From Bugula neritina (lineage: Eukaryota; Animalia; Bryozoa): 64,000 bases of DNA. Location: the NCBI GenBank assembly GCA_964035545.1, contig OZ037765.1:29821504-29885503 (forward strand). Direction: 5' to 3'. Both the position numbers and the translations under genes were made by a program. Numbering within the stretch: the first letter of the stretch is position 1; every line of letters begins with the position of its first letter. This document shows, one piece after another, positions 1 through 64,000 of this stretch. The notes below the pieces were generated by a model, which worked only from the letters and a program-made list of their open reading frames with translations, was not told where the DNA came from and did not search any database.

Positions 1-163
1 ATCTTGTCACATGATAAATCATGTTATCAGTACTGTTATCACACACGCTCCCTTGCAGGCTTCATCTGCCTCACTTGGGGTCCTCTACTCTACTTGTTTA
101 GTTGGTTGTCTATAAACTGAGCTGCTGTTTTTATTCAAATCTGTTTTCTATTCACTCAGCACA

Positions 164-3100
164 ATGTCTGATGAGGAAAAGACGCCGGTCAGTATCTTTT
201 ACACTCAGGGAGTTGTGAGACTAGATATTCTTATTTCAGTTAGACTGCCTGTTGTATGCACCTTTCCTGTGAATCTCTTAATGATGCATTGAATATACCG
301 TTTTAGTGCGATATTGTCTATTCCTGTTTGCTAGTTTTTCATTAAATCACATGTTGACCTACTCTTTGGCACTGAACTGACTAAGCTTTAGGTATTCCAT
401 ATCTCAATCTTGTCATGAGCAGTATTAACTGTAATTTATAGCTTCAAGGTTTCCTGCTAGACAACATTCTTGTATGTGCTATTAGCAAGGTTGAGACTGT
501 GTCTAATCAGCATAATATTTCCTACACTATAATATTATGGACTACAATATAGGTCATAGGAAGTTGAAAATATGATAATATTATTAAGCTTTGATGATGC
601 ATTCAAGTGGCACTATCAGCTATGTAACATTTATTTTTGTAAACTGCAATCTTTCTAATGACAATACAAATTTCTAGGATAGTCATATATTGTTCAATGT
701 GCAGTGTCCATTGTGCTTCATAGTGCTAGCTTTAGTCACTGCTTTACAATCTCATGCTGCAGTATTTATGAGCTTTCAGCTGCACATTAAACAATACACA
801 GCAAGGTTTGCGTTGTAATTTGCTATCGGGTTGTCTTTTTGCTTTAATACAATCAATGGATTATGTGCGAAACTAGGTCGATATCTTTGCTTTTATGTAA
901 CTGAGTAGTGCCCTTGAAGCGTGAATTTGTTGCTTATATAAGTGAGTGACCAGTTACACAAGCCTCGTATCAGTTGTTATATTTTATCAGCAAGCAGTTG
1001 CATGTGGCAGATTGTACCTTCACAAGGACTTCATGCTTCTACTGGGAACTTATCTTTTTAAATTAATCTTCATCTTTATTTATTTAGCATAACACAAGGT
1101 GAATACACTTTTAGTATTATAGTGTTTAGCATGTTATAGTGTTTAGCATATAGTGTTTAGCATCTATTACACTGTATTTAAGTAAGTGCTAATGATTACA
1201 AATGCCAAGGTAAGTACCATCATACATATTTCTTATTTTATACATTCTGTGAGTAAATTTTATTTGGGGAGTTTGTGTAGTGTAGTGTAGTGTAGTGTAG
1301 TGTAGTGTAGTGTAGTGTAGTGTAGTGTAGTGTAGTGTAGTGCAGTGTAGTGTAGTGTAGTAGTCAACGAATAAGCTTTGTCTATGTATGACAGCTTTCA
1401 CAAGTTTATACATCTGCGTATTACTCAATCTACGTGCTTATATATTATAGTACAAACTTTGTCTATGTTGCGTATATGCTCTCTTTAGTTGGTGAAGAAT
1501 ATGCACGGATCAGCCACCTACAGCTCTACCTCACCCATGCCTGAAGATGTTACCAGTTCACCCTCAAAAAAGGCAACTAATGTAAGTCAAGTATAATTTA
1601 CTCACGATGTGCGTAACTGTGTATACATGATTATGTTAACTATCTGTCTTTCATCCTATTTCTCTAGCTTCAAAGGATTGTCTCTCTCTTCATTTCTCCT
1701 TCCAGCCTCTTCATGTTGTCACCTCGTCTTTTATTTTGGGTCGTCCTCTCTTTCCTGGCAACTTCATCTCAGCCTCTTATAGTCTTATTCTCAACACATG
1801 ACCACACTACCTCAGTCTAGATTCTCTCTGTTCCACTTCAATCCTTTCTACACCTGGTGCTTCTCTTGATACAATATTTTTATGCTAATAATAAAAGTAT
1901 AACAAGCATGTGACATAAGATGACATCAACTGCAGTGTTTTTGTGTCTTTCCTTTTGTATAAAATAAACGAATAAAGACTCAGTGTATGCATGGGAGTTG
2001 TCCTGAACAGATCTATAGAGATATATTTATCTACAGGGAGATGTCACTTCACACTCCCGGTACCAAGGCTCAGTTGTGTCTTTCCACAACCTCTTCTATG
2101 AAGTCATGGTTGGAGCTGGTTGCTGTAAAAAGGCACCAAAAGAAATTATAAAGGATGTGAGGTTAGGACTATAATGAATAAGTTATTTTATCTATAAGTA
2201 AAGTGATAATTTCAATCAGTGCATATATTGATTGCAGAGATATACAATAAAAAATTGTCAGTACAAATTTGGTTTTCTCAGCATTCTCATGATCTTTTAT
2301 TTAGGTTAAATTAAGTTTTTGGAAATCAATTTTATTTTGTGAGGTAAATAAAAATAGTTAATATAATTTCTTTAGAGTTTTGTTACTTATCATGTGTATA
2401 TTTGGCAGCTTTATTATTTCTTTATTATATATGCTTACTGTATTTCTGAGTCGTGGTTTGGTATAATAATTACCTTCGATGATTTTAAAAATTCACAAGT
2501 AGGCTTTATAACAAGATGCTTTCTAAAAAAGTATGTATAAAATGTATAGATTATGAGTTTATGAAATAGGCATACTTTCATGTATATGTAAATGTTTTTC
2601 AAGTACTTATGATATATAATGCATTCATGTAAGTAACTAGCAGATTCTCTCCTTTTGTTTTAGTGGCATATTTAAACCTGGCACTATGAATGCTATTATG
2701 GGACCAACTGGTAGCGGAAAATCCTCGTAAGTGATTCACACGAGATTAGATGCTCATATTATATGTTAACTGATTGTAACAATTCTAGCATAAAACTGTT
2801 TTGTCTCCTCTTTTACTTAGTATATAAATTGTCCATTATCTAATGCAGATGCATAGAAGTGTTGTTTTCCAGCAGCTAGTAGATGCATAACCAGAATTTA
2901 AGATGTAAGAAAGTCTTTTACATAATCTTGACCATTTATTCTAATATCTAATATTACAGTTATGGAAATTTAAAACTTTTAAAAATTTCATATGTATTTT
3001 TTTAACTCAATTCAACAAACTGTTCTGTAAGTTCCCAAATGCAAAGACATATAATTAAGGACCAATTGCTAGTGTTGGATATAAGTGTACATGTAACACA

Positions 3101-6100
3101 CATATAGAGAAGGATGCTGTTTGATTCCATTCAGATTGCTAGACATTCTAGCTGCAAGAAAAGACCCTCATGGTTTGTTTGGTAAAGTGCTTATCAATGG
3201 ACGCCCACAGCCAGCTAACTTTAGACTGATGTCTGGCTACGTGGTTCAGGATGACGTGGTCATGGGCACCCTCAGTATTAGAGAGAACTTGAGGTTTTCT
3301 GCTGATCTCAGATTACCCAAAGGTTTAGATTCTGATGATAAAGAGGCTAAAGTTAAAAAGGTGCTTCATGAACTTAGTCTAGGTAAGAATACATTCATCA
3401 TATCTGTAGATCATCCCATAAACTTCTAATGATTAGAAAATGAGAAATTATATGTTTTCCAATATATTTGAGACTTATATAGAATACTATATTATTTAAC
3501 CTTTTCTAAAGCTGAATCACAATTATTGCTAATTAATTTTAGTATTTTTGATTGAAATGATGCCTTAAGAATTGTTTAATGACATGTTTCTTGTTTCTAA
3601 TGTACGGATTAGTAGATTTATAGATATTATTGCATATTATTATGTATTTAGAAACTGCTATATTATATTATACAGACCTCGTCTACCTTCTAATACCAAG
3701 GATTACATCATGTTCTATTTTATTTATTATTAATAATTTGCCACTTTATAATAACAACGTGTATTCAGTTAGGCGGACAATATTTGTATATATAAAACAC
3801 ATTTTCACAACAGAGATAAGCAGAAATATCGAGTTCCACATGGAATGAGAGCCAGTTATTGTGGTGTCTCAAGACTACTAGGCAGAATGTTTGACCTCAC
3901 GGAGAGCTGAATACAGTTTGTGGTTGCATGCTTACAGAGTTGTGTGCTGACACGAGATGTGGTGATGAGTTCACAAGGGGTGTGTCTGGAGGGGAGAGGA
4001 AGAGGTGTAACGTGGGTATGGAGCTGATCACTAGCCCTGGGGTTCTCTTTCTAGATGAACCAACCACTGGGCTAGATGCCTCCACTGCCAACTCTGTCAT
4101 GCTTAACCTTAGGAAGTATGTTTATATATATACATGTATATATATAATATATATATATACACGTTGTATATATTGTATATAATTATATAGAGCTAAATAT
4201 ATTGTATGTATAATATTATGATATACTGTAGACTAGCTGAGCTAACAAGCAATGTCGTATTCATTGAACTATAACTATTATAGTTTCAGTTCAGTGGTCG
4301 TATTACTGTAGAGTGTAGACACACTGAGCTGGTGAGCAATATCGTATTACTGTATACTGTAGACTAGCTGAGTTGGGAAGTACTGTCATATTACTGTATA
4401 CTGTAGATTAGCTGAGTTGGGAAGTACTGTCATATTACTGTATACTGTAGACTAGCTGAGTTGGGAAGCACTGTCATATTCTCCATTCATCAGCCGAGAT
4501 ATTCTATATTCAAGCTGTGTGATAGCCTTTGCTTGCTCGGTAATGGGGAGACAATCTACCATGGCCCAGCTGACCAAGCCATAGACTTCTTTTCTTCTTT
4601 GGGTAGACAGATAATTTATTATATTACATGTTATTTATTAGTAATCATTGTTTTTGCTTACATTGTCGATTATTATTGCTTATTGACCTTTCCACACTAA
4701 AGTACTTTAGCAAAGCTGGATGAAACATATTTACACTCTTTGATTAACTGACTCATTGCAATTTGTGAATTATGTTGGGTTTTATTGTTGAGACTATTAG
4801 AGTTTAGTTTAATTTAATATACATATCTAGCTGTATGCTCACATAGTCTGTATCATAATATAAACTCTAGAAAAACAGAATGAATAAAATGGTGATAAAT
4901 ACAAGAATTACATTTTAACTGTGTTATTGTCTTTGGAATTTAATTTTTCAAAATCTAGAATAACCAGCATTTAATTAAACTGGAAACTTTGCCAAGTAGC
5001 TGTGACATCTGCTTCTATCCAGGTTTACATAGTACCACCTCTATGTTTACTGCCGGGACATCCACATTTTGCTGCTGCCGCTACTGCTGCTGCTACTTTA
5101 TACTGAGAACTTTATACTGATATGTTATGTTAGGGTATGAGATTGAGGAACATGACAACCCACCAGATTTCTTTCTCGATGTAATTTTGGGAAATGTGGA
5201 GTCAAGTCGCCCGGATATTATGGCTCTCAATTCGGAGGAAGCTACAGAAGCTTTACCAGATGCTGTGGCTGTGGTTGTAGACACTGCCGAGAGAGATGCT
5301 AAGAAGGTAAGTGCATTTGTAGTACAATGTAGTATATACATGTTCATACTACATTGTAAAATGTAGACTGTAGTATGTGCATACAATGCAGTGTAGAATT
5401 CCCTTGCAATGTATGATACTACAGTACATGTACACTGCATACAATTTCATGTCTTAATAAAAATAATTCATACAGTATTTTGCTAGAATGTTCTATATGT
5501 GCATTATAATCGCATCATATAAATATTTAATTGAGTTATGTTGCTTTATGGCGGATTAGGTTATATTATGTTTCATTTCATTAAATTATTCATTGAAGAA
5601 ATACTTTATGATATATATTGGGTTGTGCTACATTGTGTTACATTATATTATATATTATTGTGTTGCATTGCATTATATTATATTACATGGTATTATATAA
5701 TATTACATTATATATTATACTAGACACAGAGAATTGCCAGCAACTTGGCTAAACAGTTCAGTTCCTCTGAATGGGGCATCAGAATGCAGGAAGAGCTGCG
5801 ATCCTATGAGGAAGGGTATAATACAAGTGGGGAACATTTACCTAGCAAGGAAGAGTTGTCCTCGCTTTCTTATCACTCTAACCCATGTGTTCAGTTTGGA
5901 GTTGTCTGCAAAAGAACTTTTAAAAATTTAATCCGAAATCCAAGAACTTCATTCCTTCAAGTAAGTCAGAGTGTAGCATGCATAATGGTGGTGTAAATAT
6001 TACTGTAGCAGCTATAGTTTAGCTCAGCTTGGGCAGCTAATGGACTGATGGTGTGTTTCTCTTAGCCTGGCTTTATAATTTTTGGTTTGGTGCTAGCTTG

Positions 6101-9100
6101 TGTTTTAATTGAGGTTTTGTTAGTTTCTATCTCACTCAACTAATGTTTCACTTGTAATAAAACTACTTGTTAACACTGCAACTATTTTCCTATCTCTTTA
6201 TATTAAACAATTGGTATTATGGTTGTTGTATTCTGTGATATATAATATTATATTATACTTTTAGTAGATAACATGGTGTCAGAGGTTAAATCAAAGTTAT
6301 CAAAAATAACATGATGAAGTTTGTTTGTAAGCTTGTAAATTTTAAATTTTTAGGTTGTGACTCTCTGCTTTTTTGCCCTCATCACTGGAGCTATTTACTT
6401 CCAAACTCCCAAAGACTGTGAATCCGGAGTACAGAACAGGTGAGTCTGCTATACAATATAATACTATCCCAATACAGTTATATGTTATATTGGAAAGGAT
6501 TTTTGTTGTGTTGAACTAAGCAAAATCTTGTAAATTGTAAATGATATGCATTTTTGGTCGGCCATATTGAATATTAAAACCAGGGCATAACTAAGGTTCA
6601 TTTATTTAGAAATTATATACTTCTCAGGCTTTTACCTGATGGATGTTTTAGCACCAAACCTGCGGTGGTTTATTTTATGGCCTAGTAACTATTTTATATT
6701 TTGAAATGAAATTTACAGAAATATTATATATATAACACATGTTAGTTCTGTAGCTTACATATACGCTACACATAATTATATATAGTAAACAATACATACT
6801 ATATAATTGTCGCCTTATATAATACTCTAACAGTATGCTTTATTGTGTGTTTATAGCTATTAAATAACTATAATATATATTACGAATCAGTGAGCATGAA
6901 TTGTTACTATAGCTATAATGGTTCTTATAGTAACTGTATCATACAATCTACTAAGTCTGCCAGCAAGTTTTATAGTGTGCTGGGAAAACATAACTCCAAG
7001 ATTTACCTTCCAAACTCATAAAGCATATGAGTTGGCAAATTATTTGCATTTATGTTAAAATTAAGCTTTTCTTATATCATTTCTCTGCAAATAGATTGCA
7101 AACCAATTCAAGTCATAAAACAATCTCTCAGGGAGAAGTTTACAACTTATTCTAACAATTATTTGCAGGGTTGGTGCATTTTTCTTCATGATCATGAACA
7201 TGATATTTGGTAACTTGTCCGGGATTGATCTCTTCATAAATGAAAGGAAGATTTTCATGTAAGTATAATGTTTTATAGTTTAATTTATTAATTTAGCATA
7301 TCATTAATATATTTAATTTATTTATGTTTTCAATTACACTTTTACAAGTATAGTGATATATTATGATACGCATTTCATCAATAGCTGAGAATTACTAAAG
7401 CAATGGTGTATGTTTATTATAAAAGAGTTATGTTTATTTGGTTGGTTGTATGTTTATGTAATGGTGCTTCTTTCCTCTGGTGTTGTCATAAATTTCGATC
7501 ATATAATAGTGTTGAGTTGGTATATTTTCTGCGTAACATAATGTATTAAGATAAAAAGATAAATTGAAGCTTTATAAACATAAACATTCATAGCTTTTAC
7601 AGTGTAGTGATACAAATGAAATTCTATTAATTTTTAAATTGAAATTTTAAATAAGTTTTTGCTCATATATATCTATAAGTAATATATCTATACAGAGCTT
7701 TATTTATTCTATATTTACTTATATAAACAATTTCTCATTAAGTCATCAATATTTATGCTAGGTGTGCATATATATTTTGTTTCATTGAATATAGTTGACA
7801 TGAGGTTCATCTTTTTTGTCAGCAACTTTTGCAAACCACGTCCTGCTGTTTGTAGACATGAAAACATCAGTGGTTTCTATAGAGTATCGTCATACTTTCT
7901 TGCTAAGCTGTTCTGTGACGTGCTGCCCAACAGAAGTGTACCAGTTCTAGGCTTTGGTATCATAACCTACTGGATGGTTGGTAAGCAGCTAGTTATTTAC
8001 ATGCTATTAAGGTAATAGAGACCAAATATTACCTTCATAATTTGCGTAGGTGGCACAAACTTTGTCTCATTAGAAATTTGTTTTACCACTAAAATACTTT
8101 GACCTATTGTATAGCTAATAAGATAGAACGTTATTGTCCGAAGCAGTAGTTGTTTTTTTATTCAAATTACAAACTCTTTTCCTGTGCTTATTCCTCCCTA
8201 TTTCTGTGACTGGGTTATTCTAGAATATCTCATGCTGTATTTTTCTAACACAATAGTAAAGTTAGTAAAGGTAACTTTGCTCTGTCAGCTACTGTAGTTT
8301 ATTTTATACCAGTAGATACAAATTAATTGATGTTATATTACAGTTTTGGCTAATTTTTGTTATGGCTTTGTCGTGTAACCTTGTTTAAACTTCCAAAAGT
8401 CTAAGAAAAAAATGTAAAAGTTCTCTCAATTTTATATTAAGCATTTCTTTTCCAGTATCCTTTAAAAAGTAGTACTGCACAAACCTTCTTTAATTCTTTG
8501 CCATTTAGAGAGCTTAATACATAGGAAACACTTTCATTACTATTTGACTTATTTATTCTCGAAATATTATATTTTAGTAGGTCTTGTCTATACTGCCATG
8601 CAGCATTCTACTTACATGCTATAACTGAATATATTATTAACCTTGCTATATATCTACTATCTGTTTCATTTCACACAGGGCTTGTACCGTACTGGCAGAA
8701 CTTCCTGTTCTATCTGCTGACTCTGGTGTTAGTATCATGGGCGGGGTCATCCATAGCCTTCTTAGCCAGTGCTTCTACTAGAACTAGTGCTATCGCCAGT
8801 CTAATATGTGCACTACTATTCGTCTTTCAAATGGTGAGTGTGATTAATGCAACACATAACAGTTAAACGGCTAAATTAGTTCATCACAACTACTGGTAAA
8901 CATTTTGTAGATGGTAGTTATTATAGGATTCAAAGTAAAATTTTTGTATTTTGTATACAATTTGTGGAATTATTGCTATCTATTTTTAAAATTAAGTTCA
9001 ATTCAATATATAAATTAATATATATGTTAAATGATGTTTTTTCATGCAGTCTCCATGTTCATATGATGTGTCATATAAATTTCAACAAGTAGAAAAAATT

Positions 9101-10385
9101 TATGTAGAATAACTTTTCTGTATAACAGTTGTATCTGAAAACCAAACTTAATCTTAATGCAAGTTAAAAACAGTTGGCTAATTTTTCAGGTTGAAAAATA
9201 AGAGCTCACTGTAATATCACTAAAGTGGGTATATCAAAAAATATAATGGAGTTACCACACCGTATGAAATTTTATAGTATAGAGCATCTCTCTCAAGTAT
9301 ATGCAATATAATGAGACGTGTGTGTATATATTTCAGATCTTCAGTGGATTGCTGGTTAATTTAGATTCCCTGGGAGACTGGATAGAGTGGGCTAAATACA
9401 TCAGTATATTTAGTTATGCAATGAAGGTAACTTGTGTTTTAGTCATTCTTATAGCTTGTGTTCTATAAAACTAGAAATGTAACAAAAGAAGTTATGTTCT
9501 TGTGGGAATTCCAACTCATGCCCTAAACCAACTTTTTTTTAAGAAAACTAAATAATTCAGAGTCTGCTATTACACCTAAAGGGAGCAAGTGATACTATTG
9601 CTATTTTAATAACATTTTATAACTGCAAGTTTTGGAAACATTTCTTTATCCTTTCAGATAGACTTTGTTTTTCTTACCTTTAACATGCAGCATTAGTCAA
9701 CACTATGGCCTATTTTCACTGGTATAACTGATATATATGCTACAAGTTACTAGTTAGTTACTTTTATATTTTATACAACATATTCCAGGCGCTTCAAATC
9801 AATGAGTTCATAGCCGTTGATTTTTATGAGACTATTCCTGGCACCAACATAACTATCAACTGGTGAGCATATTATCTTCTATCTAATGCACTGAAGTAGT
9901 TTCAAGAAATGTTTTTGTATTCCTGATCCACAATTGTTTTTAGTATTTATAACTTATGTTGCTTGGTACCTACATAGCATGTAACAACTGACTGTGTAAC
10001 TTGTATTAACAGGCACAGTATCTTATAACCCGGGATAGTGAACACAACTCCTTTCCAAAGCTTTTTTTGCAGCACACTTTACTCCTAACATAACAAATTG
10101 AAAGCAACTGGCACAAAGTGTTATTCTTGTAATACACTATTAGTTGTTGCAGATGTTCTAGTTTTATATACCTTATAGCAGCTATACTATAAGAGTGTAA
10201 ATCTATCAGATACGTATCTAATTACTAGTGTAAAGGGAAGCTCTTCTGGATGGCTAGAAAAGAATAAAATAGCCTACAAGACCAGCTGGGACCTGTGGCA
10301 GAACATAATGGCACTCGCAGCCATCACTGTGGGACTTCTAATTTTATCTTATATTCAACTTAGACGAATCAAAAAGCTCAAGTAA
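164..10385 (+). CDS. ABCG2: ABCG2-like ABC half transporter, 16 exons, 689 aa
   Basis: Exons 164-187, 1489-1581, 2037-2161, 2664-2726, 3135-3382, 3938-4115, 4451-4602, 5134-5306, 5724-5960, 6354-6439, 7169-7258, 7856-7980, 8679-8833, 9337-9426, 9789-9862, 10229-10385; all GT-AG and phase-consistent. Walker [16 protein letters not shown], signature VSGGERKR, Walker [18 protein letters not shown]-loop, NPPDF, then TMD ([32 protein letters not shown]). One-to-one orthology not established. Confidence 0.95.
1275..1360. repeat. (GTGTA)n pentanucleotide microsatellite in ABCG2 intron 1
   Basis: About 17 near-perfect copies; explains the spurious LHYTT ORF 1189-1428. Confidence 0.97.
4301..4480 (+). 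repeat. 44-bp tandem repeat spanning the ABCG2 intron 6/exon 7 boundary
   Basis: Units start at 4301 (diverged), 4345, 4389, 4433 (TATTACTGTATACTGTAGACTAGCTGAGTTGGGAAGTACTGTCA); a further decayed copy near 4221-4260. Confidence 0.93.
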
Positions 10386-10991
10386 CAATCTAATACTCAG
10401 TCGTATACTTGTTTGATCAATGACTTGAAGACGCTAACAAATTAATTAGTCTCAGGCATTTCAAATTACTCCACTTGTACATTTCCAATACCCGTTTTGT
10501 ATCGGATTCATATAGTATATAATCATGATTGTCACATTCTTCATGTAAATCCAATTTTTGCTCATTAATCGTACACCTTTAAGTATAACTCATTATTTGT
10601 ATTTCAGTTCTACTTACAAATTATATTTTTTATATAAGTATACTGCTTGAAGGGGTAATAGTATAATGTAAATAATACAATACATTATATATTAATACCT
10701 TAATTGAACAAAATATCAGGAATGCTAGCTATTTACTCGAAAGAAGTTAAAGAAAATAAATGGCATATAAGAATAAAACTTTGAAAAATTATCACATAAT
10801 CACAACATTCAACCCCAATAGCACAATTTACACGAGGTTTTAGAATATTTTATATTATACCATAAGTTTTACCTGTATTTAATGTTTTTTTTCAATCATA
10901 AATTACCAGAAAAATAAATTTTATGATATGTTAAAATCGACATAAATATTTTATTCCAACAATTTGGATAAATCATAACAATTGCCTCCAC

Positions 10992-13900
10992 TTATTGCTC
11001 CTGAATGACTATCATATTGTGCACCTTGTAAAACTCTATAATCTGCTTACAAACCACTTTCACAGCTGTCTGAAAGCGGAAAGCATCAGACAATGTATTT
11101 TTAATGTAGACATCACTTGTAGTGTCAATAGTAGAGTCTTCAGCAAATGATGAAATAAATACTTCCTTATATGGTAAAGCTCGCATTCCTATCTGTAAGC
11201 ACAATAAATATGCTACTACAGAGTCGGAAGTTAATAATTTCACTTTGATACAACAAAGAGAAAGTATGTTAACTGAGCAGCATAAAGGAACAACTATGCT
11301 AACAATTATACAAATCATTACTTCATTATGCAGGGCAAGAAATTAATTTCTCATTCTAAAATAATAGAGGAAAAATAACAAAGTTACGTTTATACTGGTG
11401 GAGCAAGAAAACACTATAATAAAAATTTATTTTAATTTTCAATATAAAATGAGCATTAACAAAAATGTATCAAAATTGATAAAAGAGTTGCATTAAAACT
11501 GGCTAAACTTTGCTGACATGTAAAACACTTACCGATACAACACCTTTAACCACGAAGTTATGAAACGGTTTGAGAGTTCGCTCATAGGCGATAGAGACAG
11601 CTGTGACAAGAGAATCTTGTTTTGGAAGTTCACCGATTATGTGAGACACAAACATTAACCCCCTGCAATGTGACAAGGAAAAATAACTATTTAGATTTTA
11701 AAAGATGCAAAAAAAGCTTTTGAAATGCTTAGCAAATTTCATAATTGATGTAAAATGCATACACAAAATAAAATAAAGGACAACCAAAGTTGTTAATTTT
11801 CTAATAAAAAAAGCAAAACATTAAACGAGAATTATGCCAGTAAAATTTTACATAAAATCCTAAACTTTCAGTTGATAAAAACATTTTAAGTCTTAATACC
11901 AATTATTTTATGGACTTGTAGCACAAATGTTTAATAACATTTAGACAGGCTCACCAGTATATTATTTTAATAATTTACAAATGCACTAAATTAAATCATA
12001 ATGTTATTTTCATTCCCTCAAAAATTTAATTTATTATGTAGAGTATATGCATGTATTATTGTATTTACAGAATAAATAAGAAGAATATTGTTACATACTG
12101 ATACATATTGATACATATCAATACACACTGACACATATGCTGACACATATACTGATACATACTGACCTGGTGAGCCACAAGAGGGCTTGAGTCGCCGAGT
12201 TCGGATCCAAATGTTGACGATTTTTTATTTCATAGGAAACTAGTTTTTCCAACGATGACAGGCCTTTTGGGTCGGTCATCCATTTTTGTTGAATTTTCTA
12301 TATATGCAAGGAAAATAATACCAGATGAGCTAAATTCTTTATAAAACTGACCACTTAGCATTCAACAAAGGAGATTATAGCTCTAAAACAATAGTCACAG
12401 ATGCAAAGAGTATGATTTAATCTTTATTCAACTAAATTACTGAAACATAATGCTAGAGAGAAATCATAAAGATAATACACCTGTACCTTCACATTGCCTA
12501 AGAGATCATTTTTAACAGGAGAGAATGCTGTCGCACTAAGTTTATCTGTAAAACAAAATGTGTTTTGTAAAGTACAAAAGTGTTAAATCTCACTTCATTT
12601 CAAAGCACCAAAATTTTCAAAAGATAAAAACTATATTTTGATTTATGTCATATGTAGAGCATAAAAAGCTAAAATCAAAATGGCCGCTTGTAGGACATTT
12701 TTGTTAGAAAATACGTATGACCAGTTGGGAGGTTATGTTTATGTTTACTCACCAAATATTCTTGCCAGCTCTTCCGAACAGGCTGTGAAATCTTTAGTGT
12801 TTACTCCATCATCAAGATGGCCGACCATGTTCACAAAGCTGCAGCCCATAGTGTTGAAAAAGTTCATGATTTCTGGAGAAAGTTCGTCATGTGTGGCAGC
12901 ATCGTTTGTTTGTGTGACTGTTGGAGATGCTGCCGCTGTGTCAGCATGTGTGTGATTAGAATCTGGCAGCGGAGAGGCAGGTGTGTTATTTGATAGCTCC
13001 GGTGGATTGACAGCTGCGGTAGTGTGATTGTGAACGGGTACACTGTGAAATCGATTAGAAATTACAGTTATCCAGTCAATGGTGAACAGTTGTACAGCAT
13101 TCAATGGAGTATACCACATGTTTGAAAAAACTCAAAATTGTGTTACATCTTTCAAAAGATGAAATGTAAGAAAAATAAACAATTATTTTATTAGTCGTTT
13201 ATTACATTTAATGAATGATTCCAGTTGTGAAATTTAAAAGACTTTCAAATTTAAGCAAAAAGGTATTGCATTACAAATTTTGTATAAATAATGATGCAGA
13301 TGGCAAGGCTTCACTATAACTTGGAGAAAACTGATTAAACCTCCTAATTTTGCATTTAGTAGCCAAACACATATTGGTTACTGGTTAGAAAATCAAACAC
13401 TCTGGCAGAACTCATTTACTGACATTATATTACGTGCAGAATATACATCTGTCAGGTGAAAGTTCAAATTAGCTGACAGATAGGAAAAGTAAAGAGGGAA
13501 AGTGAGGGAATTGCTGACATTGTACACCATATGGCCCAGCGACAGCATTCACAGGGAAAAGACAATTCCTGATAGCAACTATCATTAACAAGCATGCTAT
13601 ACATTGTGAGGCATACTGCTATACAGACTAATACATGCTGCTATACATACTGATACATACTGCTATACATACTGATACATGCTGCTATACAGACTGATGT
13701 ATGTTTCTACACAGACTAATGTGTGTTGCTATACAGACTGATGTATGTTTCTATACATACTGATGTATGTTGCTATACATACTGATGTATGTTGCTATAC
13801 AGACTGATGTATGTTTCTATACATACTGATGTATGTTGCTATACAGACTAAGGGCTGCAAGAGAAAAGCAGGAAACTAAATGAACACTGAAACCTACCCT

Positions 13901-16900
13901 GAGTTTCGTTGAGCATTAGAAAGAATGGAGGGAGACTCAATATCAGTATCAGTTCCTGTAGAACTTTGAGAATGAGAGCGACGCGGCTTTCTAAGTATAG
14001 ATCTTGGGGGGTTCCTAACATTACATGAGTTGTTAATGTGAGGGTCAGAACAAGCATCAAACTATTATCACAATCACGTGTAGAGAAACTAAACTACGCA
14101 GTAATCAAGTGTTGATAGATGTTAGCAAACAAGAATCAAGTGTAGATTACACTAATATGTTAGTAAGTGTGTCATCCTACAGTACAGTATAGATTATTGT
14201 AAATGTGATGCAATAGTTAGGAGTTCTTGGATAGAGGGTTAATAGAGCAGATGCTATAAAGGTAAAAGTAGTACCAGTTCTATTCCTTTTGTCTCCGAGG
14301 TTAATGTTAAGCCTTTCATTATTTATATCTGATAATCGGGTTAATACTGAATTATTGTCCCTAGCAGTTTAAAGGAATCAAGTACACTATAGGTAGCCAA
14401 TCAAACAGAATGTAAAGTCTACATAATCAGTGAATGTAGAAAATAGTAAAACACCTTTCAGAAGTAGGAGACAAGGGGAGATTGATATGCTTCATGCCGG
14501 GGTTAACGGGAGACGACGGTTTTGTCGCCTCCCTCTCCGAAGAGTGTCTGGATCGAGGTGGATCATCCAGCAGCTTCATGCAGTCATCTAGGGAGCGGAT
14601 AAACGTGTCACACGTCTCACTGAGAAGCACTGAGCTCTCCTCTATTTTCTACAATCAGTACGGCATCTGATGTTGGATATCAAAGATTACAAGATGGAAA
14701 ATTAACAAGAATACCAGAAATAGCATTGTCTTAGCTAGTAATGAAGAACAATGAATGATGTTAACATAAACAGAATACAGATGCCTTCTAGTGAACAGAT
14801 TGCAAGTAATGGGTGTGGTGTACTAATTACTTAATCGTGCATAATTAAACCTATTTCCACCATTCACTGAAATAATTTCGTTTAAAAAAGTACAATGTGG
14901 AAATTCAGGCAAACATAATCCACATGTTGCTGAAATAGTAATTTAGTTTGTGCCTAAGATGTAAGCGAAGTCAATTACATTATTCACAGAAATAAAAAAA
15001 TGAAGTTGATTACAGATCAACATTTTTACATGGTTTATCAAAAAACAAAAAAAAATTAATAGCAGATTAAGTAGTAAACATTTAAATTACCACAAAAAAT
15101 ACAATTATACCAAGTCTGGCAACCCTGGATGATTGCATAATAAATCCATTAAAGAAGTTATGAACAGACTGCAAAAACCCATCTGGCTAAAGTTTCATAT
15201 AAACCAAAACAACTACGGCTATCCTAGGTGAAAGTATACAATCCATGTACATGTGGCATAAGTTTCTCACACAATAACTAACTGAATTCAAATCTCCATC
15301 GACTATAATGGACATTATGCGCTATATTGCACAAATACAAAGGACTAGAGATGCAAATATGGTATTGAGTGTTTCATGTATGCACATTGTGAGCGACTAT
15401 CAACAGTAAGCATTATCAATACTAGAGTATCACATCATATCACTCACTGATACATCAACAGGTTCCGCACTGTTTGCTTCCTTCATAGCGAAAACTTGCT
15501 GCATTAGTAAATCACAGTATATCCGTAACTCTGACTTCTTTTGCTTTACAACCGATTGTACGACTTTAGTGTCTAAAATTACATAAACAAACTGTAAAAA
15601 GATATACAACCTGCAGCATCTCATGCAACACCACCTCAAAAAACTACAAGTTAGCAAAATGTAAAATAATGAAACATAGAACTTAAAACCTATTTAATTG
15701 AGAAAGCATGAGAGCCATGAGTCAGCAATAAAGACAAAAATAATCAGACTACCTTTTTCAGATCGGTAGTTGGCCGGATCTGAGATGGTCTGAAGGGTGG
15801 CCTTGCAACTTCCTAGTGCAACCAGCCACTGCTGTCTTTCTTTGGCATTTGATGCCTTTAAGTAGAAATGCTGCTCTCTTGCTATGACTAAATCCAGTCT
15901 ACACGGATCACCAAGATCAACTGCCAAGAAATCATATAAAGAATTAAATTAGTAACTCTGAGCATTTCCACATGCCAGTTTTACATAGATGATGAAAGCA
16001 TTTTATCGCAACCTTTGTTCTTTATTAACTTATATGATTATATAGAGACTGGAAATAGTGTCTGTTGATACTAACCATTTACATCACAGACTGACATTTT
16101 GATGGAACCCTTACAGCCTTGGCCGACTTCATCTTGAGAGTTGTAGTAAGACAGTATTCCATTATCTAATATAAACCAGCGGGGTTGCCAACCTACCATA
16201 ACATTAAAATTATGGAAAAAGGTTACAGTTGCAGTCCAAAACAAATCGAAATAGCAGCAAAATATATTGTAGAATTATCCCAAAACTGATTTGTAATTTT
16301 AATTTCACAAGATGAATAATAATATTAACAATAATATTATTTGCAACTAGTTTAGTGTTATATACTCATAATGTGGAATACAAATTTAATAATATAACTA
16401 TGACATTGATGGTTGTCACCATGATTTGCATTTGTAATAATGTTAACATTGATACTGATAGCCATGATATGCAACCATGTAGATGAGTCTTCTACCAGCT
16501 ATTACTATAAGGATACTAATACGAGTGAAACTAAGTATCAGCATGCTAGATAATAACCTTAAATTTAATTATTTATTGACACCATTTATTATTACTCACT
16601 ATTGATAATGATTTAGTTACACAATTACATGAGTAATTTATACTTGTACCCATTGCTATAAAAAATAATAGTAATAGTATGAATGTAACTTGAACTTTTT
16701 TAAATTTTGATGATATGAAAAATCATCATCATAGTGACACTGAATGAATATATCAACTAATAAATTTATAGATGATAAATACATGAATACAATACAAAAA
16801 CTATTACTATAAATAGATTAATACCAATACAGTAATAGTCGTACTCATAGTAATACTAATGACACCACTAACACTGATAGTAACACTAAATATAATACTA

Positions 16901-18009
16901 AATAGTAATACTAATAATAGTAGTATTATAAGATAAAGATTGGGTATCATTGCTTTCAATTCATATTTGAATTTAACAATAATTACTAAATAGTAAATTG
17001 GTCTTGTACTTAATTTTATAGTTAAACTTAATGTTATATTTATAGTAAATAACAATTTGATAATATAACTATTAATAATTACAATTAAATATTAACTTAT
17101 TTATTTAAACTTCAATTTGAAATGATAGATGATAATGATGATGATATTCATATTGATATTTTTCTTGATTTTGATGAAACCAACTTTAACATCAATATGA
17201 TAATCACTAGCATAACTATAAGTACAATTATTGTTTATTGCTATTGATAATCTATAAGATTAAGTATAACTTATAAGTATGATAATGAAGTAGAACTTAA
17301 AGATGACTGATGAGACTCAGACTGAGAGTGAGTATTATTATTATTACTTATCAGTATCACTATCAGTATCAGATTCAGTATGAGTGAAGATGACTATTAC
17401 TATTAGTATTAGTATTACTATGGCTATGACTATCACTATAAGTATAACAATCATCTATGAGTATGAGTATGACTGTAAGTGTACGGATATGACTATGAGT
17501 ATCAGTATGAGTAATACTAATAGTAATACTATTAGTATAAGTATTACTATTAGTCTATTACTCTACTAATACTATTACTATTACTATTAGTATTACTAAT
17601 AGTAATAGTAATACTAATACTGTAATAGTAATACCAATAGTAATATTATTAGTAATAGTAATACCAATAGTAATATTATTAGTAATAGTAATACTGATAG
17701 TAATAGAAATAAATCAAATGTAATAGTAATACTAGAACTATAAGTAATAAGACTAAGTATAAGATTAAGTATAACTTAAACTATAACTTAAACTATAAGA
17801 TAATAACTATAAGTTATTGAGTATAAGTATATAATTATAAATATTTATTTGGTTGATGCATTTTCGAACAACTTCAAATAAAATTAGCATGTAAATTACA
17901 CTACATATCTGGGCTGAAATTTAACTCACAATATTTAATACATCGGCATAAAATTTAATTTAAACTCACCAGACCAATAGTTGGTCCATTTCCACAACAA
18001 GCCCTCCAT
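10992..18009 (-). CDS. PLEKHA8: PLEKHA8/FAPP2-like PH + glycolipid transfer (GLTP) domain protein, 11 exons, 515 aa
   Basis: Exons (minus) 18009-17970, 16192-16076, 15920-15753, 15572-15448, 14648-14455, 13990-13898, 13042-12753, 12545-12487, 12297-12167, 11662-11533, 11192-10992. PH: [44 protein letters not shown]; linker [14 protein letters not shown]; GLTP: [38 protein letters not shown]. Confidence 0.93.
12092..12166. repeat. 10-12-bp degenerate tandem repeat (ACATACTGAT-like) beginning at a PLEKHA8 donor site
   Basis: Sense strand intron begins GTCAGTATGTATCAGTATATGTGTCAGCATATGTGTCAGT... Confidence 0.8.
13612..13850. repeat. 22-bp minisatellite (CTATACATACTGATGTATGTTG) in a PLEKHA8 intron
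   Basis: About 10-11 copies with a sequence gradient along the array. Confidence 0.92.
16800..17835. repeat. Degenerate 6-bp-periodic AT-rich repeat field (TAATAG/TATTAC/TATCAG/TATGAG) in PLEKHA8 intron 1
   Basis: Visible hexamer periodicity; source of the spurious I-T-I-S ORFs 16807-17055 and 17384-17569. Confidence 0.85.
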
Positions 18010-18885
18010 GTGTAATACGAAGCTAGCTTTTACGTTTTCGCATTCAATAGAATAAGATCTGTGTTTTTTTATTAATAAAGCTCAAATATCTTTAAGTTTA
18101 AATAAATTACAAAAATTGTAAAACATGTTATAAATTTTAAATCTGAAATAACTTTTTTTATTGCTAAGTAATTTCATTTTAGGCATAATGTAATTATAAT
18201 TCTTAACCGCGCATAGGTCTTAGCTTTTTAAAAATTAAGCTTGTGTTCTCACAAATTATTTAAACTGTTATATTTCTGAATAACAACCTATTAATAAGAT
18301 CTTAATATTTAGATTTTAGGTTTATCCGTTCAAATGTCCGAAACTTTTCAATTCAGAATTACTTTTTCATTTTGACGAAAAAATTTCATTTTCTTTTACA
18401 GCTAACCCAATGTTGCACTAGTGTTTGTTTCTATAATAAATTTCAGTTGAAACTTTTAAACTCAACTTTTAAGTTTTATCGTTTAGGTAATAATACTAAG
18501 ATAGGTAATATATTTTTTGCCTCTGGTTTAATAATAATAATTTATTAATTAGCTGGTAGCCGTAGTGGCGCTGGTAGTGGTACTGCCACTGGACCTATTA
18601 GTATTAGTATTACTTATTAGTAGTAGTGTAACTGTCAGTAGTATCATTCTTTTTTACTTTAATTTTACTCCGTCCTATAGTTATAGTTCTACTAATACTT
18701 AGTAAATAACTTAGTCTCACTACTCAGTCTTATACCTAATCTTATACTTATGGTTATACTTATAGTTATAGTCACCGAGTTTTACTTGAAGTTTAAATTT
18801 TACTCTTACTTTTTAGTTATTTACTTTGTATTTTATTACCTTTACTTCTACTTTTAGCTTTGCTCTTTTACTTTTAGTTTTAGTC
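18010..18885. promoter_or_regulatory. Probable bidirectional promoter between PLEKHA8 and SNRPA1, including a likely SNRPA1 5'UTR intron
   Basis: Divergent ATGs under 0.9 kb apart; donor-like AG|GTAATA at 18487 and a pyrimidine-rich acceptor ending at 18883, 2 nt before the SNRPA1 ATG. Confidence 0.65.
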
Positions 18886-21259
18886 ATGGTAAAGCTATCA
18901 CCAGAGTTGATAGAGCAATGTGCTTCTTACACTAATCCAGTTCGAGATAGAGAAGTTGATTTTCGAGGTAAGTGCATCATCTTCATGGTTTAGTTTATAT
19001 TAATAATGATATTTTTCATATAGTTTTAAATAAATTTATTGTAGTGGCAATCATTGTTTATTTTATGTAAATCAATCAGCTTTAATAGCAATAATTATTA
19101 AATTCGTAGTTCGTACATGACGGTCACAGTAACAGTAAATTACTTTTTTTAATTATACACTTATAGTGTTATTATTTTTACAGGGTACAAAATTCCAGTA
19201 ATTGAAAATCTGGGAGCCACATTGGTAAGTCAAGTTAAAATTTGGAGATGTTCATAGCAGCCGGTTTGTGTTTATGCAACAATAAATATAATATATTTTT
19301 AATTTCAGGATCAGTTTGACACCATGGACTTTTCAGATAATGAGATTAGAAAATTAGATGGTTTTCCCAACTTATACAGATTAAAAAATATCATCATGAA
19401 CAACAATAAAGTAATGTAAGTTTTAAATGAGCAACTGATAATAGTGTGTATGTAAATTCTGACTGTTATTCTAGCTTGCTTTTTATTAGCTGTAGTACTT
19501 ATAAAGTAAGCAAACTATTTATGCAGACGAATTGGTGAACATCTAGAAGAAAGTGTGCCAAACATTGAGTCCATTATTCTCACAAATAATAACATGCAAG
19601 AGTTGGGAGACCTGGATGTTCTATCTACACTTCCAAAGCTAGAGGTTTTGAGGTTAGTTAACTCTCTTTTAACAAGGGAATATTTTTTGAGAGTTGAGTT
19701 TATCTTAAACCTTTAGTTATTCCTACATCATACTTGATGCCTGTTTTGTACATATTTCACATAATGGTGTCATGGGTTATAGGTCCAATTGTTTTTTGGA
19801 TATCACTGTAGTGCAGAGTTGCTATGTTATGTTAAGTCAAGCCATCGCATGTTATAATCTCGAAGGAATAAATGAGTATACAGTCACTATGTGCTGAATA
19901 TTAAATAATTGCTAATAAATTTATATCACGTGTATAACCAAAACCCAGGCGATGATACTAAGTACGCTGCATGTTTATTTATTTATTTAGTTTATTGGGA
20001 AATCCAGTTACAACGAAGCCTCATTATAGGCAGTATGTCATCAATAAAGTTCCTCAGATTCGCATACTTGACTTCCGAAAAGTTGGTCTAAAGGTAAGAT
20101 GGGTTTTTCATGTCATATTATTTTATAATCAGAAAAGGAAAGTTATTTACTGGCACAAATGTTAGACCTATTACATAGTTGAGAATAAATTATACTGTGT
20201 ATCATCTCTCTTGCAGCGTATAAATGCACTAACTTGGAAGTTTTAAAGCTATTTGCTATAAGGGCACTCATGACGACTGCAAACTGAATAGGAATATCAT
20301 TCTGTTTCAACTCTAATGTGTTGGGCCATTCCATTTTTAATCATGTGGCAGTTTGATCTGAAACAGTTTTGAAAGTTTAAACCGTTTGATTGATCACGAT
20401 TCCACTACTTGTGTTTGCTATGAATAATAGGAGCGAAAAGCAGCAAAATCGCTCTTCAAAGGAAAGAAAGGCGCTCAGCTGGCTAGTAATATTGGTAAGA
20501 GATCCAAGACTTTTGTGCCCGGAGCTGGGCTGGATGCCAAAAAGCCTTATACCAAACAGGATAAAGAGAGAGAGGAGGCTATCAGGGTAAGTTGACAGTG
20601 TATCATATCATTCAACTTTCTCATTGACGTAATAATATAGTTTTCTGTAGACATGTTGTAGTTTACTTTACTTGTTTTTTATGAAAACATGAGTATAGAA
20701 CTTGTTAATGCTATTATGTCATGTATAATTTTACCTATTGAAGCAGTATTTGGTGGAGTAGTAATTTTCTAATGCCCAGTTTACTATATAGTCTCATATT
20801 TTACTCATGTGATGCAGACGGCCATATCAGCTGCCAAGACTCTGGGTGAGGTTGAGAGACTACAGGCTATGCTGGCGGTGAACCAGGTGCCTGGGCTCAC
20901 CACAAATGGCTCAACAAATGGTAAGTCGTCTATGCTAACTAACCCCGCACTATTACTGTAGTATCAGTGTCCTAAGTCTATGATATGGAGAATTATTGAT
21001 GTTATAACTCCTAACATTTTGTGATTTTATTCAAGCAGTGCAGCTGTTTATATAACATTGTTTATATAACATTGTTTTATTCAAGTAAAGGAAATTCAGA
21101 TGTATCCCATAAGTCTGTTGTTCATGTGTTCTCAACTTTGCCTGTTTCATCATTGTTTGGATCAATTGTTTAAATAAATATTAACATTCATTATTTCAAC
21201 AAATATAACTGTGTGCTACTATTTATTCAGGCCAAGTAGAAGAAATGGATGAGCTATAG
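18886..21259 (+). CDS. SNRPA1: U2 snRNP protein A' (LRR), 8 exons, 248 aa
   Basis: Exons 18886-18967, 19184-19224, 19309-19415, 19527-19652, 19991-20093, 20431-20586, 20818-20920, 21231-21259. MVKLSPELIEQ..NPVRDREVDFRGYKIPVIENLGATLDQFDTMDFSDNEIRKLDGFP; LLGNPV..KPHYRQYVINKVPQIRILDFRKV; AKTLGEVERLQAML. Confidence 0.97.
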
Positions 21260-21919
21260 TATTCCTACCTCCTACAGGAAAGAGTAGAGTGTATATATTA
21301 TCAGCCAGAGTTAACACTGATGACTATATGTATATAACCCTGACTATTCCTTTATACCGACTACCATTACTCCATTCTCTTAATGTTATTAAATTGATCA
21401 GAACTGTACGATACTACATAACTGTGTATATATTTGAAACTATCTGAAAATAAATCATTTTAATTTCAACAAAAAACAAATACTATATTTGCTGTCATAG
21501 GACACCAAAGGGCATCTTGCTGACCAGCCGAGAAGCGATGTTCTGCGGTCACAAGACACGTCTTTACTCTCCATTATACACATTTATCGTTTTAACAATT
21601 CACTTCATGGAAACAGGTACTGCAGTGTCAATAAGATTTTTAGAAATATTATTATATTGATGTTTTTGTTTGGGCAGATATATCTGTAGGTATGCGACGT
21701 CATTGGCTTGTCTGTGATTTTCGCTCACCTGATTGGATAGAGCAGGCCGTGATGTGGAGATTACTCCTAAACTGACAAAGGTATTACAAGTTATTACATG
21801 TACATTAGTTTGTGATAGCTCTGCATAATAAATAGAGGCTCTTTATTTATTGTTATGTATTTTATTCTAATATTTCATCAAGTGGAGCACGTTTAGGTTA
21901 GGAATTGTCTTGTTATTAG

Positions 21920-23165
21920 TTAGTCTTCATTTCTGAAATCCTTGGAGATGTCGCTGGCGCAGTGAGCAGAATTGGGGTCCAAATAGTGATAATATCTGCC
22001 GGTTTTCATTATTGCCAGTTTATTACAGTTTGTGTGACAGTTCTCTGTGTGTCTCCAGTCCCAGTCTTTCTTGCCAAAGTTTACTTCACGTTGATATTCA
22101 GAAGCAGCAGAACTTTGAAAGCAATCATAAGTTTTCATCTCCCGGTCTGTTGGGTTATATTTTCCAAATTTGTCTGCACTTGGCTTTTCATCTTTTGTAC
22201 AGTTGAAACTATCCGTCTCCTGTAGATTTCTAGAGTGTTCTACCGCCCTTTTCTGGTAAGCTGCTGTTTGCTGCCTAGTGTCTGCTGTCATGTAGTTGCT
22301 GCCAGCTATCAATCTGTGTTGATCTCCTATACATGGTACTGGTAAGTCTCTATGGAGGGGATTCTGTATTGATCTCAGAGAGACAGTCTGCGTGTCTGGC
22401 ATCACATACCTGCTGTATCTTTGTCGTAACTGTATTCTGTCCAAATCCCATAATCCTCTGTATCCTGCACCCAGTGGCTCAAATGGTGCCGCTTTTTTGT
22501 ATATAGGAGGTGTGAGGTACGAAGTTATGGTTGGTGCTTTGTGCTGTATATAAAATGTAAAGTGAGATTTTTTATAAATCCAATACTAATCGCTAGTTTT
22601 TTTTATTTACTCAAGTGTTTGCCAACTTGTTTCTTTATTTGAGTTATTTAAGATGCAATTCACCTTTTTAAAACTCTTTCATGCATTACGATAAACCACC
22701 ATTTTTCAGATGTCTCTAAGGTATCATTCAATTAACTTGGTCAAACAACTGTTTTATCAGCTCTCCAAAAAGCTCGGCGTGGCATGCATTTAATTTTGAG
22801 CCACCCTTTTTGCACTATGTACTGAGGAGTTGTGCGTCTTCTAGCTTTTCTTATTCAGGCATTAGAAGCCATCAAATTGGCAATGCCATAACTATAACTA
22901 TGACTAGTGTACCTATAACTAGTATAACTATATGACAAAAATATTAAATATGTAGTAAATTTGCTTTTATAATAAACAGTTACCCAAAACCCCTAACTGG
23001 TAGAAAGGTGTGTTAAGTAGTGCTCACTTCATTCCAAGTATGTCTCAAATGAGCAACCCCTTGTTCCAGATCAGACTGGCCCAAGGATTTCTGGTAATAG
23101 GGGTGGGTCCAGTTGGAGGAGTTGTACCACCCACTAGACTCCTGGTGTATCATGGAATTCTTCAT
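21920..23165 (-). CDS. Uncharacterised 253-aa hydrophilic protein, 2 coding exons
   Basis: Exon 23165-23028 (MKNSMIHQESSGWYNSSNWTHPYYQ...HTWNE, donor GTGAGC) joins in phase 0 to exon 22543-21920 (acceptor TATACAG; HKAPTITSYLTPP...DFRNED*). No recognisable domain. Confidence 0.7.
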
Positions 23166-23697
23166 ACCAAACCCCTACTGCTCTACTGAAACTAACTTTG
23201 ACGATTTCAACAAAATTTACATTGACTATTGAGTGGCAACTGCAATAACAGGCTAAATTTACATGGACATAGCATCATTCTTTAAAACACAAATGTGGAC
23301 AATGCATTGTTGTGAGTTGAAATGATAAAGTAACGTCTGTGATTTTACACAATCATGAAATAAGTACTCTGGTTTCCATAATAAAAACTAGGAACAAGTT
23401 GTTTTATTGTCTTTTCCATGCTTAGATCTTTTCCATTTTATGTGCATTTTCTTATTCAATCTGTTTTAATGTAAACATAATGTATATGAGCTATTAATTT
23501 ACACAAATGCTATTCGGTAAATAAAGGCATTTAATAAAAATTTTATTTAAAACTTGGTTTGAACATTCAAATGACAAATATGTGTTGCGTTTAAAGATAA
23601 TATTTGTATAAACTTTATACCAGGGTGGTAGGAGTCTTTATAGCTAAAGATAGAAATAATGTAGTGAGTATTGTTTCAATTTGCTAGTGATTTGCTT

Positions 23698-25027
23698 TTA
23701 GAACCCATAAACTTCAAACTCTAATATCTCCAAATAGTCTAGACTGCCATTGGTTAACTTCTGCACTCTAACATATTGACCGCTGACCAATTTGGTGCAG
23801 GGCACTAGTCTAGCCTCTCCAACCGAAAAGGCAGTTTCAGTATAGGCACACAGGCCATAGCTCTCCATATTCATAGAGACTGTTATTTCTAAGTTTTGAA
23901 GGATTGCTGTAATATAAAGCATTTCATTTTGATATGCGAAATTTCTTCAACCAATATGGCTCTATTAGCTAACCAAAATATCTTGTAATTCGTCTATTAT
24001 TCATGACTTTAGTTTTTAGATATCACAAGCTAAATGAATATTTCAAATTCTACATACATTTGCAGCAAGTGCTGTCAGCCCTGGACCACACCTTGACAGA
24101 CTCTATATTGTAAGGTTTGTGTAGTTCTACTTGATACCATGGGTCTTCCTCTAAGTCAGTAGAAGCAAAATTCTCCATTCCAAAAAAGGTTAGAGTGTCT
24201 GGCATTTCGCCATCAACCCCTTTGCATACACCAAAATGCTTGCTACCAGCACCAGGTCTACTTGAAGAAGCTATAGCCGGCTGACCTGTTTAACCATAAC
24301 GTAATCATTTCCTTTACCATGTGGTGGTTAGGATTTATACTATAACATTGCTATTGTAGTTGATGGCTAAAGTCAAGTTGAAGTAAATTTTAGCTTGCAA
24401 AAATTTAACCTAGAGTTGAGTTGGTTTCTTTATCGTTCTCTTTATAGTGAGCTAACTATTTTAGCAATTATTTTTTACAAACCTTTTTTAGAACACTTAG
24501 TTTTGTATATCTCTCATGACTTGTACTTACTCACCTACAGCCAAGTTGCTTAGGACTTCTGACAAATGTTTTATAAACACTCTTTCCTCCAAACAGCTGT
24601 TGTCTCCTGAATTTTCAACATATGGGTACATGAAGCATCTTCCTAGTTTATGTGAACTGGATTCATAAACAAAACCATTACATGTATCTTCATTCGATTG
24701 GCAATTCAAAGCACATTCCGTTTCGGTTCTGACACCAGATTCCAGTTTTTCATCTTTGTATCTTATACAGTATTGTGTTTGTAGCTCAAAGGTGTCACCT
24801 AAGCAGAAACACAAAGCTATCTTCCAATTGTGCATGTAACCAAGGTCATTCGATAAATAGAGTATATTAAGGCAAAATGCATACTTTATAGCTCAACCAC
24901 ACACAGCATGGTTTACCTTTTTAATTTTATTAGCAAAAAGTATATTTCTCTTACCCAAAGCTGCCACATTCCAAATGCTTGCAATTATACAAACTTTTAT
25001 CAGCTGATAGCTTTTTTCCAGCATCAT
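23698..25027 (-). CDS. Secreted PAN/apple-like + F-type lectin (F5/8 type C fold) protein, 4 exons, 257 aa
   Basis: Exons 25027-24955, 24798-24535, 24285-24058, 23906-23698. Signal-like N-terminus; PAN-like ECALNC..TCNGFVY..GRC; F-type lectin hallmarks NLAVGQPAIASS, GVDG, EEDPWYQVEL, IESVKVWSRAD..CC, GQYVRVQ, LEILEFEVYG. Confidence 0.85.
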
Positions 25028-27121
25028 TGCAGCCTGTATTTTGTTTAAATGATGAAAAACATGTGAGATGAAACTGGGCAGAGTTTCTTGCTATTCTCCA
25101 GAGATATATCTGATAGTTCATTCTTTGTCCTCTGTAAGGGCATGCTAGCTTATTCTTGATACCATTTCCTGACTATATTCAAGTAATATTATTTTCAATT
25201 TGAAGGGCATTCACTGGTTTTATATTTGACTAAATGCTTTGATGTAATTTCGTTATGGAGATATGTTAATGAATTCGCAGCTTATCTGAATTTAGTGCAT
25301 AGAGAAACGTTTCCTGATAATTCCCAAATGCTAGATTTAATTTACATGTCAGTGTATATATATAGTTTCTATGGCCTCACAAGTAGATACTAATGTTACA
25401 TATGCATCAGTTATTAGACTACAGTATGAAGACAGTCCAGTTATAATACTGCAAATCTTGGCTTGAAGATGAAAGAGCTCTGTTAGCTGCACTTTTGGAA
25501 CATATAAATAGTAGTCTATACATTATATTGTTTTTGTACTTGGCATTGGTCTACAATCTACACAGTTATAGATGACACAGTCCTACATAATCAGACTGAC
25601 TAACTGAGGCTTTTTACCATTTATCTTACAAATTTGCTTGTTTAGTGAAATTTACTTTGCTTTACTTTTTGCTGACAAAAATTTAAGAAAATATCGAATT
25701 GACTAATAACAGATTTCATCAGTTAAACATGGAAGAATGGCCTAATCAGTCACACTTCTATATATGTTTGTTTTAAATTAATGTCTTTTTTCACCTTCGC
25801 TCTTTTCATGTGACTAAAAAGTTTAATACTCGCCAGCATTTGACAAAGCTCTAATAGTAGTTTGTATACTGAGACAATACATGCTACAATGTGGAAAGAC
25901 AGCAATACCTCCCTCATTCAGCATAATGTATTCATAAGACCTTTAGCCATCTAACATCACAGAATTGAGGATGTTGATGCAAATACATGTATGCTAGATA
26001 GTATGAGGTCTGCAATGACTTATATTTTTAGCAAATATTTTTTCAATTGATTTTTAGAACTGTTTTGAGAATATATTGCTGCACAAATATTGACAAACTA
26101 ATACTATAGCACTACATCATTCAGCTATATATTTCACGAAAAGTTGTAAACATTGGGATTTGCTTGATTTAGGTCATCGTAATTTTAAATGTTTGCTCTT
26201 GAATGCAACCATCTTTTGAACTCCTGGTAAAACTATCAATGCACCAATTTAGCCAAGGAACTACTATAATCACTGTAAAGCCTACAGATTTTTCTACTGC
26301 CTAATATAAAAAAGTCATCTAAATTTTTGTAATCAGCTTTGCTGTTTGGGCTAATATTATGTTTAGACTCCTTTTAGATTAGCTTCTTGAAACTTTATAT
26401 AAAAGACAGCTAATTTTATTTTGGAATAAGCTGAAATACTTGATTTGGCGACTTGATTCAACTTGACCTAAATATTTCCAAAAATCAAAATACTCAATTT
26501 CCTAACGCTGCCTTAGCATTCCACCGAAGTGGTCAAATATTAAATTATAATGATTTGTAGCACTTGGCCATTTAATTTCAATACTGTTGGAGATTTAATG
26601 ACTTGTTATTTAGTGGTGCTGGCTATTATTAATGTAAGTACTTTTAATTTTAATATTCATTGAGTTTAGCTATAATATAGTATTGGTTTTAGCATAGCCA
26701 GACCCGTGGCAACCAAAGTTATTCTTTTTATTTAATTGTATGCAACGTTTGAAATAGACTTATTTGAAATTAACTTCGTATAATATTTTTACCTAAATAA
26801 AATCATATTGACTCCAGTCAGTTTGCATTGGATCACTGATCGATCTATGTTGCAAGATTTTTGTGTATTAACCTAATATTTGACTGGACTTGCTGTGACT
26901 TTGGTATCTGCTGTCATTCTTGCGCTGTCAGCTTATGCTGGGAATGCAGTTTTAGAAAACAAATTAACTAATCAGTACATATCAATAGCATAATAATATA
27001 CATAGATTAAATAAGTGTAACACATCAAGTGATAGCACTGGCATAGCATCCATGTTTTATTTTATGCACTCCACACTTACACCAACTCCAATCAAAGGTG
27101 CCATTATCATCAAGTATAAAA

Positions 27122-27204
27122 GTGCACATATAATATATATAACATATTGAGGTATTTACCTGTGCACATAATATATATAACATATTGAGGTATCTACCTG
27201 TGCA
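27122..27204. repeat. 38-40-bp tandem duplication just 3' of the NPH3-like gene
   Basis: GTGCACAT(AT)AATATATATAACATATTGAGGTATYTACCT twice, plus the start of a third copy. Confidence 0.9.
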
Positions 27205-27264
27205 TCTAATATTCAAAATAAACGAATCATAACTAAACACCACTATTTATGTTATAAGTATATA

Positions 27265-30200
27265 TTAGTTCCATAATTTGCTTTGTCGCTGCTTATTTAA
27301 AAGTTCAGATAACTTAGTATTAGCATCCTGAGTGAATGGTAAAGGGTTTGGGTGCTCAGCCCACACTCCGTCCAAATTTTGAGTTCTAGCAGCTGAGGCT
27401 AAGCTTTCCTTTTTCCCATTTTTCAAGTTGCTGAACTCAGCTATAGGAGAAGAGGTAGGACTGTACAAAGCTGAATGAGATAAAGTTCTACTCTGCAATA
27501 GTTAAATCACTAAATACATTACAGTTTGTCACAAGCTGTCTATTGTATAAATGTAAATTAGCTATAAAAGAGTAGTGATATTGGTTCACCAAAATTCTTT
27601 GCCATTTAGTATTGGCAGGTAGGATGGCAATTCAACATTCAACTTTTGTAGAAATTATAAAGATGTTGGACATCCTGTTTAAAACCCAAAAAGTGTACCC
27701 CAGGTTTTAGAAAGTACCACAGCCATGGCTAATAGAACTAATTTTAAAATCAACGATTCCCTACATGGCACATGCACACTTGCCATATAAATATTTATGC
27801 GCAATACCAGTTCAAGATTGCAATTGCACAATACCTTGTATTTTCTTTGTAATGATAAAGGTAAAGTTTCACTTTTCCTCATTCCAAAAGTTTGAAGGGA
27901 GAGATTAGAAATTTCTTTCTCTTGTTCCTGCAAAGCATTGCTATATTTTATGACTTAATTAATAACAGAAGACATAAGTAATTAAATTTAATAAACTTTT
28001 TTCTTAACAAATATGTATACTATAAATAATATAACTGCTCATGTTGCTAACCAGTTCACAATTTTACCCAAAATAAACAACAGGCTTCAAATAATGATCT
28101 AGCAGCAGTATACATCTATAGAGGAATATATTTATATACTTGTAATATTTTTGTGGATGCATCAACTCTTTCTTGCAAATATTCACAGAGGTCTAGAGCA
28201 GCATCCGCAATGATCTCTGCTGGAATCTTGCCAACTTTTTGAGCATGTCGAAGAGATTTTGCTGAACATAGTTTCATATCAATCATGGATAAACATCTTG
28301 TCATCAGGTCTTTATCTTGAATACACTCTGTTTCAGATAAAACAAATGTTAAATGCCCAATCACATGATATAGTAAGAACACACACCTAATGGTGACAGA
28401 CATTATTTTATAAAACATAATACGCACAGACTATTGTGCTATAGGTTACAAGCTATAGATATTCAGTCAGTTTGAAACAGCTTTGTTACTACAGACTGAT
28501 AGTATATATATGATATTGGTATATATGGAGTGGATAAGATGCTGGTTCCAATGAAACAGTCGATATCCACCATCACTTTCACAAAAATAAATAAGTTTTA
28601 TTCATCGAAATAAAACTGTTCTAATACATAAATATTTTTTAAAATTGATGGAAAGGAGAGGTTGTCTAAGCTGGAGCCAATGATTTGGGATTTCTTTATC
28701 AATTAATATGTTGGTGCTATATGATCTGTGATACTGGCATTTTCCCACCAGTTCAGCAAATACTCATGCTATTACTGGGCAAGAGAGAAAGATTCTCTTT
28801 AGAATGTGAAGAGTCTAATCGTGGTATATTTTGTACACAGCACTTATGCAACAAAAGAAGCCAGATTTACTAGGAAATATTTGATATTCAAGTGGTATAC
28901 AATGCACTCAGGTTATAATTAGCTGGTATATAATATTGTTATGTCAGAATGAGTTAATAATATACACAAACCGATACTACTTGCAAATACCATGTGAGAA
29001 CTCTGCATGTGGAAGTAAACTTGGGTGGAGAGTAAATGTCATAAACAGAAATTAGAAACCTAAGTACAACAAAACCAGCTTCTAGTCGTATGATTTATCG
29101 AAGGGAGTAAAGGTGACACTGTCTAGACTCTAGACCATATTATACTGCTATAGATGTGAATACATTCATAATATATTATAGGCTTTCATTTGTTCTGATT
29201 TATTCATTATCAAAAATTCATTTGTGCCATAATTTATATATACTCTCTTAATAAGTGTAGACTGCTGCCTTTGAAGCAACACAGAAGTAGGAACATAATA
29301 GTACAATAAGATCAAGACATTCTGGTTTTATAAGAAGTTCTTGATTTGGATAATCTGACTTTAGCTCAAATGCAAGAAACTTCCCACAGCATTTGAAAGG
29401 ACAAATTTTTAGCACCTGCGTGCCTTACATATTCAGGAATGATTGAAGCTAATCTGTTATCAATTAGATGCTGGTTACATAATCCAAGTTTAAAATGGCA
29501 TCTATTACATAACAAATATGTGAACATCTGCCCATGTCTTGCTATTTGAAAGCTAATTTTGTTAGTTTGTACAATAAACTAATTTTATCATTACAAACGT
29601 ATTATAGCATTTCAGTGAAGCATTCAATGCTCTTGAAAATATTTAATGCTTGCAAGTTTCATTCGGCTTCTAATTAATATAATTTTACTGGAATCCTCAT
29701 CCTAACACCAGAAGTCGTAGATATTGATTAAGCTCAGTGTCTTGACAAATAATCTAATTTTCTTATAAAAGATGCCAACTCTATGCATGTTTAGAGGAAA
29801 TAGTGCCAATATAGGAGTGTCATGAACCTGCCACTCAAATCAATTGTTCCTTAATTCATCATTAGATACTGCACTATCGTACATTGGAGGATGCATTGCT
29901 ACACTGCAGTATACAAAAGCCAAGGCCTTTTACATACTTGCAGATAGATTTTGCTTTGCTGAAGTAAAATTACAAAGCTTTGCTTTATAAGGTATAGCAA
30001 TTGTAACTCAATTCTAATATCTCTTTTAGCAGGTTATTTGACTTAAAATTTGACTGGTATTGCAGGAGGCGATATAAATAAACAATAATTTAGGTATCCT
30101 ACAAAAAGTTTTGGGCACCTTCAATCAAATTTAAATTATAATTGCTATAATAAGTTTTTGAAGCTATAGTACAATGTTGGTAAATATAAGCCTAAAAAAT

Positions 30201-32486
30201 AGTAGATTAAAGAAACTTGATACTCTAATACTGATAAATTACCTTGTTCCTACTTTGCTTTTAAATTAGACTTTTAAGGCATAAAAAAGCTTTTTTATAT
30301 CAATAGTTACCCACAATCACTACTTAATTTTGAAAATAAAACTGAATACCTCATTATGCTTTTTAAGACCATCTTTTCAAGCTTTAAAGCTATTCTGGAG
30401 AATGTTAGACCACTAATATCCTATATTATCATTATCATGCATTATTTGGTAAGTCACTACTTTACAGATATGTATTTACAGTACGTATTGTTCAAAAGCC
30501 TGGCCAAAGCTGATGTACAAATTAAACATCTCATACTGGAAATACACGATTGCTATTTAGCAAACGCATCACTGGATGCTAAGACCAGCTGAGCTTTAAG
30601 CAGATGCAGGTGTAAACCGTGGAAGTTTTAAATGCTAAAGTTATATACCAAAGGTTATATAACCTGTTTCCTTGATGAGCACTGCATGTAACACTTATTA
30701 TTCATTGATCTGTGGGACAGAAAAGATAAATAGTTTAATCAAAGCCTTTTTAAGATGTAAATGACATTTTTTAAGAATTTTGCTAAAAAAATATCCTAAC
30801 AAATGCTGTTGTAGTAAAAAAAAACTTTTTCTGTTGAGTAAATCAAATAAGTTTCAAGTTTTTCAACAAAAAAGGATGTGAAACCTGTAAACCTATAACT
30901 TAGGAACATGGAGTCCCCATATCAACAGACCAAAAACTAAAACTGTAATTTTTTTCAAGTTTATCCCCTTTTTTACTTAGCAAGTTTTGAGTGGCATGTT
31001 TATCAATGTTTTGTTAATAAATTTTGGAGCAGTTGGAATTCTTGTGAAAACATAACTTCTTTTGCTATCTGTTTAATTTAAAACTTATGGGCTTTTTCAA
31101 TTTCTCCATTCCGGCACCTAATTGTAATCAAAGCAAAGGACACCCTTTCTTTATTTTAGAATGACTTATTTCAAGCTATGACCAACTCACTGCAGAAACA
31201 CCCAGCGGTAACTGTAGGCAGATTCTGACTATATATTGCTTACCTCTACTATTTAGTACTGAGGCGATGTGAAGCAAGTTATCGTGACAGGATATTGTTT
31301 GTAATTTTAAATTTTCCATCATCTTGAGAAAAGTTTCAAGGGTTAATGCATCATCAGCAGCCATTTTCATGAGATGCTCAAGAAAAAGCTCCTTTACTTC
31401 CAAACTTAAACTATCTGCTTCTACTTTTTCCACAAATGAGATTAAGATTTGTTCCCCTAATAAGGAAATGCATTCAGCATCCATTTGGTTTGCCATTATC
31501 GCTGCAATGTTTCCTAAAATTTCCGAACTGTTATCTGATTTCGAGTATGCTTGAAGGAGCGGCTTTAACCACTCAACAGACGTGTGCTTAGCCAGCATCG
31601 AGTTGGGCTTTAAAATACTCAACAGTGTCTGTATCTTTTCAAGATTTTGTTCATCAAGAGGGCTATGACCATTGCAAGTTGTCAAATCCAAACCATTTCC
31701 TGTTTCCACATCTTTGCTGACTTTCCTATCTTGACTGTCATCACTATCTTGACTGTCATCGCTGCCTTCACAGCTATTACTTCTTTCAAGGTTACTGTAT
31801 CCGTTGCCAACAGCAGTATTGTCACCTGTGTTTTGTGTATTTTCTATCAAGAATTTAATGTAACTAGAGATGAGAATGTTTACAACTTCAAGATTTTTAG
31901 CTTGTTCTTGACATTTCTGCATAATGCCGATAAAGAAATCAAAGTCCATAGCAAAAAACACTGCCTGAATACTGTGACTTGTAACCTGTTCTATGGTTGA
32001 GGTTCCATACTGACTTTTGTTCCAATGCTGTATTAGGGATGAAAGGCATTGTTCCTGAGTATGCTTTGATGTTTCATTAGTATTGTACTTTGAAGTCGAA
32101 GACAGGAGAATAAGCATTTTATCTAACTCTTTCCCTCGCTTACCATTTTTCAGCACTTCCTCTATAAATATCCCTGTCTTTTCATACAAGTTTCCGGAGC
32201 CCCACATCTCCAGGTATTTGGCACCACATCGAATTCCCACTACATTTTCTACTGTTATTTCAATGGAAATGTTGTAACAGAAGTCAGCAATTATTGTGAA
32301 CACCTCGATTCCTCCAGGAAAGTTCTCCAAGTTTATTGCATGTCGAGATCCAAGTTTGGCAAACTCCTTCAGAAATAATCCGGATTTTGTGTAGAGTGGG
32401 AACCTGTGCAGCTGAAACTGATTTTCCTCTATGATTACGATGATATCCGACAGCTCCCCTCCTACTCTAAACTTCCTGAAATCCAT
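27265..32486 (-). CDS. BTB-NPH3-coiled-coil protein of NPH3/RPT2-like (NRL) type, 4 exons, 583 aa
   Basis: Exons 32486-31244, 28327-28140, 27927-27835, 27492-27265; GT-AG and phase-consistent. N-terminal BTB with NRL-style motifs SDIIV..FQLHRFPL..KSG, FPGGIEVF..ADFCY, RCGAKYLEM..GNL; C-terminal NPH3-domain-like FLKMMENL..SCHDNLLH, CLSMIDMKLCSAKSLRHAQKVGKIP. Confidence 0.85.
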
Positions 32487-33462
32487 GATGCACCCTTAAT
32501 GGTGCTCTTCTAGTTGTAAAATCTTGTAAATGCTGCAATCCAAAGCTATAGTATGTTTACATAAAGCAAGTGAGGCACATTGTTATCTATAGTTGTTAAA
32601 CTTGCTGTGCTGTGGTCCTAGTTGCTGGTTGTCAGGTTAATAACACCTCAATGCAGTGTTGTTTACTAGTGGATCAAACTGCGTAGCGCATTTATCAGGT
32701 TACTTAATGTAATGTATAAAAGATCTCAATTCTTATCGCCTTCACTGACTCTGCATGCAGTATAGCAATAAATTTGTATGGCTTGTAATAAGCATTTAAA
32801 TGCTAGCTAAGATAAACATCAACCAATACTATTATAATGCCTCACCCTGCTGCTCAGTATTTACACTAAAACTAGGACAATAATTGTGTTCTGCTGATTA
32901 TACGCAATGCTTTGTCAATACAGTGTTATGTTATGTCTCAGGCAGTTGATATGTAAGCTCGCTCGATAAAGTTCATTAGTGGATGAGTACAGGTTAAAGG
33001 AAATGTCAACAATGGCTGTTTCAATCCATTGTACGAAATAATTCTCGTTACCTTAGCCTATTTGTGAAAGTATTCTATAATTTGTGAAATTATTTGAATA
33101 TAGTAGAGATAAACGGTTCTTGCTGTTTGTGGCTTCTTATCAACTAATATCACTTGCAGCAAAGGGTTAAATATCATCTATTGTGGCATTTGCAAAATTT
33201 CGTAGAATTTTCCTAGCTTAAGTGTGTCCCCGGTACAATAATTATTATTAAAGCATAACTTAGATAAACTACAACTACAGGACTTCCTAAAGTATAATTT
33301 ATATATTATCATATTTATATAAATTAAAGTGATGTTTTATATTTAAATTTTGTTTAAAACAAATCTGAACGATATGCATCAAGATTTTACTGAATGTTGT
33401 ACTGGTAGTACTATAGTTCAAAGTAACAAGTGCCTGTAAGCTAATCAAATCAAAACTGTAAT

Positions 33463-33620
33463 CAAGTAATCACTAGTGTCAAGTCATACCTGGTATCAGG
33501 TCATGCTTATAATATCAAGTCAAACCTAGTGTAAATTCATTCTTATATTTTTTTATTCTTATATATTATTTCATTCTTTATAAGTGTTAAGTCACACTTA
33601 AGGTCAAGTAGACCTAAATA
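33463..33620. repeat. Decayed ~17-bp tandem repeat (TCAAGTCAnACCTAGTR)
   Basis: Recurring TCAAGTCA/TCAGGTCA cores at roughly 17-19-bp spacing. Confidence 0.55.
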
Positions 33621-36486
33621 TTAACCCCTCAAGAAAATCATGACATTAAATTATTTTTTCCACATTCTACCTGATGTTATTTATCTAAGCAATATATTCT
33701 CATTAGCGGGTGGGAGAAATTATAATATAAAATCTTACCAAAACCGTGTCTTTTAATAGTCTAGTTTTAATCTGATAATAATTGAGGAATTAGAGCAATT
33801 ATTATTGGTCATGAAATGTCCTTGATTATATAAAGCTTAGTCTACAATGTGGCTTTAAATTGAATAATACTGCGGGCTTATAACATTAACAATTAACACC
33901 AGATATATAGTCGTTGTTGAGCAAGTAAACACTGAATATAATAACATCGTGTTTAAAACACTCTGTTGTCTATAAGGAGTTGGGCAGGTGATGAGAAAGA
34001 ATACTTCACATTTCTTATATATACATCAGCTTAAAGATGACGGCACATAAGCTTTTCTAACAAGCTAAATGTCTTACAATTTTCATAAACTCTACAGCTC
34101 AAGAATACCCGCTGACATTGTTCATGTAGAAACTATATAAAGCTACAGAGTAGTATAAAGATGTCAAAGACTACTAGATTTCCATGATGCATGCGTATTG
34201 CGTTCTAGTGAATGCATAATTGACATAATTATCTCAAAGTAGTCTTTGTAAGAAGCAGGTTTTAATATTATTATGTGCATAAATTTGATAATTCTTGGTG
34301 ACAGCATACAGGCAATGTGTGACACTGTATTACAGCACTACTTTATAAGCTAGAACTTGGTATTGCTTACTTAGTTGATGTTCTGCTAGATTATGTAATA
34401 ATATATAACAAGTTACACGGAAATAACAATCTCTCATATGATGCAGGGGACTGTCTCCATTTGCTTTTGTAAAATACCTTAGTTTGGAATATTTTAGAAA
34501 AGTTACCTGGAATATTTCTTCAACTGTGTAGGAAATTTTTGCAGCTATGGTTTAATTGGGCATCTTTTTTGAACAGACAACTCTAAAATATTATTTACAA
34601 AGTTAATTTCCCCTGTACATTCCATTTCTCCAACGTTAATAGTTGGGAGCCTAGCTGTGGGTATAGCACATATCCACGCAGCATTACTGAATCGGAATAC
34701 AACTTATAACCCATTTCAGTGTATCGTATATAGAAAAGAGAACTTCTAAGTAATAGCTATAAACATGAAAAACAACTCTAAATTATAAATGGTAGCACTG
34801 GTGCTATAATTTATTGCAGATAACTAATTTTATATATGAAATAGCACCTGCCAAGTACAGTTTACTGTACAAAGCTATTTAGTAGTGCTGGTTTTTTAAA
34901 TAAATGACTTTCAAAATCTAAGCCTCCTACTATCTCCATAGTGCCATATAAGCTTTGCTACATTTCTAACTAGATTGATGATTATCAAGTGATTCTATAT
35001 AAGCTGTGCTGGCGAGAAGACGAGCCTGAAACAGCTGCTCAAACACACACGCACACAATAAATAATATTTTCTCAACACCATGATTGGAAATTTCATAAC
35101 AATAAACAAGTTCTGCATTTTCAAATTCCTGAAGAAATATCTGTTGTGGCAACTGATCAATTGAATACACTGAAACAGAGAATTTTATTTTAATTAAAGA
35201 GACTTAATATTGAATTTTTTCATTCATAATTGTTTCTTAAAATATTATAATGTAATAGCAGTTCATTTGCACTTATAATCAGAATTACACGGTCTCTCTA
35301 TTGTAAATTGATAAATTGTACCACCACAGCTCTATATACTATACTAATATTCAGAATATTAAAGCCAAGAGTCATTGTTGTAAAACAACTAAGTCCTAGT
35401 TTATAGCTGACTGCTGTTTGCCATGTAATTTAGGACAAAACATAAAACTAATACCAGCATATAATCTATTATCTTATCCACCAAAGTAGGCCTACCATAT
35501 TGTTTTTACTGTGATATCTGTTTTGTGTGTTTCAACGCATTACACTATGTGCTATGCATATTTTATTGAGTTTATGTGTGACCGGTACATTTGTTTCTGC
35601 TGTTGCAGATGCCAGGAGCTATACAACTTCATGTTCTGTTTTGAATTTTTTTAAGGTTTCTTTTTAATTATAGCCTCTAAACTATCATTTCTATAAAGAT
35701 TGAAGAGCTGTATGATAATATGAAGAAGAAGTTCTCTTGCTAACTCCACACCTCTGTGTCATCATATCCACCCGACTCCAACGTAAAAAGTTGGAATTGT
35801 TTTTTTCCAGCGCTTGCCTAAAATAAAACACTACGGATAATTTGCAAGAATATCTAAAAACTAAAATATATAACTTTTTCTTTTTCATGTTCCTTAATAA
35901 TTTCAAAAAGTTCAAGGTTTCTTACTATAGACAGCTTGCAATAATATATTATATGTAATAGCTAGAGTGTGTGATTACTGGTTGCCTATCTGTTAATGTT
36001 TTTACTCCCGGAAACAAAATGCAAACAGAGATATGCAAGCAAAACAGCTATAAGCACCAACTGAATAACGAATACAATATATCTTACAAACGCAACCAAA
36101 ATTTGTATTTGAGTTTTTTTAAGGTTTTGCCCACGTATTTAGCTGTACTATAAATAGCATTCTACATTATAATGTGCCAAATAATTACTATTACTGGGGT
36201 AACTGTAGTTCACCGTGAGTCAGATGACATTAACTCAACATAAAAAGTAAACTATGGTCCTTTATTTCCTTAACATAGAGCCACAACAGACCAAATAATA
36301 ACACATAGGCTGAGAATGTGTCACATAAAGTACCTACATACTTCAGTGGTTACCATGGCAATGTTATATAAATCTTTCAACTTATACAACAATATTTTGT
36401 TAATATATCAGAGATTTAATTATTGCCAGGCATTAGTGTTAGGAGTTTACATTCAACATTCTTAGCTCACATGTGCACAAGTCAAG

Positions 36487-39400
36487 ATGGGAAAAAGCAG
36501 AATCAACATTATCATGTCAAGAAGTAAATTAAAGAGGTTTACAGTTGCAGTAGTACTTTTAGCTACTCTTAGCAATAATATATTAGCACGAGAGCCTCCA
36601 GCTGATAACGTCTTAACAGACTTCATGAAATTCAATGGAATACCAACAAAGATTCCGCTTGGGTTATTATCAGAATCTCAAGATATTGAGGACATAGAAC
36701 TTGTGAATGGGACATGTTTTAAATACGGGTTACACTCTTTCAACAGATGTAAGTACTATTCGGACTGCTGTCTTATGACTTCTGCTAAACCCCTGGAGCA
36801 GCTGGCTTACAACACATTTTCATGTCATGATAACTTCTACATTGTGGATAAATGTCCCCAGAAAACTCCGAATAAGGAACTGAAGGCTTTATGTGAAGAG
36901 TTCAGCTCTACAGAGTCTGGTAAGTATCGAGAATGAAGTTGAGCTTTCAATAACTTAGTATTGATTCCAAAAATACAGTAAAGCTCTATGGCTCTTATAA
37001 ACTTAAATTTTAAAACTTGGGTTTGATATCATGAGGTTTTGCTAGTTAGTACTGCAGCGTAATAGTAATATGCAATGAATGCTATTCTTTGACATGAGCT
37101 ACTTGTTTACTTATATTGCAGCAGCATAAACTTATGATGCAAAAGAAAGAAACTAGTTCACTAGCACTGCGTTTCCATGACTGCGCATAATGCGAATGAA
37201 TGCTTCGTACGGATTATTTGTGGTTTGTGGTTTGCATTACCTTATAGTTGCGGTTTCATCCGATGTAACTGTTTCCATTAGCCGGATGAAAAAATCCATT
37301 CGCATAATGCGATAATGGAAACGCAGTGTAGATGCAAGTATAGCAGAAATAGCACAATACGTTATACTCATCATATTTACCCTTCTACTAGCTACACAGT
37401 TGTATATCATTTGCAGATCTATCGCTGAAACGTTGGCCAGTACGAGGTCTGGTGAATCATCTCACCTATAAAAATGTTTTCTGCGCCATGTGCAATGGTA
37501 TTGATCCTCAGGCCCGTGTGCGTTTTGCTGATCAGTTATGGTTTGGTGATCCAAATAAGATAAATGATAGTGTGAGTACCATGGAATGGTGGCCAGCAAA
37601 GGTAGAGTGTAGCTCTGTGGCTATTGACAAATATCTCTCTTCAGATACTGACCACAAAAGTCTAATAACTCTAGTAAAAGAGTGAGTATTTAAGAAATAT
37701 TTTCTACTTCCTTTTCTCTCTCTCCTCTCCCTCTCTTTGTCTCTGTCTGTTTCTCTCTCTTGTGGTTTGAGTAGCAGGTTGTAACTGTAACAAAAGTATA
37801 ATTTTTTTCAAAAACAGCATACTCGGGTATTTTGACATTTATACTCTGATTCAGCACATGGTCATCTCCTTTAGCAGCAATAACATGATTATGATAATTA
37901 ATGGTTATGGCTTGAATTTGACAGAAGGTTGGTTTCTTTTCCTAAGCTATGGCTTGATTTCTTTGACCAGAATGTAGCATAACATGTTGGGGGTTCACCC
38001 TAACTCTATGTAGCGTTAAGTTTACCCAGTAATCCCCGTGGTGTAATGGTTAGCATACTTGCTTGCAAGCTGGAGATCTCAAGTTCGATTCCCAGTGAAG
38101 GCAATTATTTTTCACTTTATATATAAAAATGCTGCATCACAAAAATAGATGGTGGTGATGCATGCATCTCCTCTGATGGGTGTGAAAATCAATATGCCAA
38201 CATTCAGCTTCTGAAAAATTATATATTCTATTTTCCTGCACAGATGTGATTGCCAGTGCTAAATAGCTTCTACATAATAAAATAATTTTTAAAATAGCTT
38301 TACTTAAGCTAAATTTAGAAGCAGTATTATATACCTGTAGTTTTTGCACACTACCATTAAAAGAGCTAAGAGACATTGCCTGCAGTTTGAGTTTTTTAAA
38401 GTATAAACATCTTTCACAAGGCAGTTAGCACTTTTTATAGTTTTTTTCAGTCTTGGCCAGTGTTGTACAATACATACCATTTTTAAGAATTTTAGAATTT
38501 ACATTTCGATAAAAAAGTCTTTATATTACAGGGTTTATCTTGAAAGTTAGATTATTAGAACTTATTAATGTACAATCAATATAAATGATGCAGCTAGTGA
38601 CAATTTTTGAGTTTTATAAATGTAATGGCTATTGTATTATATGATATGCATCATGGTCTTTGTTCTGCAGATCCTGCAAGACGTTATACTTGCCCCCAGA
38701 ATCTCCAGATCTGTGTTGGGATGCTGTTAGGAAATGTCCTACAAATTCTAATAGCGAGTTAAAGACCCTTTGTGAGAAAGGACCTGTCAACTATATTAAC
38801 ATCACAAACTTAGATTTGGTATATCGCAACCAGTTCTGTGCCTTGTGTCATGGTGTGGATCTTTTACTGGATAAAGTTGCTATACCTCAGCTGCCCAATA
38901 TGACTGCTTTAATGTTGGAACTTTTTTGGGACAAGAAAAGCAATAAACTTAAAATAAAACAAGATCTGTTTTCACAAGAGAGCGATAAGACATTGATGTT
39001 TGCAAGACCAACTATGTTCAACTTGACAGAGTTATCTAACAGTTTTACGGACTTTAAAATTGATGGAGATTTTGAGTGTTCTTTTTTCGCAGATCAAACG
39101 GCAAGTTATTGTAATGATCGCATAGCACAGCTAAATAGTTCTTCTGGAACTAATATCACCACTGTGCCAGTGTGGAACTTGGGATCCATGGCTTGCTTTA
39201 GCAACGTGAGGAAGATATGTGACCGGTTTCTCATTCCACAAGTTGTGAGTGATGAGATATGCACAAAATCAGGGTGTGGATTTGGACATGTCCTTGACCC
39301 CGACACTTTGCAGTGTTATAATCTGAACACTTTTGGTTCAGTCAGCAACATAGTCATAGAAAACAGTGACTTGCAGTGGCACTCACACTCAGTTTGTGCT

Positions 39401-40793
39401 TACCAGAGTCGATGCAAAGCTGTGGAGTTGGGAATAAAGAAAGAGCACGAGTTGAATTGTTACTGTGATGAATACTGTAGGTATTTTAATGATTGCTGTG
39501 AAGATTCACCGCACCAATCTACCAAACAGACAGTCCTAGAAGTTGGGACATTTTCCTGTGTGTATGACAGATCTGAGTTGAAAAGTGGAGGAGATACTGA
39601 GGGCCGTTCATGGGGGATAATGCAAGTGGAAGCGTGTCCAAAATCGTATAACAACAGTGAAATGAAAGATCTATGTGAGAACCGTCCCAAAAACAAAAAG
39701 TTAAGTTACCAAAACATCCCAGTCACCTCTCTGGATACTGGATTAAGGTAATTTGGTTTTTTATTATAAAAAGATATTGTAAAATGAAAGTTTATTAATA
39801 AAAATTAATAAATTCAATCAGCACATTTTAATAGACTAAAAGTTTTGGGCTGGTTATCGATTGAACACAATACTCAGAGAACTAGGTTTTCCCACATATG
39901 CTGATTAATGCAATAGAACAAAGAAAAATAAGGATAAGAGAATGAATAAAAACAGTATAAAGCGAAATATTACATTTAAATGAAGGTATAACAGTAAACT
40001 ATAGTGCTATGAGAGCTGCATTATGAGGCTATGAAAGAGAATAATGGTTAAGGCAAATTCAATTTACCAGTGAAGGATTTTTTGGCAAAAACACACTGCA
40101 TATTTACCATCTATCAAAATCAGTGTATTATAGTTAGCTACAAGATATTTTTATGCAATATTTTATGTATTTTTTAAGTTTATTGGTTAAATGAGTCATC
40201 TTTTAAATGAGTCATCTTATCTAATATTTGACTTAAAAATCAGCTTATTTGAAGGAAATAAACCAACCTGAGCCATGACTCACTTGTAGTTAATTCTACA
40301 TAATTTTATCAAAAGCCATTATTTTGAAAGGTATTTATAATATTTACAGGTACGCCAACCTATACTGTGCCATATGCAACAACGTCAAAGATATTCGTTA
40401 TTGGAGGGTAGATGTGGGTTGCCTTCATGTGGCTAATGATAAGTGCAATTATGTTCCGAAATCACTCAGCCGAGAAAAACTTTTTCTTCCTAATGTATTC
40501 CGGAAGAATCCAACCGTAACTGAACTGAAACACAGCAAGTGAGTTATTTTTAGAGTAAATTAATAATTTATTTTATTCATGCTGTCACTTCACAGCATGT
40601 AGTAGCAAAGTTAAGGTGTCTCTGGTGTCTATCAGGAACTGTGATTCTCCTACAACTAGCTTTGATTAACTTCATAGTCTGCAATAGTTGTTCTGACTGA
40701 TAAACCTAATAAGAAATCTTCTGAGTATTATTAGATTTTCTTCTTTATAATTATTACTAATTATTGAGTTGAAAAGGCATGAACATATATTTG

Positions 40794-40881
<88 letters not shown>

Positions 40882-43139
40882 TGTGTGTGTGTGTATTCAG
40901 CTTATAATGCAAATATACCTTTATTAGGAACATATAACTTGTTATAATTATAGCCCAATCAGCCACTTTAACTGCATTGTTGATGCTAGCAAATGCACTT
41001 GTTAAAAATAGTTGTAAATAACATGCTCTGTTCTTTTTCCTCTATGATTGCAGATGCCAGATAAAGCAATACTCACCTCCATTAGAGTTGATAGATTCAG
41101 TTCGAAGGTGCAAATTTGATGCAGCAAACTATGTAGCTTCATGTCCCAAACACGCTGAACATTGGAAAATAGCAGACATGTGTTCGAATGGCCCCACTTC
41201 CTTTGTCTATGATAGCGGAGAATTGGAGAATCTAGTAGAGAAAATTTATTCTTTTCCAATCAACGACATTGACACTAGTTACGGGATAAATATTTTGAAG
41301 CATTTTCAAAAGAATAAATATAGGAACAGCTACTGTGCCAGTTGTAATGGTGTGGTCTGGCTTGGGTGTGATGCAAAACCAGATAATGTTATTACTGGAA
41401 CATCAGAATATGCAGTTGATCGATGGTTAAGGTATGAGAAGGACGTGATGAAGTTTTTATTCAATTATGAAATAGATTTGAACGAGAGAACATGTAACAT
41501 GAATTCAGATGCTGTGCTGCTATACAGTGACTTCAACACAACTCTAGACACTTGTTCAAACATAAGTGACCACCTTAAGCAGTGTGATTGTGACAGCATA
41601 CTAGACTTGGATTCAGAAACGTGTATTCCAACACCATTTGTGAATAGCAAGTGCAGAGAGAACAGATATGAACCAGAAACATTCAAAGTTGCAAATTATG
41701 GAATCAAACACTGTGGAAAAGGCATGAAATGTTTACCTTTGTCTATTCCTAGTGCAGTTGGTAAATGTTTTTGGTGTTTATACTTGAATGCAACAGGAGA
41801 TGATCGTCGGCTATCGTATGAGCAGTTCACTGGTAGCCCTTCTAAATATACAAACACTGTAAACAGCGCGGTGCATTGTCCTGCAGCTTATTTAATTAAA
41901 TGCAGTGTATCTGATATAAAAGATTCCTATTGTGCAGAAAACTTTTTTACTTCTGCAATAGGTTCTAGTGCGTTTAGTAAGAAGATAACTCCAAAGACTT
42001 CTCTTCTTAATTCTTTAGCAATTTCGTACAAACCAACTAAATTTAACTTTCAAGCTCACATAGAAAAGTTGGCTTCACTTGGTGTCGAGCTTTTGTTTTC
42101 AACATTTAATGATGACAATTTAAACAGTCAATGCGTGGAATACTCACTAACAAGGAACCATACTAGTTGGCTAATCTGCAAAAATGGTGAGTTACACAGA
42201 ACCTTAGATCAAGCTCATTATGATGACTACCTATTGTGGAATGATGAGATACGAGTCTGCACCAAAACTGCTGTACCGGAATTTATTCTCGCAACTCACG
42301 ACTACGTCTTTTCTTCAATATCCATTCTGGTCATTTTAATCTACATTATTTATTATTTTACTAAATTGAAAAGGACTGTGACAGGAAACTTTGTCGTAAG
42401 TTCTATGATTACACTGATGTGTGGATTAGTGTTTTACTGCCTCATTAACGAGAAGAATTCTTTCCTATCTTGTCAGATAATTGCTTCCTGTACTCAGTAC
42501 TTCCTTATTGCTGTACACACGTGGACAAATGCTATTGGAATTTTAATGGTAAAAGGCATTTCCTCTCTTAAACTTGCCAGTCAATCTAGTTGGAAAAAGT
42601 ATGTTTATTATGCTGCATATGCCTGGCTCACCCCGTTCATATTTGTCATAATTGCTTACTCTGTTGATGCAGTTGAACCCCACAATCTATATCCAGTGTT
42701 TTCTAACCAAATTTGCTTTATTTCACGTGGATGGATAAGACTATTAGTTTTCACTGGGCCCATATATTTATTAGTGGTGGTAAACATTACAGTGTGCATT
42801 ATAGCAAGTGTCATCGTCATAAAATCAGGAAATAAAATAACAGTTGACAAGCAAAGAACTCTCAAGAAAGTGATTACAATTATTAAACTCCAAATAATTT
42901 TTGGAATTCACTGGATTATTCTACTTTTTACGGAAATCAAAGGTCCACATCAGACTGGCCTATGGATTGCTCTCAATGTGTTTATGACATTACAAGGAGT
43001 CATAGCAGTGCTAGCCCAGTTGGTTACTTCTGCAAACATTAGAAGGTGTACGAAATGGTTTAATTCAAAGGTTGGACATTATAACCTAAAGAATTCACGG
43101 ATGGCCTTAAACAAAGCTGTTGAACAGGAGTTTCAGTAA
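36487..43139 (+). CDS. Class B-like (Methuselah/adhesion-type) GPCR with somatomedin-B and Cys-rich ectodomain, 5 exons, 1349 aa
   Basis: Exons 36487-36919, 37417-37681, 38671-39747, 40350-40538, 41054-43139. Signal peptide; SMB-like CKYYSDCC and CYCDEYCRYFNDCC; four CP..LCE..Y[KRA]NxxCAxC modules; seven hydrophobic helices with class-B-like CQIIASCTQYFLIAVHTW, YAAYAWLTP, CF, FTGPIYLLVVVNI, IFGIHWI, FMTLQGVI. Confidence 0.88.
37165..37328. mobile_element. 164-bp MITE, PIF/Harbinger-like, in GPCR intron 1
   Basis: Perfect 14-bp TIR CACTGCGTTTCCAT...ATGGAAACGCAGTG extending imperfectly to about 45 bp; 3-bp flanking direct repeat TAG (37162-37164 and 37329-37331). Confidence 0.8.
38032..38103 (+). 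pseudogene. tRNA-derived sequence (pseudo-tRNA or SINE head) in GPCR intron 2
   Basis: A-box/D-arm TGGTGTAATGGTTAGCAT and B-box-like AGTTCGATTCC at tRNA spacing, followed by a T-run; GCA at the anticodon position but anticodon, T and acceptor stems do not pair. Confidence 0.65.
40796..40894. repeat. Compound microsatellite (TG)n(CGTG)n(TG)n
   Basis: Directly visible; explains the THARTHAR ORF 40757-40966. Confidence 0.97.
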
Positions 43140-44451
43140 TTAACAGAGATTATTGTTTTATCAAAGATGTTTACAACATACATATGTTACTTTGTATACA
43201 ATGAGAAATATTCTACAATGAGTGCTCAATTTGTGATTGACTTTTTGGTCATTACGATTTTATGTTTATTAAGCAAAGATTTGTTTAAAGTATTAACAGC
43301 TAATTAATATTTCAATATGTCTTTTGCATATAACAAATTAGCAATAGAATTTTAATTTGGTGGGTTTGGCTACTGTAACGCTTTTTCTATATATTAGTCA
43401 TTAGTGAGTACCTCAATATTGCCTCTGCTTTACCCTTATAGCTTTCTAAAGTATACTACAATTTACAAATAGATGTATACCAGTTATTACATTATTAACT
43501 AATTACTAAAGTACTTATGATTTTATTGTTAGCCAGATGTCATGTAATTTGCCAATAAACAAAAGGTAGACGGATTTTTTACTAGTGATTCTTAGCCTTG
43601 TATAAATCTGTTTGTAAATTAACAGTTTATTCATTCATTTTATTTATATTTATGATATTTGTTTATGCTATGTTTGCTTTATAGATTCAGAGACCGGTCA
43701 AAGAGTTTAAGATAGTTTATTGCTCAAGATATTAAAGGTCCACTCTGGATAGATCTAAAAGCACAAACTGACTATTATTAATAACACGAATAACATAGTA
43801 TAAAGTATAAACCTTTACAAACAAAGACAAAGCTTATTCAGCATATCATCAACAATATTATATGAAATTGAATGATTTACAATTATTTAAATATAGTTGA
43901 GGGTCAGTTTAAATTACACTCTTTAACAGAAATTTTTTTCTACATGTAAAACGTAACATGCTATTGTACATTTTAAGTTATTTAAATAATATTTAGCTTC
44001 TAAGTAATAAGTATGCACACCAATATGTTCTCAAGGGGGGTAACTTTATTGTCCACTCAGTGTTCGCACTTAATAAATTAGGGTTAAAGTTCGTCTGCAA
44101 GCAAACAACGAAATGGAATCGCTTTCTTTAAAAGAAAAAAGGGCTAGCTTTTGTTTTTGTGAGAAGACTATTAATATTGCTCCCCAAACAGTACAAGTTC
44201 TGTTGAAGAATTGAGGTTATGAAAGTCTGCTGCATCTTCAGTTACTTTTAAATTTTGTTTCACATGTTCATTGAGTTGCCCTCCTGCGCAACTGTATGCG
44301 TCTGCGACTTAGATGTTCCTGGGTACAGCCTGGCCCCTCTAGCTCAACTTTGGCTCTATTCAACGAAGAAACTTTATCATATCACAAGTATACACGTTTT
44401 CTGTGAATAAAGCTATGTAAGTCACTAAGCAGTAAGTGGGTAAAATAAAAA

Positions 44452-44720
44452 TATTACTATCAGTATGAGTATCAGTATGACGATGAGTCATAGCTGTAAT
44501 AGTAATACTAATACTAATACTAATAGTAATAGTAATACTAATACTAATACTTTAGGCTAATACTAATAGAGTAATAGTAATACTAATACTAATACTAATA
44601 GCAGTGCTCTTAGTCTTACTTCTTAGTATTACTATTAGTATTAATATTGCTATTAGTATTAGTATTAGCATAAGATTAAAATTGAGTGTAGTATTAACTC
44701 TAAGAGTAAGTGTAATCACA
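44452..44720. repeat. Degenerate 6-bp-periodic repeat field just after a putative first-exon donor (GTAAGT at 44417)
   Basis: TATCAG/TATGAG/TAATAG/TAATAC/TATTAG hexamers, same family as 16800-17835. Confidence 0.8.
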
Positions 44721-45462
44721 GCTTACTAGCTGAAACCCTAAGTCATTCTTTTAGAAAAAGATGGCAGTATCAGAATTTCAAAATGAGAATTGTTATCTTA
44801 TAGTGAGTTATTATATTGGTATTTAGAAAGTGTGCTATGGCAATTATATTTCTAATGTCCATTTTAGCTTTAAAATTGGCAAATAAACTGAGAGAAACAA
44901 TGCAGTTGATGAATGCAGTGTGGGATGAAGAAATAAAGCAATACCCAAGTAGCACATGATGACAATGATGATACTAAATATGTTTAAATTATTTAGAGAT
45001 TAATATAGTTGTGTGCTGATTGCTATACTAATGTTGTGATTATTATTTAATCACTCATTTAATATGTAGTAATTATATAATTAATGTTTTAATCACCCTG
45101 ATTATCATTGTGGTCACTATTAGTATTTGTGCGTTTTCAGCTTGATCAACCAAAAGTTTTTAATAATAACTTCAATAATCATGCGACAGAATAACTGCCC
45201 AACTTATGGCTATGCAAAATAAATACATTTCAACTCCAAATTAGAGTTTTAATGTCAAATTAACATGATATTTGTTCCAATTGTTGCAGTAGTTTGAGCC
45301 ATATTGTCAGCATGAGTGTTGAGTATTTTCATTAATGATGGTAGGCCCAATGACCTGTATTATGGAAAATACAACTTGTATGCTACAAGTAAAAGTAATA
45401 AAAACTAACTCAAATTCGTTTCACCACTAATAGACTATTTTTTCATTCAAAATAAATATTTT

Positions 45463-45658
45463 AGGTGAAAATGGTAATGGCACAAATGGAAAGTAGGTAA
45501 AAATGGCAAACTGATCTTTGATTTTCCCAAACCTTGAACCCAAGCCCCCAACTCCCACTCCAAACTCTAATATTGAAAATGTGCCACTTTTACCTACTTT
45601 GCCACCTGTGCTATTATTACCTGTGCCATTATTACCATGCCATTTTTACCAGACACCG
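45463..45658. mobile_element. Non-autonomous foldback-type DNA transposon remnant
   Basis: Left arm GGTAATGGCACAAATGGAAAGTAGGTAAAAATGGCA is the inverted complement of the right arm TGCCACTTTTACCTACTTTGCCACCTGTGC.., which has tandem TGCCATTATTACC subunits; C-rich hexameric spacer between. Confidence 0.7.
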
Positions 45659-46488
45659 AAATAAATTGAATCAAGTTTTTTTTTACAGCCTTTCAATAAT
45701 AGGATTTATTTGTATAAATGTAATTAATTTTTTAAAGTCCCCATAACTATTAGGTAGCTTCAATGTCTTTATCTAACTGCCAGAATATTTAAACTTACAA
45801 ATGTATTATAATTATATACAATATTGTTGTTGTGATGAAATTCATTGTGATTATTAAACAGTGTTGCTTTATGATTGAAGCAGCTTGTAGATGCTCAAAA
45901 ATCACTTTCTCATCCTTATTTCAAGTTATGACATAAAAGCTGCTGTAACTTAAACTAAAACTTTTTTTCGTGCTAAAATTTAAAATGTTTTATTTTCTTA
46001 CTAATAGAATACAGTTTTTCTTAGGCAATCTGTGCCCTAAGAATTTAATTCTGATCTAAAGCCCACCTTTCATTATAAGTTTTGTACTTGCCATTTTTTG
46101 CATTGATTTTATGTTGATAAATTCTTACATGTTGTATAGTGAGAATCACAAGTAGGTTCTAGTATATAGATTAGCGACAAATACTGTTGTCTCAGGTTTT
46201 GAAACTTTGATTTATTTGAGTAAGTTCTTTTCTACAAAGCTTTGACAGATGATGACAAGCAGAAATAATTATTTACGTAGTATCTCTTATTTTTGCTAGT
46301 GCAGTCCAACGTTTGCATGATCTACCATTACATTAGAATTAACAACTTATACTGTTATGAATAATGACAATCAATTTGAACCGGCAAGATAACTGCATTC
46401 TATTGGTTTTCTCTTGAAATAAGTTACATTAAACTATGTAATTATAAGTTGAAGCATTTTATATATGTACGTGATATTTTTATTTTAG

Positions 46489-46591
46489 GTCAACCTATTT
46501 AGTGCTCTCTGCAACGATGGATAAGAAAAGGAGGCTAAGAAAACTTTGGAGTTGTCATTCTGATCACAATTTTAGATTGAAGTAGCTGATA
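46489..46591 (+). other. Putative 5'UTR exon containing a 22-aa uORF (46517-46585)
   Basis: Acceptor TTTTATTTTAG, donor GTAAGT; ORF MDKKRRLRKLWSCHSDHNFRLK*. Confidence 0.45.
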
Positions 46592-48943
46592 GTAAGTTAG
46601 TGTCTGAACATTGTTGAGAAAATAAGTTGGAAGTTTACTCAAGTGTGGTCACTAAGTCATTTATGGCCTGTACTAGCTGCAGTGCTATTGCATCATGGAG
46701 CCTTGTCAGCAATATTTTTTTCTTTTTCAGTTATATACATGTGTTTTTTTTTTACTTTACACTAAGTATAACAAACACAAACAAAACGAAAATAATAATT
46801 TGTGTGTGTTCATTCTTTGGAATATCTGCCATTGAGAAACAATAAAATCTCTTAGAACCAAATTCAAAGGAAAAATCAGCACTTGGTTTGCTCTGCAGGT
46901 GGCAAAATGATCAAATTGATAGAGTATCTTAGTTTGAAAAAATATGTGCTAGCTCTACTTCTCTCCTAGTATGTTTTCATTATTCACTCATGCCAATATT
47001 ATAGCTCTTGTGGGCTCAGAAAGTAACACTTGGTTGATGATAGCTGTTGTCGAATGAAGTTTCTGTTGATTGATTTCATGTTTTCTATCTGTTTTGATCT
47101 CTCTGTAAATTGGCAGAGACATTGCTAGGCGAGGTTATGAGCAGTACTTTAAAAAACTAATGTTGGCCGCCTATAAAAAATTGAGAAAGAATGAGAATGT
47201 CATTTAAATACTTCATGTTGGACAGCAATTCTATTATACTAGCTTTTTATTAATCTCTTGGAAATATTTATTGATTTGAAATAAAGTGGCTTTCTTTCCA
47301 TTTACTGCAACATTATTTATTTCTAAATTTTATTACAAATGAAAATTCACAGTTAATAAATGTTTTATTTCAACTGTATATTATGTGCTATTGTATCTGG
47401 GGTCAAAAGTTTCTTTAAAAGATATTTATTTTTTCATGGGATAAAAAAATTAAAGATATGTGAAAAATTACAATTTGCTTTTGAAACCTGCATACTTGTG
47501 AGGTCGACAATCCAAGAGAATTTAACAAATGTGTTTCACTTGAGATTTCCTTCGCTAGAAATCAGTTGCTCTCGAACTCTTGATTCATTGCTCATACTTC
47601 TTGACGTCTTATTCTCTTGCCAGTATTTTGGTCTTCTGTTGCTCATTAGTGAGTGAGTGACCTCCCCAAGTGTAAGTTATTTCATGATTTTATTTTAAAA
47701 TAACTTGCAGATTACACCTTTAATTTGCATCGCTCACATTTTTAGCTTTAACTTTTTCTAAAATTATATAACTTGTTTAGCCTATACTTTTTCTGCAATG
47801 CTTTCGTATGTCCATTGTGCCTGAAATGACAAACAAATATTCTTGAAACTGCAGTCTGTTAGTGGCAGCAAACTGGCAGTGATTAATTTATTGCTATTGT
47901 CAGTATATAATGTTATTTGTGCCTTTTATTATATGTATTAAATTATAACATAATGTTTTGGCAATCGATTTTCATGAAAACAACAGTTTACTAGTTATAT
48001 GATACCAAATCATTGCATTTAGTAAGTAACATTACTTAAATCTGACGAAACTGTCGAAAATAATATTTTGGCATGCTTGCATTTGAAGGATATTTTTATG
48101 TTTTGGCAAATTAGTTCAAGGTCTTCTGTCAACTGCACTTTCTATACTATTAATAATTTTGAGATCTACTCGGTGTGTGTATTTTGCATGAAGGTCTGTG
48201 CATAAAAGGCATATTCTGTGTTATCAGATGGCAATGGTGTTATTTAAATAGCTTGTGTGTGGTTGAATTATAGCTAAATTGCTCCCTTTCAATACATTTT
48301 CATTTTCTTAAATTGTAAAATTATATTTTTAAAAACTTTACACTGGTTAGAATGATAAATTTTCATGAATTATTGTATTAAAGTACTTTGATAAGATAGA
48401 AATATATAAACAAAATATTATTTTCCTTAAAAATGTCTGGAATGTTGGAACTTGATAATTGTATGCTATGTGCTGTAAAACAATGAAAATAACAATCAAA
48501 TAAATTAAGAGGCCATTGTAAATTTAGCCAATAGAATTGAAGAGTGTGGCAAAGTTCAACAATGGAAAATTCGCAACGTTGTCCTTCCTTTTGAGATAAA
48601 TTTCACTGGAAATCAGATTTTTAGTGCCATTCTCAAACTTCTATTTGCTTTATTGCTGCTTATATTTATCCGTGTATCTTCTTCTTGTCTTCTCATTCAT
48701 TCCCGACCTGGCTTTGCCAATGTAAGTGTTGAATTTTAAATATTTTTAGTCACAGCTTTCGATATGTCATTCATTATAGGTGTTGTATATTATTTTTGTC
48801 ATAGGTTTTGGTCTATCTTGCAATGGGATAAAATTCCAAGTTCAAGTATCTTAGTTTATATTTTTTAAACTGCTTTTGAATTGTATTTTTGCGATTTCTA
48901 ATAACTAGGAGAATTCATTTCTAATTTTTAGATTGGTAGTAAC

Positions 48944-51900
48944 ATGCGAAAGCATTTGTCTCCCAAGCTCAAAGCTAGTCGTAGAAACCAACATTCTAAC
49001 TCCCGTAGTCAGAATGCCAATCATGATGATCCTACTTCATCTACTAATCTCCCTTATGTGGGCCCTAGTCGTGGTAAGAATTTCATCTTATATTTTCTAT
49101 GTTGAATTTATTTGTTGCATAAGATCTGTTGTTTATTGCATTGAGTATAAATGTTATGGGCCTTGAAAGTGCTGATGTGAATTTCCTCATTTAATAATAT
49201 CTGTTTGCTACATGCAAGCAGTTTGTCCATTACAAAATTATTTGTTGGGATATTATTAATCCAAATAATTATACTAATTATTTTATAATTTACACTTTGA
49301 ATATCCAATCTAAAATCTTTAGTGATAGTTAGCATTTCACTTGATTTTTTTATTGAGAAATAGCATGCTTGTGTTGAAAAGTAACTTTAAATTGGTGAAA
49401 AGCAATCTCATTAGTCCAACTACTATGAAATCATAATGAAAAATTTAAAAATATAGGTGCAAGTGGTGAGCAAGCTGATTATGGAGTTGCCTCCACTCTA
49501 CCATCAGGTAAGATGGTTCAGCTAGCCAGTTAGTGTGGTGCCTACAGTGGGTTTTACCCCACGGCACCAGGATACCTAGCTATACTCCGTGTATCAGTGC
49601 TGTTGGGGTTTAAGCTTTACTTTAGGCAACCTGTTTTTTGCAGATTGCTTTTATTTTTATGTTGTGATGCATTTCAGTTTATTAGTTCAAGAGTTTAAAA
49701 CTGTTCCTAGCTGTCCTCGTTTACAGTAGTTGGTACAGGGAACTGTGCCACTACCCATCAGCATATATGCAACCCTGGGGTGCCTTTATAGCCTTGTGGC
49801 CCTTATAAGACTGTTGTGATGGTGTAGTGGATAAAAGCACATTCTGCACCACTAAACTTACCTCCTCCCAGTGTTAGAAACAAATCTCTATAGCAATGAT
49901 ACTGATACTTGCAGGTCAGCCTCATAGTAGTACCAGCTCTGCTCAGACTCCACTGCCTCACTCTGCTCCTGCGAGACCGAGTGGTTCCGCCTCTCCAACG
50001 GTGCAGGAGAATCCTGTACCTGATTCCTCATGTGATGGCCGCGTCTGTAAGTGTTGCTTACTTTTAGATAACATGTGCCTGTTGTTAGTTCTCCTTACTA
50101 GTTTCTAGTGTTTAATTTTGATGTTATGTCACTAGAATATCTTGTCACCACAGTTCACTGTATTCTAGCTAAGTCAGAAGAGCTTCTGGCAGTCAAATCA
50201 CATTGTCATCATGCAATTAATATAGTTATAATGCTGTCGAAGTGTGACAGCAACCGTACCTGCACCGTCAATCTTTTACAGGTGTACCAAGAGGTACAGT
50301 CTCTCTTACAGATGACCAATTACCTTCTTCATCAAACAGAAGAGTTGGTATGCTGCCTCAATCTCTACCTGAGAGCTATGAAGCTCAAGATAATGGCCAA
50401 TCCCGTGAGTCTAGCTTCTGAAAGTTACTTGAACATCATGAATTGATACAAAGTCGCAGTTGAAGCACTTTTTGGGCTTTTTAAAACAAATATAATTTCA
50501 TGCTGTAATTAACCAATTACCCTTTCAGTGTCGATGGTGGTATAAAATGTATAGCTTATTTTTTGAATGCATTCTGCTATTTCTAAGCATGGAAAGCCAG
50601 TCTATTTTCATGTCAACATTAATAAGGGGTGTGGCTCTATGTTTTTATAAATTGTGATTTTTATTTTTGTTTATGACGGCTTTCACTTCACTCCTAGAAT
50701 ATTGTTTAATGTGTTATTATAGGATTGCTGCCTGGTGCCAGGGGCTCTAGCCCTCCACATGCTACTGGACAGATACCCTCATGTCCAAGCTATTACAGTG
50801 CCACTAATATATTTAGTGAGACAACTGTCCCTCATGTACCAGAAGCGCCACCTGGTGGCTTCGTGTTACCGAAAGCTCCCGAGCGGCTGCCCAGCCCTGC
50901 AAGCAGTCCTGCGCCCAGTGACCAGAGTGCTGTTAGTGGGAATTCCCTCTACTCTATGGTCTATAATGATGCCCAGCCCTCTTCTACAGAGAGCTCTCTC
51001 TTCAGTGCTTCGTCTGCTGATGCCGCTGCATCTCAGACCTCTCTACAATGTGTGCCTCAAACGCTGCCTCTGCCAGGAGACAGAGCTTCAGGTGGTGACA
51101 GCCCTCTGCGCTATGTCCCAGAAGTACCTGGAAGGCTGCCTAGTCCTAGCAGCAGTCACATGCTTTCTCATCCAAACCATTTCACATCTGACAGTGAAAC
51201 TGCTATTCCAACTCCTCAGCAACTGCCCACTGTTGAAGCCGGGAGTTCTCAAGGTTTCACAGCTGATCTACACTCGCGTGCCTCGCCGCGTGTTAGAGGA
51301 TGTTCTGCGTTTGATGCTCCAGCTCCAAAGAGAGCTGTTACTCATGCTGCCACTCCAGCTCCAAAGAGAGCTGCTACTCATGCTGCCATGTCCTCTGCAG
51401 CAGAATCTCCTGCCTCAACCTCTTACATGGCAGATCCTTACTCTCTATCCAATACTTCAGGTATCTCCATTTCTTTCTAGTGGTAAATCACAGAGTGAAT
51501 GCATTTTCTTATTGTCACTGACAGTCTCAATTTTCTATTTCTTTAAATATTGTTTAATGTATTATTATAGGATTGCTGCCTAATGCCAGGGGCTCTAGCC
51601 CTCCACATGCTACTGGACAGATACCCTCATGTCCAAGCTATTACAGTGCCACTAATATATTTAGTGAGTCAACTGACCCTCATGTACCAGAAGCGCCACC
51701 TGGCGGCTTCATCTTACCGAAAGCTCCCGAGCGGCTGCCCAGCCCTGCAAGCAGTCCTGCGCCCAGTGATAGAAACTGTTATACAGCCACTAGTGTCGAT
51801 GGCAACTCGGATGTGCCAAATATTCTGCCCTCCGCTGAAGGCAGCAGCCAAAGTTTCACAGCCGGCAGCAGCAATCAAGACTCACAAGACACGACAATGC

Positions 51901-54900
51901 CTCGTTCGAGCAGCACAGACTCACTTGATGTGCAGAGTGTGTCCGGGGGAGACCACATTACGTCTCATGCGTCACATGTCCCTCACCTTCCTCACACCGT
52001 CATTCATCTAGGAGATCACTTCTCTGTCGCAACTGATAATGTTGCAGGTATTGCATCTCTAGTTACTAATGCGCTGTATTACTTGTATTATATTCTGTGT
52101 GTTCTCAAATGTCATCTTAACAACTTCATGGTTGCTTTTAGTTATTTCACTGCATAATTTAGCTATATATCTTAATGCAAGTTGTGCGCTGTGCTTGGCT
52201 CATAGAATTTAGTTCACATGGTGTGACGGCGTTTAAGTTTCATAGTTTGTATTCCATTGATTTACGTGTTAACAGGTGAGAATGAATTCTCGCACCCTTT
52301 AAATGAAGTAAATGAAAATCTCCTTTTTGATGAAACAGTAACTGGCAACTCTCAAGAAGTTGCTGATGCATTTAACCAGCCAAATCTAGCAAATAATGGT
52401 GACTATACAGCTGTTATTTCATATTCTCAAAGTTCTGTAAAAGTGCCCAGAATTCATGTCTGAAGCAATGCGTTGCCTTAAAGTATTTGTTTTCACACTC
52501 TTTGTGATGAAATTATATTCTTCTTTATATGCCAAGCCTCTAGTCTTTAGCTAAGTATTTATTGCACTTTTCATCTTTACAGAATTTGCTAGCGGCTCAA
52601 CAATTAGTCACAATGTCCCACATTATGACTCCCTGCCTGAATATGAAGCCTTGCGGATTCAGGTACTACCTATCAGACCCAACAACCCGGGTAAGCAGGT
52701 TCAAAATTGTGTAAAATATACCAACCATCTATGATATTGTAATAAACTGAGTATTTATATCGTCTCTGAGATTTTCTGTTTGGTTTGTTAGCATCTAACA
52801 ATGTACTCGCCGAGGGGAATTATCTCACGGAGTCTGTGAACCAACCCGCTGCTCAATCTCCGACAGCCACAGATCACAGCAGTGATGAGGATGATGGGGG
52901 TGGCGGGATGTCCCACCTTCGAGTTGAGCAACTCGTAGCCTCAGGCACCGTCTACCAAGGTCATCCACTCTACGGTGAAAACGACCTGCTGCTCAACTAC
53001 ATTCACCCCAACCCTGATCTGCGGCCAGAGCATTTCCTCGCCAGCGCTCCTCATCACCGCCGAGTCCCTGAGGACCCGGATGAGTTGAACCACCTGATGA
53101 ACAGAGTGACTAACGGTATTCACAGAGACTTTCTCACTCTAAGAAGAGCAGGTGAGCATAACTTCTGATAGTTTTCTGCTAGCTATTTTAGTATTGTATA
53201 TTCTCTCATTGATAATTCTATTGAATACATTTGATAGGAATGTCATTGAATTTAAAATGTAGGCAGGTTGCGGTTTTTATTAAATTACTTTGTAGACAGG
53301 AAATTGAGCTTCCGTAACTTGCGCCAAAAATGCTTCATCCTCGAATCTAGATTTTTCTGCTTTATAATAATAATAGAGTTTTTTCAATTCCAACTTATTT
53401 AGATACTAATTAGTTTCCTGCTACTTTAGTGTAAAGAGATGGCAACGAGCATGCAGTCTGTTGCAGTAGCTATGCTAGTTACCATGCACCAATATATGTA
53501 TCACAGCATGTCGTATCTTACATGTATCATATTCTGCAGCTGTCGAGGCAGAGAGTCCTATCAGCTACTCGCCGCTGCCGGTGTCTCCTGCTCCCGAAGC
53601 CTCACCTCAGCACACTGCAGGTAGGCAGCACCTTTCAGGGACTCAGCTGACAGTCTGGGCAGCTTGAACCAAATGACTCAGTGTTGGTATAGAATTACAG
53701 ATTTACTGTAACTTATTTTCATTTGCTAAAACAGTTCTGCCGTACCATTTAGATACAGATATGGATTCTGATGACTCGGATGTAGTGTTTGTCTCCTACA
53801 ATCCACCACCTACAGAGCCACCGCCTACAGAGCCACCACCTACAGAGCCACCACCTACAGAGCCACCACCTACAGAGCCACCACCTACAGAACCACCACC
53901 TACAGAGTCCCCATTCCCTTCTCTATCAGAGCTCTTTCCTCTTATTTCTCGTTCTTATTTAACATCTCCTACATTTACCCGTATGTTGATTTTATGTTCA
54001 TTACTATTCAATCGTTAGTTGCACAGTTTTAGAATAATTTAATAAGGCGAATAGTTATTAATTTAAATACTTGTTTTGATAGCTAAACCTAAATAGAATA
54101 TATACTGTACTGTTATAATAACTTCTAGAATCTGGGACCACTGAAAGCAGCTCTGATATCGTAACTCCAAGTCCCACTTCTGATCAGACCCAGCGAAGTC
54201 CCGGTTTGTAACAAATTTTCTGATATTTATGCTATCTTATAGGAGTTATACTATCTTACAGGAGTTATACTATCTTACAGGAGTTATACTATCTTACAGG
54301 AGTTATGCTATCTTATAAGAGTTATACTATCTTACAGGTATTGCCGGCCGCCTCAGGTCAACTACTCGTCGTCGTAGAGCTGCGATTATGGCAACACGTA
54401 GACTTCGAGCTCTTTACGAGTCTCAGTCTGACGATGAAACTTCTGACCCAATAACCGTGTCTTCATCGTCCTCCGATGTTGCTGTTGTGTCATCTTCTAC
54501 AACTGCTGACCCCTCTACATCAGACGCTGCCGACCCCTCCACATCATACGCTGCCGACCCTTCCATATCAGACGCTGCCGACCCTTCCACATCAGAAACT
54601 GCCGACACTACTGCTAGCTCCAGTTTGCAGACCAGCCGTCCAGTTACATTTGAAGCTACCACTGCTTCAGAAACTGTCAATTCTGCTACTTATGAAGTTA
54701 CACCCGACTCCGTTTCAGAACCTACCCAATCTGTTTCTGTGGAATTTACTGCGCCTTTGGTACTAGAAGCTGTTGATGCTTCCGCTTTTAGCGCAAGTGA
54801 TTTTCCAACAGCAGCTCTCTACATTCCAGGCGCCACTCTGGGCAACCAACTCATAGCAGTTGAGTTGTATGGTCCCGAGACCATCGTATGTCCGTATCAT

Positions 54901-55302
54901 GTTGCAGATACCGAGAGTTTAGCTTCTGAGAGCACATCAGCTGACGTAACATCTCCCTCTAACTTTCCAAACACCTCTTACTCCGATGGGCCTTCAACCT
55001 CAGATGGGCCCTCAACCTCAGATGGCCCCTCTACTTCCGATGGACCCTCTACCTCCGATGGGAGGAGAGCCACTGGGTTCGGCCGACCACCAGTGTTTGA
55101 TTATGATTCCGATTCCAGTATGGAAGTTGACGAGTTTCCTCCCAGACCTGTGGCTACGAGACGCAGACACTCTTCTAGCTCTGATGTAAATATCTCACGT
55201 CTTCTTGTTCAGCTAGGTGTGAAGTTTGGTTACCAGCGGTGTAGGCACCTCATGCTGGTTGGTGGCTACACTCTTGTAACTAAACTTCAGACTCTAAATT
55301 AG
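48944..55302 (+). CDS. Long intrinsically disordered S/P/T/D-rich coding block, 13 exons (separate gene ending 55302, or 5' part of the RNF38/44-like gene via donor at 55186)
   Basis: Exons 48944-49073, 49457-49507, 49915-50046, 50282-50404, 50723-51460, 51571-52047, 52276-52398, 52583-52690, 52792-53151, 53540-53620, 53735-53980, 54129-54203, 54338-55185 (or to stop at 55302); all introns GT-AG and phase 1; open throughout. Confidence 0.72.
50698..51769 (+). repeat. 224-bp near-identical direct duplication (50698-50921 and 51546-51769) including acceptor and exon start
   Basis: Both copies encode LLP[G/N]ARGSSPPHATGQIPSCPSYYSATNIFSE..PSPASSPAPSD; offset 848 bp. Confidence 0.95.
53803..53907 (+). 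repeat. 15-bp coding repeat x7 (PPPTE)
   Basis: CCACCACCTACAGAG units. Confidence 0.97.
54228..54337 (+). repeat. 19-bp tandem repeat forming most of a 134-nt intron and including its acceptor
   Basis: GAGTTATACTATCTTACAG about 6 times. Confidence 0.95.
54505..55062 (+). repeat. Coding repeats ADPSTSxx x4 (24 bp, 54505-54600) and DGPSTS x4 (18 bp, 54985-55056)
   Basis: Directly visible in ORF 54388-55302. Confidence 0.95.
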
Positions 55303-58300
55303 CTTGCAGTTGTTCTGTTTGTATGTTCTGTCTTGTTTGTTCAAAGTTCACATGGTTATTTATTTTTTAGTTATTTTTTATTTATTTTTTTAATTTTGCT
55401 ATAAACTAATGTTTTATGTACCAGACTAATTTCTCCATTTCCTCAAGTTATATCTCTATAAAATGCTTTTTGATGTGCATTTTGCAATCCTTATACTTCG
55501 GTGTCAAGAAGGCTTTGTTTTTTTAAATTTAGGAGTTGTTATACTTGTTTTATATGCCAGTTGATTTTATTATGGTAGTTGTCTACTCTCTGTTTGAGTA
55601 GTCTAGCATGAAATCACATACAGATATCGGTATGCCAATTATCATGTGGAACCGGCTGGGAACTAAAATATAATATGCTTAATTATGATAAGCCTATACC
55701 CTAACTACATGATTACTTATTATAAGTATTCAAAGTGGAAATGACTGCCATGTACCCAACTTAGTGGTTATTATTATAATTATCTTAGAGGCTTGCCTGA
55801 TAGTGTGGTGTCTAAACTGAATAGGTATATTAAAACATGACTTAAATGCATATGGAATTGAATACAACACTCCTCGTTCAAACCAACATCTACTTGTTGT
55901 AAAGCATGCTTTGTGAAAGATGACACTGGCCACGGTTGAATTTAGTTTTGTTAGTATGGCAAACACTACTCTTTCTGGGAAATCACTTTACATCAACTGT
56001 GCTGTTTATGCTTGAATAGAAATGCAAATACTGCTGTGAAATATCAATCTCCACTTAGTTCAACTTTTTTATAGTTATAATTGTACTCAATAAGACTATT
56101 GCTGCAACTGATTGTAATCAATCTTTCTTTGTTTGACATGCTCAGGCGCCTGCTAGTAATCTATGAATAAATATTTGGGGAGTTGTTGGTCCTACACTGA
56201 AGAAAGGCAAAAGATAGCCCTAGTTCTAATTAGAGTTTAGTTTAGTAAGTAGAGTAGGTATGTACAACTGAGTGGCAGTTTAATGCTTACAAGCTGTCAA
56301 CTGCTGAACAGTATTGATCACTGTAAGCTTCCAGAACTTTCCAACAGGAAACATTCTGCCTAAAAGTAGTTGCTAAATATTTTGGTCACATATTACAACA
56401 GTGGTTTCACCATCCTACATTTTTGTAGTTTCTGTGGCACAAAGTGTTAGTTGGGTGAGGAGTTAGCTACTATGGCGTTTTGAGTTAGTCCCTCTGAGTT
56501 TTATCTGTTCAGATGACATGCAGTCAGAATAGGGTTGAAACTTTGAAACTGCAGCTGTAATAAAATTTATCTGAAGAATTTGACTGCTGCCATAATTAAT
56601 GACTTGATGTAGTTTTACCAATTATCATAATTTCTTATAATTATTCTCTCAAGAATGATGAGATATTGTTGAATACGATTGACTAATGAAATAATGGCCT
56701 TATATTTTACTCATTGCACTAAGGATGTGAGCTAGCTTCCAGTGTAGCCTGATTTCTAATCAAGTTGTGGGTTGCTGTCTAGTAAGTTTCTCTTGCCCTT
56801 CAACTGTGGCATTTCATTTACATAAAGTTGCATATTCTATTATGTTGGTCTGCTCTCTCTGTATCCCATACTTAGTACGAAGTAGTACTTGGCGAGTGTC
56901 ACTACTGCTATGGTATAATATACCAGCATATGTAATAATATAAACATAATTCCCTCATAATCATTGCTTCTGGTGATAATTACAATCCTGATCAGCTAGA
57001 GGAGCTTTCAGCTGCTCTTTGACTATGCTTGAGCCGAGAATGCTGACAAGCGGTTCAATACCAGTTGTACCGAAATATGAGATTTCTGAGCTTGGTTTTA
57101 TGCAGTTTCAATATTTTAAGAAAAGCTTTAAAAGTTGCCCACCCTTGGAGTAAAACTGTATGAACCTTATTTACTGACACTGATCTATTATTGTCGCAGC
57201 ATTCTCTGCCTTCTGTGGGCTTGCCTAACATAGATTTTATAATAGAAATTGCCTGTCCTTGAAGCAGAGCTCTACACTTGAAAGGCAAAATTTAAAATCG
57301 TATTTTAAGCTGAAGGGTTGCATATTAATCATAGTATAGCGATGACTGTTTTTAAACTTGTTTTTCCAGTTGAATCAAGTTGCTGGGTGTTGCAATTCAC
57401 TGTAACTTTCATAGCTGTTACAGTATACCCAGTCTATAATTATTCCTCCTGTCACATTCAACTTCCTACAGGCTATGATTCTGGGCTCGTCATGGCAACT
57501 AGTGCTACCTACTCATACTACTCGGCTTGGTAGCTAATGGTTGGTTGGTAGACTCCCTGTAGTGCAGGTTTCTTGAACATTCATATTGCTAAGGAAATTA
57601 TCCTCCTTTTAACCAAAAAATATACATTAGTCTTGAGAATATTATTTATGTATGGCTATATGCATGGTAATGGAACTCTTCACTGGATTCTAGCAAATCA
57701 AAGGCTTCATTTATGAGAGATAACTTCTCTTTAATTTCATCTGCTTCAAATCTGTATCACATTGACCTAGTTGCCATGTTTGACAGCTGTTATATTATTA
57801 GGCTTGGATGGCAGAATGTGCTATGCTGGCGGATTGTGTATTCCAATAAATTAATATTACAACGTGCTGGTCCACAGAATCTTGCCCGTCCTGTGTTACT
57901 TAGAAGGTGTGATGCATTGCTCTCTAATCTAGGTACTTAGTTAGGAGTTTTACATCATTGCATGGCGTAGATCCTCCTTAAGCTTTAGCAGCTTTCCTCA
58001 ACAAACTTCTATTATCCGAACTCCCAGCAGGCGCAGATATTATGCTCTTGAGTTGTGGTTAATGAAGGCTTTTTATCAGCAGGGCTGACTACGCAGAATG
58101 TCTTTGTATTCTGCTAGTTTGCACTCACGCAGTAAATACTATCAGCTGCTTCTCCTAGTGGGCTAATATAATAGCTAGCTAGGCATTGTGGGATTGACCA
58201 AGCAAAACATTGAAGCGATATGAATCAATAAGCATTTGCATCTAATCTAGTTCAACTACATAGGCGCTGGCTGGCAAGTAGTACGGTAGTCAAGCGATAG

Positions 58301-58810
58301 TACGGTTAGTAGCTGGGAGTAAATCTAACTCTACTCGGATTTATTATAAGCCGTGGCAACTACTAGGAGAGTTTTTATTTATCTACAAACTGACGCACCT
58401 GGTTTTGTGGAATATCAGCTATAAGAAGAGTAACCGAGATAATATTCTTGTAGTCATTGAACAGTCAAAGCCAGCAAACTCTTAACTAACTCAATATCTG
58501 AGACTAAACAACTTGCCACTCGGAGTCGTACTGCAATAGTTGTAACCATTCGTAGTTGAAGTTCAACGGATAAATCGCAGTCAGTCATCGGATATATGGT
58601 CAAGTTGCTAGGTGAAGTTGCAGCGTTGAGTTTTAGTCTATAACTTGAACAATATTATTTCAGTTACATCGTCGTTTGCTCTACTGTGTTGGATACCTGG
58701 ATTTATCGAGTACCATATTAATTCCAATAATCAACGAGTACCAGAAACCTCTAGTGGATGGTGATTTGATTTCTACACCATCTTTATCTTGACTGAGATT
58801 TGGCCGATCC

Positions 58811-61800
58811 ATGGCATCAGCTGCTACTCTAGGATACCAGTCTGCCTTTACAGTGCCTGCTGTACACAGAGATAATAGTGACCCTAGTAATACCGGTACC
58901 TCGCAGTACTGGTCTACTAATAACACACACCAACCCGGTTCTAGTACTGGTAGTAGTGCTAGTTCCAGTAGCAATTTGAATGACTCTCATTTAGTAAGAC
59001 CTTCAGCTACGAATAGTAGTTACTTATCACAAGTAAGTGTAGCAGTAAACTAGAGTACTTAGACTTATACAAGTTTATAGTTACTAGTTGTTTGCAATAA
59101 CACTAATTCTTCTGCTACTAATACTAGTACTAGTAGTGCTGCCTGTTGTAATGTTTCTAGACGCAAAAACTGGCTCATCTTGTGCACTTCCAGTTACTTT
59201 TAGCAATTATTTTGGGATTAACTTGAAGCTGCAGGTTCAGTTTACTGTGTAGGTCTGTTTCTAACATCATTATACACTGACATCGTCTTAGTTATACTTA
59301 GTTATACAGGTTGAGGTTGATATTCGCAGCTGCTTTTAAGTTGATGCTTAAAGTTTATTATTTCTTAATGCCTAGAGTTTGTATATGGCCATGAGATATG
59401 ATGGCCAATATTTTGCCATCACAATTCACACACATAGCTTAACTACTTGTTTTACAGTTGTTTCAACACACTTGTTCTGGTTCATTCAGAAACTGATTGT
59501 AAGGTTGTGAAAGTCCCAAACTTATCAGTTTTAATAGATTGGTTTAGTAAGTTTGAAAATATTTAATGCCTTTTACTATGATGCTTACACTTGTTGGCTT
59601 CCTACTTTGTAAACACCTTTATTTTTCTTAGAGAAAAACCTTTTTGTTTTGTCAGGTTTTCTTGGTTTTGTCTCACGTAGGGGATCCTCTTTTCCAAAGT
59701 TAATTTCAGTGGCAAGTGCATAAACTAGCTGCAACTGAGTTATTATCATCCACTTCCGGTTTGCATGTAATAAAAGCAATTATTAGCAAACAGCAAGCTC
59801 ACTTGATAGCTGTAGTTAATATTTACTCGTGTGTCAACTTCAGCATCTATGTTTCATTGGCCAACACTTGAGTTACATTCTTTGAGGAATTTGATCTAAA
59901 TAACACTTTCTAATGTATAACATGTCATGTAGAAAATACTAGTCTCCAGTTACACCTATGATTATGTGTTTTGTTTACCCCTAATCAAGGTTATGGAAAA
60001 AATTGTTTCTAAAATGCAATACAACTGTTGGTCCTATACAGCTTTGAGTTTCATATATTTAGTCATCATCTAATTTATAAAGCTGCAGTAGGAATACAAT
60101 ATTCGCTTGGAATGTATGTATGTGGGAGTTATCCTTCCACAACTATATTGCTTTTATGAGATGATAGATTCATAGTTGGTGTGTAAAATATCACGTTATG
60201 TTGATCTCTTGCTCTTGAAATGCAATCACTTGTCAAATATAGGTTACCTGATTTCTAAATGTATATTCTTCCAAAATTGTTTGGAGTTTGCTCCAAGAAC
60301 CTCTGCTGCTATTACCTATTATTTACCAATTTCCTTTGGCCCTGATGATATTTAGTAATGAATCTACTGTGTTGATATAAAGTTACTGCCTAATCAACCT
60401 GCTTATTATTGTAACTTGTTATCAAACGGAACTGGATATAAACAGTTGGTTTATATTTTGACTATTCACTCTAATGGGTGATTCACCACTTGAATGGGCA
60501 GTTGTAAACCTCGAGCTGGCATTAAAACCCCTTTGATAACAAACTACTATGCATTTAGTAGGTGCAGCGTCTTGCCATCTCAGTGTTTCTGAGTGGTATG
60601 CATTCAGCAGTTGGGATATTGTTTGCAGTTCTAGTGTTGAAATGTGTTTTTTCAATTACTGTGGCTGAATCTATCAATACCATCACTTACAAAAATAGTA
60701 GCTTTTCTTTGTTCGTTTCATTGGCTTAGTAGTGATGACACTTGAGTAGTGATTCAGCATTAGATGTTGTGTTGAGCCCATGTTTAACTTATGATTACTA
60801 GCTAGTTGTGACAAGTGTATCACTGGGGCCTATGTTTCTATAGATTGGAATAGATAACCAAACGGTGACCCCCTCAAAACAATTTCACAATCTGTTGCTA
60901 GTTGCCTTTAAGTCTTGTAAACAAGACAGCCATCATTTCGTGTTCGACTGTGTCTTGGATAGCACACACTTTACTAGCTCTAGCTTTAGTTCAATAGCTA
61001 TATTTTATTGCTTTATTCGGCTTGCAGACAGAAAGTCCGAACAGAAAGCGTCGGAAAACCAACACTAACCAAGGTGCTAGCAGCTCAACAAGTTCCGAAC
61101 CCACTCGAGCTTCAAGGCCAAGGTCGTTGAGGCGAAGAAACACAGCAGCTGCCGCCGCTATGCTTCACCACCAGTACATTGCGTCACATAATCACTATGA
61201 GAGAGAGCAGCCTGGCTCTACCAGAGGAAGGAGAAGGTGAGTGTTGGTACTGAGGCTATAAGTGTATAAGTGCATTAAAATACTAACTAGCAGCAGCAGT
61301 AGTAGCAGTAGTATAGTAGTAACAGCAGTACTAGTAGTAGCAGCAGTAGTAATGGTAGTAGTAGTAGCTAGTACTTGCTAAGGCCTGTGTAGCATAACTT
61401 GTAACAGAGCAGTTGGGTTAGAATATACATATCACATACACTAGTGACTAGGCTTTAGAGTCTAGAGTGAAAGGATAGGGGGAGATAATTATAGACAGTG
61501 CCATATACGCCTAACGTCTACCAGCTATGAATAGTAATGAAGACCGTGGAACCGCATAACCATAGTAATAAATTGGAAATATGGATAATTAAATTGACAT
61601 TGGTGCTCAATTCTTTCTGAACATCTCTTGCACACCACACCCTGCCAGTTATATGCAAATCTAGATTCTTATTCCTTAGAATGTAGGGTAGAAATGATAT
61701 ATGGTGTCTCGTATTCATTTTAATAGAAATCTTACAGTTAGCTGGTTATTTATTACTTTATTGCTAATAATCATTCAATGTCTTTATTATCCCCATTTGG

Positions 61801-63684
61801 TGATGTTTTGTCTGGTTTTTGTATGTATGAAGTGATTAGAGTTATAATAATATAACTGGCTGGTTTCACCATTGATTTACATTCATCTATTTACTGGCAA
61901 AGAAATTTTTTGCACCAGACTCAACAATGTTGCCTGTGTTGACATTAGGCTAATCAATGAATGTTGGTCGATTACAAGTGTGCTGCTTAAAAATGTAGGG
62001 GAAGAATGAGTGCATTTATACCACATTCTAGAAAGTGCATTGGGTGGTGCCAGCGGTGCCCCTCTTACTGTTGGCCACTAGTAGGCTTTGTTAGTAGAAT
62101 TGGGTCCCATCTCCCTGCTCATTTTTCTCATTCCTTTGTTGCTCACTCGATCTGTTTTATTCTTGAGCTGTTTTATCTTTTTGAAGGTTAGTTATTCACT
62201 GTTTGCTCTCGCAATTGAAAGCAAACTTTGAATCAATTATGTTTAATGCCACATGAACAGCCTGCAGGCCACTAATAAAAACTTGTATGTGTTAACATTT
62301 TCCAGTAAATCTTATATCCTAATACAAACACTTGGCAAAGCCCTTCTATTCCCGCTGGACATGGTTTCTAGTCAAACGGTTTTTGATTACAAGCTGGTGT
62401 CGTTTGTCTAATCTGCAGGCAGTCGCACACAATTCCCGGCAGCTCTGTGTGAAATGCAGACTTATTCTGTTTTAGCCCGAGACAGCGGCGGAGTATGGCG
62501 CAGGGTGGTGCAGACAGTCAAGGTATGGCGTACAGTAACGCTGCCAGACACAACACAGCGTCAGCTCATCTCCCACCACACATGCTAGCTCACTCAGGTT
62601 TCCTGGCTAACAGTCAGATGCAGCAGGCAGCAGCCGCCGCACATGGGCTGCCTCAGAACACAATGTCCTCCCACAGCCGGCCTTACATGCTGGACAACTC
62701 ACAGCAGCACAGACAGGTGAGCTGGCAGCAAATTGGCAGCTATAATATACAGTGTTAGGTGCTGATTTCATTATATTATTTAAAGTCCATATTTGTAATT
62801 ATTTAGTACATTGAATGTTTCATGTCTGAGTATAGCTTATCTCCCACTGCTATATAAGAGATACAGTGTGCTTGGCTCTCTCCAGCTCTACATACTTGTA
62901 TGATTATAATTAGAGTGTATACTCCTCCAGCCCAGTGCATACACAACAGTGTATCCTGTAGTCTTCACTTCTACTAGTAGTTCTACTAACTCGTGTGTTT
63001 TCAGATGCCAGTGCCTGCCTGTACCAGAGTACCTGTATACATCAACAACCAGCCACAAGCCACAGTGTGTAACGGCTTCCCCATGCAGTGGCCTACTGCA
63101 GTGGCAGTTAGCAGAATACAGGGACAGCCCATGTCCGCCCCAACTAACCAGAATATTCAGACAGCCAGCCAAATGCCCTCACAGCCACAGATGAACCCTA
63201 TGCTGAACTTTGCTGCCAACGGCAGCCCGTCTGTCCACTCCAGACTCCACAGACCAACACCCCAGGAGTTGGAGCTGCAGCAGCAGTATTTACAAGCGAG
63301 GAACCAGGCAGCTATGGCTAGAGCTGCCGCTGTCATGCCACCTGCTATGCATGCCATGCCAGGAGTGGCACCTGCTCAGAATACAATGCAGAGCCAGTCA
63401 ACCACAGCCATGCCTCAACAGGTAGAATAATTACCTCTGTACTTTAGCTGGTGGTGTCTGACACTTCCCTTGTATTTCTGGTGACTGACAACCATTATCA
63501 CTGCAGACTGTACTATTGTCTCTTACTTCTTGTAGAGGAATGCTCTGGACCTGACCAACACAAGGCATGCGCCATTTGCACCAAATAGGCTGATAAACGT
63601 CAACAGACCTGTGAGGTTGAACCCAGCTCTGCAACCTCCAGTCACCAACATGCACCACCACCCAGCATTTCTATTCCATGTGTG
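58811..63684 (+). CDS. RNF38/RNF44-like RING E3 ligase, N-terminal and central exons (gene runs off the window; RING not seen)
   Basis: Exons 58811-59032, 61028-61236, 62476-62716, 63005-63421, 63536-63684, phase-consistent. TESPNRKRRK and RGRRSPRQRRS resemble the SPSPKRQR and RNRRSPPVRRQR segments I recall from RNF38; Q/P/A/H-rich middle; HPAFLFHV resembles the hydrophobic segment preceding the C-terminal region. Family call is tentative. Confidence 0.6.
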
Positions 63685-64000
63685 GTAAGTGAGCAGTCAG
63701 CATAGCCTGGGGACCAGTGTGTGTAGGTTGTAGCACCTAGCTCTGCTGGTGTAAACATCTTAGTTATGCAGTCAGCTTAGCTTAACCTACTTCCAGGATT
63801 TCTCTTCGGTATTTAATTTTTTTAGCTTGACTTAAGCTCATTGTACTCTGTAATATCTGCCATCATGCTACGTGGTCTAAACTCTTCAGCTTATGTGCTG
63901 CTACTACTGCAGTTGTAGTAGTAGTGTACAGTATTTAGTTATTTAGTGTGACTAGCTATGTGACACATTTTGGGTGACTAGCTGTGTGACACATGATGTA

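What the first reader, a model, noticed from the sequence alone, without database searches (positions are those of the whole stretch)
27265..32486. A complete plant-type NPH3/RPT2-like (NRL) gene in an animal genome
Seen: an intact 583-aa four-exon gene with AT-rich GT-AG introns, flanked by animal-type genes, so simple contamination is unlikely. Its BTB (SDIIVIIEENQFQLHRFPLYTKSG..LENFPGGIEVFTIIADFCYNISIEITVENVVGIRCGAKYLEM..GNLYEKTGIFIEEVL) follows the NRL consensus as I recall it (SD..V....F.LHKFPL..SG..PGG.EAFEL.AKFCYG..IT..NV..LRCAAEYLEM..GNL..TE.FL..VV), not the KLHL/KCTD/ZBTB types. The later region (FLKMMENL..SCHDNLLHIA..CLSMIDMKLCSAKSLRHAQKVGKIPAEII) tracks the NPH3-domain end (KF..LAE....HDGLYRAI..LC..MDC.KLS..A..HAAQNERLPLRVV) and is followed by a coiled-coil-like stretch. 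Established: NRLs are usually described as plant-specific membrane-associated BTB proteins acting in phototropin signalling and PIN polarity, with NPH3 a CUL3 adaptor. Inference: animals may have an unstudied NRL branch (ancient retention or old horizontal transfer; the 1243-nt first exon is unusually long for this window) controlling polarity or turnover of membrane proteins. The conserved Tyr of DGLYRAI is Leu here. Automated NPH3-like annotations may already exist in some invertebrate proteomes and should be checked.
Basis: partly seen in the sequence, partly recalled or inferred. Interest (0 to 1): 0.9.

Follow-up and report, generated by a model that had tools for sequence, protein, structure and literature searches.

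The report
Animal branch of "plant-specific" NPH3 proteins
This moss-animal (Bugula neritina) gene is a real, spliced member of an unstudied family found from sponges to acorn worms, and the family's closest relatives are the BTB-NPH3 proteins that plant papers call plant-specific, so that family is older or more widely shared than stated.

Summary
Confirmed. The four-exon, 583-codon gene sits on a 35.6-Mb contig of the bryozoan Bugula neritina. All three introns are spliced in contigs of two presumed RNA runs, and exon 1 has dN/dS 0.10. It is not a one-off: named homologs occur in homoscleromorph sponges, an octocoral, a hemichordate, molluscs, an annelid, a nemertean, rotifers, flatworms and bryozoans. 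Five bilaterian phyla share its first intron. The next relatives are streptophyte NPH3/RPT2-like (NRL) proteins. Homology extends beyond the BTB (profile-profile 99.7%, E 3.5e-27), although Bugula's own copy is diverged and stays below Pfam's NPH3 cut-off. Animals and streptophytes split 100/100; nesting in land-plant NRLs is rejected (p 1e-9). The root is unresolved, so ancient retention or transfer in either direction all remain open. Bugula lacks the land-plant Tyr, the LIP consensus and the 14-3-3 tail; the animal family resembles basal algal NRLs. Likely role (inferred): a self-associating cortical scaffold or CUL3-type adaptor acting on membrane proteins, independent of phototropin. Databases already auto-label some invertebrate copies; I found no paper describing them, and no earlier scan note on this family.

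The parts
31244..32486 (-). Coding exon 1 (1243 nt, codons 1-414 plus 1 nt): BTB, helical extension, acidic linker, first part of the NPH3 domain
   Evidence: covered by contig X3 from 31244 to 32635, which adds at least 149 nt of 5' UTR
32151..32486 (-). NRL-type BTB domain (aa 1-112)
   Evidence: Pfam BTB E 1.9e-6; a plant-only BTB HMM gives 93.8 bits against at most 34.8 for other Bugula BTBs; profile-profile to plant NRL BTB 100%, E 1.8e-47
31845..32150 (-). Helical BTB extension (aa 113-214), structurally like the 3-box/BACK region of CUL3 adaptors
   Evidence: Model aa 8-212 matches a streptophyte BTB/NPH3 Atlas model at TM 0.97 (by the row), rmsd 1.1 A; aa 1-214 aligns with A55 BTB-BACK (Z 14.6, 183 aligned, rmsd 3.9) and aa 1-155 with SPOP BTB/3-box (Z 14.8)
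31653..31826 (-). Acidic disordered linker (aa 221-278), variable in length across the family
   Evidence: pLDDT under 50; dN/dS about 1.4 on few changes, against 0.02-0.12 elsewhere in exon 1
31244..31652 (-). NPH3-domain core, first part, ending in the HD-x-L motif
   Evidence: Pfam NPH3 E 1.7e-4; animal against plant profile of this domain 99.4%, E 6.8e-22
28328..31243 (-). Intron 1 (2916 nt, phase 1), at the same position in Watersipora, Mactra, Owenia, Macrostomum and Ptychodera; absent in two sponges and an octocoral
28140..28327 (-). Exon 2 (188 nt): end of the NPH3 domain (ID-x-x-L-x-S and IP motifs, the place of the plant LIP) and start of the coiled-coil helix
   Evidence: family profile E 6e-13 on this exon alone
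27928..28139 (-). Intron 2 (212 nt, phase 0); the preceding exon is also 188 nt in Watersipora and Macrostomum
27835..27927 (-). Exon 3 (93 nt): end of the long helix/coiled coil
   Evidence: helix 452-492 in the model; 10 of 13 a/d positions hydrophobic
27493..27834 (-). Intron 3 (342 nt, phase 0)
27265..27492 (-). Exon 4: disordered tail ending in a basic helix with a terminal Trp that is conserved in Watersipora; no RxSxS motif

Best explanation
SHOWN: this is the single Bugula member of an animal BTB-NPH3 family. It was inherited vertically at least from the bilaterian ancestor and probably from the animal ancestor, and it is homologous to streptophyte NRL proteins along BTB, extension, NPH3 domain and following helix (about 0.97). 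INFERRED (about 0.4): it works like an NRL, as a non-enzymatic scaffold at the cell cortex. The BTB plus 3-box/BACK-like extension would mediate oligomerisation and, in the ancestral form, CUL3 docking. The all-helical NPH3 solenoid would bind a membrane-protein client. The terminal NPH3 helix and coiled coil would self-associate, and the basic/aromatic tail would hold it at membranes or in condensates. The net effect would be to confine or turn over particular membrane proteins. It is not switched by phototropin and 14-3-3, because Bugula shows no LOV-type hit and the tail motif is absent. ORIGIN: unresolved; retention from an early eukaryote with many losses is slightly preferred (about 0.4).
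For: Family breadth. Profile search of 1.84 billion representatives returns the animal branch and then streptophytes. Post-BTB profile-profile 99.7%, E 3.5e-27. Mactra passes the Pfam NPH3 cut-off at 58 bits and aligns with Bugula exon 1 over 98% (E 6.5e-31). 29 of 33 post-BTB segments match NPH3 at E up to 1, and no other family is hit more than twice. Language-model neighbours are all NPH3 clusters (0.95). Shared intron. Purifying selection. BTB-3-box-BACK-like fold. Plant NRL mechanism from bioRxiv 10.1101/2024.06.17.598829 and 10.64898/2026.08.17.745151. An unassigned BTB-NPH3-ARM contig hints at members outside both kingdoms.
Against: Bugula's own post-BTB region scores only 4.4 bits on a plant-only HMM, so its NPH3 assignment is transitive through other animals. 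The alpha3-beta4 hydrophobic-x-acidic CUL3 motif (KLHL11 F130-S131-E132, PMC3597819) appears as M-x-D in sponges, octocoral, Ptychodera and Haliotis but is absent in Bugula (read from sequence position). CUL3 binding is disputed even for plant NPH3. There are no localisation, interaction or tissue data. No named homolog was found in fungi, choanoflagellates, chlorophytes or other protists, and no intron position is shared between the animals and plants sampled.
Confidence: 0.6

Rival explanations
1. Origin by transfer towards plants: the BTB-NPH3 architecture arose in the animal/holozoan line (or a protist close to it) from a BTB-BACK-type gene and moved into stem streptophytes, where it expanded into the NRL family.
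For: In the BTB tree rooted on ordinary Bugula BTBs, plants sit inside the animal sequences (94/99, sponges outside). Animal copies keep traits of ordinary animal BTBs (N-terminal R-x-x-G-x-L-S-D helix, M-x-D loop). Basal algal NRLs look like the animal ones.
Against: Animal monophyly is not rejected (p-AU 0.23). The tree has only 153 columns and long outgroup branches, and the expanded sponge copies may be attracted to the outgroup.
Confidence: 0.3
2. Origin by old transfer (or retro-transfer) from a stem streptophyte alga into the animal stem, before sponges split.
For: The coding region is intronless in Oscarella, Corticium and Dendronephthya, and BTB plus most of the NPH3 domain is one exon in most bilaterians tested, as expected of an mRNA-derived or transferred gene. 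The distribution is patchy: only animals and streptophytes among named hits.
Against: No animal sequence nests among streptophytes (100/100 split), and joining bryozoans to land-plant-type NRLs is rejected (p-AU 1.3e-9). The donor would have to be an unsampled stem lineage. No viral or prokaryotic carrier was found.
Confidence: 0.25
3. Function rival: a dedicated CUL3 substrate adaptor (E3 ligase subunit) for soluble or membrane clients, with no role in polarity.
For: BTB plus 3-box/BACK-like fold matches CUL3-bound adaptors; M-x-D loop in early-branching members; cullin genes are present in the genome.
Against: Bugula has lost the loop motif. CUL3 was not recovered with plant NPH3 in transgenic plants. 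The coiled coil and basic/aromatic tail are kept.
Confidence: 0.3
4. Function rival: the NPH3 domain is an atypical GTPase acting with RABs and SNAREs in trafficking, as reported for Arabidopsis NRL5, and the animal protein does the same.
For: bioRxiv 10.1101/2023.05.10.540297 reports GTPase activity for five NPH3-domain proteins; RABs and VAMPs are shared by animals (general knowledge).
Against: The predicted domain is all-alpha with no P-loop fold and only generic HEAT/TOG-like matches (Z at most 9.2). No catalytic residues are defined that could be checked, and no invariant polar column exists in the domain alignment.
Confidence: 0.15
5. Artefact or convergence: plant contamination, a recent bryozoan-only transfer, or an ordinary animal BTB-BACK protein with a chance resemblance.
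For: Bugula's NPH3 Pfam score is below cut-off, and its branch is long. Attaching the whole plant clade next to the bryozoans is not rejected (p-AU 0.35).
Against: Chromosome-scale contig, spliced transcripts, synteny with Watersipora, an intron shared with four other phyla, and colinear profile match beyond the BTB. NRL-like BTBs separate from ordinary BTBs at 98/94.
Confidence: 0.02

Closest known systems
Land-plant NPH3/RPT2-like (NRL) family (NPH3, RPT2, NCH1, NPY/MAB4/MEL, NPT clade); Pfam PF00651 + PF03000
   Same: Domain order BTB, helical extension, NPH3 domain, coiled coil, disordered tail. Colinear profile match. N-terminal 205 residues superpose at TM 0.97. Conserved D and L of the HD-x-L motif, the D-x-x-L-S motif and the Pro before the LIP.
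   Different: No N-terminal extension before the BTB. The Tyr invariant in 46 of 46 core plant sequences is Tyr in 20, Phe in 30 and other in 22 of 72 animals, and Leu in Bugula. The LIP consensus is replaced by IP-x-x-x-I-x-x-AAL running straight into the coiled coil. RxSxS-like ends occur in 48% of core plants and 2% of animals. Animal tails are Tyr/aromatic-rich. Intron positions differ. Single copy in Bugula against 33 in Arabidopsis.
Basal streptophyte-algal NRLs (Chara braunii GBG65960.1 and GBG60250.1; a Mesotaenium protein)
   Same: HKFPLYSK-type BTB, HD-x-L, no LIP consensus, helix running directly into a coiled coil, no RxSxS end.
   Different: They group with land plants against all animals (100/100); the two Chara genes share a BTB intron not seen in the animals tested.
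Animal CUL3 adaptors with BTB-3-box-BACK (KLHL/KBTBD, SPOP, vaccinia A55)
   Same: Fold of aa 1-214 (Z 12-15); M-x-D loop in early-branching family members.
   Different: No Kelch or MATH domain. The post-extension domain is NPH3-like, not BACK (local profile test 25% at best; no BACK hit for the domain model). The BTB sequence groups with NRLs.

Membership tests
NRL (BTB-NPH3) | N-terminal BTB of the NRL subtype | tested here: met
   Plant-only HMM 93.8 bits against at most 34.8 for ordinary Bugula BTBs; tree 98/94
NRL (BTB-NPH3) | Conserved helical extension after the BTB | tested here: met
   TM 0.97 over aa 8-212 to a streptophyte model; profile match
NRL (BTB-NPH3) | NPH3 domain homology | tested here: met
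   Profile-profile 99.4%, E 6.8e-22; ortholog Mactra passes the Pfam cut-off; link to Bugula by alignment and shared intron
NRL (BTB-NPH3) | Pfam PF03000 score above the curated cut-off for this protein itself | tested here: not met
   21.8 bits against 27 for exon 1; no hit for the full public allele
NRL (BTB-NPH3) | Coiled coil after the NPH3 domain (present in about two thirds of Arabidopsis NRLs) | tested here: met
   Helix 452-492; 10 of 13 a/d positions hydrophobic; prediction only
Land-plant-type NRL clade | Invariant Tyr of the DGLY motif | tested here: not met
   Leu405 in Bugula; 46 of 46 Tyr in core plants
Land-plant-type NRL clade | LIP self-association motif (LRVVVQVLF) | tested here: not met
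   The homologous helix and its Pro are kept, but the consensus is not
Land-plant-type NRL clade | C-terminal phototropin/14-3-3 site (RxSxS) and a phototropin partner | tested here: not met
   Tail lacks the motif; the only PAS_9 hits in the genome look like EAG/ERG channel PAS domains (identification from memory)
Land-plant-type NRL clade | Phylogenetic placement within the clade | tested here: not met
   p-AU 1.3e-9; 100/100 split
NRL (function) | Plasma-membrane association, polar localisation or condensate cycling | not testable with these tools
   Only a basic helix with terminal Trp (net +3) is seen
NRL (function) | Reported GTPase activity | not testable with these tools
   No P-loop fold in the model; no defined catalytic residues
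CUL3 adaptor (BTB-3-box) | 3-box helices after the BTB | tested here: met
   Structural alignment to SPOP BTB/3-box, A55, KEAP1 and KLHL3; predicted model only
CUL3 adaptor (BTB-3-box) | Hydrophobic-x-Glu motif in the alpha3-beta4 loop | tested here: not met
   Absent in Bugula; M-x-D in sponges, octocoral, Ptychodera and Haliotis
BTB-BACK-Kelch | Full BACK domain followed by Kelch repeats | tested here: not met
   No Pfam BACK or Kelch hit; domain model has no BACK match

The most novel reading that the evidence does not exclude
The NPH3 domain is not a plant invention. The animal proteins preserve the ancestral BTB-NPH3-coiled-coil scaffold, and streptophytes obtained it either from a deep eukaryotic ancestor or by transfer from the animal side. 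Animals that kept it (sponges, octocorals, spiralians, hemichordates) would use an NRL-like cortical scaffold to polarise or recycle membrane proteins: a polarity module shared by plants and animals but missing from the fly, worm and vertebrate genomes first surveyed.
Probability: 0.3. Interest if true: 0.88.

Novelty: new variant of a known kind. Interest (0 to 1): 0.72.

Why it matters
Papers from 2005 to 2026 call the NPH3 domain or the NRL family plant-specific (PMC1257465, PMC4327156, bioRxiv 10.1101/2023.05.10.540297, 10.1101/2024.06.17.598829, 10.64898/2026.08.17.745151), and one argues from this that plants keep a GTPase type absent from metazoans. An animal branch spanning at least nine phyla contradicts that. 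It also makes a long-open question testable: what the NPH3 domain does biochemically. Distant homologs, single-copy in Bugula and free of the phototropin switch, show which residues are ancestral. They allow GTPase, CUL3 and membrane-binding claims to be tested outside the redundant 33-gene Arabidopsis family, including by RNAi in flatworms. The score is held down because automated database names already flag some invertebrate copies, no function is shown, and this Bugula copy is among the most diverged.

Tried and rejected
Contamination or chimera: rejected. Recent transfer from land plants: rejected. Idea that the C-terminal half of the NPH3 domain is a BACK-domain derivative: weak profile score and no structural hit, so not supported. 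Viral or prokaryotic carriers: none. The third homolog search, aimed at protists, returned mainly Oscarella paralogs. An Atlas search skipping NPH3 clusters was blank. The genome-wide PF03000 scan missed this gene, which shows how easily the family is overlooked. Ten literature searches found no paper on animal NPH3 proteins; Bonchuk et al. 2023 and Christie et al. 2018 are not held, so prior mention cannot be excluded. Run X13, listed as holding the stretch, showed no exon coverage; this is unexplained and may be record filtering. Full-length analyses used the public database protein P0019.
Full report
OBSERVATION. The gene is as described. On the minus strand, exons 32486-31244, 28327-28140, 27927-27835 and 27492-27265 have GT-AG introns of 2916, 212 and 342 nt and add up to 583 codons. 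The host is Bugula neritina: the nearest named protein is KAF6031278.1 (P0019, 584 aa, 95% identical in exon 1). The locus lies on a 35.6-Mb contig and is single-copy. Contigs of two presumed RNA runs from a diverged B. neritina lineage join all three introns; one contig spans all four exons. Against such an allele, exon 1 has dS 0.20 and dN/dS 0.10, and 0.02 in the BTB. The downstream neighbour is also downstream in Watersipora. The window's spliced model was searched exon by exon by reference only; the joined step was left out, and P0019 served for full-length work.

WHAT IT IS. Exon 1 hits Pfam BTB (E 1.9e-6) and, below cut-off, NPH3 (E 1.7e-4). Homolog searches show a family rather than a one-off. 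Named members occur in bryozoans; bivalves, gastropods and octopus; the nemertean Tubulanus; the annelid Owenia; monogonont and bdelloid rotifers; free-living and parasitic flatworms; the hemichordate Ptychodera; the octocoral Dendronephthya; and the sponges Corticium and Oscarella, where the gene is tandemly expanded. In a profile search of 1.84 billion representatives, 282 proteins reach E 1e-30. Those of the best 150 that were long enough to place fall into the animal branch or the streptophyte NRLs, including Chara and Mesotaenium. Many rows are unnamed. No arthropod, nematode, vertebrate, fungal or named protist member appeared, but only a subset could be named, so absence is not shown. 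PMC1257465 found BTB-NPH3 only in Arabidopsis among 17 genomes, which may explain the plant-specific label.

HOMOLOGY BEYOND THE BTB. Animal against plant alignments, with the BTB removed, give hhalign 99.7%, E 3.5e-27 over 306 columns; the NPH3 core alone gives 99.4%, E 6.8e-22 (pairwise E-values). Mactra passes the Pfam NPH3 cut-off (58 bits). A plant-only BTB HMM scores Bugula 93.8 bits and the best ordinary Bugula BTB 34.8. The plant-only post-BTB HMM scores molluscs 67-107 bits but Bugula only 4.4. Bugula's NPH3 assignment is therefore transitive, through Mactra (25% identity over 98% of exon 1, E 6.5e-31) and the shared intron. Language-model neighbours of P0019 are all NPH3 clusters (score 0.95). 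The AlphaFold model (mean pLDDT 78) matches a streptophyte BTB/NPH3 model at TM 0.97 and rmsd 1.1 A over aa 8-212.

GENE STRUCTURE AND AGE. Intron 1 (phase 1, 14 codons after the His of the HD-x-L motif) is at the same place in Bugula, Watersipora, Mactra, Owenia, Macrostomum and Ptychodera, so the gene was present in the bilaterian ancestor and the long first exon is ancestral. The Oscarella, Corticium and Dendronephthya genes tested have no coding intron. The nearby Arabidopsis lyrata intron is phase 0 and about 4 nt away; no intron position was shared between the animals and plants sampled.

PHYLOGENY. In a full-length tree (36 rows, 451 columns, LG+C20), streptophytes and animals are separated at 100/100, and animal deep branches are unresolved. 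Joining bryozoans to land-plant-type NRLs is rejected (p-AU 1.3e-9); attaching the whole plant clade beside the long bryozoan branch is not (p 0.35). With seven ordinary Bugula BTBs as outgroup (153 columns), all NRL-like BTBs group at 98/94, and plants fall inside the animal sequences at 94/99. Animal monophyly is not rejected (p 0.23), nor is a root on the bryozoan branch (p 0.17). The root is therefore open. My weights: ancient retention with losses 0.4, transfer towards streptophytes 0.3, transfer into the animal stem 0.25. One metagenome contig of unknown source (L056, GC 0.54) encodes BTB, both NPH3 halves (E 4e-4 and 0.025) and LRRK2-type ARM repeats, and groups on the animal side of a quick tree. 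If it is a protist, it favours an older origin; I could not identify it.

HOW IT DIFFERS FROM LAND-PLANT NRLs. According to bioRxiv 10.1101/2024.06.17.598829, NPH3 uses a LIP helix and a coiled coil to self-associate, an amphipathic helix to bind phospholipids, and a C-terminal phosphoserine, set by phototropin, to bind 14-3-3. In my alignment the DGLY Tyr is invariant in 46 core plant sequences, Tyr or Phe in 50 of 72 animals, and Leu in Bugula. The Pro before the LIP is nearly invariant everywhere, but the LIP consensus is not kept in animals. RxSxS-like ends occur in 48% of core plants, 2% of animals and none of four basal algal proteins. Animal tails average 3.7 aromatic residues in the last 25, against 1.2 in core plants. 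The basal Chara/Mesotaenium clade shares several of the animal states, which suggests that the land-plant signatures are derived. The only PAS_9 hits in the genome look like EAG/ERG channel domains rather than LOV (identification from memory), so phototropin control is unlikely.

MECHANISM (INFERRED). Residues 1-214 fold like BTB plus 3-box/BACK of CUL3 adaptors (A55 Z 14.6, 183 aligned; SPOP Z 14.8). The CUL3-contacting loop motif (KLHL11 F130-x-E132, PMC3597819) appears as M-x-D in sponges, octocoral, Ptychodera and Haliotis but is lost in Bugula. The NPH3 core is an all-helical stack (pLDDT 89) with only generic solenoid matches and no P-loop. A long helix with heptad pattern follows, then a disordered tail with a basic, Trp-tipped end. 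The most economical reading is an oligomeric cortical scaffold that binds and confines or turns over membrane proteins, with CUL3 docking likelier in the ancestor than in Bugula. None of this is shown; I give it about 0.4, a pure E3 adaptor 0.3 and an atypical GTPase 0.15.

NOVELTY AND VERDICT. NCBI and UniRef names such as 'root phototropism protein 2-like' (Gigantopelta) and 'phototropism 2-like' (Octopus) show that the similarity is visible in databases. Ten full-text searches found no paper describing it, recent papers still say plant-specific, and two key reviews were not available. The scan's own notes hold nothing on NPH3. Verdict: real, a new animal branch of a known family, a homolog of NRLs but not a member of the land-plant clade; function untested. 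Interest 0.72.

Noticed in passing
L056:1-1937 (Ga0138258_1417589): Contig of unknown organism (GC 0.54, GC3 0.69) encoding BTB + NPH3-like domain + LRRK2-type ARM repeats, with a frame break near nt 765-900. A new architecture, and possibly a member outside animals and streptophytes.
   Followed up: partly
L038:628-20245 (Oscarella lobularis): BTB-NPH3-like copies alternate with compact rhodopsin-type GPCR (7tm_1) genes in one tandem array; co-duplication, or a hint of a GPCR link.
   Followed up: no
L045 and Corticium/Oscarella hits: Homoscleromorph sponges carry many divergent, clustered paralogs, unlike the single copy in Bugula.
   Followed up: partly
P0232, P0256, P0255, P0265: A basal streptophyte-algal NRL clade (Chara, Mesotaenium) lacks the land-plant LIP and RxSxS signatures, varies at the DGLY Tyr, and resembles the animal form.
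   Followed up: partly
L046:1501-1821 (G000:C4:2122138-2122458): PF03547 hit that looks like GPR155/LYCHOS, the animal protein with a PIN-like transporter domain (identification from memory); a speculative candidate client, with no evidence of a link.
   Followed up: no
window 36487-43139 (+): Large exons encoding a secreted, Cys-rich region with a somatomedin-B hit and a terminal multi-pass region that looks like a 7TM receptor (by eye; no Pfam hit), divergently oriented 4 kb upstream.
   Followed up: no
window 30880-31085: High-copy repeat fragment in intron 1 (very high summed depth, many loose ends).
   Followed up: no
window 21899-23141 (-): Unannotated downstream gene conserved in sequence and order in Watersipora (L035).
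   Followed up: partly
window 50725-52157 and 54388-55302 (+): GC-richer, Pro/Ser-rich ORFs with an internally duplicated segment and short tandem repeats.
   Followed up: no
window 31245-32486 against L002: Synonymous divergence of 0.20 between this genome and public B. neritina sequence suggests cryptic sibling lineages.
   Followed up: partly
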